From Rickettsiales bacterium (GTDB lineage: Bacteria; Pseudomonadota; Alphaproteobacteria; Rickettsiales; UBA3002): a stretch of DNA of 56,760 nucleotides. The position numbers and the translations under genes are program-made. Below are positions 1 through 56,760 of this stretch, piece by piece; the stretch's first letter is position 1, and each line of letters begins with the position of its first letter. The notes under the pieces were generated by a model. It saw only the letters and a program-made list of their open reading frames with translations. It did not search any database and was not told the DNA's origin. Where the stretch lies: the NCBI GenBank assembly GCA_044341105.1, contig JBIISI010000002.1:1-56760 (forward strand), read 5' to 3'.

Positions 1-743
1 AGATGCAGCACCGCCTCGCCGCTGGCGAAGGCATAGGCATCGCGCGAATCATAGGGCGCGGGCGCACCGGCCGAACCGGGCAACGCAAGGCCGATGGCTT
101 CGCTCACGCAGGCCATGGTGTTGGCGGTGAACTGGCCGCCGCAGCTGCCGCTGCTTGGGCAGGCTGCCTGCTCCAGCTCCTCTAGCTCGGCCTCGCTGAG
201 TTTCCCGGCGGCGTGGCTGCCCACGGCCTCGAACACGTCCTGCACGGTCACGGTTTTGCCGCGGAACTGGCCGGGCAGGATGCTGCCGCCATACATGAAC
301 ACACTGGGCACGTTCAGGCGCACCATCGCCATCATCAGCCCCGGCAGCGATTTGTCGCAACCGGCAAGGCCGACCAGTGCATCGTAGCAATGGCCGCGCA
401 TGGTCAGCTCTACCGAATCGGCAATGATATCGCGCGAGACCAGTGACGCTTTCATGCCCTGATGCCCCATAGCGATGCCGTCGGTCACGGTGATGGTGCA
501 GAATTCGCGCGGGGTGCCGCCCGCCGCCGCCACGCCCTTTTTTGCGATTTGCGATTGGCGCATGAGCGCGATATTGCACGGCGCCGCCTCGTTCCACGTG
601 GTCGCCACGCCGATCAGCGGCTGCGCGATCTGCGCTTTGCCCAGCCCCATCGCATAGAGGTAGCTGCGATGCGGCGCGCGCTCCGGCCCGGTGGTGACAT
701 AGCGGGAAACAAGTTGGGATTTGCCGTAGGTTTTATCGGACAT
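1..743 (-). CDS. ilvD: dihydroxy-acid dehydratase, N-terminal part; the gene runs off the left edge
   Basis: Absent from the ORF track because there is no stop codon in the window. My minus-strand translation from the ATG (cat at 741-743) gives MSDKTYGKSQLVSRYVTTGPERAPHRSYLYAMG. It stays open in frame through CYDALVGLAGCDKSLPGLMMAMVRLNVPSV (codons around 300-389). These match IlvD/Edd family N-terminal motifs. Confidence 0.9.
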   Translation of the reverse strand, partial: MSDKTYGKSQLVSRYVTTGPERAPHRSYLYAMGLGKAQIAQPLIGVATTWNEAAPCNIALMRQSQIAKKGVAAAGGTPREFCTITVTDGIAMGHQGMKASLVSRDIIADSVELTMRGHCYDALVGLAGCDKSLPGLMMAMVRLNVPSVFMYGGSILPGQFRGKTVTVQDVFEAVGSHAAGKLSEAELEELEQAACPSSGSCGGQFTANTMACVSEAIGLALPGSAGAPAPYDSRDAYAFASGEAVLH

Positions 744-829
744 GGGCGTGCCTAATGAATCAACAGGGTGATGCCGGATGGCTGTGGGCCATGTGGCTAG
801 CGCAACTGCCGCCCCGGCACAAGGATTTC

Positions 830-1837
830 CTAGCTTGCCCCGCGCGCCAACAGCAAGCGTTCGGTGTCGTGCGCGCCGTATTGGCGGGCCACGGCGAGGG
901 CGTGGTTTTTGTTGGCCTCTAGCCCGCTATTGAGCAGCGCGCGGGTGGCATCCACATCGTTTGCGGCCACGCGGGCATAGAGCAGGCGCACGTAATCGTC
1001 ACGCGTCACAGCCGCCGGTAAATGCTGGTTGTCGCGGTCATAGGCGGTGCGGTACACGGCACCCGGCAGCACCTGCCGCTTGTAGTTGAAATTGCCCTTC
1101 GGCGGAATCACCGCCGGGGCGAGTTTGGTCATCCAGCTGCGGGTGGCCGGGGCGCTGGCTGGCACGTCGATATCCGGCAGCAGGGTCGCCGCGGGGGCGG
1201 TGGTGGTGGTCACCGTGGCGGCGTTTACCGGCGCGGCCGTTTTCTTCATGGGCTCGGCCCCCGGCACGGGCAAATCAAGGCCCGGCAGCGTGGTGGGCGG
1301 TGCTGCTACGTTCAATTCCACCGTGCTCGACGTTACCGGCGGCGTGACCGGGTTGTTTGCCGCAACGGGGGCTGCGCCATCCTGCCCCCCGGGATTGCCG
1401 GCGGCATCGGCCGCTTCATTGGCCAGCGGCAAGGCTGATTTTTCTTTGGTGGCCGCTTCTGCTGGCGGGGTTTGCGTGCCTTCCAGCGCGGTTTTCACGG
1501 CGGCATCCCGTTCGGGAACGGGCAGGTTGGCCAGCTCCGGAATTGCATCGGGCTGGATTTTCGCGGCGGGCGTATTGGTTTCAATGCTGCTGGTCGGCAG
1601 GCTGGGCAGCGCCGGGCTCGTCGGCACGGCATTGTTAATGGCGGTGGGCGGCATGGGAATGGCGGGCGCGGTTGCCCCGGTCGAGGCCAAATCGCTGGTG
1701 CCCATGCCCGGCACGGGCGGCAATGGCGGCAGTGAAAAATCGGGGGTCTGTGCGTGCGCAAGGCTGCACAGACCCACCGTTAAGAGCGTCACTAACCTAA
1801 GTTGCAGAACAAATACTTTTTTCATATCATCTAACAT
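830..1837 (-). CDS. secreted Pro/Ala/Thr-rich low-complexity protein with a C-terminal ankyrin-like repeat
   Basis: Signal-peptide-like N-terminus MKKVFVLQLRLVTLLTVGLCSLAHA; the start could be 1825 instead of 1837. A long P/A/T-rich middle region follows. The C-terminus DVDATRALLNSGLEANKNHALAVARQYGAHDTERLLLARGA resembles an ANK repeat. Confidence 0.55.
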   Translation of the reverse strand: MLDDMKKVFVLQLRLVTLLTVGLCSLAHAQTPDFSLPPLPPVPGMGTSDLASTGATAPAIPMPPTAINNAVPTSPALPSLPTSSIETNTPAAKIQPDAIPELANLPVPERDAAVKTALEGTQTPPAEAATKEKSALPLANEAADAAGNPGGQDGAAPVAANNPVTPPVTSSTVELNVAAPPTTLPGLDLPVPGAEPMKKTAAPVNAATVTTTTAPAATLLPDIDVPASAPATRSWMTKLAPAVIPPKGNFNYKRQVLPGAVYRTAYDRDNQHLPAAVTRDDYVRLLYARVAANDVDATRALLNSGLEANKNHALAVARQYGAHDTERLLLARGAS

Positions 1838-2059
1838 GTTAAAAGCGTTTGCTCATCGTGATTGCGAGGATAACCAGATCTTGCCGCCACGCATGAGAAA
1901 TCTCATCTATCCGCCCTGAAACATAGCAATTACACACGCTTCGTTGCGTTGCCGCCACAGCGCCTGCTACCCGTAAGATAGATAGGGCATATCCGGCCGT
2001 GCAAAAGCCCCCGCCCCTACCGGGCGCAGCAAAAACAACATTCAACGAAGGTGGGGGAA

Positions 2060-2605
2060 TCAGCGGCCGCTCAGGCGGCGCACTTCTTTCTCGACCAAGC
2101 GCTCGACCATCTTGGTGAGGTTTTCATCGAGCCAGTCTTTTAGCATGGGGCGCAGGGCTTCCAGTACCAGGTCTTCGATCGTATCGCCCGAACGGAAATG
2201 CAAACCACTGGCCGGCATAGGCGGCAAGGGCTCGGTCGGGATATTGCGCAATGCGCTGAGCGCGGCCATGGAGTTGGCAATCGTACTATCCGCCGCAAGG
2301 GGTGCGTCTTCGGATTGGGGCGCGGCGGCAGCGGCGATGGGCGGCTGCGGTTTCACCTCCGACGGAACTTCTGGCACCGGCGCAATCACCGAAGGGTCGG
2401 CCTTGAATTCGGGATCGACCGGCGCGGCCATAATCTCATCGATCGACATGCTGGGCACCGCAGAACCGGCCGAAGCCCCATCGTCCAGCAGCTCGGTCAG
2501 TTCGAGCACATCGGAACCGGAGGGAGCAGGCTCCCCTTCTTCGGCGATAATGCGCTTGATGGATTGGAGGATCTCCTCCATCGACTGGTCTTGTTCTTTG
2601 GCCAT
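2060..2605 (-). CDS. popZ: PopZ-like pole-organizing protein (DUF2497)
   Basis: N-terminus SMEEILQSIKRIIAEEGEP, an acidic/Pro-rich linker, and C-terminus IEDLVLEALRPMLKDWLDENLTKMVERLVEKEVRRL. This closely parallels Caulobacter PopZ (MEEILASIRRIISED ... LRPLLKEWLDQNLPRIVE) as I recall it. Confidence 0.75.
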   Translation of the reverse strand: MAKEQDQSMEEILQSIKRIIAEEGEPAPSGSDVLELTELLDDGASAGSAVPSMSIDEIMAAPVDPEFKADPSVIAPVPEVPSEVKPQPPIAAAAAPQSEDAPLAADSTIANSMAALSALRNIPTEPLPPMPASGLHFRSGDTIEDLVLEALRPMLKDWLDENLTKMVERLVEKEVRRLSGR

Positions 2606-2740
2606 GATACTCTGTTCACGCGTTACTTGGTTCAGTTAAGCGATGCCGAAACCGTAGCGCAAGCAACAATATCAGTTCTGCACAGGCAATGGATTCATTT
2701 CTGCCGCAAAGGTGTTGCAAGCATGCGCCGCCGCCACAGG

Positions 2741-4084
2741 CTAGAAGCCGATGGGCAGGAATTTAATCTCGTCGTAATGCTCTTCGGGGTCGTATTGAAC
2801 GACGGCGAGTTGCAGGTAATCTGGCGTCATGCGGCCGAGCATGCGCAGCATGTTGTAGACCGCCACCACGCGATCGCGCTCGGCTTGCACCAGCCCGGTG
2901 CGGGCGTTGTATAGCTCCTGCTCGGCATCCAGCACATCGAGCACCGTGCGCGCGCCATATTCCCGCTCCTGGCGCACCCCTTCCAGCGCCATTTCCGCCG
3001 CGCCGATCTGCGCTTCACGCTGGGTAATGGTGGCACTGGCGGTTTCCATTTGCTCCCAAGCGCTGGTCACCTGCCGGTCGATTTCCATGCGCGTATCCAC
3101 CACCGCGTATTGCCGTTCGCGGGCAATGCTTTTGGCTTCGCGCACGCGCGAATATTCCGCCCCCGACTGATAGAGCGGCACATTCACTTCCACCGCGACC
3201 GAATCCTGATCGAAGGAGTCGGTGCCAAAGGCTCCGGCCCCATCCTGACGGCTCATGCTGCCCACCAGATCAACCCGCGGCAACAACGCCGATTTGTTCG
3301 TCCACACATCGTAGTTCGACGATTTTGCCGTATGCACCGCGGCGATTAATTCGGGGTTAGCCCCGTGGGCCATCTGCAGCGCTTCGTTCAAGGAAACCGG
3401 TACTTCCGGCAGGAGATCGGGCTTCTCCAGCAATCCCTCCGGGCGATAGCCAATCACCCGCTCAAAGCGCGCGATGGCGGAAATGAGGCGACCTTCCGCT
3501 GCCACCACCTGCGCCCGTGCGATCGACAGGCGCGATTCGGATTGCGCGACATCGGTGCGCGTTACCTCGCCCACCTGAAACCGCTCCTGCGAGGCGGTGA
3601 GTTGCTGGGCCAGCGAGTTCTCGTTCTCGCGCGCAAGCTGCAGGGTGCTGGTGGCGCTGACCGTATCCATATACACCGTCACCGCATCGACCAGCACTTG
3701 CTGCTGGGTGGCTTCCAGCTGGTTCTGGCCGGCGCGCACGCGTTGTTTTGCCGCGTTATAGCCCGAGAACGTGCCGCCGCCGCGAAACAGTGGCTGATTA
3801 ATGCGCAGGCTACGCGTTTCAGCATCGCCGTAATTCCATGGGCTGCCACTCAGCGAGGTACGTTGGCGACCACGGCTATACAAGCCATTGGCCGTCGGGC
3901 GGAAGCCGGAGACCGCCTGCGCGACTTCTTCGTCGTTCGCCTGCTGGCGCGCGCGCTGGGCTTTAATGGTGGGGTTGTTGCTGTAGGTTGCGGCCAGCGC
4001 GTCGTCGAGCCCGTTCGCGTGGGCGGCCATGGCAAATACCCAGCTACAGCCCAATGCAGCAGCAAGATGGCGAAGCCGGGTCAT
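2741..4084 (-). CDS. tolC: TolC-family outer membrane efflux/type I secretion protein
   Basis: The track ORF is 2741..4288. The likely start is the internal ATG at 4084 (MTRLRHLAAALGCSWVFAMAAHANGLDDALAATYSNNPTIKAQRA), which gives a signal peptide. TolC-type repeats are present (LEATQQQVLVDAVTVYMD, YQSGAEYSRVREAK). Confidence 0.85.
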   Translation of the reverse strand: MTRLRHLAAALGCSWVFAMAAHANGLDDALAATYSNNPTIKAQRARQQANDEEVAQAVSGFRPTANGLYSRGRQRTSLSGSPWNYGDAETRSLRINQPLFRGGGTFSGYNAAKQRVRAGQNQLEATQQQVLVDAVTVYMDTVSATSTLQLARENENSLAQQLTASQERFQVGEVTRTDVAQSESRLSIARAQVVAAEGRLISAIARFERVIGYRPEGLLEKPDLLPEVPVSLNEALQMAHGANPELIAAVHTAKSSNYDVWTNKSALLPRVDLVGSMSRQDGAGAFGTDSFDQDSVAVEVNVPLYQSGAEYSRVREAKSIARERQYAVVDTRMEIDRQVTSAWEQMETASATITQREAQIGAAEMALEGVRQEREYGARTVLDVLDAEQELYNARTGLVQAERDRVVAVYNMLRMLGRMTPDYLQLAVVQYDPEEHYDEIKFLPIGF

Positions 4085-4243
4085 GGCAATCCTTCGGGGT
4101 TGGCGCGGAAAAACCGCGTCTGGTTGATTTACCATACAACTATTTGGCGAATCGCTGGTGCTTGGCAATGAAAATCGTCGGTTCATCCCGTCTGGATTTT
4201 CAAATGGCGGAGGATTGCGGCTTCCCTGCCATGGGGGTGCGGA

Positions 4244-4318
4244 TGGAGGCCGAGGGCGGAATCGAACCGCCGCATACAGGTTTTGCAAACCCGTGCATTA
4301 CCACTTTGCTACTCAGCC
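4244..4318 (-). tRNA. tRNA-Cys (anticodon GCA)
   Basis: The reverse complement reads GGCTGAGTAGCAAAGTGGTAATGCACGGGTTTGCAAAACCTGTATGCGGCGGTTCGATTCCGCCCTCGGCCTCCA. The acceptor stem GGCTGAG pairs with CTCGGCC, the anticodon loop is TTGCAAA, the T-arm is GGCGG-TTCGATT-CCGCC, and CCA is encoded. Confidence 0.85.
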
Positions 4319-4329
4319 TCACTCCGCAC

Positions 4330-4358
4330 AAAGGGAAGGCGCTTGTAGCCTTCCCTTT
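4330..4358. other. 10-bp stem-loop between the dps stop and tRNA-Cys, with no U-tract
   Basis: AAAGGGAAGG (4330-4339) pairs with CCTTCCCTTT (4349-4358) around a 9-nt loop. No T-run follows on either strand, so it may be a terminator or a processing structure. Confidence 0.3.
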
Positions 4359-4381
4359 GCATCAGGTCAAGTCCTGCGCGC

Positions 4382-4852
4382 TTAGGCGGCGAGCAGTTTT
4401 TTGCGCTGCTCGGGTGCGAGCGTGGCCTGCAGCATCCATGCGGCTTTGTCGTGCACGGAAATGCGCTGGGTGAGCAGGTCGACGGTGGCCGCATCATCGG
4501 CCTTCTCAGCTTTTTCGATGGCTTTTTTCAGGTTGGCGCTCAGGGTCTGGTTGTCGCGGTAGAGGTCGCGCACCATGGTGAAATCATCCGCCCCGGCATC
4601 GCCCTCTTTCAGCTTGCTGAGTTTGGCGAATTCGCTGTAGGTGCCCGGCGCTTTTTCGCCCAGCGCACGAATGCGCTCAGCGATCCCATCGACGGCGACG
4701 AACAGCTCGTTATACTGCTCTTCGAACAGCAAGTGCAGGCTGCGGAAAAGCGGCCCTTCCACGTTCCAGTGGTAGTTCTGGGTTTTCAGCTGCAGGCTGT
4801 ACGTGTCGGCCAGCACGGCTTTCAGGGCTTCGGTAACGGGTTTATTGCTCAT
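4382..4852 (-). CDS. dps: Dps-family DNA-protection/ferritin-like protein
   Basis: LADTYSLQLKTQNYHWNVEGPLFRSLHLLFEEQYNELFVAVDGIAERIRALG is the typical Dps ferroxidase-centre region. Confidence 0.9.
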   Translation of the reverse strand: MSNKPVTEALKAVLADTYSLQLKTQNYHWNVEGPLFRSLHLLFEEQYNELFVAVDGIAERIRALGEKAPGTYSEFAKLSKLKEGDAGADDFTMVRDLYRDNQTLSANLKKAIEKAEKADDAATVDLLTQRISVHDKAAWMLQATLAPEQRKKLLAA

Positions 4853-4933
4853 GATCGTTCTCCTTTTTTGTTGTGCGATGCGTTCATTTTAACCGATCCG
4901 CATCAAGAGGCCATTCGCTACTATCAATCGGTG

Positions 4934-5110
4934 TTATTGATTGGGTGGGCGTTTGCTGTGCCAGAAGGCCGCAATCGCCATCACCACCACCAGCAACGCC
5001 AGCCCGACCGCCAGTTGCGTGATTTCGTAGCGGGGCGAACCCTGCGCGAAGAAAAGCCCCGTAATCGTACCGGAGAAAAACAGCACCAACCGTACCAGCC
5101 ATCCGAACAT
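4934..5110 (-). CDS. small hydrophobic membrane protein (58 aa), hypothetical
   Basis: Below the track's size cut-off. My translation from the ATG (cat at 5108-5110) is MFGWLVRLVLFFSGTITGLFFAQGSPRYEITQLAVGLALLVVVMAIAAFWHSKRPPNQ, with a stop (tta) at 4934-4936. It has two predicted TM helices and starts 15 nt after the metY stop. Confidence 0.35.
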   Translation of the reverse strand: MFGWLVRLVLFFSGTITGLFFAQGSPRYEITQLAVGLALLVVVMAIAAFWHSKRPPNQ

Positions 5111-5125
5111 GTGCGCCCCCTATGC

Positions 5126-6439
5126 CTATGCCGCCTGTTTACCCGATGCCCCGGCCAGTTTCAATGCCTGATCGAGATCGGCGATAATGTCTTCGACGTC
5201 TTCGATGCCGATGCTCACGCGAATCGCTTCGGGCAACACGCCAACCTGCTTTTTATGTTCTTCGGTCAGTTGGCTGTGGGTGGTGCTGCTCGGGTGAATG
5301 ACCAGCGAGCGCGTGTCGCCGATATTCGCCAGCATGGAGAAAAGCTTCAAATTCTCCACCGTCGCTTTGGCCACCTCGTAGCCGCCCTTCACGCCAAAGG
5401 TGAACACCGCGCCGGCGACCCCCTTCATGTATTTTTTCGCCAGCGTGTGGTATTGGTTGCTCGGCAGGCCGGCATAGCTCACCCACGCCACGCCGGGGTT
5501 GGCGAGCAGCCATTCGGCCACCTTCTGCGCGTTGCTTACATGGCGCTCCATGCGCAGGCTGAGTGTTTCGATGCCGTTGAGCGTAAGAAAGGCGTTGAAC
5601 GGCGATTGCGTCGGCCCAAGCGCGCGCAGGCCGATTGCGTGGTTATGCACAGCAAGCGCCATGTTCCCGAACTGCTCAGCGAAATTCACGCCGTTATAGC
5701 TGGGGTGTGGCTGCGCCAGCTCGGGGTATTTGGCCGCATGTTTTTTCCAGTCGAAATTGCCGCCATCGATCACCACGCCGCCGAGCGCGGTGCAATTGCC
5801 GTTCAGGAATTTTGTGGTGGAATGCACCACGATATGCGCACCCCACTCGATCGGGCGGCACAGATAGGGCGAGGCCATGGTGTTATCGACCACCAGCGGG
5901 ATACCCGCCTCGTTGGCGATCTTGGCGAGGCCCTCGATGTCGGAGATCACCCCACCCGGGTTGGCGAGCGATTCGACGAAAATCAGTTTCGTTTTTGGGC
6001 CAATCGCGGCTTTCACCGCGCTCAAATCATCGACATCCACGAAATCCGCTTCCCAGCCGAAGCTGCTGGGGAAGGTGTTCTGGAACTGGTCGGTGGTGCC
6101 GCCGTAAAGCCGCTTGCTGGCGATGAAGCGCTCGCCGGGCTTCACCAGCGCCTGGAACACCAGCAATTGCGCCGCGTGGCCGGAAGCGGCGACGGTGGCC
6201 CCCACCCCGCCTTCCAGCGCGGCAAGGCGGGCTTCCAACACCGCGTTCGTCGGGTTGGTGAGGCGCGAATAGACGTTGCCGAATTTCTTCAGGGCGAATT
6301 TGTCGGCGGCGTCTTCGGCGCTATCGAACACATAGGCGCTGGTCTGGTAGATCGGCACCTGCCGGGCGCCGGTGGTCGGCTCGGGGCTGTAGCCCGCATG
6401 GATGGCTTTGGTGTCGAATTTCGCGTTTTCGTGGGCCAT
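5126..6439 (-). CDS. metY: O-acetylhomoserine (thiol)-lyase / sulfhydrylase, PLP-dependent
   Basis: The track ORF is 5126..6550. The likely start is the ATG at 6439 (MAHENAKFDTKAIHAGYSPEPTTGARQVPIYQTSAYVF). The HSTTKFLNG PLP-lysine motif is present. Confidence 0.9.
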   Translation of the reverse strand: MAHENAKFDTKAIHAGYSPEPTTGARQVPIYQTSAYVFDSAEDAADKFALKKFGNVYSRLTNPTNAVLEARLAALEGGVGATVAASGHAAQLLVFQALVKPGERFIASKRLYGGTTDQFQNTFPSSFGWEADFVDVDDLSAVKAAIGPKTKLIFVESLANPGGVISDIEGLAKIANEAGIPLVVDNTMASPYLCRPIEWGAHIVVHSTTKFLNGNCTALGGVVIDGGNFDWKKHAAKYPELAQPHPSYNGVNFAEQFGNMALAVHNHAIGLRALGPTQSPFNAFLTLNGIETLSLRMERHVSNAQKVAEWLLANPGVAWVSYAGLPSNQYHTLAKKYMKGVAGAVFTFGVKGGYEVAKATVENLKLFSMLANIGDTRSLVIHPSSTTHSQLTEEHKKQVGVLPEAIRVSIGIEDVEDIIADLDQALKLAGASGKQAA

Positions 6440-6577
6440 AAAGCTCCTATCCACAATATAAAAATGTTTATTACAGCATAGCGCGCCACATTTTTGTATA
6501 TTAGTGCGCCGGCCACTGTATTTCAAGCGCGGTGGTAGCACTCCTTGCACGGCAGGTCAAACCGCGCGACGGGATAA

Positions 6578-7680
<1,103 letters not shown>

Positions 7681-7681
<1 letters not shown>

Positions 7682-8001
7682 TGAAATCCGTTTTCGTCAC
7701 CGTCACCGACTATGAAGGCACCGCGCACCGGCTGGAAGGGCTGGAAGGTTGGCGGTTAATGGAAGTGATCCGCGATAACGGCCTGCCGATCAAAGCCGAA
7801 TGCGGCGGTGCCTGCGCCTGCGCCACCTGCCATGTTTACGTGGCGAAAAACTGGGTCGAAAAACTTAACCCTAAAACAGCCGATGAAGAATTGTCGCTTG
7901 ATGACGCCATGGCGGTGGAAGACAATTCCCGCCTCTCCTGCCAGATCATCCTCGGCCCCGAGCATGAAGGGCTGGAAGTTACCCTCGCCCCCAATCCCTA
8001 G
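7681..8001 (+). CDS. 2Fe-2S ferredoxin, adrenodoxin/putidaredoxin type
   Basis: Cluster motif CGGACACATCHVYV plus the distal SRLSCQI. The start overlaps the reductase stop, which suggests translational coupling. Confidence 0.85.
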
Positions 8002-8828
8002 CCGCGAAACTTAATCACAAACGTGCAGGTGACGGTCGTGTTCGAGAGCAGGTAACTGGAACTGCTCGCGATCGAATACGCGGTTGTATAGTCAACGTCG
8101 CTACATCCGCTGGCGGCATTCGCGCTGCTCGGCGTTTTCAGGGAAAGCACGTTACCAAGGCCGGGCTTGCCATCGTCCATTTTGGTGTCGATATTCCACG
8201 CCTCTTCCGGGCGCAACACCGCATCGGTTGTCGCACTCGTTGCTATCTGCGCATTCGCAATGCCGCTGTTAAAATAAAAGCTGTTGCCGTAATCACCATC
8301 AAAATATTTACCGCTATTGATCGCATGCCGGCCGAGATAGATGATCCCCCAATGGGCCTTGGCCAGCCGTGATCCGGGAACATTCACCTTCACCAGATCA
8401 TTGGTCGACATTGCATTGCCATCGCCCGCGGCATTCACCCCCGAATAGGTGCCCTCAATCAGTCCTTCATTCGCCAGGTGCTGCCAGACGCGGTAAATTT
8501 CATTTACGGAGTTTGTGGTATCAAGCTCGATATAGCCATTGCCGTTACCATTGCAGGTCGGCACCGACGCGGCGGTTGTGGCACTACCACTGCCGGGGCA
8601 GCTGGCTGCCGCGCCCCAATATTGCTGTGCGTTATGCATATCGCCCGGCAGGCTCGCATATTTCGCCCGGAAGGTGCTGATAGCGGCGTAATAGCGGTCA
8701 TGTTCACTCACCACCGCCCGCAATTCCGCCGCCCGGATGAGCGACTGGCCAGCCAGAATACCGCCCGTAATCAAGCCAAGAATGACCAGCACGATGGAAA
8801 GCTCAACCAAAGAAAATGCGCGTTGCAT
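7998..8828 (-). CDS. prepilin-type N-terminal cleavage/methylation domain protein (pilin/pseudopilin-like)
   Basis: MQRAFSLVELSIVLVILGLITGGILAG is a class III signal with Phe at +1 and Glu at +5, followed by a hydrophobic helix. The Cys-containing C-terminal globular part is not recognisable. Confidence 0.75.
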   Translation of the reverse strand: MQRAFSLVELSIVLVILGLITGGILAGQSLIRAAELRAVVSEHDRYYAAISTFRAKYASLPGDMHNAQQYWGAAASCPGSGSATTAASVPTCNGNGNGYIELDTTNSVNEIYRVWQHLANEGLIEGTYSGVNAAGDGNAMSTNDLVKVNVPGSRLAKAHWGIIYLGRHAINSGKYFDGDYGNSFYFNSGIANAQIATSATTDAVLRPEEAWNIDTKMDDGKPGLGNVLSLKTPSSANAASGCSDVDYTTAYSIASSSSYLLSNTTVTCTFVIKFRG

Positions 8829-9018
8829 ATTCCAAGAATGCCATGTTTAGCGCCCATACACAAGCACTAGCCAAGGCCACCTTAAATTTCGATAATAATC
8901 ATCACTATCAAATAGATATAACAGGGAATTGCTGCCCAACAACAGCATAGGAAGAGGAAACCCCGACCACGCCCAATCGTTTTATCGGCGTGCACCGGCA
9001 TGACCCCACCGGGCGCCT

Positions 9019-9684
9019 TTACCCACGACCACGCCCCTTGGGCTCTAACGAGAATTGCGCCTGCTCAACATAGGCCGCGGCGCGCGCCAGCACATCGATG
9101 CGGGTTTGTAGGAGCGCGCGCGTGTCCTCCGACACATTGGCCGGCAAATGCTGCATGCCACGCGCGGCGCTTTCCTGCATGGCGCGGAAGGTACTGGCCA
9201 GCCCATCCATTTCCGGCTGGATGTAGCGCTGCCAGAATGCGCGGCGCGGTGCCAGCACCACGGCATGATTATGTTTCAGGGGCCCTTCATGCATTTCGCG
9301 CTCGGCATTCCCCACCAGCGGCAGCAGCGCCATCCAGTGCTGGATGGCTTTGTGATCGAAGCTCGTATGGCCGAGATACAGATTATAGCGGTAGCGCTCG
9401 CTCTTCGCCCACTCCATGCGCGGCATGGCCGGGTCATCCGCGAGCTGCTTGCAGGCCGCCCCTTCCAACCGGTCGAGTATTTGCGCGAAGGTGGTGATAT
9501 CGGTGAGCGCCTGCTGCACATAATAAGGCGTTTTATTCCACTCCTGCCCGGTCAATGCGTCGATCGCGCAATCCGGCCATGTATAATCGGGCATGACGTC
9601 TTTAACGCGCCGGAGCCGTAAATAGGTATTGCTCGAATGGGTGTGCATGGCAGGCATCATACGGCCCACCGCGCCCCACAACAT
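9019..9684 (-). CDS. hypothetical protein
   Basis: A long ORF with GC-rich codon usage. The track start at 9855 would overlap the nitroreductase, so I trimmed to the first non-overlapping ATG (9684). Further ATGs at 9660, 9657, 9648 and 9594 are equally possible. I recognise no motif. Confidence 0.45.
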   Translation of the reverse strand: MLWGAVGRMMPAMHTHSSNTYLRLRRVKDVMPDYTWPDCAIDALTGQEWNKTPYYVQQALTDITTFAQILDRLEGAACKQLADDPAMPRMEWAKSERYRYNLYLGHTSFDHKAIQHWMALLPLVGNAEREMHEGPLKHNHAVVLAPRRAFWQRYIQPEMDGLASTFRAMQESAARGMQHLPANVSEDTRALLQTRIDVLARAAAYVEQAQFSLEPKGRGRG

Positions 9685-9703
9685 GACAATTCTGTGAAAT
9701 TCG

Positions 9704-10267
9704 CTAGTAGATAACGACAACATTATCCAGCACTGGGCGCTCGCGGTCTTCGGGCTCGGCCAGTTTCTCGCCCATGTAAATAAAGCCCGCGATTTTATCG
9801 TCGGCACCGCCGCCGAGCGCCTCGCAAATGACCGGATCAAAGCCGACCCATTCACTCAGCCACGCCGCGCCCCAGCCCAGCGCGTGGCAGGCATGGAGGA
9901 TGTTGGTGCATACGGCCCCGGCGCTTAATTCCTGCTCCCAGCGCGGGGCTTTGATGCTTTCCTTCGGCGTGGAAAGCACCGCCAGCACCAGCGGTGCACG
10001 GCTGAACCGAAGCCGTTCGGCGTCACGGTGCTTTTCGGTGGCATCGTTGGGATGGAGGGCGGCAAAACGCTGCGCCGCCACCTCGCCCAGTCTGGCGCGC
10101 CCCTCGCCCTGCAGCACCACGATCTTCCACGGCGCGAGCTTGCCGTGATCGGGCACACGGGTGGCAATGGTGAGGATGGTTTCCAACTCCGCCGCACTGG
10201 GTGCGCGCGGCCCCATCGCTTTGGGCTTTACACTGCGGCGGGTTTTCAAGGCGGTCAGGGCGTCCAT
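9704..10267 (-). CDS. nitroreductase-family oxidoreductase
   Basis: MDALTALKTRRSVKP ... ILTIATRVPDHGKLAPWKIVVL ... VCTNILHACHALGWGAAWLSEW. ATGs at 10294 and 10282 are alternative starts. Confidence 0.8.
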   Translation of the reverse strand: MDALTALKTRRSVKPKAMGPRAPSAAELETILTIATRVPDHGKLAPWKIVVLQGEGRARLGEVAAQRFAALHPNDATEKHRDAERLRFSRAPLVLAVLSTPKESIKAPRWEQELSAGAVCTNILHACHALGWGAAWLSEWVGFDPVICEALGGGADDKIAGFIYMGEKLAEPEDRERPVLDNVVVIY

Positions 10268-10330
10268 GGCACTCTCTTTCATGCTGCGCTGCATCTAGTG
10301 TTAGCGCACGCGCCATGCTAGGGTGAAGGC

Positions 10331-10804
10331 ATGAAAAAGAAAACGTCTGTCTTGTTTGTGTGCACCGGCAATATCTGTCGTTCCCCCACCGCCGAAGCCT
10401 ATTTCCGCCATGCGATCGCGCAGGCGGGGCTCGCGGATGCATTCCACCATGATTCCGCCGGGGTGGATTCGCACCATATCGGCCAGGCGCCCGATCCGCG
10501 CAGCACGCGCGTGTTGCAACAAGCCGGGATCGACATGAGCGATTTGCGCGCGCGCAACATGCGCCCCGAGGATTTCCACGAATTCGACCTTATCCTCGCC
10601 ATGGACGCGACGCACCTGCGCGCCCTGCAACGCATGCGCCCCGGCAATGCGACCGCGCATATCGCCCTGTACCTGCCCCATTGCCACGGCAGCGGCGACG
10701 ATGGCGTGCCCGACCCGTATTACGGCGGCGACGAGGATTTCCTCGGTGTGCTGGAGATGATCCGCCGTGCCACCCCCGCCCTGCTCGCACGGCTGGGCGC
10801 GTAA
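10331..10804 (+). CDS. low-molecular-weight protein-tyrosine phosphatase
   Basis: VLFVCTGNICRSPTAEAYF is the CX5R(S/T) P-loop, and DPYYG supplies the general-acid Asp. Confidence 0.9.
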   Translation: MKKKTSVLFVCTGNICRSPTAEAYFRHAIAQAGLADAFHHDSAGVDSHHIGQAPDPRSTRVLQQAGIDMSDLRARNMRPEDFHEFDLILAMDATHLRALQRMRPGNATAHIALYLPHCHGSGDDGVPDPYYGGDEDFLGVLEMIRRATPALLARLGA

Positions 10805-10891
10805 GCGTCACTCAATTGTCACTTTACTTGCCACCCCCCGCTGGCTAGAACGTGTTTACTTGAAAAACAACGGATTATGGCGGGTGTGCGC

Positions 10892-11809
10892 ATGCGAGTA
10901 CTGGTCACAGGCGGCTGCGGGTTTATCGGTTCCCATCTGGTCGATCGGCTGGTCGAAGACGGCCATGCCGTGACCGTGCTCGACGATCTCTCCTCGGGCA
11001 CGCGCGACAACCTGAACGCCGCCGCCACGCTGGTTGAAGGCGATGTCGCCATGCCAGACACGGTGCAGGCGCTCATCGCCGAAACGGACGCGGTGTTCCA
11101 CCTCGCCGCCGTCGCCTCGGTCGACCAATGCACCAACGAATGGCTCAACAGCCACTGGACCAACCTGACCGGCACCGTCACCATCTTCGATGCCTGCGCC
11201 CATGCGGGCCGCACCATTCCGGTGGTCTATGCCTCCTCGGCGGCGGTGTATGGCGACAACCCCGCTTTGCCATTGGCGGAAGACGCTGGCACCGTACCAC
11301 TCAGCGCCTACGGCCTCGATAAGCTCTCCTGCGAGCGATACGGCGAGATCGCGTGGAAATTCCACGGCGTGCCGAATGTTGGCCTGCGTTTTTTCAACGT
11401 TTACGGCCCGCGGCAGGATGCGCGCTCGCCCTATTCCGGCGTCATCAGCAAATTCATGGCCAACGCCAAAGCGGGTGAACCGTTGAGCTTCTTCGGCGAC
11501 GGCGAACAAACCCGCGACTTCATCTATGTGGCCGATATTGTGGCGCTGCTCATGGCGGCGTGGCAATCGGCCAGCGGCTGCGCGGTGTTCAACGGCTGCA
11601 CCGGACGCGCCGTGAGCCTGAAGCAACTGGCCGAGGCCATTGGCCGCGCCACCCACACCGCCATCACCACGCGCCACGCCGAACCCCGCGCGGGCGACAT
11701 CCGCCACAGCCTCGGCAACCCCGCCAAGGCTCAAACCCAACTGCATTTTAATGCCGCAACCGCTCTAGACAAAGGCCTCGAGGCACTGCACCAGTGGGGA
11801 AACCATTAA
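10892..11809 (+). CDS. NAD-dependent SDR epimerase/dehydratase, UDP-hexose or UDP-HexNAc 4-epimerase-like (PelX-like position)
   Basis: MRVLVTGGCGFIGSHLV Rossmann motif and YGLDKLSCE (YxxxK). It lies directly upstream of the pel genes. An ATG at 10877 is an alternative start. Confidence 0.85.
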   Translation: MRVLVTGGCGFIGSHLVDRLVEDGHAVTVLDDLSSGTRDNLNAAATLVEGDVAMPDTVQALIAETDAVFHLAAVASVDQCTNEWLNSHWTNLTGTVTIFDACAHAGRTIPVVYASSAAVYGDNPALPLAEDAGTVPLSAYGLDKLSCERYGEIAWKFHGVPNVGLRFFNVYGPRQDARSPYSGVISKFMANAKAGEPLSFFGDGEQTRDFIYVADIVALLMAAWQSASGCAVFNGCTGRAVSLKQLAEAIGRATHTAITTRHAEPRAGDIRHSLGNPAKAQTQLHFNAATALDKGLEALHQWGNH

Positions 11810-11810
11810 G

Positions 11811-12716
11811 ATGGCGTGGGTAAAACGGACATTTACCGCACTGGTCTGCTTTGTCGGCTCGGCCTGTAGCCCGACCATCAGCAAGGCGCCCAGCGCCCTC
11901 ACCAACCCCAGCCCGAAAGAGCGCTGGGCGGTCTATTACGCCAAAGAACTGCCCGCCAGCAGCTTCGCCGCCTACGATCTTGTCGTGTTTGACCGCATCT
12001 ACTACCCTGATTTTCAAGCATTAAGAGGCAAAACGACGGTGCTTGCCTATATCAGCCTCGGCGAGGTGCATGGCGATACCGACGAGCACGGCCTGCTCAC
12101 CCAGCAGCAATCGCTGCTCGGCGCGCGCAGCACCTGGAACAGCTATACGGTTGATATTACGTCAGCTACCTGGAAAAAAATCATCGAAGCGCAGGTCGAC
12201 GATGCCATGCAAAAAGGCTTCGACGGGGTCATGCTCGATACGCTCGACTCCGCCCTGCATCTGGCGGATATGGCGTCCGATTCCAAGGGCCGCGCGGCGC
12301 AGGAAGCCGCCATTCGCATCATCACCGACCTGCGCCGCCACTACCCGGCGATGAAAATCATGCTCAACCGTGGGTTTGAAATCCTGCCGCGTGTCGCCCC
12401 GGCCATCGATTACGCGCTGGGTGAATCGATACTTGCACAAACGGACATTTCTACTGGACAATCCAGCCTTTTCCCTGCATTGACCTACCAATCAATGGCT
12501 TCGCAGCTCCTGAAAGCGCGAGCGATTGCGCCGTCACTTAAACTTTATACGCTGGATTACTGGAATATCGATGATGTCGAAGGCCTGCAAAAGATATACG
12601 CCATCCAGCGTGCCCATGGTTTTACCCCCTATATCACTACGCCCGACCTGCGCCGCCACACCCCGGAGCCGGAAGGGTCTTTCTCATTTTCCCCTATAGA
12701 GGCTCCGCATGCGTAA
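11811..12716 (+). CDS. pelA: PelA-like glycoside hydrolase-only lipoprotein (GH114/GH166-like TIM barrel), without a deacetylase domain
   Basis: Lipobox-like FVGSAC. WAVYY, DLVVFD and GFDGVMLDTLDS are blocks typical of TM1410/PelA-hydrolase-like proteins. The ORF is 301 aa, and its stop overlaps the pelB start by 8 nt. Confidence 0.6.
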   Translation: MAWVKRTFTALVCFVGSACSPTISKAPSALTNPSPKERWAVYYAKELPASSFAAYDLVVFDRIYYPDFQALRGKTTVLAYISLGEVHGDTDEHGLLTQQQSLLGARSTWNSYTVDITSATWKKIIEAQVDDAMQKGFDGVMLDTLDSALHLADMASDSKGRAAQEAAIRIITDLRRHYPAMKIMLNRGFEILPRVAPAIDYALGESILAQTDISTGQSSLFPALTYQSMASQLLKARAIAPSLKLYTLDYWNIDDVEGLQKIYAIQRAHGFTPYITTPDLRRHTPEPEGSFSFSPIEAPHA

Positions 12717-15700
12717 ATTTATTATCGCCGCGCTTGTTCTGGTCGTTATCGGCGTAGGAGTCAGCCTGCTGCTGATCCCGAGCGAAAGCGATGTCGCCGT
12801 GATGCAGGCGCGTGATACGCAAACCGTGGTCGCCCAGAATGTAGACGTGGAAGCCGAATACGCGCAGGGCCGCCGCAGCTTCCCGATCGTCTCAGCGCTG
12901 GCCGACAAGCGCATTGCCGAAGGCAACCGCCCGGAAGCGATCCGCATCCTCGAAGAATACGTGGCCAGCACCCCGAGTGACGTGCAAGGCCGCAAAAAAC
13001 TGGCCGAGCAATACCAGCTCGCCGGTGAAAATGCGAAATACAACGAACAGCTGGAAGCGATCGCCACCGCCGAGCCGACCGAAGAAAACCTGCGCGTGCT
13101 GAGCGATATTTATAACGCCGACAAGAACTACCCCAAGCAAGAAGAAGTGCTGGTAAAACTGCTCGACGTGACCAAAGGTGAGAAGCCGCAGGTGTTCGTT
13201 GATCTGGCAACCATTCAGGTGGTGAACGGCAAAAAAGACGATGCGATGAAAACCATCGCCGACCTGAAAGCCAAGCACCCGACCTTCGAAGACTATGCCG
13301 TGGTGCGAATTGAAGTGAATATCCGCGCCGAAAAAGGCGAAATCGACCAGGCCTATGCGCTGGCAAAAGCATGGGTCGACCGCCCGCTCCCCGCGCTGAA
13401 CGACGCTGCCCCCGTGGCCCCGCAGGTCACCCCGCCCTCGGGTGAGATCGCGAGCCCGGCAAACCCCGCCAGCCAGCGCGCGAAAGAACTCGCCGACCTG
13501 ACCAACATCCTGCATTACTCGGGCCATGCCGATAAGGCCGTGGCGCTGGTGGAGCCGCATCTGGAGCTGCTGCCGGAATCGACCGAACTGGTGGTGGCGT
13601 ATGTGAATGCCAACATCACCATCGGCCGCGACGACCATGCGTGGGCGATCCTCACCAAGATCGACGAAGCCGGCAAAATGACGCCGGAACTCTACCACCC
13701 CTACCTGCAACTGGCGATCAAACGCGAAGACAGTGAATCGGCCAACGCGATTGCGCAGAAGCTCGACCCCATGAGCTTCAGCGAAGAACAGGCGCTCAAC
13801 ATCATCGAACTCGCCCGCGCGATGGACGCGAAACCCACGCTCGACATCCTGCTCACCCGCTTCAAGCAGCCGCCCGTGGTCGAAGGCAAGCCCGTGCTCG
13901 ATGCGGTGATCGCCCTGCTGCAAAAAGCCAAAGACGAAGACAAAAAAGTCGAAACCGCGCTTAACACCGAGCTCAGCTCGCTGCAACGCCTGCGCCTTGC
14001 CGAAGCCTGCGTGCGCGCCAGCAAGAAGCAATGCTTCGACACCATCGTGTCGCGCTTCCCGGCAGTGCCGGAACAAACCGCCTCGCAAGTGGCGGAATAC
14101 GCGCAGCTCTACATTATCGCCAACCGCCCGACCGAAGTGATCGAGCCCGTGGGCCAACGCGCCGCCGCCACTGACGCCCACCCCGATGTGGTATTCGCCC
14201 ATGTGAAGCTGGCCGCCGCCGCGGGCCGCGAAGACATCACCAAACCGTGGCTGGAAGCCAACGCTGGCAGCGCGCCGTTCCAGAAACTGCATGAGCTGTT
14301 CTACACCGCCTCCGACCACCGCCAATACGCCGTGGCCAGCGACATTGCCGAGCGCCTCTATGCCCGCGACCCGTCGCCGATGAACCGCGAGATCATGATC
14401 TCGGCCCTCATCAGCGCCGGGCAGAACGACAAAGCCCTGCCGCTGCTGCGTGAATCCATCGCACAAGACGGCAGCAATGACGGGCTCTACCTTGCCACCC
14501 TCAGCAAAGTGGCCCGCAAAGACGCAGCCGCCCGCAAGGAGCTGGCCGACTATGCGCAAGCCTCGCTGCAGGCCGACCGCGGCAGCGAAAGCCAGCAGAT
14601 CAATTATGCGTACATCCTGCTGAACAACGGCCGCCGCGACGTGGTGATGCCGGTCATTCAACAGAACGCCAAAACCAAAGGCGGCGAATGGCGCAAAATG
14701 CAGGCGCAGTTGACCGCCCGCGGCACCGGTACCGGTGCACCTGCCCTTTCGCCCGCACAAATGATCGCGATTGCCAATAACCCGAAAACCAGCGCCCTGA
14801 CTAAGCGCCAAATGGCATTCGGCCTGCTGAAAGCTGGCAAGAAAGACGAAGCGACAAAAATCTTCCAGCAACTGGCCGAAACCAAAGGCCCGCAAAGCCA
14901 GGAAGTAAAAGACCTTCTCTATATGTGGGGCGGCAAACTGAACGCCGAGCAACTCGCATGGCTGCAAAAACGCTCCAACAATGCCAACGGCTACGACAAA
15001 CAGCAATGGGGCGATATCATCGCGCAATACGGCGACGACCGCGCGATCATGCAATATGTCGGCACCACGCCGGATGCGCTCTACAACAGCGACCTGCGCA
15101 AGAAATATTTCCGCACCGTGGCCGCCACCAATAATCCACAGAACTACGATAACCGCATGCGCGACTGGGTGGCCCAGACCACCGACGTGCCCGCCCTCGA
15201 GGATTACGCCGAAGTGGCGCAGGCCTATGGTTACGACAACGCTGCAACCAGCGCCTATAAGCGCATCGAGCAGCTCGACCCGAACAACGCCAAGGCGCTG
15301 GCCGCCCTGTCGGCCGCCTCGATGCAAAAAGGCAGCTACAGCAGCGCCGAGCAATACGTGAACCGCTCGCTCAGCGCCCCCGGCAATGCCAACCCGGCCC
15401 AAACCCATTTCTACAAAGCCGAACTGCTGAAACGCCAGGGCAACATGCCCGCCGCACAAGCCGAATACGCGCAGGTGGTGCAGGCAACGCCGGTGAATGC
15501 CGCAACGCCGACCGATGCGCTCTCGCGCTACTACACGGCGCAGTTCCATCTGGGCAACCATGCGGCCGCCAAGCAGGGCTTCGAGCAACTGCTCGCCGCC
15601 CATCCCGACGATAAGGGCGTGCTGGCCGACTACATGGCCGCGCTGATCGAATACAAATATTTCGACGACGCGACCCGCATCGCCAACCAGTACGACAAAT

Positions 15701-17214
15701 CCTCGCCGTATTACGGCCGCACTTCGGCCATCCACGGCCAGTCGGGCGACGTGGCGGACATCCAGCAGCTCAGCAATGGCCGCGAAATGAAGATCAGCTT
15801 CAACCAGCCGATCGAAGACCGCGCGCCGGTCGATATCGCCCGCGTGCAGAAACTGGGCTGGGTCGAGCAGGCCTCGCTCGGTTACGACAGTATGACCGTC
15901 TCCGCCAAGCCGGGCTACATGGTGCGCTTCGTGCCCACCGCCAGCGAGCAATGGCAGGTCGCGCCGGTGGAAACCGTGGTGGTGGCCCCGCAAGTGGAAA
16001 TGCAACGCCAGCAGGACCTGCGCCTGCAACTGCTCTATGCCCGCATCGAGCAGGAAACCGGCCAGACCGAGCGCGCCCAACAGCGCCTTGCCGCCCTGCG
16101 CCACTACTACCCGAATGACCCGCAACTGCTTGGCTATACCGCCAGCGTGCAGGCCGCCGAAGGCAACACCGAAGAAGCCATCGGGCTTTACACCATGGCC
16201 CAGCAGCTCTCGCCCGAGAACGAAGATTACGCGCGCACCGTGCGTGACCTGCGCAATGGCGGCGGCAGCTATGGTGGCCAGCGCACCATCGCGCAGTACC
16301 TGAAGATCGACCATGAATACCGCAATTACGGCGCGAACCACGAGCATATCACTACCCTCTCGGGTGTGGCGCGCGTGGGTGACCGCAACGAACTCGGCTT
16401 CAACCTGATGAACGATCGCGTGAACCCGAAGGGCTTCCAGGATCCGGCCACCGGCCTTGTCACCCGTAAGAGCGACAATTTCCAGGCGGGCGAATTGTTC
16501 CTCGGCCATTACTTCGATGGCGGCGACCGCCTGCAGGCATCGCTGTTCGCCAACGAAGATACGCCGGGCGCGGGCCTGTACTATGCATTCAACAACAGCC
16601 TTGGCCGCAGCGAATTGCTGGGTGAATACCACAAGCCGTATTGGGATTTCCCCGAAGCGGTCTATGGCATTGCCACCCGCGACCGCGTGGGCCTGAAACA
16701 TTACGGTAATATCAACAAAACGCTGACCTATGGCATCGAAACCTCGCTCAACAACTACAATGTTGAAGTGATGGACGACGTGGCGCAGACGGGCCTGTTC
16801 CGTCTCAGCCTGCAACAGCAGTTGCAACCGCAAACCGCCAGCCAGCCCTATCTCGGCATTGGCTACGGTTTCGACGGCGAATACCTGATGGGTGCCACCG
16901 ATACGCGTGCCGTCAACGGCACCGGCCCGGGCAGCTACCACCCGTTCCCGTTCAAATCGCGCGAGAACCACCAGATCGCCGGCCTCTACCGCGACGACTG
17001 GACGGATTCGACCCACGCCTTCCTGCTGGGTGGCTGGCTGTTTGACCGCCTGGGCGAAAACGGCCCCGTGGTTGAAGGCCGTATCAATCAGGATATCACC
17101 GATTCGCTTGAAGCGGGCGTGCGTGCGCGCTACGGCCTTGCTAGCAGCGCGAACGGCACCACCAGCGAAGACGATGCCGTGAATCTCGGCGCCCATCTCA
17201 TGTATAAATTCTAA
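12709..17214 (+). CDS. pelB: PelB-like TPR-rich export scaffold with a C-terminal outer-membrane beta-barrel (1501 aa)
   Basis: An N-terminal TM helix (FIIAALVLVVIGVGVSLLLI) is followed by many TPR-like A/L/Y-rich repeats. The C-terminal ~300 aa show an alternating beta-strand pattern and end in HLMYKF, an OMP-type terminal Phe. The gene sits before pelDEFG. Confidence 0.8.
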   Translation: MRKFIIAALVLVVIGVGVSLLLIPSESDVAVMQARDTQTVVAQNVDVEAEYAQGRRSFPIVSALADKRIAEGNRPEAIRILEEYVASTPSDVQGRKKLAEQYQLAGENAKYNEQLEAIATAEPTEENLRVLSDIYNADKNYPKQEEVLVKLLDVTKGEKPQVFVDLATIQVVNGKKDDAMKTIADLKAKHPTFEDYAVVRIEVNIRAEKGEIDQAYALAKAWVDRPLPALNDAAPVAPQVTPPSGEIASPANPASQRAKELADLTNILHYSGHADKAVALVEPHLELLPESTELVVAYVNANITIGRDDHAWAILTKIDEAGKMTPELYHPYLQLAIKREDSESANAIAQKLDPMSFSEEQALNIIELARAMDAKPTLDILLTRFKQPPVVEGKPVLDAVIALLQKAKDEDKKVETALNTELSSLQRLRLAEACVRASKKQCFDTIVSRFPAVPEQTASQVAEYAQLYIIANRPTEVIEPVGQRAAATDAHPDVVFAHVKLAAAAGREDITKPWLEANAGSAPFQKLHELFYTASDHRQYAVASDIAERLYARDPSPMNREIMISALISAGQNDKALPLLRESIAQDGSNDGLYLATLSKVARKDAAARKELADYAQASLQADRGSESQQINYAYILLNNGRRDVVMPVIQQNAKTKGGEWRKMQAQLTARGTGTGAPALSPAQMIAIANNPKTSALTKRQMAFGLLKAGKKDEATKIFQQLAETKGPQSQEVKDLLYMWGGKLNAEQLAWLQKRSNNANGYDKQQWGDIIAQYGDDRAIMQYVGTTPDALYNSDLRKKYFRTVAATNNPQNYDNRMRDWVAQTTDVPALEDYAEVAQAYGYDNAATSAYKRIEQLDPNNAKALAALSAASMQKGSYSSAEQYVNRSLSAPGNANPAQTHFYKAELLKRQGNMPAAQAEYAQVVQATPVNAATPTDALSRYYTAQFHLGNHAAAKQGFEQLLAAHPDDKGVLADYMAALIEYKYFDDATRIANQYDKSSPYYGRTSAIHGQSGDVADIQQLSNGREMKISFNQPIEDRAPVDIARVQKLGWVEQASLGYDSMTVSAKPGYMVRFVPTASEQWQVAPVETVVVAPQVEMQRQQDLRLQLLYARIEQETGQTERAQQRLAALRHYYPNDPQLLGYTASVQAAEGNTEEAIGLYTMAQQLSPENEDYARTVRDLRNGGGSYGGQRTIAQYLKIDHEYRNYGANHEHITTLSGVARVGDRNELGFNLMNDRVNPKGFQDPATGLVTRKSDNFQAGELFLGHYFDGGDRLQASLFANEDTPGAGLYYAFNNSLGRSELLGEYHKPYWDFPEAVYGIATRDRVGLKHYGNINKTLTYGIETSLNNYNVEVMDDVAQTGLFRLSLQQQLQPQTASQPYLGIGYGFDGEYLMGATDTRAVNGTGPGSYHPFPFKSRENHQIAGLYRDDWTDSTHAFLLGGWLFDRLGENGPVVEGRINQDITDSLEAGVRARYGLASSANGTTSEDDAVNLGAHLMYKF

Positions 17215-17237
17215 GTGCAAAAAACGAAGGTACGACC

Positions 17238-18566
17238 ATGAACAGACAATCCACCTTTAGCGGCATTCGCTCCATTGCCATTGTCGAAGCCCTGCTCATG
17301 CTGGTGCTGCTCGTCGTGGTCGACGCGCTGTTCCTCGATGGCACCCGTTACTGGGATGTGAACCCCCACCCGTTTTGGGTCGTGGTCATTCTTATCGCCG
17401 GGCAATACGGCACCGCCGAGGGCATCCTCGCGGCATTGTTTGCCACGCTTTTCCTGCTGGTGGGCAACATTCCCGCCGCGCCGGAAGGCGTCGACCGCTA
17501 CGACCATCTCTACGACATCGCCATCAACCCCATCTTGTGGTTCGTGGTGGGCTGGGCGCTGGGTGAAGTGCGCCAACGCCATGTGCGCGAACGCGACCAG
17601 CTGAGCAAAGACCTGAGCGAAAGCCAGCAGCGCGAAGAGCTGATCTCGGATTCCTACAAATTCGTTAAAACCCGCAAGGAAAACCTCGAAGTACAGGTTT
17701 CCGGCCAACTCACGTCCAGCATCGAAGCCTACCGCGCCGCCAAGGCGGTCGAAACCCTCGACCCAAAATCGGTCATGCAAGGGGTGGAGCGCCTCGTGAA
17801 ATCGGTGCTTGGGCCGCAGAAATTCTCGCTCTACATCCTGCACGACAACAAGCTTTCCGCCACCATCCTGCATGGCTGGCATCCTTCCGATAGCTACACG
17901 CAGGAACTCACCTCGATGAGCCCGCTTTATCAGGCCGTGGTCGGCCAGCAGGACACGCTGGTGATCGCCAACGAGCAGCATGAAATCGCGCTCGATGGCC
18001 AGGGCATCATGGCCGGGCCGATCATCGACCCCGAAAGCAACCGCGTGGTCGGCATGCTGAAAGTGGAGCAGATGGATTTCATCTCGCTGTCGCTCAACAC
18101 GGTGGAAACCTTCCGCGCGCTGTGCGAGTGGATCGGCACTGCGCTGATCAACGCCCGCAACTACCAGACGGTGAAATCCGACGCGGTGGTGAGCCCCGAG
18201 CGTGGCCTCATGACCTACAACTTCTTCAAGCGCCAGAGCGACTACCTCGCCAAGCTGGCCAAGCGCGTGGGCTTCGACCTGTCGATGGTGGTGATCAAAA
18301 TCTCCGATCCCAAATCGCTCACCGACGTGGAACGCATCACCGTCGCCCGCCAGATCGGCGAGTCGGTGAAATCGGTGCTGCGTTCGGTCGACCTTGCGTT
18401 CGATTACCAGACCGAAGGCGAGGAATATTCGATCCTGCTGCCCGCAACCGCGCAGGCCGGTGCCAGCGTAGTGCGCGACAAAATCGCGAAGGACATTGCC
18501 CAGCACCTGCGCGGCAAGGAAGCCAATTTCAGCTACATCGTACAGGCCCTCCATGAAGTCCGCTAG
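17238..18566 (+). CDS. pelD: PelD-like c-di-GMP receptor (TM + GAF + degenerate GGDEF)
   Basis: It has 4 N-terminal TM helices. The C-terminal RSVDLAFDYQTEGEEYSILLP has RxxD at the I-site position and EGEEY in place of GG(D/E)EF. Confidence 0.8.
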   Translation: MNRQSTFSGIRSIAIVEALLMLVLLVVVDALFLDGTRYWDVNPHPFWVVVILIAGQYGTAEGILAALFATLFLLVGNIPAAPEGVDRYDHLYDIAINPILWFVVGWALGEVRQRHVRERDQLSKDLSESQQREELISDSYKFVKTRKENLEVQVSGQLTSSIEAYRAAKAVETLDPKSVMQGVERLVKSVLGPQKFSLYILHDNKLSATILHGWHPSDSYTQELTSMSPLYQAVVGQQDTLVIANEQHEIALDGQGIMAGPIIDPESNRVVGMLKVEQMDFISLSLNTVETFRALCEWIGTALINARNYQTVKSDAVVSPERGLMTYNFFKRQSDYLAKLAKRVGFDLSMVVIKISDPKSLTDVERITVARQIGESVKSVLRSVDLAFDYQTEGEEYSILLPATAQAGASVVRDKIAKDIAQHLRGKEANFSYIVQALHEVR

Positions 18567-19686
18567 CGCAGCCCCCAGCATCGACTACTACCAGTATGTC
18601 GAGGATGTCCTCACCCCCGAGGATATTCACGATGCGAACACCGTGTCGTCGGCCACGGCCACCAACGGGCTGTTCATCATCCTCGCCATTGTGGTGAGCC
18701 TGCTGCATGCGTTTAACCTGTATTTGTTCATCGGCGCGGGCCTGTGGCCCATCATCCCGATCCTGATCCACCTTGCGATCTCGACCGTGACGGCGCTGAT
18801 CACCTACGCCCAATACCGCAACGGCATGGATGTGCAGCACCTCGCCATCCTGTCGATTGTGTCGTTCGTGACCGGCATTTTCGGTTCGCTTGGGGCGCTG
18901 TTCGGCTTTGTCGGCACCGTCATTTTCCGCAACCGTTCGCACCACTTCAAAGAATGGTACGAAAGCATCTTCCCCACCGACCAGGTGACCGATAGCCAGC
19001 ACATCTATGACAGCATCATGGAAGGGCTGGATGAAAACCCGCGCAGCTACAACGTCATGCCGTTCGTGGAAGTGATGCGCCTTGGCTCGGAAAACCAGAA
19101 GCGTCGTGCACTCGCCAAAATGAGCACCCGCTTCTCGCCGAAATTCAGCCAGGCCTTCCGCATCGCGCTGGCTGATTCGAGCAACACCATCCGCGTGCAG
19201 GCGGCCACGGCGGTCGCCAAAGTCGAGCGCGAATTCATGGCGAAGCTCGAGCGCATCGAAGAAGCACGCGCGCGCAACCCGAAAGACCCGGTGCTGACGC
19301 TCGCACTCGCCAAGTTCTACGACGATTACGCCTTCACCGGCGTGCTCGATGCCGAGCTGGAAAAACTGAACCGCGAACGGGCGATCAACACCTACAAAAA
19401 CTACCTGCAGCAGGATCCCAATTCGGCGGAAGCATGGGTGGCGATTGGCCGCCTGCTTTATCGCAACAAACAATGGGCCGAGGCGGCCGACTGGTTCCGC
19501 CACGCGCTTGATCGCGGCTGGAAACTCAACACCATGCTGCTGTGGTATTTCGAATGCCTGTTCCGCCTTGGCCAGTTCCGCGAACTGCGCCGCGCGGTGC
19601 TCGAGCATGGCCGCGGCATCATGGGGCAGGATGAACTCCCCAAAGACGTCCGCGACTCGGTGTCGCTGTGGCTGCAGGTAGCATAA
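18553..19686 (+). CDS. pelE: PelE-like inner-membrane TPR protein
   Basis: The ATG at 18553 overlaps the pelD end. Two or more TM helices are followed by TPR-like repeats (AINTYKNYLQQDPNSAEAWVAIGRLLYRNKQWAEAADWFRHAL). Confidence 0.7.
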   Translation: MKSASAAPSIDYYQYVEDVLTPEDIHDANTVSSATATNGLFIILAIVVSLLHAFNLYLFIGAGLWPIIPILIHLAISTVTALITYAQYRNGMDVQHLAILSIVSFVTGIFGSLGALFGFVGTVIFRNRSHHFKEWYESIFPTDQVTDSQHIYDSIMEGLDENPRSYNVMPFVEVMRLGSENQKRRALAKMSTRFSPKFSQAFRIALADSSNTIRVQAATAVAKVEREFMAKLERIEEARARNPKDPVLTLALAKFYDDYAFTGVLDAELEKLNRERAINTYKNYLQQDPNSAEAWVAIGRLLYRNKQWAEAADWFRHALDRGWKLNTMLLWYFECLFRLGQFRELRRAVLEHGRGIMGQDELPKDVRDSVSLWLQVA

Positions 19687-19694
19687 AGGAACGA

Positions 19695-21191
19695 ATGATG
19701 CGTGGTGTCGGACAAAAAGCAGATGTGTGCCTGATCTTGGAGGGAACCTATCCCTATGTGACCGGGGGTGTTTCCGGCTGGGCGCACGGACTGATCAAGG
19801 AGCAGTCGCACCTCACCTTCCACCTGTGCGCCATTGTGCCGCGCGACGGGGCGCTGGAGATGAAATACGAGCTGCCGAACAACGTGATCGGCCTCACCAC
19901 CATTCGCCTGAACGACCTGCCGCCAGGCGCCGACATCAACCGCCTGCTGGCCAAGCGCGTGCACAAAAACCTGCGCGAACCGCTCGCCACCCTCACCTCC
20001 GACCGCGCGATGGAACTGGGCGACCTGAAACAGATTATCGACGTGCTGGGCGGTGTTTCGGCACCGCTGGGCACCGAAGTGCTGCTCGACCGCGAAGAAG
20101 CATGGGAACAGCTCACCGACCTGTATGAAGCAGGCTTCCCGGAAACCTCGTTCCTCGATTATTTCTGGTCGTACCGCGCGATTGTCGGCGGCGTGTATTC
20201 GGTGCTGCTCGCGCCGCTGCCGCAGGCCGACGTGTACCACGCGCTCTCGACCGGCTATGCGGGCCTGATGGGCGCGCGCGCCAAAATCGAAACCGGCAAG
20301 CCGGTGATGGTGACCGAGCACGGCATCTACACCAACGAGCGCCGCATCGAGGTGACCGCGGCCGATTGGCTGGAAGCCACCGCCAGCAAAGCCCTCACCA
20401 TCGACAAGCCACGCCGCGACCTGCGCGACATGTGGATCGACTCGATCAACAATTTCAGCCGCCTGTGCTACGATGCGTGCGACCACATCATCACCCTGTT
20501 CACCGGCAACCAGAAACCGCAGCTGGAAGACGGCGCGAACCCCGCGAAAATGATGGTGATCCCCAACGGGGTCGACATCAAGCGCTTCGCCAGCCTGCAG
20601 CACCGCCGCCAGAGCAGCCCGACCATCGGCTTTATCGGTCGCGTGGTGCCGATCAAAGACGTGAAGACCTTCATCCGCGCCTGCGGCCTGTTGAAGCAGA
20701 CCACGCCTGAGCTGAAAGCCTATATCATCGGCCCGACCGACGAGGACAAAGACTACTTCCAGGAATGCCAGAACCTCGTGCAGCTGCTCGGCCTCGACCA
20801 TAACATCGTCTTCACCGGCCAGGCGCGGGTCGATGAATACATCCCCATGCTCGACCTGCTGGTCATGACCAGCATCTCGGAAGCCCAGCCGCTGGTTATG
20901 CTGGAAGCCGGGGCTGCGGGCCTGCCCATCGTCGCGACCGATGTGGGTGCCTGCCGCGAAATGATCGAGGGCACGCCAGAAGAAGCCCCGGCGCTCGGTG
21001 CGGGCGGCATCGTCACCCCGCTCGCCTCGCCCGCCAGCACGGCCGATGCCATCTACACCCTGCTTTCCGACAACGCGATGTACGAAAACGCCTCGCGCGC
21101 CATCGCCGCGCGCATGGAGCAGTACTACAACGAAACCATTCAGCAGCAGGCTTACCGCAATCTCTACGCGCAATACCTGCGCCGCGCATAA
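19695..21191 (+). CDS. pelF: PelF glycosyltransferase (GT4 with DUF3492-like N-terminal domain)
   Basis: ADVCLILEGTYPYVTGGVSGWAHGLI closely parallels P. aeruginosa PelF (ADVCLLLEGTWPYVRGGVSSWV, from memory). The GT4 C-terminal motif is SISEAQPLVMLEAGAAGLPIVATDVG. An AAGGAA RBS precedes the ATG. Confidence 0.9.
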   Translation: MMRGVGQKADVCLILEGTYPYVTGGVSGWAHGLIKEQSHLTFHLCAIVPRDGALEMKYELPNNVIGLTTIRLNDLPPGADINRLLAKRVHKNLREPLATLTSDRAMELGDLKQIIDVLGGVSAPLGTEVLLDREEAWEQLTDLYEAGFPETSFLDYFWSYRAIVGGVYSVLLAPLPQADVYHALSTGYAGLMGARAKIETGKPVMVTEHGIYTNERRIEVTAADWLEATASKALTIDKPRRDLRDMWIDSINNFSRLCYDACDHIITLFTGNQKPQLEDGANPAKMMVIPNGVDIKRFASLQHRRQSSPTIGFIGRVVPIKDVKTFIRACGLLKQTTPELKAYIIGPTDEDKDYFQECQNLVQLLGLDHNIVFTGQARVDEYIPMLDLLVMTSISEAQPLVMLEAGAAGLPIVATDVGACREMIEGTPEEAPALGAGGIVTPLASPASTADAIYTLLSDNAMYENASRAIAARMEQYYNETIQQQAYRNLYAQYLRRA

Positions 21192-21203
21192 AGGACGAAC
21201 CCC

Positions 21204-22667
21204 ATGGCTGGTATTGGATTTGAACTGAACAAAATGGCCCGGCGCGACGACCTGCTGGGCATTGCCGGTGCCTACCTGCACTCGGCCTTCGCCATTGCGG
21301 GGCCGTGGCTGTTCACCGTGGTGGCGCTGGCCTTCACCACCTACCTCTATGGCGGCTCCAACTCCGCCGAGCTGCTCGATTTCCGCGGCGTCATCGTCTA
21401 CAATTTCTCGTTCTCGCTGGTGCTTTCTGCGCCCGTCTACATGGTGATGACGCGCTACCTCGCCGACCAGATCCACGTGAAAAACGTGACCTCGACCCCG
21501 ACCGTCATGCTGGAAAGCATGATCATGGTGTTCGGTGCCAACCTGCTGCTCGCCATTTTCTTCTACGCCATCTATTTCGAGATGCCGATCGAGCTGCGCC
21601 TCGCCGGTTTCGCCAACATGTTCCTCATCTCGGGCGTGTGGCTGCTGGGCGTGTACCTCACCGCCCTGAAAGATTTCTCGGCCGTCACCTGGACCTTCAT
21701 CATCGGCATGGTGATCGCCGTACTTGCCGCTGAATATCTCAGCGATGGCAACGCCGCCGGCATGGTGGCGGGCTACAATATCGGCCTTGCGATCATCGTG
21801 TTCATGCTGGCCGGGCGCATCTTCGCCGAATACCCGTACCGCCTCACCCATGATTTCGCCCTGAAGCCTTTCTGGAAAAAATACTGGGAGCTGGCCGTCG
21901 GCGGCCTGTTCTATAACGGGGCGCTCTGGATTGATAAATGGATCATGTGGTACGCGCCGGAAGCGACCCAGCTGCCCAGCAAAATGCGTTTCTTCCCGGA
22001 TTACGACTCGGCCATGTTCCTCTCGGCCATGAGCATCCTGCCCAGCCTCGCGCTGTTCGTGTTCGCCATTGAAACCAACTTCTTCCACCATTACCGTCGC
22101 TTCTACGGCAACATCCTCGCCCACGCGTCGATGCGCCGCATCAAGCAGTTCCATGGCCTCATCCTCGATGCCATCGTCGAAGGTGGCCGCTCGGTCATGC
22201 TGCTGCAAGGCGTGATCGCGTTCCTGCTCATCCTGCTTGCACCGCAGATCTTCGAGAAAATCGGCGTGTTCTTCCTGCAGCTTGGCATTTTCCGCCTCGG
22301 TGTGCTGGGCTCGTTCTTCCAGGTGCTGATCCTGTTTGCGACCATCATCCTGTCGTATTTCGACTGCCGCAAAGCCAATATGTGGATTTTCTTCTTCTAC
22401 TTCATCAGCAACACCATCCTCACGCTGGTGTTCATGCAGTGGGGCTACGAATATTATGGCTATGGCTTCTTCCTCAGCTCGGCCCTCACCTTCTTCCTGG
22501 CGTCGGCCATCCTGTTCGCGCATGTGCGCAAGCTGCCCTACCACGCCTTCATCACCAACAACAACTCGGTGAAAGTACCGAAGGTAAAGACCAGCGCCGA
22601 TTACCACGACGATCTGGGCGAGTTCCAGCTGGGCGTCAACCACCTCACACCCAGCCAGCAGAAATAG
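21204..22667 (+). CDS. pelG: PelG polytopic membrane exporter (MOP/PST-like)
   Basis: MAGIGFELNKM is identical in style to the PelG N-terminus (MAGIGFELRK). The protein has about 12 hydrophobic segments. Confidence 0.85.
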   Translation: MAGIGFELNKMARRDDLLGIAGAYLHSAFAIAGPWLFTVVALAFTTYLYGGSNSAELLDFRGVIVYNFSFSLVLSAPVYMVMTRYLADQIHVKNVTSTPTVMLESMIMVFGANLLLAIFFYAIYFEMPIELRLAGFANMFLISGVWLLGVYLTALKDFSAVTWTFIIGMVIAVLAAEYLSDGNAAGMVAGYNIGLAIIVFMLAGRIFAEYPYRLTHDFALKPFWKKYWELAVGGLFYNGALWIDKWIMWYAPEATQLPSKMRFFPDYDSAMFLSAMSILPSLALFVFAIETNFFHHYRRFYGNILAHASMRRIKQFHGLILDAIVEGGRSVMLLQGVIAFLLILLAPQIFEKIGVFFLQLGIFRLGVLGSFFQVLILFATIILSYFDCRKANMWIFFFYFISNTILTLVFMQWGYEYYGYGFFLSSALTFFLASAILFAHVRKLPYHAFITNNNSVKVPKVKTSADYHDDLGEFQLGVNHLTPSQQK

Positions 22668-22673
22668 CGGAAA

Positions 22674-22697
22674 GGGGAGCTTCGGCTCCCCTTTTTT
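22674..22697 (+). terminator. rho-independent terminator after pelG
   Basis: GGGGAGC (22674-22680), TTCG loop, GCTCCCC (22685-22691), then TTTTTT (22692-22697). Confidence 0.85.
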
Positions 22698-23008
22698 GTA
22701 GACGGAAAATAATTTCCCCTGCCCTTGAAATCCCCAAACTATTGCAAAATAGCCATTCCCGCTTGCTGGAATAAGCATATTACAAAATGTAACGAAAATT
22801 TTTACTTTACATAGGGGTACAGCATCTATAATTGGAGCCAAGCCGCTGAATCCCATGGCGTGTAGAGATCCCTAGAGGGGTAGGACACGAGCTTCGTAAT
22901 GAAAGGCTCAAAACCGATCCAGCAAGGTGACCTTGGCACTGCTGTCACAAATCCGTCGCAAGATTCGGTTGGTGCGTTTTGGTTAACGTACTAACGAGGA
23001 TTTATGAC
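22698..23008 (+). promoter_or_regulatory. long (~310 nt) AT-richer leader upstream of ornithine decarboxylase; candidate speF-type leader RNA
   Basis: An unusually long non-coding gap lies between the pelG terminator and the ODC start, and it contains no credible ORF. Alphaproteobacteria carry a conserved 'speF' RNA motif upstream of ODC genes (Corbino et al. 2005). I cannot verify the consensus by eye. Confidence 0.3.
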
Positions 23009-24202
23009 ATGCGAAGCTACAATTCGCCCGATTCCGCTGTAAAGCATTTACAGCCCGAACAACCCGTCATCATCTACCGCCCGCACGCCCTCAAGCGTTC
23101 GGTTGACATGTTCCTGAACCACTTCAAGGGCGATGTGATGTTCGCGGTCAAAACCAACCCCGACGAGCATGTGCTGAAGGACCTCTGGGCCCATGGCATC
23201 CGCCGGTTCGATGCCGCCTCGCTGCAGGAAGTCGCCATGGTGCGCGGCCTGTTCGCCGACGCGGAAATCTATTTCATGCACACCGTGAAATCGCGCAAAG
23301 CCATCCGCGAGGCGTACTTCACCTATGGCGTGCGCCATTTCTCGCTCGACTGCCAGGACGAGCTCGGCAAAATCCTCGCCGAGACCGGCTATGCCGACGA
23401 TCTGGGCCTGCATGTGCGCCTGGCCATCCCGAACACCTACGCCGAGCTGGCGCTGACCGACAAATTCGGCGCAGCGCAGACCGACGCGGCCACCCTTCTC
23501 ACCAACGTGCGCGCGGTGGCCGCCCACGCGGGCGTGTGCTTCCATGTGGGCAGCCAATGCATGCACCCCGACGCCTACAAACTGGCCATTAAAATGGCGA
23601 AGCAGGTGGTGAAAGCCGCCGGCGTGCGCATCGATTCGTTCGACGTGGGCGGTGGGTTCCCGAGCGTCTATCCCGGCATGACCCCGCCGCCGATGGCCGA
23701 TTACTTCGCCGCCATCCACGAAGCGACGCGCGACATCGTGCGCCAGCACGGCTGCTCGCTGCTGGCCGAGCCGGGCCGCGCGCTGGTCGCCGAATCGGGC
23801 GCGGTGCTGGTGCGGGTGGAACTGCGCAAGGGCAATTTCCTCTACATCAACGACGGCACCTACGGTTCGCTGTTCGATGCGGGCGTGCCCAAATGGCTCT
23901 ACCCCTGCAAGCTGCTGAACCGCAAGAGCGCCACCGAGGAGCAAGAGGGCTTCAGCTTCTATGGCCCCACCTGCGATACGATGGACTTCATGAAGGGCCC
24001 CTTCATGCTGCCCGCCGACATTAAAGAAGGCGATTACATCGAAATCGGCCAGCTGGGTGCGTATGGCCGCACCATGGCGACCCGCTTCAACGGTTTCAGC
24101 CCGGCCACCGCGCCGATCGCCGTGAAGGACGAACCGCTGCTCAGCCACTACGCGCCGCTTGCAGAGCCGCGCGAAGTAGCGTATCAGGCCGCCATCGCGT
24201 AA
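23009..24202 (+). CDS. ornithine/lysine decarboxylase, PLP-dependent (alanine-racemase fold, eukaryote-like ODC)
   Basis: The ATG at 23009 follows a GAGGA RBS. FAVKTNPDEHVL carries the PLP-Lys. Also present are GVCFHVGSQC, FDVGGGFP, EPGRALVAESG and YGPTCDTMD. Confidence 0.85.
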   Translation: MRSYNSPDSAVKHLQPEQPVIIYRPHALKRSVDMFLNHFKGDVMFAVKTNPDEHVLKDLWAHGIRRFDAASLQEVAMVRGLFADAEIYFMHTVKSRKAIREAYFTYGVRHFSLDCQDELGKILAETGYADDLGLHVRLAIPNTYAELALTDKFGAAQTDAATLLTNVRAVAAHAGVCFHVGSQCMHPDAYKLAIKMAKQVVKAAGVRIDSFDVGGGFPSVYPGMTPPPMADYFAAIHEATRDIVRQHGCSLLAEPGRALVAESGAVLVRVELRKGNFLYINDGTYGSLFDAGVPKWLYPCKLLNRKSATEEQEGFSFYGPTCDTMDFMKGPFMLPADIKEGDYIEIGQLGAYGRTMATRFNGFSPATAPIAVKDEPLLSHYAPLAEPREVAYQAAIA

Positions 24203-24221
24203 CGCTAATGGTAAATTAACG

Positions 24222-24258
24222 CCCCGGCCGGCGATAACGCCGAGCCGGGGTTTTTATT
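24222..24258 (+). terminator. rho-independent terminator after the ODC gene
   Basis: CCCCGGCCGGCG, ATAA loop, then CGCCG(A)GCCGGGG, giving a 12-bp stem with a 1-nt bulge, followed by TTTTTATT. Confidence 0.85.
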
Positions 24259-24278
24259 GTGAAAAAAAGGAGAGTGTG

Positions 24279-25337
24279 ATGACCGCACAAGCCAAAACCA
24301 AATCGAACCAGAAAGCAGAATTGCTGCAAAAAACCGTCGAGCATATCGACATCACCAGCTTCGATGCCCGCCCCATCATCGACCAGATGGCGAACATGAG
24401 CTTCACCAGCCGCGACCTCGCGCGCGCCACCAGCATCTACAACCAGATGCTGGCCGATAAGGATTGCTCGATCATCCTCACCATTGCGGGCAGCACCAGC
24501 GCGGGCGGCTGCATGAAGCTGTACGCTGACCTCATCCGCTACAACATGGTCGATGCCATCGTGGCCACCGGCGCGTCGATCGTCGACATGGATTTCTTCG
24601 AAGCCCTCGGCTTCAAACACTACCATGGCGATGCCAACGGCACCGACGACAAAACCCTGCGCGACCTCTATATCGACCGGATCTACGATACCTACATTGA
24701 CGAGGAAGAGCTGCAGGCCTGCGACCACACCATCCTCGAGATCGCCAACAAGCTGGAGCCGCGTGGCTACAGCTCGCGCGAATTCATTCGCGAGATGGGC
24801 AAATGGCTGGCCGCTGGCAATGCCAAGAAAAAAGAATCGCTGGTGCAACTGGCCTACGAACACAACGTGCCGATCTTCTGCCCGGCGTTTGTGGATAGCT
24901 CGGCTGGTTTCGGCCTCGTGAAGCACCAGGTCGATAACCCCAAGAAGCACATGATGCTCGATGCCATCGCCGATTTCCGCGAATTGACCGACATTAAAAT
25001 CGCCGCCGGCAAAACCGGCCTGCTGATGATCGGTGGCGGCGTGCCGAAGAACTTCACGCAAGACACCGTCGTCTGCGCCGAGATCCTCGGCAAGGAAGTG
25101 GACATGCACGCCTACGCCGTGCAGATCACCGTGGCCGACGTGCGCGATGGTGCGTGCAGCAGCAGCACCCTGAAAGAAGCCTGCAGCTGGGGCAAGGTCG
25201 ACACCGCGCTCGAGCAAATGGTGTTCGCCGAAGCGGGCAGCGTGCTGCCCCTGCTGGTGAGCGATGCCTACCATCGCGGCCACTGGAAGGAGCGCAAGAA
25301 ACGCGCCTTCGGCACCCTGTTCGACGACGCCAAATAA
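24279..25337 (+). CDS. deoxyhypusine synthase-like protein (bacterial DHS/homospermidine-synthase-like)
   Basis: AAGGAGAG RBS. ILTIAGSTSAGGCMKLYADLIRYNMVDAIVATGASIVDMDFFEALG and IGGGVPKNF are DHS-family blocks. Confidence 0.8.
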   Translation: MTAQAKTKSNQKAELLQKTVEHIDITSFDARPIIDQMANMSFTSRDLARATSIYNQMLADKDCSIILTIAGSTSAGGCMKLYADLIRYNMVDAIVATGASIVDMDFFEALGFKHYHGDANGTDDKTLRDLYIDRIYDTYIDEEELQACDHTILEIANKLEPRGYSSREFIREMGKWLAAGNAKKKESLVQLAYEHNVPIFCPAFVDSSAGFGLVKHQVDNPKKHMMLDAIADFRELTDIKIAAGKTGLLMIGGGVPKNFTQDTVVCAEILGKEVDMHAYAVQITVADVRDGACSSSTLKEACSWGKVDTALEQMVFAEAGSVLPLLVSDAYHRGHWKERKKRAFGTLFDDAK

Positions 25338-25356
25338 GCGCCCGAATATGCAATTG

Positions 25357-25384
25357 AAAAGGGCGCTTCGCGGCGCCCTTTTTT
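25357..25384 (+). terminator. rho-independent terminator after the DHS-like gene
   Basis: AAAA, GGGCGC (25361-25366), TTCGCG loop, GCGCCC (25373-25378), TTTTTT (25379-25384). Confidence 0.8.
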
Positions 25385-25481
25385 GCACCGCACGCCTAGT
25401 GTGAAAAATAACTGGAAAAAGGCTTTTCCGCTGCTAGGGTGCAGGCCCGTTTTCCACCCCCGTTCTGAGGGCACCGTTTCC

Positions 25482-26735
25482 ATGGCTTCTGCCACCGTTA
25501 AAGAATTCACCGTATTTGGGCTGCGCATGTGGCAACAAGTGGTGATTTGCCTTGTACTGGGCGTGATTACCGGCCTCGCCATGGGGCCCGATGCGGCGCA
25601 GTTCAAATTCCTCGGCACCATTTTCATCAACCTGATTAAAATGGTCGTGGTGCCGCTCATCTTCCTCGCGCTGGTTTCCGGCATCACCAGCATGGGCGAC
25701 GGCGCCAATTTCCGCCGCGTGGGCCTGAAAGGCATCGGCGCATATTTCTGTACGGCGCTGGTCGCCGTGGTCATTGGCCTGCTCGCGGGCAACATCTTCC
25801 AGCCCGGCATCGGCATCACCGTCAATATCGAAGAATACGCTTCGCCCGACAAAGCCAGCGCCCCGACCCTTGGCGTGCAGGACTTCCTCATGAACCTGAT
25901 CTCGACGAACATTTTCGAGTCGTTCGCCGAGGGGCATTTGCTGCAGGTCATCGTGTTCGCCGCCTTCTTCGGCATGACCATGAACATGATGGGCGAAAAA
26001 TCCGCCAACGCGCGCGAGATTTTGCATGATTTCAGCCAGATCGTCTTCAAGATGATCGAATATATTGTGCGCTTAGCCCCCCTCGCCGTGTTCGGCTTCA
26101 TGGCGTGGAGCGTGGGCACGCAGGGCGCGGAAATCGTGAAAGTGCTCATCAACCTCGTCATGGCAGTGCTCGCCGCCTGCGTGTTCCAATATGCCCTGTT
26201 CGGCCTGCTCATCTTCCTCGTGGCGCGGCTGAACCCGTTTATCTTCTACAAAAAGCTGGTCACCACCCAGCTCATGGCCTTCTCCACTTCGAGCAGCAAA
26301 GCGACCCTCACCACCGCCATGCGCGAGCTGCAAACCAAGCTTGGCGTATCGGAACAATCGACGCAGTTCCTGCTGCCACTCGGGGCCTGCATCAACATGG
26401 ATGGCACGGCGATTTATCTCGGCATCTGCGCGCTGTTTTTCGCGCAGTTCTTCGGCATCGACCTGCAAATGGCCGATTATGCCGTGCTGCTGCTCACCTG
26501 CACGCTCGGCTCCATCGGCGCGGCGGGCATTCCCTCGGGCTCCATCATTTTCATGGGCATGGTATTGCATTCCGTCGGCCTGCCGATCGAGGGCATCGGC
26601 CTGCTGCTCGGCGTCGACCGCGTGCTCGATATGGTGCGCACCACCATCAACATCACCGGCGATTGCGCCATCACGCTGATGGTCGATGCCACCGAGAAGA
26701 CGCTCGACAAAGACATCTATTATAGCGAGGTGTGA
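25482..26735 (+). CDS. dicarboxylate/amino acid:cation symporter (DAACS, GltP/DctA family)
   Basis: The likely start is the ATG at 25482 (MASATVKEF). LIKMVVVPLIFLALVSGI, AFSTSSSKATLTTAM, INMDGTAIYLG and VDRVLDMVRTTINITGD are DAACS hallmarks. Confidence 0.85.
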   Translation: MASATVKEFTVFGLRMWQQVVICLVLGVITGLAMGPDAAQFKFLGTIFINLIKMVVVPLIFLALVSGITSMGDGANFRRVGLKGIGAYFCTALVAVVIGLLAGNIFQPGIGITVNIEEYASPDKASAPTLGVQDFLMNLISTNIFESFAEGHLLQVIVFAAFFGMTMNMMGEKSANAREILHDFSQIVFKMIEYIVRLAPLAVFGFMAWSVGTQGAEIVKVLINLVMAVLAACVFQYALFGLLIFLVARLNPFIFYKKLVTTQLMAFSTSSSKATLTTAMRELQTKLGVSEQSTQFLLPLGACINMDGTAIYLGICALFFAQFFGIDLQMADYAVLLLTCTLGSIGAAGIPSGSIIFMGMVLHSVGLPIEGIGLLLGVDRVLDMVRTTINITGDCAITLMVDATEKTLDKDIYYSEV

Positions 26736-27721
26736 TGGACACGCCGCTGCTCATGTGGGGGGTGTTCTTCGCGGTTGTCCTCGTCACCATGGTGATCGAT
26801 CTCGGCCTGCTCAAGCGCGAGCGCGAACCGCTCACCGTAAAACAGGCGCTGGTGCGCAGCGTCGCGTTCTTCCTGCTGGCCATGGCGTTTAACGCCTTTG
26901 TGTTCCACGAGCGCGGGGCCGAAGCGGGCTCCGAATTCCTGATGGGCTACCTCATCGAGCTGTCGCTCAGCGTCGATAACCTGTTTGTGTTCCTGCTCAT
27001 CTTCACCCATTTCGGCGTGCCGCGCCAATACCAGCACCGCGTGCTGCTGTGGGGCATCCTTGGTGCCATCCTCATGCGCGGCCTCATGATCTGGCTGGGC
27101 GATACGCTGATCGAGCGCTTCACCTGGATCATGTACCTGTTCGGCGGCTTCCTGGTGTTGACTGGCATGAAAATGCTGTTCGCGGCGGACGCCGAGCCGG
27201 ATGTCGGCAACAACGTACTCATCCGCTTCATGCGCAGCCGCTTTCGCATCACCGAAGGCTTCCGTGAGGAACATTTCTTCGTCGTCGAGAACGGTCACCG
27301 CTTTATCACGCCGCTGTTCATGGTGCTGGTACTGATCGAAATTTCCGACCTGATTTTCGCCGTCGATTCCATTCCCGCCATCTTCGCCATCACCGATGAT
27401 GGCTACATCATTTTCACCAGCAACATTTTCGCCATTCTTGGCCTGCGCTCGCTGTATTTCGCGCTGGCGGCGTTCATCCACCGCTTCGAATACCTGAAAT
27501 TCGGACTATCGCTGATCCTGATTTTCATCGGCATCAAAATGCTCATCAACCACTATTTCCACCGCGCCATCATCAGCACCGAAGTGTCGCTGGCCGTGGT
27601 GGTCACGGTGCTCGCCATGTCGGTGATTATCTCGCTGGCAAAAACCCGCCGTCATCCCCATCACCATCATCGCGGCTGGATTCCCGGCTCCGCCCCCAAA
27701 GACTCGCAAAAGGCAGAATAA
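26735..27721 (+). CDS. TerC/Alx-family integral membrane protein
   Basis: The ATG overlaps the upstream TGA (TGATG). ELSLSVDNLFVFLLIF and EISDLIFAVDSIPAIFAIT are duplicated TerC motifs. The tail is His-rich (RRHPHHHHRGW). Confidence 0.85.
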   Translation: MDTPLLMWGVFFAVVLVTMVIDLGLLKREREPLTVKQALVRSVAFFLLAMAFNAFVFHERGAEAGSEFLMGYLIELSLSVDNLFVFLLIFTHFGVPRQYQHRVLLWGILGAILMRGLMIWLGDTLIERFTWIMYLFGGFLVLTGMKMLFAADAEPDVGNNVLIRFMRSRFRITEGFREEHFFVVENGHRFITPLFMVLVLIEISDLIFAVDSIPAIFAITDDGYIIFTSNIFAILGLRSLYFALAAFIHRFEYLKFGLSLILIFIGIKMLINHYFHRAIISTEVSLAVVVTVLAMSVIISLAKTRRHPHHHHRGWIPGSAPKDSQKAE

Positions 27722-27722
27722 T

Positions 27723-28649
27723 ATGCGCTTCCCCATCCAGATTTTCCGCACCGTGCCCACCTTCGATTTTATCGGGCACCGCAAGATCGGCTTCGTGCTG
27801 ACCTTCCTTGGCCTTGCGGCCACCGGCTTTTTTGTGGCCACCAAAGGCCTCAATTTCGGCATCGATTTCACCGGCGGGGTGGTGATGGAAGTGCGCACCG
27901 AGGCGCAGGCCGATGTCGGCAAAATGCGCCAGTTGCTGGAAGATGCCGACATGGGCGATGCCAGCTTGCAATCCATTGGCGACGGGCGCGACGTATTGAT
28001 CCGCCTGAAGCCCAAGGCCGATGAGAACCAGAATAGCGTTGCCCAGCATGTGCGCGGCGTGCTGAGCGATGGCTACGGCGCGCAGGTCGATTACCTGCGT
28101 GTCGATTACGTGGGCCCGCAAGTGGGCGAGGAACTCATTCGTGGCTCAGCCTATGCGCTGGCCGCGGCGCTTGGCGGCATGATGCTGTACCTGTGGTTCC
28201 GTTTTGAGTGGCAATACGGGCTGGGCGGCATTCTCGCCCTTATGCACGATGCGATCCTCACGCTGGGCTTCTATGCTGTCACGCAGATCGAATTCAACCT
28301 CACCTCCATCGCCGCCATCCTCACGATCGTCGGCTACTCGATCAACGACTCGGTGGTGATTTACGACCGCGTGCGCGAGGATCTACGCAAATACAAAGTG
28401 CGCCCGCTGAAAGACGTGCTGAACCTCGCCATCAACGAGACGCTGGCACGCACCATCCTCACCGGTGGCACCGTGATCGCGGCGCTGGTGGGGCTCATCG
28501 GCTTCGGCGGCGAAGTGCTGTTCGGTTTCTCGGCGGCGATGGCGTTCGGCGTGGTGATCGGCACCTTCTCGTCGATCTTCGTATCGGCGACGATCCTGAT
28601 CTACCTGCACCTGCGCGGAAATGAAGCAGGCCTTCCGGCGCGCGCATAG
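27723..28649 (+). CDS. secF: protein translocase subunit SecF
   Basis: FDFIGHRKIGF ... GLNFGIDFTGGVVMEV ... YVGPQVGEEL ... FRFEWQYG ... ILTIVGYSINDSVVIYDRVRE. The sequence is colinear with E. coli SecF as I recall it. Confidence 0.9.
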   Translation: MRFPIQIFRTVPTFDFIGHRKIGFVLTFLGLAATGFFVATKGLNFGIDFTGGVVMEVRTEAQADVGKMRQLLEDADMGDASLQSIGDGRDVLIRLKPKADENQNSVAQHVRGVLSDGYGAQVDYLRVDYVGPQVGEELIRGSAYALAAALGGMMLYLWFRFEWQYGLGGILALMHDAILTLGFYAVTQIEFNLTSIAAILTIVGYSINDSVVIYDRVREDLRKYKVRPLKDVLNLAINETLARTILTGGTVIAALVGLIGFGGEVLFGFSAAMAFGVVIGTFSSIFVSATILIYLHLRGNEAGLPARA

Positions 28650-28713
28650 CCGCCCTGCCATTTTCACCGTTGCGCATGGCGGCATGCCATGCCATTGCTG
28701 GGCATCCTAGGAG

Positions 28714-29403
28714 ATGCCCATGAAATTCCGCTACCTGCTCATCGCGCCACTACTGCTGCTGGCCACGGCCTGCGGCAGCAAATACCCCTTCCCGCCGCAA
28801 TTCGTGAGCACGCAGGAAGTCTCCGAACGCAGTATTCCCGCCCCGCCGGAAAAGGGCTCCCGCGCGTATGACGCGGAAATCGTGCAGATCATCGCACTGC
28901 AAGCCACCCTCACCCCGGCCCAGTTGCAGGCGATCACCCATCAGGATGAAATCCGCCCGCAGGTGATGATCGAGCCGGTGCTCGGCACGCGCTACGACGA
29001 AGCGCAATACCCAGCCTTCTACACGCTGCTGCGCCACGCCGCGTCGGACGCATGGCGCATCCGCGATGAAACGGCGGATTACTGGAAATCGCCGCGCCCG
29101 TGGTATGCCGATCCCCGCGTCGCGTTACATGTCGAGCCAATCTACAGCTATGGCTACCCCAGCGGCCACACCACCACCTTCGGCGTATGGGCCTATGTGC
29201 TGGCCGATCTATTCCCACAGCATGCGCAGGCGTTTTTTGACCATGCATGGGGCGTGGCCGACAACCGCATCAAAGGCGGCGCGCATTTCCCGCATGACAT
29301 CCAGGGCGGCAAACAACTCGCCGCCGCGATCTATGCACGCATGCAGCTGACGCCGGAATTCCGCAAGGAATTCGCCGCCGCGCAGGCCGAGCTACGCCAG
29401 TAG
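28714..29403 (+). CDS. class A acid phosphatase (PAP2 family), lipoprotein
   Basis: Lipobox LLLLATAC. The PAP2 motifs are KSPRPW, YPSGHTT and NRIKGGAHFPHD. Confidence 0.8.
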   Translation: MPMKFRYLLIAPLLLLATACGSKYPFPPQFVSTQEVSERSIPAPPEKGSRAYDAEIVQIIALQATLTPAQLQAITHQDEIRPQVMIEPVLGTRYDEAQYPAFYTLLRHAASDAWRIRDETADYWKSPRPWYADPRVALHVEPIYSYGYPSGHTTTFGVWAYVLADLFPQHAQAFFDHAWGVADNRIKGGAHFPHDIQGGKQLAAAIYARMQLTPEFRKEFAAAQAELRQ

Positions 29404-30762
29404 TTTCTCGGCGGCCTGCAGCTTAGCGATGCCGCGCGCAAGGTCGTCTTTGTTGCCGCAGAAGGTGAAGCGGATGTGCCAATCCTGCCCGGCAAGGCCG
29501 AGGCCCGGCGCGTAAAACGGCGTGCCCTGCACGGGGCAGATACCCACCACATACGCCAGGTAGCGCATCATGTCGTCCGGCGTGGTAATCATCATGCGGC
29601 CTGCCGCACGCTCGCCTTCGCTCAGGATCTCGGCACGGGCTTTTTCCGTGAAGGCGCTGGCGGGCACGGTTTTGCCCTGCAGCGGCGAGAAATCAATCCA
29701 CGCATAGATGGTGCCTTGCGGCGCGTTGAGCTTCGCATGCGCGAGCGCCCCTACCCCGTCGATCACCATGCGGCGTTTTTCTTTCAGCTCGGCCACCGTG
29801 CGCTCGATGAACCCGTCGCCGTAATGCAGCGCGGCCATTACCTCTTCCTGCGCGATGCCGGAAATGCCGCCCGCTTCGGATTCGTTGAAGTTCTGCAGGC
29901 TCTCGAGCAGCGCTTTGTTTTTGGTTACCAGCCACCCCACGCGGCTGTCAGCCATGCCGTATTCCTTCGAGGCGGTGCGAATGACCGCCACGCGCCCGGC
30001 GGCGAAAAGCTGCTTCTCCAGCGGCCCGCGTTGCAGCACCTGCGTAATCACATACGGCGCATCGCGGAACACCAGCTTGCCATAGGGGTCGTCGAACACC
30101 ACGGTGGTGGTGGTGGTTTTCTCAGCCACCACTTTCAGCAACGCTTCGCGCTCAGCAGCGTCGTAGTTCTCGCCGGTCGGGTTGCTCGGCGCGTTGATGA
30201 GGATAATCGCCGGGTTTTCATGCTGCGCCAGTGCAGCGCTGAGCTGCTCGGGGTCCATCAGCCCACGGCCCTGCGTATCGACCTCCACGATATGCGTGCC
30301 GGCGGGGAACACGTCGTAATTGGTCGGCCAGCCGGGCGCGGCCATCAGCACCACGGGGGCTTCCAGTTTTTCGAAATTGCGGAAAGAACCGGTGAGCGTA
30401 CCCTTGCCCCCATGGCCGATGCGCACATCGGCACCGCTTGCTTCCATGCCGGTATCGCGCGTGAAATGGAACGCCGCGCAATCGCGCAGGCTCATCAGCC
30501 CGGCGGCGGGGGCGTAGCCGCGGCGCGCGTCGCCTTTGCGCAGGGCGAATTTGCTGTCGGCGGGGCTTTCGGCATGGGCGGCTTTCAGCTGTTGCACCCA
30601 CTGGCCGATATCGTTTTCCTCGTGCGGCTTGGGGAACAGGTCGCCCAGCGTGAAGGTGATGACATCGACCCCCATCGCTTTCGCGCGTTCGGCCAGCTGG
30701 CCCGCGCCCATGGTCGGTGATCCGCGCACGCCACGCGGTTTGATAAAGACTTCGCTCGCCAT
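29392..30762 (-). CDS. class I/II PLP-dependent aminotransferase
   Basis: INAPSNPTG, FDDPYGKLVF and RTASKEYGMADSRVGWL (PLP-Lys context). The gene converges on the PAP2 gene with a 12-nt overlap. Confidence 0.8.
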   Translation of the reverse strand: MASEVFIKPRGVRGSPTMGAGQLAERAKAMGVDVITFTLGDLFPKPHEENDIGQWVQQLKAAHAESPADSKFALRKGDARRGYAPAAGLMSLRDCAAFHFTRDTGMEASGADVRIGHGGKGTLTGSFRNFEKLEAPVVLMAAPGWPTNYDVFPAGTHIVEVDTQGRGLMDPEQLSAALAQHENPAIILINAPSNPTGENYDAAEREALLKVVAEKTTTTTVVFDDPYGKLVFRDAPYVITQVLQRGPLEKQLFAAGRVAVIRTASKEYGMADSRVGWLVTKNKALLESLQNFNESEAGGISGIAQEEVMAALHYGDGFIERTVAELKEKRRMVIDGVGALAHAKLNAPQGTIYAWIDFSPLQGKTVPASAFTEKARAEILSEGERAAGRMMITTPDDMMRYLAYVVGICPVQGTPFYAPGLGLAGQDWHIRFTFCGNKDDLARGIAKLQAAEKLLA

Positions 30763-30819
30763 AATGCCTCACTTTCGCGGCTTATCTAGCGCGCGCCGAG
30801 GGAAAGCTCAAGAGGCTGT

Positions 30820-32328
30820 TTAGCGCTGCGGTGCAGCACGCGAGGATGTGATCTCGTGAATGCCCGTGGTGAGTTTGGGCGTGGCCGGGGCCGCCTCGGG
30901 CGAAAGCCAGCTGGTGAGGAAGCTGAACAGCCCGGCCTGCACCGGCTGCGGTTTGGCATTAGGGTCGGTGGACGGCAGCGCAATGGTGCCGGATGCGGCC
31001 TGCGCGGCGCTGCGGTTTTTGAAATGCGAAAGCTGCGCAGGCGTCATGCGTTCGGCCATATACATGAAATCGCCCGGCCCGCCATAGGCCAGCTCGAAAC
31101 TATAGTTGGGGTCGAGCCGCCCGGTTTTGTCGGTCACGATCGCGCTGTTCGTCACCCCCATGGTGGTATTGCGGTTGGCCTTCACGGCTTCTTCGTGGAA
31201 GCGTGGCGACGCATAGATGATCTGCGGCAGCCCGCGCGTGCCCATGTATTGCGATTCGACCGCCGCATACAGCACCGTGCCATCGGTATAGGGGTTGGCG
31301 AACAGGCGGTGTTCGCGCGTGAGGGCTTCGCGGTAGGGCACAGCCCCGCCCTGCCCCAGCCCCACCACCATGCCGGGCGGCAATTGCAGCGAGGAGTGTA
31401 CCGTCATGTCGTCTTTCAACTGGTAGCGGATCAACCCCTGGTCGGTTTCAATCGCCACCTCGTAGGCCTTGCCCCACGGCTTGGCGAGCTGCACGCGCGC
31501 GACGCGGTATTCGGTGTGTTTCGTATCGACAGGTTTATCGGGCCGGAAGGCATCGGCGCGGATATTCTCGCCCTCGCAATAGGTGTGGGCGTTGTCATCG
31601 GCACAATCGCGCGAGAGCTTGCGCCATTTGGCCATGTGGAAATTGAACTTGTCGACATCCTGCGGGCGAAGTTTTTCAAGATCCGCGGCAATGTCGCGCT
31701 GCAAGGCGCGTGTGCCGTAGCTGCCGCCATGTTTTGCCATGGCAAAATTTTTGTCTTTGCTGAGTTCGGCGCTGGTCATGGCGGGGTAACGCTCATAACG
31801 CCCGGTGGTGATGGCATCGGCCTCAGCGAGGGTTTTCACCGTCACCGCCCAGCCGCGCTGCTCGCCCACATGGATGAACAAATCCATCATCTGCGGCAGG
31901 ATGCGCGGATCGGCATTGGCCAGCCCCGGCTTCTCCACATATTCGCGGTACAGCATGCCCGCCACAATCGCGCGCGCGGCGGCGATATCGCCCTCGTGCC
32001 TGCCGGGGTGGTCGGCATAGGCGCGCGACTGTTTGGGGATGCCAGTGGCAGGTTGGTCGCCGCCACGCATGGGCTCCAGCATGCGGCCAATATGCTCGAA
32101 GAAGGCGCTGGGGGTTTTCAGCAGCGCGCGTGCCTGCGGCGACAGCGCCGCAATTTGCGCGGGCGGCACCTCGGGCAGGTAATCGTCGAAATAGATGGAT
32201 TTCATGCCGAACAGCGTGCCGCCGCTCGGGGTGTGCACGTAGCCCTGCTCGAATTTGCCGATCACGACCTCGTCGATCATGTGCAGGATGGCGGCGCGTT
32301 TTGCTGCATCAATACCCATGCAGCCCAT
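30820..32328 (-). CDS. hypothetical 502-aa protein; the N-terminal ~190 aa weakly resemble a GH108-type muramidase
   Basis: FEQGYVHTPSGGTLFGMK resembles the GH108 EGGYvndp.D.GG.T.yGI block. LYREYVEKPGLANADPRILPQMMDLFIHVGEQRG resembles the following Y..dyW..l.l..lp..la..lFD..vN.G block. The C-terminal ~300 aa are unrecognised, and no signal peptide is present. Confidence 0.45.
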   Translation of the reverse strand: MGCMGIDAAKRAAILHMIDEVVIGKFEQGYVHTPSGGTLFGMKSIYFDDYLPEVPPAQIAALSPQARALLKTPSAFFEHIGRMLEPMRGGDQPATGIPKQSRAYADHPGRHEGDIAAARAIVAGMLYREYVEKPGLANADPRILPQMMDLFIHVGEQRGWAVTVKTLAEADAITTGRYERYPAMTSAELSKDKNFAMAKHGGSYGTRALQRDIAADLEKLRPQDVDKFNFHMAKWRKLSRDCADDNAHTYCEGENIRADAFRPDKPVDTKHTEYRVARVQLAKPWGKAYEVAIETDQGLIRYQLKDDMTVHSSLQLPPGMVVGLGQGGAVPYREALTREHRLFANPYTDGTVLYAAVESQYMGTRGLPQIIYASPRFHEEAVKANRNTTMGVTNSAIVTDKTGRLDPNYSFELAYGGPGDFMYMAERMTPAQLSHFKNRSAAQAASGTIALPSTDPNAKPQPVQAGLFSFLTSWLSPEAAPATPKLTTGIHEITSSRAAPQR

Positions 32329-32372
32329 TTTACGCGCCGGGGCTTAACAATCGGTTAACCCGCGCGCCCATG

Positions 32373-32398
32373 AAAAAAGGGCCCCGAAGGGCCCTTTT
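32373..32398. terminator. bidirectional rho-independent terminator
   Basis: AAAAAA, GGGCCC (32379-32384), CGAA loop, GGGCCC (32389-32394), TTTT. On the minus strand it follows the small ORF stop and carries a T6 tail. Confidence 0.8.
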
Positions 32399-32402
32399 CT
32401 GC

Positions 32403-32519
32403 TTAGCGCTGGTTATCCCAGCTGCGGGAAAGCTGCGAAAACCCACCCGGCGATGGCTGGGGGCTCGCCTGTCGGTTCTTCTGCTGGTTTTGCGGCTTAG
32501 GTTGCTTAGCATTGGCCAT
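32403..32519 (-). CDS. small hydrophilic protein, 38 aa (MANAKQPKPQNQQKNRQASPQPSPGGFSQLSRSWDNQR)
   Basis: The ATG (cat at 32517-32519) sits 7 nt after an AAGGAG RBS. The stop is followed immediately by a perfect hairpin terminator. The track lists only a longer alternative-start version (32403..32606). Confidence 0.4.
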   Translation of the reverse strand: MANAKQPKPQNQQKNRQASPQPSPGGFSQLSRSWDNQR

Positions 32520-32648
32520 GGGAAAACTCCTTTGCTTTGCAGTAGCCGCGACTGTTGGGAGGGCTTCACCGACGCGGCTACCAAGGTGGAGGTGAAACCA
32601 TACCAAGAACCTAGGAAGCCCCGCATCAAGGGGCCATCAGTTTTTTCC

Positions 32649-34217
32649 CTAGCGCTTCTGGCGCTTAAAGGGCAGCTCGGCAGGCAAGGCTTCCGGCGCG
32701 GTGGCCGCAGCTTTGGGCGCCTCGGCACCCGCCGCAGCGGGGGCCTCACTTTTCGCGGGTGCAGGCGTTTCCTGTTTCACCGGCTCGGGGGCGGGGGCGG
32801 GCTTGGGCTCGCCCCAGCCGCCACCCATCGCTTTGTAGAGCGTCACGGTCGCGGTCAAACGCTCGCGCTCGGCATCGATCGCATCGAGCTGGGCCTGATA
32901 GAAATAGCGCTGCGCATCCAGCAGTTCGAGATGGTTGGAATAGCCCGCGTCGTAACGCAGGCGGGTGACGCGCAGGGTTTCCTTGCGCGCATTCACCTGC
33001 CGCTTTTGGGCGGCGGTGCGCGCGGCGCTGGTTTGAATCGCATTCAGCGCATTCGATACCTCGCCGAACGCATTGCGCACCGTGCTTTCGTAGGTCAAGC
33101 GGGCCTGTTCGGCGCGGGCTTTTGCCGCGTCCTTATTGCCGCCAATGCGCCCCATATCGATAATCGGCCCGGCAACGGCCGCACCAAGGCTCCAGTTCTT
33201 GGCCGAGCTGCGCAACAACCGCTCGGTCTGCGACGAGTTCAGCCCCAGCAACGACGACAGGCTGAGCGTGGGGTAATAATCGGCCAGCGCCACCCCCACC
33301 TGTGCGTTCGCCGAAACATATTGCTGTTCCGAATACGTGATATCCGGGCGGCGTTGCAGCAGCGTCGATGGCGTATCGAGCGGCATGGCTGGCGGCACGG
33401 GTAATGCCCCCAGGTTTGCTGCGTGATCAACCGGCTTGTTGATGATTTCATCCGGCGAACGGCCCAACAGAATCGATAACGCATTGCTTTGGGCCAACCG
33501 GGCCTGCTGCAAGGTGGGCAACGCCGCTTCGGCGGTGGCCAGCTCGGCCTCGGCCTGGCGGTACGTCAGGCTATCGACCTGCCCGGCCTGGAATTGCTTG
33601 CGCTGGTAATCATAGCTTTCGCGGCGCGAGGTAATGGTGCGCTTGGTCACGCGAATTTGCTCGTCGAGCGCAAGCAGGTTGAAATAGCCGGTGGCAATAT
33701 CGCTGGCGACGGCAAGGCGCACCGCGTCCGCGTTTGCTTTTTCGCTAAGCAGTTGGGCGCGCGCCGATTCGGTCGCGCGGCGCACACGGCCCCACAGATC
33801 GATCTCGTAATCCAGCACTGCCGATACGGTGAAATCGTTATACGGTTTGGGGGTAATCCGGCCAATGCCCCCGAAATTGCGCTCGGCGCTCACACCCGTG
33901 CGGGTCGCCCCGCCCTGATACGACAAGGTGGGGTAGAGGTCCGCTTCCGTGAGGCGCAGGGTTCCGCGCGCTTCGGCCACGCGGGCCGCCGCAATCGCGA
34001 TATCGGCATTGGCTTTCTGCCCCTCTTCCTCAAGTGCGGTGAGAATGGGGTCGTTAAACAGCTTCCACCAATCGAGCGGCAGGGCTTCGCCCGCCGGCGC
34101 GGCAGCATCTTCCTTCCCCGTCCAGCTGGCAGGCATGTCCAGCTTGGTGGCTTCGTAATCCGGCCCGACTTTGCACGCAGTAATCGCGAGCATCAATGCT
34201 AACGGAAGCTTACGCAT
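32649..34217 (-). CDS. RND efflux outer-membrane lipoprotein, NodT/OprM family
   Basis: The likely start is the ATG at 34217 ([21 protein letters not shown]), giving a lipobox followed by the VGPDY motif. It overlaps the RND pump stop by 8 nt. Confidence 0.9.
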
Positions 34218-37200
34218 GGGGCGGCTCCTCGTGCGGCGGGTAATGGGGCGGTTCCTGCACGGGGTGGTTATGCACCACCTGCGCACGCTTGTGCTGGCGG
34301 CGTTCCGCAAGGTTCGTCACCAGAATATAGAAGGCCGGAACGAAGAAGATTGCAATCGCGGTTGCAGCCACCATCCCCCCGATCACGCCGGTACCGATTG
34401 AGTGGCGGCTGGCCGCCCCTGCGCCAGTGGAAATGGCGAGCGGCACGCAGCCCAGAATAAACGCAAGCGAGGTCATGACGATCGGCCGGAAGCGCAGGTG
34501 TGCTGCCTCAATCGCCGCTTCTTTCACGCTCTTGCCTTCTTTGCGCTGAATCACGGCGAATTCCACGATCAGGATCGCGTTCTTCGCGCCAAGGCCGATC
34601 AGCGTGAGCAGGCCGACCTGGAAATACACATCGTTGGTGAGGCCACGCATGTAGGTAGCCAGCAAAGCCCCGAACACAGCGAACGGCACCGCCGTGATGA
34701 CCGCGATTGGCAGCGTCCAGCGCTCGTATTGCGCAGCAAGGATGAGGAACACCATCACCAGGCCGAAGATGAACGCGCTGCCACCGGCACCGCCCGCTTC
34801 TTTTTCCTGGTAAGCCTGCCCCGACCATGCGAGCGAATAGTTCTCCGGCATCACTTCGGCGACAAGTTCTTCCATGGCGGCGAGTGCCTGGCCCGAGCTG
34901 TAGCCCGGTGCAGGCCCACCCATGATTTTTGCCGCCGGGTAGATGTTGAAACGATCTACCAGATCGGGGCCGAGAATCCGTTTGAATGTCACCAGCGCGG
35001 TGAGCGGAATCATGTTCCCATCATCCGAGCGCACGAACACCTGCTTCAAATCTTCCGGCTTCTCGCGGAACTCCGATTCGCTGGAGAGGCTGACACGGAA
35101 AATCCGGCCTGAATAGGTGAAGTCGTTCACGTAATAGCTACCGAACGTACTTTGCATCGCAGCGAACACGCTGCTTACCGGCACGCCCAGCGCACGTGCT
35201 TTCGCGCGATCAAGGTCGATGTAATATTGCGGAATATTCGCTGCAATCGTGGTTTGGACCCCGGCCAGTTCCGGGCGCTTGGCGGCGGCAGCCACCAGTT
35301 TCTGCGCCATAGCGGCCACTTGCGCCGTGGTATCGCCGCCACGGCTTTGCAAATAACCTTCAAACCCACCTGTAAGGCTGATGCCGGTAATCGGCGGCGG
35401 CGCAAACGAGAGCACCATCGCTTCTTTCATGTCGGCGGCAATGCCCATAACCTTACCCGTAAAGGTTTTCGCGCTGTGCTCGGCCCCGGGGCGTTTTTCC
35501 CAGTCTTTAAGCACCACAAACGACGCGCCGGCGTTGGTACGCTGCGCCCCCGCCAGCAAGTCGAAGCCGGCGAACATGGTGATATGTTCCTGCTCCTCAA
35601 GCTTTTGCAATCGGGCGGTCAGTTCTTTGGTCACCGCTTCGGTACGGCTGAGCGACGCCCCCGGCAGCAGGATCGGCACGACAAGCACATAGCCCTGGTC
35701 TTCTTCCGGCACTAGCGAGCTTGGGACATGGCTGTAGAGCCCTGCCGTGAGCGCCAGCAGCCCGACAAAGAGAACGACCGCAACCATCGTGCGACGCACG
35801 AAGAACGTCACCCCACGCATATAGCCATGCGTCATGCGGTCGAACTGGCGGTTGAACCATGCGAAGAAGCCTTTGGGGTCTTCGCCGTGATGGTCTTTCA
35901 GGATCACCGCGCAGAGGGCGGGCGAAAGGGTGAGCGCCACGATACCGGAAATGATAACGGAGATCGCAATGGTAATCGCGAACTGGCGATACATCTCACC
36001 CGTCATGCCACCCATGAAGCCCACGGGCACGAACACCGCGCATAGCACCAACACGATCGCCACAATCGGCCCCGTCACTTCGCTCATGGCCTTGATGGCC
36101 GCTTCGCGCGGGCTCAGCCGCTCGGTGCGCATGATGCGCTCGACGTTTTCCAATACCACAATCGCATCGTCGACCACGATGCCGATGGCGAGCACGAGCC
36201 CGAACAGCGTCAGCAGGTTAATGGAGAACCCAAGCAGGTACATTCCCGCGAAGGTGCCCACCAGCGATACCGGCACGGCCAGCAGCGGAATGAGCGTCGC
36301 GCGGGCATTCTGCAGGAACAGGAACACCACGACGACCACCAGCACGATGGCCTCCATGAAGGTTTTTACCACCTCGTGGATCGACACGTTCACGAAGCGC
36401 GTCGTGTCAAACGGCACGCCGTAGGAAATGCCATCGGGGAAGCGTTTGGAAAGCTTTTCCATCACTTCGTTGACCTGTTTGGTCACCTCGATGGCGTTGG
36501 CCCCCGGCTGCTGGCTTACGCGGATAATCACCGCCGATTTGCCGTTATAAATACCACGGAAACCATAATCCTGCGCGCCGAGCTCGATGCGCGCCACGTC
36601 TTTCAGGCGCAGGGTCGCGCCGCTATTATCGGCCTTCAGGATGATTTCCTCAAACTGCTTGGGATCCACCATGCGGCCCTGCGTGATGGCCGTGTAGGTG
36701 AATGCCTGCGGATTTTTCATAGGCGCCTGGCCGAAGGCACCGGCGGCGAATTGCGAATTCTGCTCCTGAATGGCAGCAGCCACGTCGCTCGGCGTCAGCT
36801 TATATTGCGCGAGCTTATCGGGGCGCAGCCAGACGCGCATCGAGTAATCCTGCGTACCGATCAGCGAGGCATCGCCCACACCCGGCACACGGCGCACTTC
36901 GTCGAGCACGTTCAGCAGCGCATAGTTACTCACGAAAATCGGGTCGTAGCGGCCATTGGGCGAATACATCACAATCGCCATGAGGATCGCGGCGGAGCGT
37001 TTCTGCACCGTCACGCCCTGGCGACGCACCTCTTCCGGCAGGCGCGCCAGCGCCGATTGCACACGGTTGTTCACGTCGATCGTCGCCTGATCGGGATCGG
37101 TGCCGATGGTGAAGGTCACCGTGAGCCCCATGCTGCCCGAGTTGGCGCTCGACGATTTCATGTACATCATGTTCGGCACGCCGTTGATCTGCTGCTCGAG

Positions 37201-37395
37201 CGGTGCCGCAACGGTATTTGCGATCACCTCGGCCGAGGCACCGGGGTAGTTGGCCTGCACCTGCACGTCGGGCGGAATGATTTCCGGGTATTGCGAAATC
37301 GGCAGGATTTGCATGGCCACCAACCCGGCAAGGGTAATGACGATGGAAATCACCGAGGCGAAAACGGGCCGTTCGATGAAGAATTTGGAGAACAT
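34210..37395 (-). CDS. RND multidrug efflux permease (AcrB/MexB-like, HAE1)
   Basis: [28 protein letters not shown], 1061 aa, [20 protein letters not shown], 12-TM architecture. Confidence 0.95.
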
Positions 37396-37398
37396 GCG

Positions 37399-38601
37399 TT
37401 ATTCCTTCGCGGCAGCCGGTTTTTCTTCAGCGGGGGCTTTGGGGGCATCGCCTTCTGCAGCAGGCGGTGTCTGGCCACACGGTTGCTCCGGCGTTTCCAC
37501 ACAGACCGGCGCATCGGGGCGGGCTTTGATCATGCCCTCCACAATCACGCGGTCACCGGGCTGAAGGCCTTTGGTGACAATCTGCTGGCCCTGATTCAAA
37601 AGGCCCAGCTCAACCGGCGTTATCACTGCCTTGTTTTCGGCATTCACGGTGTAGACGAACATCCCCATCGGCCCTTGCATCAAGGCTTTCTCGGGCACCG
37701 CCGTCACCTGCCGGGCGGTTAGGCCCTTCACCCGGGCGCGCACAAACTGGCCCGGAATGATGCTGCTATCCGCGTTATTAACGACGGCACGGGCTTTCAC
37801 CGTGCCCGTGACAGGATCGACGAAGCTATCGGTGAAGCGGATTTTTGCTTCCGTGGGATAGGTCGTGCCATCGGTAAAGACGATCTGCACGTTCAACATC
37901 TTGTCGTCGGGTAGCAGCATGCTGCCATCGGCCACGCTGCGGCGTTGCAACATGGCATCGGCATCGGGGTAAGAGAATTCGACATAAATGGGGTCAAGCT
38001 GCGTAACGCGGGTAAGCACGCTGCTATCGGCCACGACCACGTTGCCTTCCGAGAAGCCTTCTTCACTGGTGAAGCCACTGATGGGTGAGCGCACGGTCGT
38101 GTAGGCGAGGTTGATTTCCGCCGTTTCCACCTGCGCCTTGGATTCGCCGTAGAGCGCCTGCGCCGTATCATACTCGCGCTGGCTGAGGGCTTTGCCCGCC
38201 ATCAGCTTTCGTGCACGGCCCCAATCACGTTCGGCCTGCCCATAGGTGGCCTTGGCCTGTGCCAGTGCGGCATAGTACGGGCGCGGGTCGATCTGGAACA
38301 GCGTATCGCCGCGTTTTACAAAGGAGCCTTCTTCATAGAAGCGCTTATCGATTACCCCGGAAACGCGCGGACGGATTTCCACTTCGCGCGAGCCGGTCAG
38401 GCGTGCCGAATAATCAAACACCAGCGGTAAATCCGTGACTTGCACTTCCTGAACACCCACCGCGGCGGGCGGCGGAGTGGGAGCTGCAGGCGGCTTGGCG
38501 GTGAAATGGCCATAGGCCCAATAGGCAATCAGGGCCACAACCACCAGCACAATGAGCGGGCGCAGGGGGAACCGTGAACGACGGGGACGATATTCAGCCA
38601 T
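37399..38601 (-). CDS. RND efflux periplasmic adaptor (AcrA/MexA-like MFP)
   Basis: The likely start is the ATG at 38601 (MAEYRPRRSRFPLRPLIVLVVVALIAYW). Lipoyl/beta-barrel motifs are present (VSGVIDKRFYEEGSFVKRGDTLFQIDPRPY). Confidence 0.9.
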   Translation of the reverse strand: MAEYRPRRSRFPLRPLIVLVVVALIAYWAYGHFTAKPPAAPTPPPAAVGVQEVQVTDLPLVFDYSARLTGSREVEIRPRVSGVIDKRFYEEGSFVKRGDTLFQIDPRPYYAALAQAKATYGQAERDWGRARKLMAGKALSQREYDTAQALYGESKAQVETAEINLAYTTVRSPISGFTSEEGFSEGNVVVADSSVLTRVTQLDPIYVEFSYPDADAMLQRRSVADGSMLLPDDKMLNVQIVFTDGTTYPTEAKIRFTDSFVDPVTGTVKARAVVNNADSSIIPGQFVRARVKGLTARQVTAVPEKALMQGPMGMFVYTVNAENKAVITPVELGLLNQGQQIVTKGLQPGDRVIVEGMIKARPDAPVCVETPEQPCGQTPPAAEGDAPKAPAEEKPAAAKE

Positions 38602-38638
38602 AAAGGATCTTTCACACCAGGATTTTTTTACTGACTTT

Positions 38639-38660
38639 ATACATACATGGGTGTATGTAT
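38639..38660. promoter_or_regulatory. perfect 9-bp inverted repeat; candidate TetR operator in the divergent promoter region
   Basis: ATACATACA-tggg-TGTATGTAT lies between the efflux adaptor start (38601) and the tetR start (38711). Confidence 0.5.
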
Positions 38661-38710
38661 GCAAGGAATGAGTTGCACCGCAACATATTAAATCGAGAAC
38701 GCACTGTTTC

Positions 38711-39310
38711 ATGGCCCGCCGCACAAAAGAAGATGCCGAAAAGACACGCGAAGCCCTGCTGGACGCCGCGGAGCGCGTGTTTCTCCGCCATGGATTCGTC
38801 GCCGCAACGCTGAACGAAATAGCCAAGGAAGCCGGGGTTACCCGCGGTGCCCTCTATTGGCATTTTGCCGATAAGTTGGCCATTTTCATTGCCATGAACG
38901 AGCGCGTCAAATCGCCGATGGATGCGCTGTTTGCCGAACTCACCGGCGGCCCCGACCCGGTCGCTGGGCTGGAGGCCATGTCGGTCAGCGTGCTGCGCGA
39001 TTTCGCCCGCGATGAACACACCCGCAACGTCATCGCCATCAGCCGTTTACGTGTCGAGGAAGGCACGCCCGATGACGCCGCCCTGATTAAAGAAGTGCGC
39101 GAGAAACACGCGCAGGTGCATGCTAAATTCGAGCGCGTATTTGCGCAGGCCAAGCTCGCGCCCGGCATGACCGCCCCACTGGCCGCGCAGGCCTTGCACA
39201 TGTATTTCTCGGGCATCATTGCCGAGCAATTGCTAACCCCCAATTTCGCCCAGCTTACCAAGGACGCGCCATTACTGATGCGCTGCTTCTTCGATGGCTT
39301 GCTGGCCTGA
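38711..39310 (+). CDS. TetR/AcrR-family transcriptional repressor
   Basis: TREALLDAAERVFLRHGFVAATLNEIAKEAGVTRGALYWHF is the TetR HTH. The gene diverges from the RND operon. Confidence 0.9.
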   Translation: MARRTKEDAEKTREALLDAAERVFLRHGFVAATLNEIAKEAGVTRGALYWHFADKLAIFIAMNERVKSPMDALFAELTGGPDPVAGLEAMSVSVLRDFARDEHTRNVIAISRLRVEEGTPDDAALIKEVREKHAQVHAKFERVFAQAKLAPGMTAPLAAQALHMYFSGIIAEQLLTPNFAQLTKDAPLLMRCFFDGLLA

Positions 39311-39379
39311 AACGCACCATTTCCTACTGGCATTTTATGCCGCATTTGTTACTGCATCGGCATCTGATAGGAGAGTCCG

Positions 39380-40012
39380 ATGCGCCGCCTTGCTTTCATT
39401 GCCGCCAGCCTGTTTGCCACCCATAGCTACGCCATGAGCGTCGAGGTCGAAAACATCCATGACGGCGACCCGATTCCCATGAAACATGCGTTCTGCGAGG
39501 CAACGCCGAACGGCAAAAGCACGCAGGGCGAAAACATACGCCCGACCATTCGCTGGAGCGGTGCGCCGGAGGGCACGAAATCCTTCCTTGTCGTCGTGCG
39601 CGATCTTGATGTGCCGGTCGATTTCACCAATGCTGGCAAAGAGGGCAAAACCGTCGCGAACGATGCGCCGCGCCGCCCGGCCTTCTATCACTGGGGCGTG
39701 GCCGATGTGCCGGCAGGCCGCAGCAGCCTTCCCGGTGGTGCCGCCGATAGCCCTGCCGGCGTCGGCACCGCCTACATCACCGACATGGCCTCGTATGTCG
39801 GCCACCCCAGCAACTATGGCGGCCCCTGCCCGCCCTGGAACGACGAGCGCCTGCACCATTATGAATACATGGTGAATGCGCTGGATGTGGAAACGCTGAA
39901 ACTACCCGACGCCGCCACCGTAGGCGATGCCGAAAAAGCCGCCGCGAAACACACGCTCGCCAGTGCCAAAGTCACCGGCACCTACACGCTCAACCAAGCG
40001 TTAATGAAATAG
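39380..40012 (+). CDS. YbhB/YbcL-family PEBP (Raf kinase inhibitor-like) periplasmic protein
   Basis: Signal peptide MRRLAFIAASLFATHSYA. The PEBP signature blocks are VVVRDLDVP, FYHWGVADVP and HHYEYMVNALD. Confidence 0.8.
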   Translation: MRRLAFIAASLFATHSYAMSVEVENIHDGDPIPMKHAFCEATPNGKSTQGENIRPTIRWSGAPEGTKSFLVVVRDLDVPVDFTNAGKEGKTVANDAPRRPAFYHWGVADVPAGRSSLPGGAADSPAGVGTAYITDMASYVGHPSNYGGPCPPWNDERLHHYEYMVNALDVETLKLPDAATVGDAEKAAAKHTLASAKVTGTYTLNQALMK

Positions 40013-40020
40013 CGCCGCGC

Positions 40021-40455
40021 CTACCAGCTGCCGGTATTGGGCATGCTCGCCCATGGCTCCTGCACAGGCAGGCGCTCGCCCGCTTGCAATAGTTCGATGG
40101 AGATACCCTCCGGCGAACGGATGAATGCCATATGCCCATCGCGCGGCGGGCGGTTAATGGTCACCCCCGCCTCCATCAGTTTCTGGCAGAGCGCGTAAAT
40201 GTTAGGCACCTCATAGGCCACATGGCCGAAATTGCGGCCACCGCTATAATCCTCGCGGTCCCAATTATACGTCAGCTCCAGCTCCGGCGATTTGCTGGTG
40301 CCGGTATCGTCGCCGGGGGCCGCAAGATAGACCAGCGTGAATCGCCCCTTGTCGCTTTCCATGCGGCGCACTTCGCGCAGACCAAGTTTGTCGCAGTAAA
40401 AATCCAACGCCGCATCGAGATCGGTGACCCGCACCATGGTGTGAAGAAAGCGCAT
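40021..40455 (-). CDS. gloA: lactoylglutathione lyase (glyoxalase I)
   Basis: The likely start is the ATG at 40455 ([20 protein letters not shown]). Also present are [15 protein letters not shown] and ISIELLQ. Confidence 0.85.
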
Positions 40456-40457
40456 GG

Positions 40458-41282
40458 CTATGCTCCCAATTGCGCGGCATGGTGCCGCAAGTGATCGTCG
40501 ATAAATGTCTGGATGAAGAAATAACCGTGGTCGTAGCCTTCGTGGAAGCGCAGCTGCAGCGGCTGCCCCACCTTCGCGCACGCCTCGCGGAAGGCTTCGG
40601 GATTCAGCCGACCCTCCTGATAGGCCGAATCAGCGAGCCCCTGGTCGATCAGAATTGGTGGCAAATCGCCCGCCGAATGCGCCATGATTTCGCTCGCGTC
40701 ATAGGCCATCCAATGCGCACGCTCCGGCCCGAGATAGCGGGTCAATGCCTGCGGCCCCCAGCCATCTTCGCTTGGGCGGCAAATGGGCGCGAACGCCGAG
40801 ATGGACTCAAAAAGCTGCCGGTTGCGCTGGCCGATCACCAGCGCGCCATGCCCGCCCATCGAATGGCCGAACAGCCCAAAGCGGCGGATATGGAACGCCT
40901 CGCGCACCAGCGCCGGCAGCTCTTCCGCCACGTAGCTATACATGTGGTAGTGGCGGTTCCACGGCGCTTCGGTCGCATCCACATAAAAGCCCGCCCCCTT
41001 GCCCAGCGAGATGCTCGCATCGTCGGGCACCTCATCGCCGCGCGGCGAGGTGTCGGGCGCGATGATGGTGAGCCCCAGCGCATTCGCGGTGCGATAGGCC
41101 CCGGCCTTCACGGTGAAATTCTCCTCGGTGCAGGTGAGGCCCGAGAGATAAACCAAGCCAATCCCGCTGGGCTTTTCCGGCATAAACGCGGTGAAGCGCA
41201 TGTCGCATTTGGTGCTGTGGCTGGCGTGGCGGTAATAGCCGAGCGTGCCGCCGAAACAACGATGTTGCGAAAGCGTTTCCAT
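40458..41282 (-). CDS. fghA: S-formylglutathione hydrolase (esterase D family)
   Basis: [24 protein letters not shown] (GxSxG) and [12 protein letters not shown]. Confidence 0.9.
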
Positions 41283-42388
41283 TAATACACCACTACGCTG
41301 CGAATGCTCTCACCGTGATGCATCAAATCGAACGCGCGGTTGATGTCTTCAAGCGGCATGGTGTGCGTAATCAGCGAGTCGATATCGATCTTGCCGTCCA
41401 TGTACCAATCGACAATCTTCGGCACATCCGTGCGTCCGCGCGCGCCACCAAAGGCCGAGCCGCGCCACACGCGCCCGGTGACCAGCTGGAAGGGCCGCGT
41501 GGAAATCTCCTGCCCTGCCCCGGCCACGCCGATAATCACGCTCTCGCCCCAGCCTTTGTGGCAGCATTCCAGCGCCTGGCGCATGGTCGTGGTGTTGCCG
41601 ATGCACTCGAACGAATAATCCGCCCCGCCTTTGGTGATGTCGACAATCGCTTCCACGATGTTCGGCACCTCTTTGGGGTTAATAAAATGGGTCATGCCGA
41701 ACTTTTTCGCGATCTCGATACGCGCGGGGTTAATATCGACCCCCACAATCATATCGGCCCCCACCATGCGCGCGCCCTGAATCACATTCAGGCCAATGCC
41801 ACCAAGGCCGAACACGACCACTTTGCTGCCCGGCTCCACCTTCGCGTCGAACACCACGGCACCCACGCCGGTAGTCACCCCGCAGCCGATATAACAAATC
41901 TTGTCGAACGGCGCGTCCTCGCGCACTTTGGCGAGGGCGATTTCCGGCAGCACCGTGTAATTGCTGAACGTCGAGCAGCCCATGTAATGCAGGATCGGCG
42001 TGCCATCGAGCGAGAAGCGCGAGGTGCCGTCGGGCATCAGCCCGCGCCCCTGCGTCGGGCGAATCTTCTGGCACAGATTGGTTTTGGGGTGCAGGCAATA
42101 TTCGCACTCGCGGCATTCCGGCGTGTAAAGCGGAATCACATGGTCGCCCTTCTTCAGGCTGGTCACGCCCGCGCCCACTTCCACCACCACCCCCGCGCCT
42201 TCATGGCCGAGGATGGCCGGAAACGCCCCTTCCGGGTCGTCGCCGCTCAGGGTGAATGCATCGGTGTGGCAGACGCCGGTGGCCTTGACCTCGACCAGCA
42301 CTTCGCCCGCCTGCGGGCCTTGCAGCTCCACGGTTTCGATGGAAAGGGGTTTGCCTGCGCCGAAGGCAACAGCGGCTTTGGTTTTCAT
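41282..42388 (-). CDS. frmA: S-(hydroxymethyl)glutathione dehydrogenase / class III alcohol dehydrogenase
   Basis: [52 protein letters not shown] and VFGLGGIGL. Confidence 0.9.
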
Positions 42389-42493
42389 GGTGCGAGTCTC
42401 CTGTTTTCCCGCACCCTAGCGCGCCGCCCCCCCAGCGCAACCAAAAACCATTGAAGGAAACAAAGCATTCCCTTACACACCAATCACCCATGC

Positions 42494-42534
42494 GGATGGG
42501 TGGCCGAGTGGTTTAAGGCAGCAGTCTTGAAAAC
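42494..42534 (+). repeat. 41-nt duplicate of the 5' half of tRNA-Ser(UGA), truncated just past the anticodon loop
   Basis: GGATGGGTGGCCGAGTGGTTTAAGGCAGCAGTCTTGAAAAC is identical to 42581-42621 of the intact tRNA. Identity ends 2 nt into the 3' strand of the anticodon stem. Confidence 0.8.
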
Positions 42535-42580
42535 CGGTGAAACGGAGTGCGTAAATTAGCCCCGCAAAGGGCGCGGATAT

Positions 42581-42668
42581 GGATGGGTGGCCGAGTGGTT
42601 TAAGGCAGCAGTCTTGAAAACTGCCGAGGTGCAAGCCTCCGTGAGTTCGAATCTCACCCCATCCGCCA
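42581..42668 (+). tRNA. tRNA-Ser (anticodon UGA)
   Basis: GGATGGGTGGCCGAGTGGTTTAAGGCAGCAGTCTTGAAAACTGCCGAGGTGCAAGCCTCCGTGAGTTCGAATCTCACCCCATCCGCCA. It has a long variable arm, the anticodon loop CTTGAAA, the acceptor pair GGATGGG/CCCATCC, and an encoded CCA. Confidence 0.9.
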
Positions 42669-42934
42669 GTCCTTCAGTTACAAATAGAGAGAACGTCCCT
42701 CAGGACCGCCAGTAACTGCCACGTTTAGCGAGCATTCAACTCTCCTGAATCAGGGCCGCTCTCGGCTTTTTCTCTCTTCAGAGAGCCATTTCTCTCAGGG
42801 GGTCTTTCCTGAGCCCGCCAAGGATAGTTGAAAATAATATTCAAAAACAATGGGCGCGATTTGCCGTGTTCTTTCCCTTCGGATGGTAGGCAGTTGAGTT
42901 TTGAACCGGCTGAGGTAAGAGTAACTAAACCAAT

Positions 42935-43567
42935 ATGTATGCCACCGGGGGGGATTCTATGTCGCAGCCAATGCATAAGCTTTTTAACCGCGCTCGCTTA
43001 GATGATCGCCAAGTCAACGAACTGCTTGGGCTATCACACGGGATCATCGCCGATGGTAAAGTGAGCATGGAAGAAGCGCAGTACCTTCAAAAATGGCTGG
43101 TCGCTAATACGGCGGTGAAGGATAATCCACTGGTTGCCAATTTGCTGCTCCGTGTGAACGATATGCTGTCCGACAATGAGTTGGACCCAGAGGAAGCACA
43201 GGAGTTGTTTGAGACCCTCCGCAACTTCTCTGGCGGGGATTTTGAAATCGGCGAACTGCTGAAGTCCACGAGCCTGCCGTTTGACAAGCCACAGCCCGAC
43301 ATCTCCTTCGAGAAAACCAACTTCTGCTTTACCGGCACGTTTGCTTACGGCACGCGCAAGCATTGCGAAGATGCTGTGATCTCACGCGGAGCGACTGCAG
43401 GCTCACTTACGGCAAAAACCAGCTATTTGGTCATCGGCGTGTATGCGACCGACAGTTGGGCGCACTCTTCATATGGTCGCAAAATTGAAAAAGCCGTGGC
43501 CATGAAAGCAAAGGACTCCCATATCTGCATCGTTGGCGAACAGCACTGGGCTGGCTTCTTGAACTAA
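42935..43567 (+). CDS. TerB-like N-terminal domain / C-terminal BRCT domain fusion protein
   Basis: The N-terminus LLGLSHGIIADGKVSMEEAQYLQKWL is a TerB-like ADG..E motif. The C-terminus FCFTGTFAYGTRKHCEDAVISRGATAGSLTAKTSYLVIG...KIEKAVAMK...ICIVGEQHWAGFL follows the LigA-type BRCT pattern. ATGs at 42959 and 42971 are alternative starts. Confidence 0.6.
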   Translation: MYATGGDSMSQPMHKLFNRARLDDRQVNELLGLSHGIIADGKVSMEEAQYLQKWLVANTAVKDNPLVANLLLRVNDMLSDNELDPEEAQELFETLRNFSGGDFEIGELLKSTSLPFDKPQPDISFEKTNFCFTGTFAYGTRKHCEDAVISRGATAGSLTAKTSYLVIGVYATDSWAHSSYGRKIEKAVAMKAKDSHICIVGEQHWAGFLN

Positions 43568-43920
43568 ACTAGCTCGATCAGCCTGCGCTGATCATCCCAA
43601 ACGTAGCCGACCTGTATCAGCTCCGCGAGCGTCACATAGTTGGGGCATTTGCCATCGAGGATTGCCTCGATCACGTCCGGCGCAAGGAGCGTCAGCTTCA
43701 TTACCTTGGAAACATAAGGGCTGCTGAGGCCTTCCTTTTTGCTGATTGTATCGTGCGAGAGGCTGGGATCGTTCTCCATTATCGCCTGCCAATGAAATGC
43801 GCGGCCCAGCGCCTTCAGGATATTGGACTCGGATACGCTCGGTGGCGTTGGCTGCTGCGTTGGTGCGACCAGATATTTCCTGCCCCCATGGTTGCTTGCC
43901 ATCCTATGATTTCCTTTCAC
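43564..43920 (-). pseudogene. C-terminal DNA-binding fragment of a serine-recombinase-like protein (remnant)
   Basis: ILKALGRAFHWQAIMEND...ISKKEGLSSPYVSKVMKLTLLAPDVIEAILDGKCPNYVTLAELI matches the C-terminal tail I recall from alphaproteobacterial 'recombinase family' proteins (...YVSRILRLTLLAPDIVEAILDGRQP...). No catalytic N-terminal domain is present, and it overlaps the upstream gene by 17 nt. Confidence 0.4.
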
Positions 43921-44485
43921 TAATCAATGGTTTTACCGAATGAAGAGTCATGCACATTTTATCTGTGCCGAAAGAGGGAAAATGGCCATAAACTAGCGAG
44001 AGTTGGCTATCCGCCTCTGATTCCTCTGATTGATTGATAGCCGACATATACAGTGCTGATGCCAAACCGCTTCTGTCAGCACCGCCCTGGCAATGTATCA
44101 GCAATGGCTTTGGGGCGTTGCGCATGACAGCTATTAGCTCTGTCGTTTGTCCATAAGTAAGCCCCCGTTTTGCACTCATTCTAAAATTAAGGTGCTTCAC
44201 GTTAGCAGCTTTGGCTTCGGCCACTTCATTGTCGTACCAATCTGTGCCGGTGTTATCGCCGCGCAAATTCAATACAGATTTGATGCCATACTTCTGAACA
44301 ACCTCGGTCAATTCGCCAGGTTCTAATTGGCCAGAGCGATATAATTTATCAGGAATCACCTCATGATAATTATCGCTCAGGTAAAAACTGCCAACATACA
44401 GGGTGAGGATTGCTAGCGCAGAGGCACCGAGTTGGAATATTCGATTTTTTAGAATCGGCCTCACAAGAACAAATAAAAACTTCAT
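43904..44485 (-). CDS. membrane-anchored Cys-based (CX5R) tyrosine/dual-specificity/lipid phosphatase-family protein
   Basis: An N-terminal TM helix (IFQLGASALAILTLYVGSF) and the active-site loop LLIHCQGGADRSGLASALY (HCxxGxxRS). Confidence 0.75.
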   Translation of the reverse strand: MKFLFVLVRPILKNRIFQLGASALAILTLYVGSFYLSDNYHEVIPDKLYRSGQLEPGELTEVVQKYGIKSVLNLRGDNTGTDWYDNEVAEAKAANVKHLNFRMSAKRGLTYGQTTELIAVMRNAPKPLLIHCQGGADRSGLASALYMSAINQSEESEADSQLSLVYGHFPSFGTDKMCMTLHSVKPLISERKS

Positions 44486-45234
44486 TGCGCGGATACCAAG
44501 CTTTTATCGGTTAAGATTCTATGCCGCTTCAGGGTACTGATTCCGGCGGCTGTAATGCCAACCAGTGCCATTGCCAAAACTAAAAAACCGATATGTAGCC
44601 AGTGGCCTGCTAGCGCAGTGCCGAAATGCTCATATATTTCTACAAGGCATAATGTGACCGCAGTGGAAGCGAACGTAGAGTAATCCTTTAGGAAAATACG
44701 CCGCCAATTGAAATACATGCCTGCACGGGCTTGCCTGAACTGAGTAATACGCGGAATCCAACGTGGCACGTCTTTGCAGTAATCCGCATAAGCATCGCCA
44801 AATTTGTTCTGTAGGTAATTCTCCTCAGCATAGATGATGCACTGGTAAATAAACATATACAAGCTGATGCCCGCTACGATGACGAGTGGATCTCCGTGCA
44901 TGACGAATACCCCTGCGTAAATAAGCATATTGCCGAAATAGAGGGGGTTTCTGCACAATGAGAACATGCCTTGCGTTACAAGGTTCTCTGCATAAACTTT
45001 CTTATTGAGCCCGCCACGCTTGATGTAAGCAAAGCCAATAACTACGCCCCGCACGGCTAAGCCAGCAAGGGCCAAGCCAATGCCAATAGTTTCCTTGAAG
45101 TGAGCAAGTGCGCTGTTGCCAAACAACTCTGCAGGAGGAATGGCGATGGCAAACAATGCCAGGATGATGAAAGGAAAGAGTTTGTTGCGATAACGGAAAA
45201 GGAAGTTACCGATCAGAATCATGGATTTTTTCAT
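44482..45234 (-). CDS. ICMT/PEMT-family integral-membrane methyltransferase
   Basis: Polytopic. LVTQGMFSLCRNPLYFGNMLIYAG ... AEENYLQNKFGDAYADYCKDVPRWIP is the isoprenylcysteine carboxyl / phospholipid methyltransferase family C-terminal SAM-binding signature. Confidence 0.8.
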   Translation of the reverse strand: MKKSMILIGNFLFRYRNKLFPFIILALFAIAIPPAELFGNSALAHFKETIGIGLALAGLAVRGVVIGFAYIKRGGLNKKVYAENLVTQGMFSLCRNPLYFGNMLIYAGVFVMHGDPLVIVAGISLYMFIYQCIIYAEENYLQNKFGDAYADYCKDVPRWIPRITQFRQARAGMYFNWRRIFLKDYSTFASTAVTLCLVEIYEHFGTALAGHWLHIGFLVLAMALVGITAAGISTLKRHRILTDKSLVSAQ

Positions 45235-45241
45235 TGCACAC

Positions 45242-46000
45242 CTACTTTACAGCGATAATTCCGCAGAAATTATACCAGCGAAAGAAAACCTCGGTGCTGC
45301 GGAACCCGGTATCTTTTAATAATTGGATATTTTCTTCCAAACGGTATGGAATAAGCACGTTTTCTAAAGCTTCGCGCTTCTTAGCGATTTCAGTTTCCGA
45401 ATAACCGTTACGCTTTTTGAATTCGTAATAATGCTCGATATAAAGCCGGTTAAAAATAGCCTCTTCACAGGTCAATTTCTCTATCAGCAGAATGCAGCCC
45501 TGATGTTGCAAGCCGGAGTAAATAGACTTCATAACGCGTTCACGGTGCAACGGACGTACAAACTGCAAGGTTAGCAGCATGGTGACGACGCTGGCATTTT
45601 CGATGGAGAAGTGTCCGTTTAGATCAGCTTCCTGTAATTCAATTTTTCTGCCGCACTGTGCTGCATCTAACTTGACTTGCGCTTTTGCCAGCATCTCAGG
45701 AGCATTATCTACACCAATAAACTGCACATCCGGTGCTATCAGTTCATCGAGTGCTAGCAATGTTGTCGCCGTAGAACAGCCAATATCGTATAGGTTTGTT
45801 CCGGGCTTTGCAAAATCTCTAGCAAGCTCACAAACTTGGCGCTGCATTTCTTCATAGTAAGGAACAGACCTGCTCACCATGTCATCGAAAACATCGGCAA
45901 CGGTGGCGTTGAAAGCAAAGTCTGCTACAGGGTGATTTTTTTCACTAAAGACTGCGTCTTTTAGTTCCCGGCTTAGTTTGAGAGTTGAGTTACCATTCAT
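45242..46000 (-). CDS. cmoA: CmoA-like carboxy-S-adenosyl-L-methionine (Cx-SAM) synthase homolog
   Basis: Colinear with E. coli CmoA as I recall it. FDDMVSRSVPYYEEM aligns with FDDMIxRSVPGY, YDIGCS with YDLGCS, IENASVVTMLLTLQFV with IENASMVVLNFTLQFL, and FKKRNGYSETEIAKKREALENV with [22 protein letters not shown]. The terminal FCGIIAVK aligns with FGSLVALK. Confidence 0.8.
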   Translation of the reverse strand: MNGNSTLKLSRELKDAVFSEKNHPVADFAFNATVADVFDDMVSRSVPYYEEMQRQVCELARDFAKPGTNLYDIGCSTATTLLALDELIAPDVQFIGVDNAPEMLAKAQVKLDAAQCGRKIELQEADLNGHFSIENASVVTMLLTLQFVRPLHRERVMKSIYSGLQHQGCILLIEKLTCEEAIFNRLYIEHYYEFKKRNGYSETEIAKKREALENVLIPYRLEENIQLLKDTGFRSTEVFFRWYNFCGIIAVK

Positions 46001-46083
46001 AAGGCCTCTGAGTTTCTATTTATTATTTCGTTATTTTTACGTTTTTTCTTTTGTTTGTTGTGCGGGTTAGGTTCCTTCTTTTT

Positions 46084-46494
46084 TTAATTTACTGGTAAGC
46101 CCAGCACCATTTTGTAACGCTTATCGACACTCTCATGTAGATTGAGCGCCAACTGGTGATCGAATGATGTCGTGGAAAGGTGCATCATCTCTTGCTCTAA
46201 GGTAACGTTGTTGCCGTTCGGCTTCGTTTCATAGGTTTCTTGGCGCGGAATAACTGCGTAGTAAGGTGCGCTTAGATTGCTAGTTGTGGCTAAATGCGAT
46301 GCATTCGTGCGTGTCATAAGTAGGCGCTGATTTTCTTCCACCATTTGATTGAAGTCAGGTGCCTGCACGTCTTTCGCTTTAAAACCTGGGGTGTCGACGT
46401 TGGCAATATTCTGTGCAAGCACCGACACGCGCTGAGAACTGTAGCGCATTTTCTGGTCTATCATTTCTGTAAAAGCAGACTCAAGAAACCCCAT
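46084..46494 (-). CDS. flgB: flagellar basal-body rod protein FlgB homolog (orphan)
   Basis: SQRVSVLAQNIANVDTPGFKAKDV is the rod-protein N-terminal signature (ANIAN.DTPGY.A.D). NGNNVTLEQEMMHLS is the GN.V.LE.EM block. Confidence 0.7.
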   Translation of the reverse strand: MGFLESAFTEMIDQKMRYSSQRVSVLAQNIANVDTPGFKAKDVQAPDFNQMVEENQRLLMTRTNASHLATTSNLSAPYYAVIPRQETYETKPNGNNVTLEQEMMHLSTTSFDHQLALNLHESVDKRYKMVLGLPVN

Positions 46495-46498
46495 GTCA

Positions 46499-46990
46499 TT
46501 ACTCCTTAGATAAGGGCATCACATTGCTCATTTTCTTAGAGACAGTCGTGACCTGCTCTTGAAGCAGCTTGCAATATTCTGCGACATGCTCCTGCAATTG
46601 TGCGGTGATCTTGCGGCTTGCATCAACGCAGTTCTCAATGGATTGCTGTGTTATTTTTTGGTGCAGCTCAAAGGCAGCATTGACCGTATGGCATTGTACT
46701 GTTTCCTGAGGAATGGCGATAATCTGAGAAAAAGAACGATTGCCGCTATCGTTGAGGCCTGAAGAGATGGCACACAAGGTTCGTACCGTTCCGCCGTAAT
46801 AATCGGTGGCAGCTTGTACAGCCTCGCTTTGCAATTCAATAGTGGTTGCCAGCAATTTATTGCAGAGGTCTAGGGGATTTTGAAAAGCGCTGACATCAGA
46901 TAAGTGGTCTGACTGGCGTTTTCCGGTATTTTTTGGGGTGGCATGAGAGAAAGAATTATCTGTCGCCACTTTTTTTACGGCCTGATTCAT
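46499..46990 (-). CDS. hypothetical helical protein (163 aa), translationally coupled to flgB
   Basis: The preferred start is the ATG at 46990 (MNQAVKK), which follows a GGAGAA RBS; the track start is 47032. The stop lies 4 nt before the flgB ATG. The protein is Q/A/T-rich and helical (vaguely phasin-like), with no firm motif. Confidence 0.4.
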   Translation of the reverse strand: MNQAVKKVATDNSFSHATPKNTGKRQSDHLSDVSAFQNPLDLCNKLLATTIELQSEAVQAATDYYGGTVRTLCAISSGLNDSGNRSFSQIIAIPQETVQCHTVNAAFELHQKITQQSIENCVDASRKITAQLQEHVAEYCKLLQEQVTTVSKKMSNVMPLSKE

Positions 46991-47155
46991 GGTGCGATTC
47001 TCCATTAAAAGGTTGATAGGAAATGGGGACAAGACCGGCTGCCCCTATTGTCGAAGACTTTGGCCACTTTCGCGGTGCATGCGGAATCTCCGATGAGCGG
47101 TTCGTCTTCGACAAAGACTTGATCGTGCCGTTCCAGATTCAGTTTGGTGGAGCTA

Positions 47156-50100
47156 CTATTCATGGGAAACCTCACCAATATGCTGAGCGGGATGCGGATT
47201 CGGCGCGGGTGCTAGCTCGCGGCCCATCCGGAACCGATGGTAAAGGGCGGGCAACACCAGAAGGGTCAGGATGGTGGCAGTAATGAGGCCACCAATCACC
47301 ACGGTGGCTAAGGGCTTTTGCACCTCAGCCCCGGCACCGCTGGCGATGGCCATCGGTACAAAACCAAGCGAGGCAACCAAAGCGGTCATGAGAACAGGCC
47401 GCAAACGCGATAGCGCCCCTTCTCGCACGGCTTGTTCGCCGGGCAACCCTTCCCGCACCAGCTGGTTGATGCGGTTAATGAGCACCAAACCGTTAAGCAC
47501 CGCCACGCCAGAGAGGGCAATGAGGCCAACGGCTGCTGAGATAGAGAACGGCATGCCGCGTAGCCACAAGGCTAGGATGCCGCCTGTGAGTGCCAACGGC
47601 ACTCCACTGAACACCAACAATGCCTGCTTCGTTGATTTCAGTGCTGTGTACAGTAGCAAGAAGATCATGAAGAAGCAGATCGGCACTACTACCATCAGGC
47701 GTGCGGTTGCTTCCTGCAGGTTTTTGAACTGCCCGCCCCATTCCAACCAGTAGCCGGGTGGCACTTTCACCTGAGCGTCAATCTTCTCCTGAGCATCGGC
47801 CACGAACGAGCCAATATCGCGTCCGCGCACGTTGACTTGAACCACCATGCGACGCTTGCCGTTTTCGCGGCTGACCTGGTTAGGCCCTTCGGTGACAGTT
47901 AGCGTCGCCACTTCTTTCAATGGAACATGGCGTGGACGCGTGTGCTGTGTATTGGCCGCAGCGTCGTAGTCAGTCTCGGGTAAAAGAATCGGCAGATTGT
48001 TAAGGGCAGCTATATTCTCGCGCACGTTATCGGGTAACCTCACCACAAGGTTAAACCGCTTGTCGCCTTCGAAAATAAAACCGGAAGGACGGCCACCGAT
48101 AGCAATAGCCACCACGTTGAGCACGTCACCCGTGTTCATGCCGTAACGTGCAATCACTTCCTTATTTAGTTTCACCTCCAGCATTGGAAGACCCGAAACT
48201 TGCTCGGTCTTCACGTCCTCAGCACCCTCCACTTGGTTAAGGATGGCCGCGATCTGGTTGGCGGTCCGCTCCATCACTGCGAAATCTTCCCCGAAGACCT
48301 TTACCGCCACATCGCTCCGCACCCCTGAAATCAATTCATTGAACCGCATCTGAATGGGTTGCGTGAACTCATAATTGTTACCGGGAAGCTTCATCACGGC
48401 ACTGCTGATGCGTTCGATCAGGTCATTTTTCGCAAGCTCCGGATTCGGCCATTTCTCGCGCGGTTTGAAGATTACGAACGTATCGGATGCGTTCGGGGGC
48501 ATCGGATCAGATGCCATTTCCGCAGTACCGGTTTTGGAGAACACGAAATCCACTTCCGGGAAAGAACTGACCGTTTTTTCAACATCAAACTGCATCGCTT
48601 GCGATTGGCTGAGTGACGTAGATGGAATCCGAATCGCCTGCATGGCGATATCTTTCTCGTCCAGCGAGGGAATGAATTCCCGTCCTAGGATCATGAATAC
48701 CAGCATGGCCGCAGCAAAACTTATCAGAGCGCTGAAAATCATGAGCCCAGGACGGCGCAAGGCGAAATCGAGGCGCGGCGCATACCAGCGCTTGGCCCCG
48801 GTGATGATACGCCCCTCTTTTTCTTCAACCTTGCCAGTTACTACCAGTGCGAGCAGGGCGGGAACAAAAGTCAGTGACAGCACGAAGGCGGCGACCAGCG
48901 CAATGATGACTGTCATCGCCATCGGCTCAAACATCTTGCCTTCCACGCCGGTGAAGGTCAGGAGCGGCACATACACCATGATAATGATGGCTTGGCCAAA
49001 TACGGTTGGCTCGATCATTTCCTTGGCAGCTAGCATGACCTCATGCAGGCGCTCCTGAACAGTCAGCAAGCGTTTTTCATGATGTTGCCTTTCAGCTAAG
49101 CGACGTAGGCAGTTTTCGGTAATGATTACCGCCCCATCTACAATCAGACCAAAATCCAACGCTCCCAAACTCATCAAATTGCCACTGATGCCTGCGCGCA
49201 CCATGCCTGTGGCCGTCATCAACATGGCCAACGGGATTACCATGGCTGTAATGAGTGCCGCACGGATATTACCAAGCAGCAAGAAGAGTACGACGATGAC
49301 CAGTAATGCGCCTTCGATCAGATTTTTCTGCACCGTCGCAATAGTGCTATTTACCAGCTTAGTGCGGTTTAGTACCGTCTTGGTGTTGATATCGGGCGGC
49401 AGCGATTTGCGAATTTCCTTCAGTTTTGCATCCACCGCTTCCGATACAGTGCGGCTATTTTCACCGATCAGCATTAATGCGGTGCCAACTACGACCTCGT
49501 TGCCGTTCTCTGATGCACTGCCTGTGCGAAGTTCCTTACCGATAGAGATATCTGCTACATTACGCAGAAAAATGGGAATACCGCCCCGATTGGCGATAAC
49601 GATATTGCCGATATCGTCCATGGTTTTAATACGACCATCGGCACGTGCAACATAGGCCTCGCCATTACGTTCAATGAAACCTGCCCCAATGCTGTTGTTG
49701 TTGGATTCCAGCACTGCCACCAGTTCGGCAAACGACAAATTATAAGCGAGCAGCTTTTCAGGGTTGGGGGCAACATGGTATTGCTTCACGTAGCCGCCGA
49801 TGGCATCTACTCCAGCAACACCCGGAACCGCTTTTAACTGAGGACGAATGATCCAGTCCTGCACGGTGCGCAGGAAGGTTGCAAATTCATGGGGTTCTCG
49901 CAAGCGCTGGCCTTCCGGCGTCATGTAACTGCCATCGCTCTGCCAGCCGGGTTGGCCATCGTTGGTTTTTGCATCTTTACCGCCAACATGCTCGTATTCT
50001 ACGGTCCACATGTAAATCTCGCCTAGGCCGGTAGAAATGGCCCCGAGAGTTGGGTCGGCACCATCCGGCAAAGTATCACGCGCCTGTGCGATGCGTTCGC

Positions 50101-50431
50101 CGACTTGCTGGCGTGCGAAATAAATGTCAGTGTCCTCGGTAAACACCGCTGTAATTTGCGAGAAGCCATTGCGTGAAAGCGACCGCGTGCTTTCCAGGCC
50201 GGGAATGCCAGCCAGTGCTGTTTCCAGTGGGAACGTGACTTGTTGTTCGATCTCGACCGGCGAGTAGGCCGGTGCGACTGTCATGATCTGCACTTGGTTG
50301 TTGGTAATATCTGGCACGGCATCGATTGGCAGGCGTGTCAGCGAAACAATGCCGATGCCTGCGACCGCTAATGTTAGCAACGCCACCAGCATGCGCTGGC
50401 GTAAGGAAAACTCAAGAATACGAGAAATCAT
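47156..50431 (-). CDS. czcA: heavy-metal efflux RND permease, CzcA family (divalent-cation type)
   Basis: MISRILEFSLRQRMLVALLTLAVAGIG, 1091 aa. The TM4 motif LDFGLIVDGAVIITEN matches the DFGx3DGAx3(V)EN motif described for Co/Zn/Cd/Ni HME-RND pumps. Confidence 0.9.
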   Translation of the reverse strand: MISRILEFSLRQRMLVALLTLAVAGIGIVSLTRLPIDAVPDITNNQVQIMTVAPAYSPVEIEQQVTFPLETALAGIPGLESTRSLSRNGFSQITAVFTEDTDIYFARQQVGERIAQARDTLPDGADPTLGAISTGLGEIYMWTVEYEHVGGKDAKTNDGQPGWQSDGSYMTPEGQRLREPHEFATFLRTVQDWIIRPQLKAVPGVAGVDAIGGYVKQYHVAPNPEKLLAYNLSFAELVAVLESNNNSIGAGFIERNGEAYVARADGRIKTMDDIGNIVIANRGGIPIFLRNVADISIGKELRTGSASENGNEVVVGTALMLIGENSRTVSEAVDAKLKEIRKSLPPDINTKTVLNRTKLVNSTIATVQKNLIEGALLVIVVLFLLLGNIRAALITAMVIPLAMLMTATGMVRAGISGNLMSLGALDFGLIVDGAVIITENCLRRLAERQHHEKRLLTVQERLHEVMLAAKEMIEPTVFGQAIIIMVYVPLLTFTGVEGKMFEPMAMTVIIALVAAFVLSLTFVPALLALVVTGKVEEKEGRIITGAKRWYAPRLDFALRRPGLMIFSALISFAAAMLVFMILGREFIPSLDEKDIAMQAIRIPSTSLSQSQAMQFDVEKTVSSFPEVDFVFSKTGTAEMASDPMPPNASDTFVIFKPREKWPNPELAKNDLIERISSAVMKLPGNNYEFTQPIQMRFNELISGVRSDVAVKVFGEDFAVMERTANQIAAILNQVEGAEDVKTEQVSGLPMLEVKLNKEVIARYGMNTGDVLNVVAIAIGGRPSGFIFEGDKRFNLVVRLPDNVRENIAALNNLPILLPETDYDAAANTQHTRPRHVPLKEVATLTVTEGPNQVSRENGKRRMVVQVNVRGRDIGSFVADAQEKIDAQVKVPPGYWLEWGGQFKNLQEATARLMVVVPICFFMIFLLLYTALKSTKQALLVFSGVPLALTGGILALWLRGMPFSISAAVGLIALSGVAVLNGLVLINRINQLVREGLPGEQAVREGALSRLRPVLMTALVASLGFVPMAIASGAGAEVQKPLATVVIGGLITATILTLLVLPALYHRFRMGRELAPAPNPHPAQHIGEVSHE

Positions 50432-50443
50432 TTCTCTGCCCCG

Positions 50444-51067
50444 TTATGGTAATTGTATCATGATAGGAAATGTCCCCGCGTCCCGCATGGCGCACACGGC
50501 CTCAAGCAGAATCAGAAGAAGGACAAAAAATAAGGCATCGCGCATCGTGTACAGAACGAGATCCGGTCTTACGAGAATCTCATCCGGCTTCTTCCAAAGC
50601 GAGAATGATGGAATCCAGCGTGGCACGTTCTGACAATAACGGCGGTAATCTTCGCCAAACCGGTCTTGCAGGAAAGCTTCTTCTTTCATCACGGTGTAGA
50701 TGTGCAGGAAGAAGAAACTCGCAGCTAATAAGACGGTCAGAACAAGGCTCCCGGTGATCAGGCCAAGCCCAGTAACGGCAAAGAATGAGCCAACATACAG
50801 CGGATTGCGCACGATGGAGTACGGCCCCTCTGTCACAAGCACGGCATTCTTACGACCGCCTGAATAAAGCGATGTGTAAACCCGTATCAGGATGCCCACA
50901 ACAACCAGCGCATCACCTATGGCAGGAAGTAATGCATGCGCCATGCTTGGATTTGGCCAGATCGGCGCGGTTACGAGAATAAAAGGCGCGCAGAAAATAA
51001 GCAGGATTTTTGCAATCTTGGTTCGAGCCTTAAAGAGTTTTTGATGATTGTTTGCAGCGATCATCAT
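50444..51067 (-). CDS. ICMT-family membrane methyltransferase-like protein inside the czc operon (CzcN-like)
   Basis: VTEGPYSIVRNPLYVGSFFAVTG ... KEEAFLQDRFGEDYRRYCQNVPRWIP. The preferred ATG at 51067 lies 1 nt after the czcB stop. It is a paralog of the 44482..45234 ORF. Confidence 0.75.
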   Translation of the reverse strand: MMIAANNHQKLFKARTKIAKILLIFCAPFILVTAPIWPNPSMAHALLPAIGDALVVVGILIRVYTSLYSGGRKNAVLVTEGPYSIVRNPLYVGSFFAVTGLGLITGSLVLTVLLAASFFFLHIYTVMKEEAFLQDRFGEDYRRYCQNVPRWIPSFSLWKKPDEILVRPDLVLYTMRDALFFVLLLILLEAVCAMRDAGTFPIMIQLP

Positions 51068-51068
51068 G

Positions 51069-52028
51069 TTAGTCCTCATGCCCTGCACCAGCTTTGGAGA
51101 TATCGGCCTTCACCAAGAAGCTGTTTTTGCTGACGACCTCGACTCCAGCACTCAGGCCTTCAGTGATTTCGGTCGATTTAGCATCAGCAAGCCCTAGCGT
51201 TACTGGCACGGCACGATAGTGGGTGCCTTCCCGCACAAACACGACCTCTTTGCCTTCAAACCGCTGTATCGCAATTGTCGGCACGGCAAGGTTCACAGGC
51301 TGCGCCCGCACCACGGCATCGCCTTGCACCGTCATGCCTGCACGCCACTGCCCGGAACTATTATCGAGGGTTGCACGCGCAACGATGGTTTGGCTTGATG
51401 CTTCCGCCATAGGCTGGATCGTATCAAGCACGCTATCAGCAGTAAGTTTGCCGTCTAGCGTGCGCAGTTGAATGGCCTGTCCTTGCTGAATGGCTGGCAT
51501 ATCTGCCGCAAACACGAAGAATTCGACCCAAAGTTTTGAGAGGTCAGCCACCGTAAACACTGGAATATCCGCTGCGGTATCCCCCACGCTGATATTACGC
51601 TCAAGCACCACACCGTTCAGCGGTGAAGGCACAGCATAGACTTGCAGGCTGTCGTTGCTTTCTACTGTGGCGAGTTTCTCGCCGCGCTTTACTGGCTCAC
51701 CCACTTGCTTGAAGACTCCACGCACCACACCGGGGAAACGGGCTTTTACTGCTGCTGAGCGATTCTGATCGAGAATCACGCGGCCTGTAAGCTGTACGGT
51801 CTCTCGAATATCGCCGGGACCAACAACGATCGTTTCAATGCCCGCAGCCTGCGCCGCTTCAGCAGTAATTTCGGTGCTATCGGCTTGCTCGCCCTCCTCG
51901 TGGTGTTCCCCACTTTCGGTTGCCTTGGCGTTATTTTCAGGCAGTTTCTCGCCATCGAAAATGAAAAATGCTGCAATCGCCGCAATGACGAGCGCAATCA
52001 GCAGCAATGGTGTTTTATTCTTCCGCAT
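51069..52028 (-). CDS. czcB: heavy-metal RND periplasmic adaptor (CzcB/CusB-like MFP)
   Basis: An N-terminal TM helix followed by an MFP beta-barrel/lipoyl pattern (ARFPGVVRGVFKQVGEPVKRGEKLATVESN). It overlaps czcC by 14 nt. Confidence 0.85.
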   Translation of the reverse strand: MRKNKTPLLLIALVIAAIAAFFIFDGEKLPENNAKATESGEHHEEGEQADSTEITAEAAQAAGIETIVVGPGDIRETVQLTGRVILDQNRSAAVKARFPGVVRGVFKQVGEPVKRGEKLATVESNDSLQVYAVPSPLNGVVLERNISVGDTAADIPVFTVADLSKLWVEFFVFAADMPAIQQGQAIQLRTLDGKLTADSVLDTIQPMAEASSQTIVARATLDNSSGQWRAGMTVQGDAVVRAQPVNLAVPTIAIQRFEGKEVVFVREGTHYRAVPVTLGLADAKSTEITEGLSAGVEVVSKNSFLVKADISKAGAGHED

Positions 52029-53295
52029 GGTCGGTTCCTTTGGTGTTGGTATAGGGGGTGCTCAGGCGCTCCAGTTCAGCGACTTGCAAATGATAGTCAC
52101 GAAGCGCAGCCATATATTGCGCGCGCGCATCGAATAAGGTGCGCTGCGCATCGAGGACTTCGAGATACTGGAACTTGCCTGCGCCATAGCCTTGACGCGA
52201 TAGCTTGAAAGCCTCCTCTGCCGCCGGAAGCACCGTACCGCTGTAACTGGTGGCCTTCATGTACGCGGTGCGCTGCGCCGATTTGGCGAGGTTGTAACGA
52301 CGCAACAAATCTAACCGCGCCGTTTGCTGATCGCTTGCCGTACGCGTTACTTGCGCCCGCGCTGCTGAAATATTGCCCCGGTTGCTGTTCATGACTGGGA
52401 TGGGAATAGACAGGCCAATGACAAAAGCTTGATCCCCCGTTTGCTGCAATCGACTTACTCCAGCATTGATCGTTGGATCAGGAATTGCGCCTGCCTTCTC
52501 GATATCAAGCAGCGCGCGCGCGTGATCCTCCTGCAACCGTAGGCGCAGCATATCCGGTGTGCGCTCGATGGCTTCGATGTCAGGTTGGGCCGTGTCGCTC
52601 ACCTCAAAGAAGCTGGAAGCATCCAGCGTCTCTCCCAGCGCGCTGCGCCCTAAGACAGTTGCCAGCTGTGTGCGTGCGGCTGCCGCTTCTTGCCGCCCTT
52701 GCTCGACATTGTATTTGGCGGTGGCAAGGGTGACCTCGGCCTTACTTTTTTGAATTAGTGGTGATGCTGCTTCTGCTACACGCCGCGATACGCTTTTTAG
52801 TTCCTGCTGCGCGATGTTCAGCGCATCTTGTGCCAAGCGTAACGATTCCTGCGCTGCGACAGCGGTAGCAAACGCTTGCTTTACATCTCTTTCAACATCC
52901 ATCCGCGCGATGGCGGCATCAAGTTCTGCAATATGAAGCTGTTTATCGGCAGCCCCCCGTCTTGCTGCACGTTTGCCGCCCAATTCGATCTGTTGCGACA
53001 ATCCATAGAAATACTGATCGGTGTTATCGACCTCTCTGTAGATACCATTCCCTGCCAAGTTCGTTCCTTGAAGATCCAGCGAAGGATTGGGCGAGGTATC
53101 CGCTTGCTCAGACAGGCCTTTCGCGGTTTTGATTGCCGCATTGGCTGAAGCCACGCGGGGGGAGTTCATCATCGCCTCATCGACCGCTTGCGTAAGCGTC
53201 AACGGCGTAGACTTCACCTCTTCCTGAGCGAAAGCGGCTTGGGTGAATAGCAGCGCCCCAGCAAGGGAAGCCGCGCAAAAGCGTCGTGATAACAT
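52015..53295 (-). CDS. czcC: outer-membrane efflux protein (CzcC/TolC family)
   Basis: A signal peptide followed by LTLTQAVDEAMMNSPRV. OEP repeats are present (LDAAIARMDVERDVKQAF, LEVLDAQRTLFDARAQYMAALRDYH). Confidence 0.85.
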   Translation of the reverse strand: MLSRRFCAASLAGALLFTQAAFAQEEVKSTPLTLTQAVDEAMMNSPRVASANAAIKTAKGLSEQADTSPNPSLDLQGTNLAGNGIYREVDNTDQYFYGLSQQIELGGKRAARRGAADKQLHIAELDAAIARMDVERDVKQAFATAVAAQESLRLAQDALNIAQQELKSVSRRVAEAASPLIQKSKAEVTLATAKYNVEQGRQEAAAARTQLATVLGRSALGETLDASSFFEVSDTAQPDIEAIERTPDMLRLRLQEDHARALLDIEKAGAIPDPTINAGVSRLQQTGDQAFVIGLSIPIPVMNSNRGNISAARAQVTRTASDQQTARLDLLRRYNLAKSAQRTAYMKATSYSGTVLPAAEEAFKLSRQGYGAGKFQYLEVLDAQRTLFDARAQYMAALRDYHLQVAELERLSTPYTNTKGTDHAEE

Positions 53296-53346
53296 GGGAA
53301 TCTCGCAGTAAATGGCTTATAGACACCGCAAGCGGTGCAGTAGGCT

Positions 53347-53661
53347 TTACGCGAGAGAGGGTGGCTCGATGAGACCTTCAGGATTGAAGGATTCTGACGT
53401 CAAAGCAAAATTCCACAATGGGGAAGCATCTTCAACAGTAATAGGAGCCATGACAGCTACCTGCGGTAATGCGGCGGCATGATGGCTGCTCACAGAGCAA
53501 TGTCCTGCGCACGCAGGGTCTTTCTTCTGATGCTCTGCTTGTTTTTGGGCATCCATGGTGCCGGTTACACAGGATATATCTTCACATTGCTCAAAGGCCA
53601 TCGCAGCTTGGTTAGCTGAGAAGCAAAGAATCATAGCAAGTGCGATAAGAATGCGGCGCAT
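53347..53661 (-). CDS. small secreted Cys/His-containing protein at the head of the czc operon (CzcI-like position)
   Basis: Signal peptide MRRILIALAMILCFSANQAAMA. The mature part contains CEDISC, CAGHC and HH. Its function is inferred only from position and metal-ligand residues. Confidence 0.4.
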   Translation of the reverse strand: MRRILIALAMILCFSANQAAMAFEQCEDISCVTGTMDAQKQAEHQKKDPACAGHCSVSSHHAAALPQVAVMAPITVEDASPLWNFALTSESFNPEGLIEPPSLA

Positions 53662-53826
53662 GGTATCCACATAATCTATTTTGCCCCTTTATGGCAAGTT
53701 TCAATAACGCTTCCCAAGCTGACTTTTTGTTAATGATGTAGAAGAATTTGGTACATAATGGATTAAGCGTCTGAATAATAGCGCTGTGAGAACCTTAATC
53801 GTAAAAACACCAATTAAGATCAAACT

Positions 53827-53854
53827 TTAACATTTCCACATTGCGGTATATATT
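53827..53854 (+). promoter_or_regulatory. sigma70-like promoter candidate for the patatin/CD-NTase pair
   Basis: TTAACA (53827-53832), a 16-nt spacer, then TATATT (53849-53854). This lies about 40 nt upstream of the ATG at 53896. The spacer and -10 region hold a direct repeat ATTGCGG-tatat-ATTGCGG. Confidence 0.4.
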
Positions 53855-53895
53855 GCGGCACAGAAACGTAAAGAACTTAAGACTAATTGGCAGCT

Positions 53896-54843
53896 ATGAC
53901 CACTCAGCATACAACTGAAAAAACCGACCTCTATCGCATCCTTAGCCTCGATGGCGGAGGGGCTAAAGGTTTTTACACTCTCGGTGTTCTCAAAGAAATC
54001 GAAGGCATGATCGGCCATCGCCCATTATGCGAGAAGTTTGATTTGATCTTCGGCACCAGTACCGGCGCGATTATCGCTGCATTACTCGCTCTGGGTTACA
54101 AGGTGGATGATATTTATGCGCTCTATAAGGAATACGTCCCTACGATTATGAAGCGGCGTACCAAACGCGGCAAATCTGAGGCACTCGCCAATCTTGCCAA
54201 GCAAGTATTCGCTGACGCAAAGTTTGAAGACGTAAAAACAGCAGTCGGCATCGTTGCTACCCGCTGGATTGAAGAACGCCCTATGATCTTTAAAGCCAGC
54301 ATCGCGCAGGCGCATGGCAGCCACGGAACCTTCGCTCCGGGCTTTGGCGTGCCGATCGGCGATGCCGTCCAGGCATCCTGTTCTGCATATCCATTCTTCC
54401 GGCGCAAAACGGTTACCACTTCCAAGGATCACAAAGTCGAATTGGCTGATGGCGGCTTTTGCGCTAACAACCCAACGCTTTACGCAATCGCCGACGCGCT
54501 GCTTCCCCTTGATAAAAAGCCTGAGAACATCCGCGTTGTTAGTGTGGGTGTTGGCGTGTACCCAAAGCCAAAATCCATGAATGTTTTAAAGCGCTTCATT
54601 AATGCATTGCCAAGCGTCAAGCTGCTGCAAAAAACACTCGAGATCAATACGCAGTCCATGGATCAACTGCGCAACATTCTCTACAAAACCATCCCCACCG
54701 TGCGTATCAGCGAAACTTTCGAGCGGCCTGAAATGGCGACGGACTTCTTGGAATACGATCTAGACAAGCTAAACGTGTTGCTCCAACGCGGCGCTCAGTC
54801 CTTTGCAAAAGAAGAAGCGCGGTTGCGGGAGTTTTTAGTATGA
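53896..54843 (+). CDS. capV: patatin-like phospholipase (CapV-like CBASS effector)
   Basis: LSLDGGGAKGFY is the oxyanion-hole DGGGxxG motif, FGTSTGAII is the GxSxG nucleophile, and LADGGFCANNP supplies the catalytic Asp. The track ORF begins at a TTG at 53887. Confidence 0.8.
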   Translation: MTTQHTTEKTDLYRILSLDGGGAKGFYTLGVLKEIEGMIGHRPLCEKFDLIFGTSTGAIIAALLALGYKVDDIYALYKEYVPTIMKRRTKRGKSEALANLAKQVFADAKFEDVKTAVGIVATRWIEERPMIFKASIAQAHGSHGTFAPGFGVPIGDAVQASCSAYPFFRRKTVTTSKDHKVELADGGFCANNPTLYAIADALLPLDKKPENIRVVSVGVGVYPKPKSMNVLKRFINALPSVKLLQKTLEINTQSMDQLRNILYKTIPTVRISETFERPEMATDFLEYDLDKLNVLLQRGAQSFAKEEARLREFLV

Positions 54844-55730
54844 TTCCTGAAGCTCAGCTAGAAACTTGGTCACATCAAGGGGCAGGCATTGGCTCCCGCG
54901 ACACTTACAACCAATTACGTGGAGTCTTGTTGTCGCCGGATTCGCCTTATGCTGCCCGAACTTTTGATGTTTTCTTGCAGGGGTCATACGGTAACGACAC
55001 CAACATTTACTCGGAAAGCGATGTGGATGTCGTTATCCAACTCACCTCGGCTTTCAATTACGGCTTGGACGATTTGCCTGTTGAGCAGAAAACAGCCTTC
55101 CAAACAGCGTATTCCGGCGGTGTTGCCTACTCACTCACTCAGTTTAAACAGGAAGTTCAAGCGCACCTCACGGCCCGCTACCGCGCCGATGTTATTCCCG
55201 GCAAACGAGCGATCAATATCCAAGCCAATGGCAATCGGCGCAGTGCGGACGTCATCGTTTGCCAAGATTATCGCCGCTATCGTTCATTTTATTCCGTTTC
55301 GAGCCAAGATTATTATGAAGGGATATGCTTTAAGGATTCTGGCGGAACTTTGATTAAAAACTACCCGCGCTACCACTCCGACAACTGCACATCCAAGCAC
55401 CAAGCCACGAATGGCTATTATAAGCCGACTGTTCGTATCTTCAAAAATATGCGAGGCCGACTTATTGCTAACGGCGCGTTGCAAGAGGGTGATGCTCCAT
55501 CATATTTCATCGAAGGGATGTTGTGGAATGTACCAGATCATTGCTTCACGGGCAGCTATCAGCAAACAATTCTGAACTGCTTAGTATGGCTGAACGATAG
55601 CGATCATGCTCGCTTAGTCTGCGCCAATGATCAATACATGCTGGTTCACCCAACATCCGATGTGACGTGGCGCATAGAAAAACTGCAGAAGTTTTTAGCG
55701 GCAGCTACCAGCCTCTGCATGAATTGGTAG
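54840..55730 (+). CDS. CD-NTase / SMODS-type cyclic oligonucleotide synthase-like nucleotidyltransferase
   Basis: LQGSYGNDTNIYSESDVDVVIQ carries the pol-beta NTase G-S ... DxD motif, and RSADVIVC supplies a third acidic residue. The helical C-terminal half contains APSYFIEGMLWNVP. The ATGA overlap with the patatin gene mirrors the capV-dncV arrangement. Confidence 0.7.
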   Translation: MIPEAQLETWSHQGAGIGSRDTYNQLRGVLLSPDSPYAARTFDVFLQGSYGNDTNIYSESDVDVVIQLTSAFNYGLDDLPVEQKTAFQTAYSGGVAYSLTQFKQEVQAHLTARYRADVIPGKRAINIQANGNRRSADVIVCQDYRRYRSFYSVSSQDYYEGICFKDSGGTLIKNYPRYHSDNCTSKHQATNGYYKPTVRIFKNMRGRLIANGALQEGDAPSYFIEGMLWNVPDHCFTGSYQQTILNCLVWLNDSDHARLVCANDQYMLVHPTSDVTWRIEKLQKFLAAATSLCMNW

Positions 55731-55839
55731 GTTTGCTAAGGCAGCTCATACACTTGTATAAACATGCTGTACAATTCCCGCCAATATTGTAAAAATTCTC
55801 CTCCTTAAACACAATGTGCCATAAAAAAATTAGCTCTAT

Positions 55840-56745
55840 ATGCTACTACATAAAAAAACATCCGTGAGGTACTTTGTTAATGAGATCAAATACCAGATAC
55901 TCATTATATGTGTATTTGCCGTCGTAATTGGGCTGCTGGACGCACACCCTATTTTCCGGAGTCTCATGCTGCCACTCAGCATACCGGCACTCGTTAGTAC
56001 CGTAGTCTCATTGTTGCTGGCTTTCCGCACCTCCCAATCTTACGAGCGCTGGTGGGAAGCACGTTCTGTCTGGGGAGCCATCGTCAACGATTCAAGGACT
56101 TTTGTACGGCAGGTGATACAGTTCCTTCCTGAAGGCAATGAAACAGAAATAAAAGCTTTTGCGCAAAGGCAAGTGATATGGACTTATGCGCTGGGAGAGT
56201 CACTCCGCAGGCTCCCTTTTTCAGGAAAGGTGCAAGAGTATCTGGACGGCCAAGGGATCAGTGCCGCCAATATACCCAATGCCTTGTTGGACCAGCATTC
56301 ACTTCAGATTAAAAGTCTTGTGGCCAAGGGTACCTTGTCGGAATTCAGACAAATTCAGCTGGACAAGACTGTTGGCAGGTTGTGTGACAGCATGGGCAAA
56401 TGTGAAAGAATCAAGAACACTGCTTTCCCCTGGTCCTACAGCGTGCTGGTTCATACAATAATTTACGTCTTTGCTATCCTTTTACCGTTTGGACTGGAAG
56501 ACTCTCAACAAATAGTAGAGATACTGCTCACCATCCTATTACCTTCCCTGTTTCTTGCCATTGAAAAAACGGCCATCATTATGCAGGACCCGTTTGAGAA
56601 CACCCCCGTTGATACGCCAATGACAACATTGGCCGAGACCATAGAAATGAATATCCGTCAGATGACCGGGGAAAAAAACGTATCAAAGAAACCGGACGAC
56701 GGGCTTTACTATTGGTCAACCCCCATTTATAGGTCCAGTATTTAA
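55840..56745 (+). CDS. bestrophin-family (UPF0187/YneE) anion channel homolog
   Basis: LLAFRTSQSYERWWEARSVWGAIVNDSRTF is the bestrophin-homolog signature. There are four hydrophobic segments, and DPFENTPVDTPM lies near the C-terminus. Confidence 0.75.
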   Translation: MLLHKKTSVRYFVNEIKYQILIICVFAVVIGLLDAHPIFRSLMLPLSIPALVSTVVSLLLAFRTSQSYERWWEARSVWGAIVNDSRTFVRQVIQFLPEGNETEIKAFAQRQVIWTYALGESLRRLPFSGKVQEYLDGQGISAANIPNALLDQHSLQIKSLVAKGTLSEFRQIQLDKTVGRLCDSMGKCERIKNTAFPWSYSVLVHTIIYVFAILLPFGLEDSQQIVEILLTILLPSLFLAIEKTAIIMQDPFENTPVDTPMTTLAETIEMNIRQMTGEKNVSKKPDDGLYYWSTPIYRSSI

Positions 56746-56760
56746 GTTACAGTTTGGTGG

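Follow-up and report, generated by a model that had tools for sequence, protein, structure and literature searches.

The locus studied here raises the question of what a gene of the CmoA family, which in E. coli supplies carboxy-SAM (Cx-SAM) for tRNA modification, is doing beside a polytopic membrane enzyme instead of CmoB. It lies in a stretch of 56,760 nucleotides from a Rickettsiales bacterium (contig JBIISI010000002.1), hereafter the window. The original prediction, made from the letters of the DNA, was of a three-gene module in which Cx-SAM is made by CmoA, its carboxymethyl group is transferred by the membrane enzyme to a membrane-bound acceptor, and a phosphatase then processes a phosphorylated intermediate. 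Our analysis reduces this module to two genes. We consider it probable that they encode a CmoA making Cx-SAM and an ICMT/PEMT-fold membrane enzyme using Cx-SAM for carboxymethyl transfer, with the phosphatase as an accessory to that core. The features of the locus are collected in Table 1.

Table 1. Genes of the conserved pair and their surroundings in the window
Feature	Position	Strand	Remarks
CmoA-family protein, predicted carboxy-SAM synthase (252 aa)	45242..46000	-	First gene of conserved pair
ICMT/PEMT-fold polytopic membrane enzyme (250 aa)	44482..45234	-	Second gene of conserved pair
Cys-based phosphatase (HCX5R) with N-terminal membrane anchor (193 aa)	43904..44485	-	PF13350, 42 bits
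Orphan FlgB-like gene, directly upstream of cmoA	46084..46494	-	TIGR01396, 74.7 bits (cutoff 59); context, island-specific
Phasin-like gene	46499..47032	-	PF09361, 30.6 bits; context, island-specific
CzcA-type RND efflux pump	47156..50431	-	PF00873, 1025 bits; context
CzcN/NccN-like second ICMT-family paralog within the czc operon	50444..51088	-	PF04191, 48.7 bits; context, not of the CmoA-linked type
CzcB-type membrane fusion protein	51069..52028	-	HlyD_D23, 94 bits; context
CzcC-type outer membrane factor	52015..53295	-	PF02321, 139 bits; context
tRNA-Ser(TGA), edge of low-GC island	42581..42668	+	ARAGORN and Rfam

The three ORFs had been described as tightly packed on the minus strand, and their coordinates and both junctions are borne out by direct reading: the TAG stop of cmoA is followed by a 7-nt spacer (gtgtgca) and then by the ATG of the membrane enzyme, whose own junction with the phosphatase gene is an ATGA stop/start with a 4-nt overlap. 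Equally accurate was the placing of these genes in an island with metal efflux genes and a second ICMT paralog. The GC content drops from ~0.60 to 0.45-0.52 between ~42.7 kb and the end of the window, with tRNA-Ser at that edge, and czcC, czcB, czcA and the paralog are all present. The window copy of the pair is carried by a metal-resistance island linked to tRNA-Ser. This island is mosaic, in that the CzcA and the phosphatase of locus L002 are 100% identical to those of the window and its CmoA and membrane enzyme 94%. The FlgB-like and phasin-like genes were found only in close island copies, with membrane enzymes at least 89% identical in those that carry the FlgB-like gene. A megablast search of the island against plasmids matched the tRNA region alone, and no riboswitch was found with Rfam in the window or in the five loci scanned.

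The first gene of the pair belongs to the CmoA family, as had been supposed. Its product scores 245 bits with TIGR00740 (equivalog cutoff 193.3), 165 bits against the E. coli CmoA structure 4GEK, and 173.5 with the narrower model PRK15451, which is under the cutoff of 285 for that model. It is ~36% identical to E. coli CmoA, a tblastn search with which gave a sole match in the window, at 45245-45961. The side-chain contacts of CmoA with its cofactor have been listed and Arg199 named as the key residue, one that forms a salt bridge with the carboxymethyl carboxylate and that SAM-dependent methyltransferases do not conserve (PMC3663124). At eight of nine such positions, the window protein keeps the E. 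coli residue (Tyr39, Asp62, Ser66, Asp89, Asn90, Asp117, Glu164 and Arg199, in E. coli numbering), and the kept residues are invariant in it and in 73 clade members; Arg199, which is R209 in the window CmoA, is found in 73/73. The ninth position, Asn132, contacts the methionine moiety in the E. coli enzyme and is Leu in the window and Leu, Ile or Val across the whole alphaproteobacterial clade, which differs from the E. coli and H. influenzae enzymes by 28 clade-specific switches. Judged by family and residues, the protein is predicted to make Cx-SAM from SAM and prephenate.

Comparison of genomes shows that the conserved unit consists of CmoA and its PEMT-like partner and does not extend to all three genes. 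In 80/80 species-representative genomes, which span Alphaproteobacteria and Verrucomicrobiota, the gene immediately upstream of the PEMT-like gene, on the same strand, is cmoA, and the gap between the two genes has a median of 11 nt. CmoA was likewise directly upstream in 67 of the 75 metagenome loci that could be judged, and the CmoA-to-PEMT order was present in 162/173 related loci fetched, most of them outside any island. Such an arrangement is far from chance. The two proteins also co-diverge (mirror-tree r = 0.905, a value reached by 0/999 Mantel permutations), as would any two genes inherited together by vertical descent, and their identities to the query showed no correlation. As originally stated for the window, E. 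coli CmoB has no tblastn match there at E ≤ 1e-3, and it had none in the 173 loci, a search that covered 1.78 Mb of related loci.

Recurrence of the three genes in unrelated genomes, which had been proposed as a check, holds for the pair and fails for the phosphatase, a homolog of which was found in 13/162 pair loci and within 300 nt in only 8/162. The ORF itself is what it had been taken for, a membrane-anchored CX5R phosphatase (PF13350 Y_phosphatase3, 42.1 bits against a cutoff of 22.2) with the P-loop HCQGGADRSG; a PDB sequence search found no solved relative. It directly follows the pair in island copies only, and in L001 and L004 a SnoaL-like gene stands in its place. We conclude that it is a facultative accessory of the pair, translationally coupled in the window. 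Because it is rarely near the pair, the proposed processing of a phosphorylated intermediate is weakly based. PAP2-PEMT fusions were considered as direct support for a phosphatase and rejected: they form a sister group that lacks the RGG loop described below, the only context read (P0344) has no CmoA, and they offer at best an analogy. A further apparent phosphatase, beside the L093 fusion locus, proved to be a coincidental match.

Chorismate mutase makes prephenate, the co-substrate of CmoA, and it recurs in association with the pair. Fusions of the PEMT-like enzyme with chorismate mutase make up five separate clusters at 50% identity, and in 4/4 clusters with readable context the next gene after the fusion is a CmoA gene whose product scores above the trusted cutoff (219.9, 220.1, 213.3 and 228.3 bits). 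In seven additional loci, the gene immediately before the pair encodes a bifunctional DAHP synthase/chorismate mutase (444 bits, cutoff 279). These fusions and operons tie the membrane enzyme to a prephenate-dependent pathway.

The assignment of the membrane enzyme to the ICMT/PEMT fold was upheld by a PF04191 (PEMT) score of 42 bits (cutoff 25), with PF04140 (ICMT) at 20.3 bits, just below its cutoff of 24, and by a profile whose cofactor core aligns with that of the ICMT structures 4A2N and 5V7P. The motifs LVTxG, RHPxY and EE..L...FG..Y..Y fall into register with both structures, with RNP for RHP in the membrane enzyme. An AF2 model (pLDDT 86, pTM 0.84), of which the basic loop described below is the only low-confidence part, had 5V7P, 5VG9 and 4A2N as its best Foldseek matches, with probabilities of 0.97-1.00 and TM-scores of only 0.27-0.39 over the core. 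In beetle ICMT, R246 reportedly binds the substrate carboxylate; 97% of the clade have Ile133 in the corresponding column, and we therefore do not file the enzyme as ICMT sensu stricto. R62 aligns with beetle R173.

More specific to the pair is a basic loop, Y70-I-x-R73-G-G-x3-K/R-x-Y-A82, which together with K183 occurs in almost all CmoA-linked members and is absent from the sister groups examined. R73, K78 and K183, specific to CmoA-linked and chorismate-mutase-linked members, are candidate carboxylate contacts. The RGG loop goes together with CmoA adjacency (counts of 67 / 5 / 0 / 3, Fisher p = 8e-4), with four or five loci (L118, L128, L129, L170) having an RGG-loop PEMT and no detectable CmoA nearby. 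The CzcN-like paralog has neither the YIxRGG...YA loop nor K183. The change of RHP to RNP was rejected as a signature of Cx-SAM use, RNP being found also in the CzcN-like paralog and in 3/4 PAP2 fusions, which are not CmoA-linked. The best-scoring curated family was LmtA (TIGR04571, 108 bits over residues 9-205, cutoff 325), and similarity to MddA was weak (24.8 bits). The paralog matches LmtA too (63 bits), which weakens this similarity as specific evidence for lipid A; among bacterial ICMT-fold proteins of this kind, LmtA is the usual best match.

From the pairing with CmoA, the chorismate mutase linkage and the loop, we infer that the membrane enzyme uses Cx-SAM. CmoA would convert SAM and prephenate to Cx-SAM, and the membrane enzyme would take this product instead of SAM, the basic loop and K183 perhaps helping to recognise the extra carboxylate. 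The carboxymethyl group (+58 Da) would then be transferred to an acceptor accessible on the cytoplasmic side of the inner membrane, and the phosphatase would have been picked up on the island as an accessory outside the two-gene core. A different account would make the membrane enzyme an ordinary SAM methyltransferase of LmtA- or PEMT-like type, with CmoA serving an unlinked consumer, such as a CmoB elsewhere for tRNA cmo5U, and adjacency reflecting co-regulation or hitch-hiking. We regard this as unlikely, even though to our knowledge every characterised ICMT/PEMT-fold enzyme (ICMT, PEMT, LmtA, MddA) is SAM-dependent and our CmoB search was confined to the window and the 173 loci. Same-strand adjacency at a short gap in every one of the 80 genomes, across Alphaproteobacteria and Verrucomicrobiota, tells against it, as does the lack of CmoB in the flanking sequence searched, and it would be hard to explain why it is the membrane enzyme, and not CmoA, that carries the fused chorismate mutase, with CmoA following.

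Less likely again is a drifted CmoA clade, now a plain methyltransferase or a maker of some other SAM derivative, in which case the two enzymes would modify one substrate successively without Cx-SAM. While the clade-wide replacement of Asn132, the 28 switches and the low identity to E. coli CmoA would fit such drift, the score exceeds the equivalog trusted cutoff, Arg199 and Glu164 are invariant, and the chorismate mutase linkage fits only a prephenate-using enzyme; moreover, the divergent CmoA homologs TglE, MccS and phage CmoA are proven Cx-SAM synthases. To the idea that three genes came to lie together by chance in a mosaic mobile island we assign almost no weight. The unequal identities in L002 and the exchange of the phosphatase for a SnoaL-like gene are of the kind it would lead one to expect, but a pair kept in 162/173 loci, mostly outside islands, is not, and synteny refutes chance juxtaposition of CmoA and PEMT, leaving it possible only for the phosphatase.

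Given Cx-SAM use by the membrane enzyme, the acceptor may be a phosphate or headgroup of lipid A or of another envelope lipid, to which we give somewhat less than an even chance; the amine of phosphatidylethanolamine is a distinctly weaker candidate, and other acceptors make up the remainder. In 6 loci the pair has an EptA-type transferase (591 bits, cutoff 500) and a PmrA-like receiver as neighbours; 28 loci contain PmrA/QseB-like regulators, 14 contain QseC/PmrB-like kinases, and in L176 the gene after the pair belongs to the ArnT family. With regard to metals, the pair is found on czc islands at two levels of divergence, L091 has a heavy-metal-type kinase upstream of it, and other loci have a P-type ATPase or a CDF transporter, most pair loci being outside metal contexts. 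The EptA, ArnT and two-component-system neighbours are seen in a minority of loci, themselves phylogenetically non-independent, and together with the metal contexts they hint at an envelope lipid acceptor.

The same metal contexts could be read differently. MddA is an ICMT-fold enzyme that methylates methanethiol, and the weak similarity to it, together with the recurrence of czc islands, metal transporters and a heavy-metal-type kinase, would suit an enzyme that uses Cx-SAM on something other than a membrane lipid: a thiol, a metal(loid) or some small molecule of hydrophobic or volatile character, yielding for example a thioglycolate-type chelator or a betaine-like compound in metal stress. 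This seems improbable to us in view of the best full-length similarity, which is to the lipid A enzyme LmtA, of EptA, ArnT-like and PmrAB-like neighbours that point to the envelope, and of the position of most pair loci outside metal contexts. Carried to its full extent, carboxymethyl transfer by the pair would represent the first membrane-embedded ICMT-fold Cx-SAM carboxymethyltransferase, with envelope lipids receiving a hitherto unobserved group, either at the phosphate of lipid A or at the headgroup of a phospholipid such as phosphatidylethanolamine. The bacteria using it would include some Verrucomicrobiota and many Alphaproteobacteria, among them Rhizobium, Ensifer, Mycoplana and Rickettsiales-like lineages; its control would often be PmrAB-like or metal-responsive, and metal-resistance islands could mobilise it. 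In this breadth we advance it tentatively, with confidence short of even.

The CmoA-PEMT pair is real and widespread, and apparently undescribed, its chemistry being predicted. In line with the original view that no system of this kind had been described, we found no description of an ICMT-fold user of carboxy-SAM in the literature searched. A search on cmoA in rhizobia, swamped by genus names, found nothing useful, and a Coxiella lipid A paper was rejected as a link to CmoA, the text match being the medium name 'cMoAb'. The very few known carboxy-SAM pathways lead to tRNA cmo5U, 3-thiaglutamate, McC-like antibiotics and phage DNA, and in all of them the user is a soluble Rossmann-fold transferase. 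An ICMT-fold consumer, if real, would extend Cx-SAM chemistry to membrane components and give a function to a pair annotated in rhizobial genomes as 'tRNA (cmo5U34)-methyltransferase' and 'methyltransferase family protein' or similar. It would also imply that lipids carry a new modification of +58 Da, with possible effects on surface charge, metal binding, polymyxin resistance and symbiosis, and would provide a natural membrane carboxymethyltransferase for bio-alkylation engineering. E. coli already makes Cx-SAM, and strains of Ensifer and Rhizobium are culturable.

Several known systems share elements with the one proposed here. In pmrCAB-type operons (eptA-pmrA-pmrB) the likeness is one of neighbourhood: in the six Rhizobium-type loci the pair lies between or beside the EptA-type transferase and the PmrA-like regulator, and downstream of it in Ensifer lie a PmrA/QseB-like regulator and a QseC/PmrB-like kinase, although such neighbours occur in a minority of loci, are below equivalog cutoffs, and include no such regulator in the window. 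CzcN, the ICMT-family protein of czc clusters (PMC7563307), and NccN share with the membrane enzyme the superfamily and the R-N-P variant of RHP, and one copy is in the island itself; the CzcN type, however, lacks the loop and K183 and is not described as CmoA-linked. LmtA, the lipid A 1-phosphate O-methyltransferase of Leptospira, has the membrane ICMT fold in common and is a precedent for O-alkylation of lipid A phosphate from the cytoplasmic face; in contrast, its methyl donor is SAM and no link to CmoA is known for it, and the membrane enzyme scores far under its family cutoff.

A parallel in logic is CmoA-CmoB of E. coli, in which the first enzyme is of the same family, the genes overlap by 4 nt, and the adjacent downstream gene consumes Cx-SAM, as it would here. 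The putative consumer here is a polytopic ICMT/PEMT-fold membrane protein that lacks a Rossmann fold and shows no detectable sequence similarity to CmoB, and tRNA is not plausible as its acceptor. Recognition of the carboxylate by basic residues, for which the loop and K183 are candidates, would have counterparts in Lys91/Arg315 of CmoB and in the key Arg of CmoX; TglF and MccB-CTD, too, recognise this carboxylate by means of basic residues. Pairs of a CmoA homolog with a non-CmoB transferase have precedents in TglE/TglF (3-thiaglutamate), MccS/MccB-CTD (McC-like antibiotics) and phage CmoA/CmoX (5-carboxymethylcytosine), whose functions were revealed via gene neighbourhood (PMC12783734, PMC10491745). 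TglF, MccB-CTD and CmoX are soluble Rossmann-fold enzymes acting on peptides, nucleotides or DNA, to which the ICMT-fold membrane enzyme is not homologous, though it may function in a similar way; and whereas those pairs belong to biosynthetic gene clusters or phages, the pair described here is chromosomal and widespread in Alphaproteobacteria.

We found that the gene of a PEMT-like membrane enzyme of the ICMT fold and that of CmoA, the synthase of carboxy-SAM (Cx-SAM), form a recurrent pair, in which CmoA would make Cx-SAM and the adjacent membrane enzyme would probably consume it as a carboxymethyltransferase. Inspection of the sequence bore out the tight packing of three minus-strand ORFs described in the original prediction: the cmoA stop codon (TAG) is followed by a 7-nt spacer and the ATG of the membrane enzyme gene, and a 4-nt ATGA stop/start overlap joins the latter to a phosphatase gene.

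Features of the island, with coordinates in the window
Feature	Position	Strand	Length
tRNA-Ser(TGA)	42581-42668		
BRCT-like ORF	42935-43567	+	
ParB-like fragment	43564-43920	-	
Phosphatase gene	43904-44485	-	193 aa
Membrane enzyme gene	44482-45234	-	250 aa
CmoA gene	45242-46000	-	252 aa
FlgB-like gene	46084-46494	-	
Phasin-like gene	46499-47032	-	
ICMT-family paralog	50444-51088	-	214 aa
Patatin-like phospholipase, 296-aa ORF, bestrophin-family channel	53887-56745	+	

When a profile of the membrane enzyme was run against a single genome for each species, 196 relatives were obtained. Among the best 80, which were fetched, a CmoA homolog (57-94% identical) ends just upstream on the same strand in 80/80, with a median gap of 11 nt (≤32 nt in 75/79). 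These belong to Rhizobium, Pararhizobium, Ensifer, Mycoplana, Ferrovibrio, three Verrucomicrobiota and MAGs labelled Rickettsiales, Micavibrio, Parvibaculum and Kiloniellaceae. Metagenome contigs were then scanned independently, with more divergent members as anchors. Of the loci obtained, 75 extended far enough upstream to be judged, and 67 of these have a CmoA of 45% identity or more as immediate neighbour, on the upstream side with one exception; at one further locus, a divergent CmoA-family domain lies upstream (147 bits on TIGR00740). The pair recurs in unrelated genomes. Its two proteins co-diverge (mirror-tree r=0.905, reached by 0/999 permutations), a correlation expected of any co-inherited pair. 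The lack of CmoB noted for the window also held: E. coli CmoB gave no tblastn match there, nor anywhere in the 1.78 Mb of 173 related loci, of which 159 were matched by E. coli CmoA. In one Rhizobium mesoamericanum strain (STM3625, locus L005, 7910-8230), what follows CmoA is only a degenerate membrane enzyme remnant (36% identity over about 107 aa; called gene 50 aa), while the pair is intact in another strain (L059), which suggests recent decay of the enzyme. At two further Rhizobium loci (L026, 8805-9174; L040, 8789-9158), the tmRNA gene ssrA lies directly downstream of the pair with SspB nearby, a housekeeping setting unlike the island that carries the pair in the window.

The identity of CmoA is well supported. 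It scores 245 bits on the curated equivalog model TIGR00740 (cutoff 193.3) and 163-165 bits against the E. coli and H. influenzae CmoA structures. The cofactor contacts of E. coli CmoA have been listed, among them Arg199, which salt-bridges the carboxymethyl carboxylate and separates CmoA from ordinary SAM enzymes (PMC3663124). In alignment, Arg199 is invariant in the window protein and 73 relatives, together with Tyr39, Asp62, Gly64, Asp89, Asp117, Phe137 and Glu164 (E. coli numbering); Ser66 and Asn90 come close to invariance. The sole deviating contact is Asn132, which touches the methionine moiety of the cofactor (PMC3663124) and is replaced by Leu, Ile or Val. This replacement (window L142) occurs in all 73 alphaproteobacterial-type pair-linked CmoAs; Asn is found in the chorismate-mutase-linked CmoAs of loci L091 and L093.

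The strongest argument for consumption of Cx-SAM by the membrane enzyme is a linkage to chorismate mutase, which makes prephenate, the unusual co-substrate of CmoA (PMC10491745). When 1.84 billion cluster representatives were searched exhaustively with the membrane enzyme as query, 162 clusters emerged at E≤1e-30, and among the representatives listed at least five (P0319, P0382, P0394, P0397, P0403) are fusions of a PEMT-like protein to a C-terminal chorismate mutase (CM_2, 57-66 bits). Context could be read for four of the fusion clusters, and each time the gene that follows, at most 30 nt downstream and overlapping in two cases, encodes a CmoA that exceeds the trusted cutoff (219.9, 220.1, 213.3 and 228.3 bits). 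Moreover, seven further metagenome loci have a bifunctional DAHP synthase/chorismate mutase (PRK12595, 444 bits; cutoff 279) immediately ahead of CmoA-PEMT and in the same orientation. These arrangements support both the use of prephenate by the CmoAs at such loci and the membership of the membrane enzyme in a prephenate-CmoA pathway.

As originally claimed, the partner of CmoA has the ICMT/PEMT fold. It matches PF04191 (PEMT) with 42 bits, a profile alignment matches it to ICMT structures 4A2N and 5V7P in the cofactor core, and the only credible fold matches of its confident AF2 model (pLDDT 86, pTM 0.84) are ICMT structures and the related steroid 5-alpha-reductases. The best curated family is Leptospira LmtA, a lipid A 1-phosphate methyltransferase, but the score of 108 bits is far under the family cutoff of 325, and the similarity is generic because the czc-embedded paralog also matches LmtA best. 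The membrane enzyme has RNP where ICMT has its RHP motif; this change was considered as a mark of Cx-SAM use and is not diagnostic, being present in the CzcN-like paralog and in most PAP2 fusions. A candidate is an invariant basic loop, Y70-I-x-R73-G-G-x3-[KR]-x-[YF]-A82 (RGG loop), which directly precedes the adenine-binding LVTxG segment. Together with K183 of a K-[DE]-Y motif, it is found in the CmoA-adjacent clade and in 5/5 chorismate mutase fusions, and both are missing from the paralog and the PAP2-PEMT fusions; at the one PAP2 fusion whose context was read (P0344), no CmoA lies nearby. Across the 75 metagenome loci, CmoA is adjacent in 67 of the 72 with the loop and in none of the three without it (Fisher's exact test, p=8e-4). 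Residues 73-82 are also the sole low-confidence part of the AF2 model, which might fit a lid ordered by ligand. In CmoB, Lys91, Tyr200 and Arg315 recognise the extra carboxylate and a K91A mutant switches to methyl transfer (PMC4482062), while CmoX relies on a key Arg (PMC12783734). Our hypothesis, drawn from residue conservation, is that the RGG loop and K183 would contribute to recognition of the Cx-SAM carboxylate by the membrane enzyme.

The wider PEMT-like family is varied. In a small subgroup (loci L118, L128, L129), the gene immediately preceding the RGG-loop PEMT-like gene is hydroxypyruvate-isomerase-like (sugar isomerase/epimerase), and no CmoA was seen in the flank that is available. 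N-terminal fusions to PAP2 lipid-phosphate phosphatases are seen in P0344, P0357, P0375 and P0323, while L170:3549-5708 is a fusion to an EmrB-like MFS transporter, P0283 has an OmpA-like domain at its C terminus, P0302 and P0407 have tandem PEMT domains, and P0352 ends in a class I methyltransferase.

What did not stand is the trio as a conserved unit. The phosphatase is Cys-based (PF13350, 42 bits; motif HCQGGADRSG); its N terminus carries a hydrophobic anchor, and sequence comparison detects no relative of solved structure. Island copies of two degrees of divergence (phosphatase identity 100% and 65%) have it directly after the pair. Of 162 pair loci, however, only 13 have it; in 8 of these it lies no more than 300 nt away, with orientation varying, and a SnoaL-like gene replaces it in two island variants; it is therefore a recurrent but facultative, island-associated accessory, and the conserved unit is the pair. 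The core of the original proposal, in which a Cx-SAM synthase acts with a membrane transferase and CmoB is missing, is supported.

The surrounding island was also recovered as described, with metal efflux genes and a second ICMT paralog. From ~42.7 kb to the window end, GC is 0.45-0.52, versus about 0.60 before, and the tRNA-Ser gene lies exactly at the edge of the drop; no integrase was seen up to the window end. Upstream of the pair on the same strand are czcC, czcB, the paralog (overlapping the czcB end by 20 nt), czcA, and the phasin-like and orphan FlgB-like genes, the last (TIGR01396, 74.7 bits; cutoff 59) far from flagellar genes. The ParB-like fragment overlaps the phosphatase gene end by 17 nt. 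The FlgB-like and phasin-like genes are restricted to close island copies (membrane enzyme at least 89% identical) and are missing from the more divergent version L007. Relatives of CmoA and the membrane enzyme at 89-94% identity come from MAGs labelled Azospirillum, Micavibrio and other Alphaproteobacteria. Identity of copy L002 to the window is 100% for CzcA and the phosphatase, 94% for both CmoA and the membrane enzyme, but 84% for the phasin-like protein; the identity differences of L002 and L003 suggest a mosaic island with internal recombination. The patatin gene of the low-GC region beyond czcC adjoins czcC in both copies too. The window is a portion of a 76.6-kb metagenomic contig, to which the readable host gene content is confined.

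With regard to the acceptor, the ICMT fold has its cofactor site at the cytoplasmic face, which the C-terminal chorismate mutase fusions fit. Six loci (five Rhizobium or related Rhizobiales genomes, one metagenome) have a PmrA-like receiver and an EptA-type phosphoethanolamine-lipid A transferase (591 bits, cutoff 500) beside the pair, PmrA/QseB-like regulators occur in 28 loci and QseC/PmrB-like kinases in 14 (all under equivalog cutoffs), and an ArnT/PMT-family glycosyltransferase (weak match) follows one fusion locus. Metal contexts recur as well (czc islands, P-type ATPase, CDF transporter, heavy-metal-type kinase), and lipid-phosphate phosphatases of the PAP2 type are fused to sister-group proteins. 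Taken together, these neighbours would favour an inducible modification of an envelope lipid, although the lipid A-type, two-component and metal neighbours occur at a minority of loci, which are not independent. A carboxymethylated envelope lipid as the product is a tentative reading, and lipid A phosphate would be our single best guess for the acceptor; it may instead be phosphatidylethanolamine, polyprenyl phosphate or a small molecule.

Comparative support for coupling of a Cx-SAM synthase to a membrane transferase is considerably stronger than reading of a single window could give. Regarding known systems, ICMT-family genes of the CzcN/NccN type, of unknown function, are on record in czc clusters (PMC7563307); the paralog between czcB and czcA fits this type, and shares the RNP motif but not the RGG loop with the membrane enzyme. 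Full-text searches on carboxy-SAM yielded as Cx-SAM consumers only CmoB, TglF, the MccB C-terminal domain, phage CmoX and some methyltransferases for DNA or small molecules that are engineered or promiscuous. None of these has an ICMT/PEMT fold or acts on lipids, in keeping with the original view that no such system had been described. By defining features, the membrane enzyme stands outside the CmoB, LmtA and ICMT families. The pair would work like other modules of CmoA plus a dedicated transferase, but while all consumers so retrieved are soluble Rossmann-fold enzymes, its transferase has the ICMT/PEMT fold.
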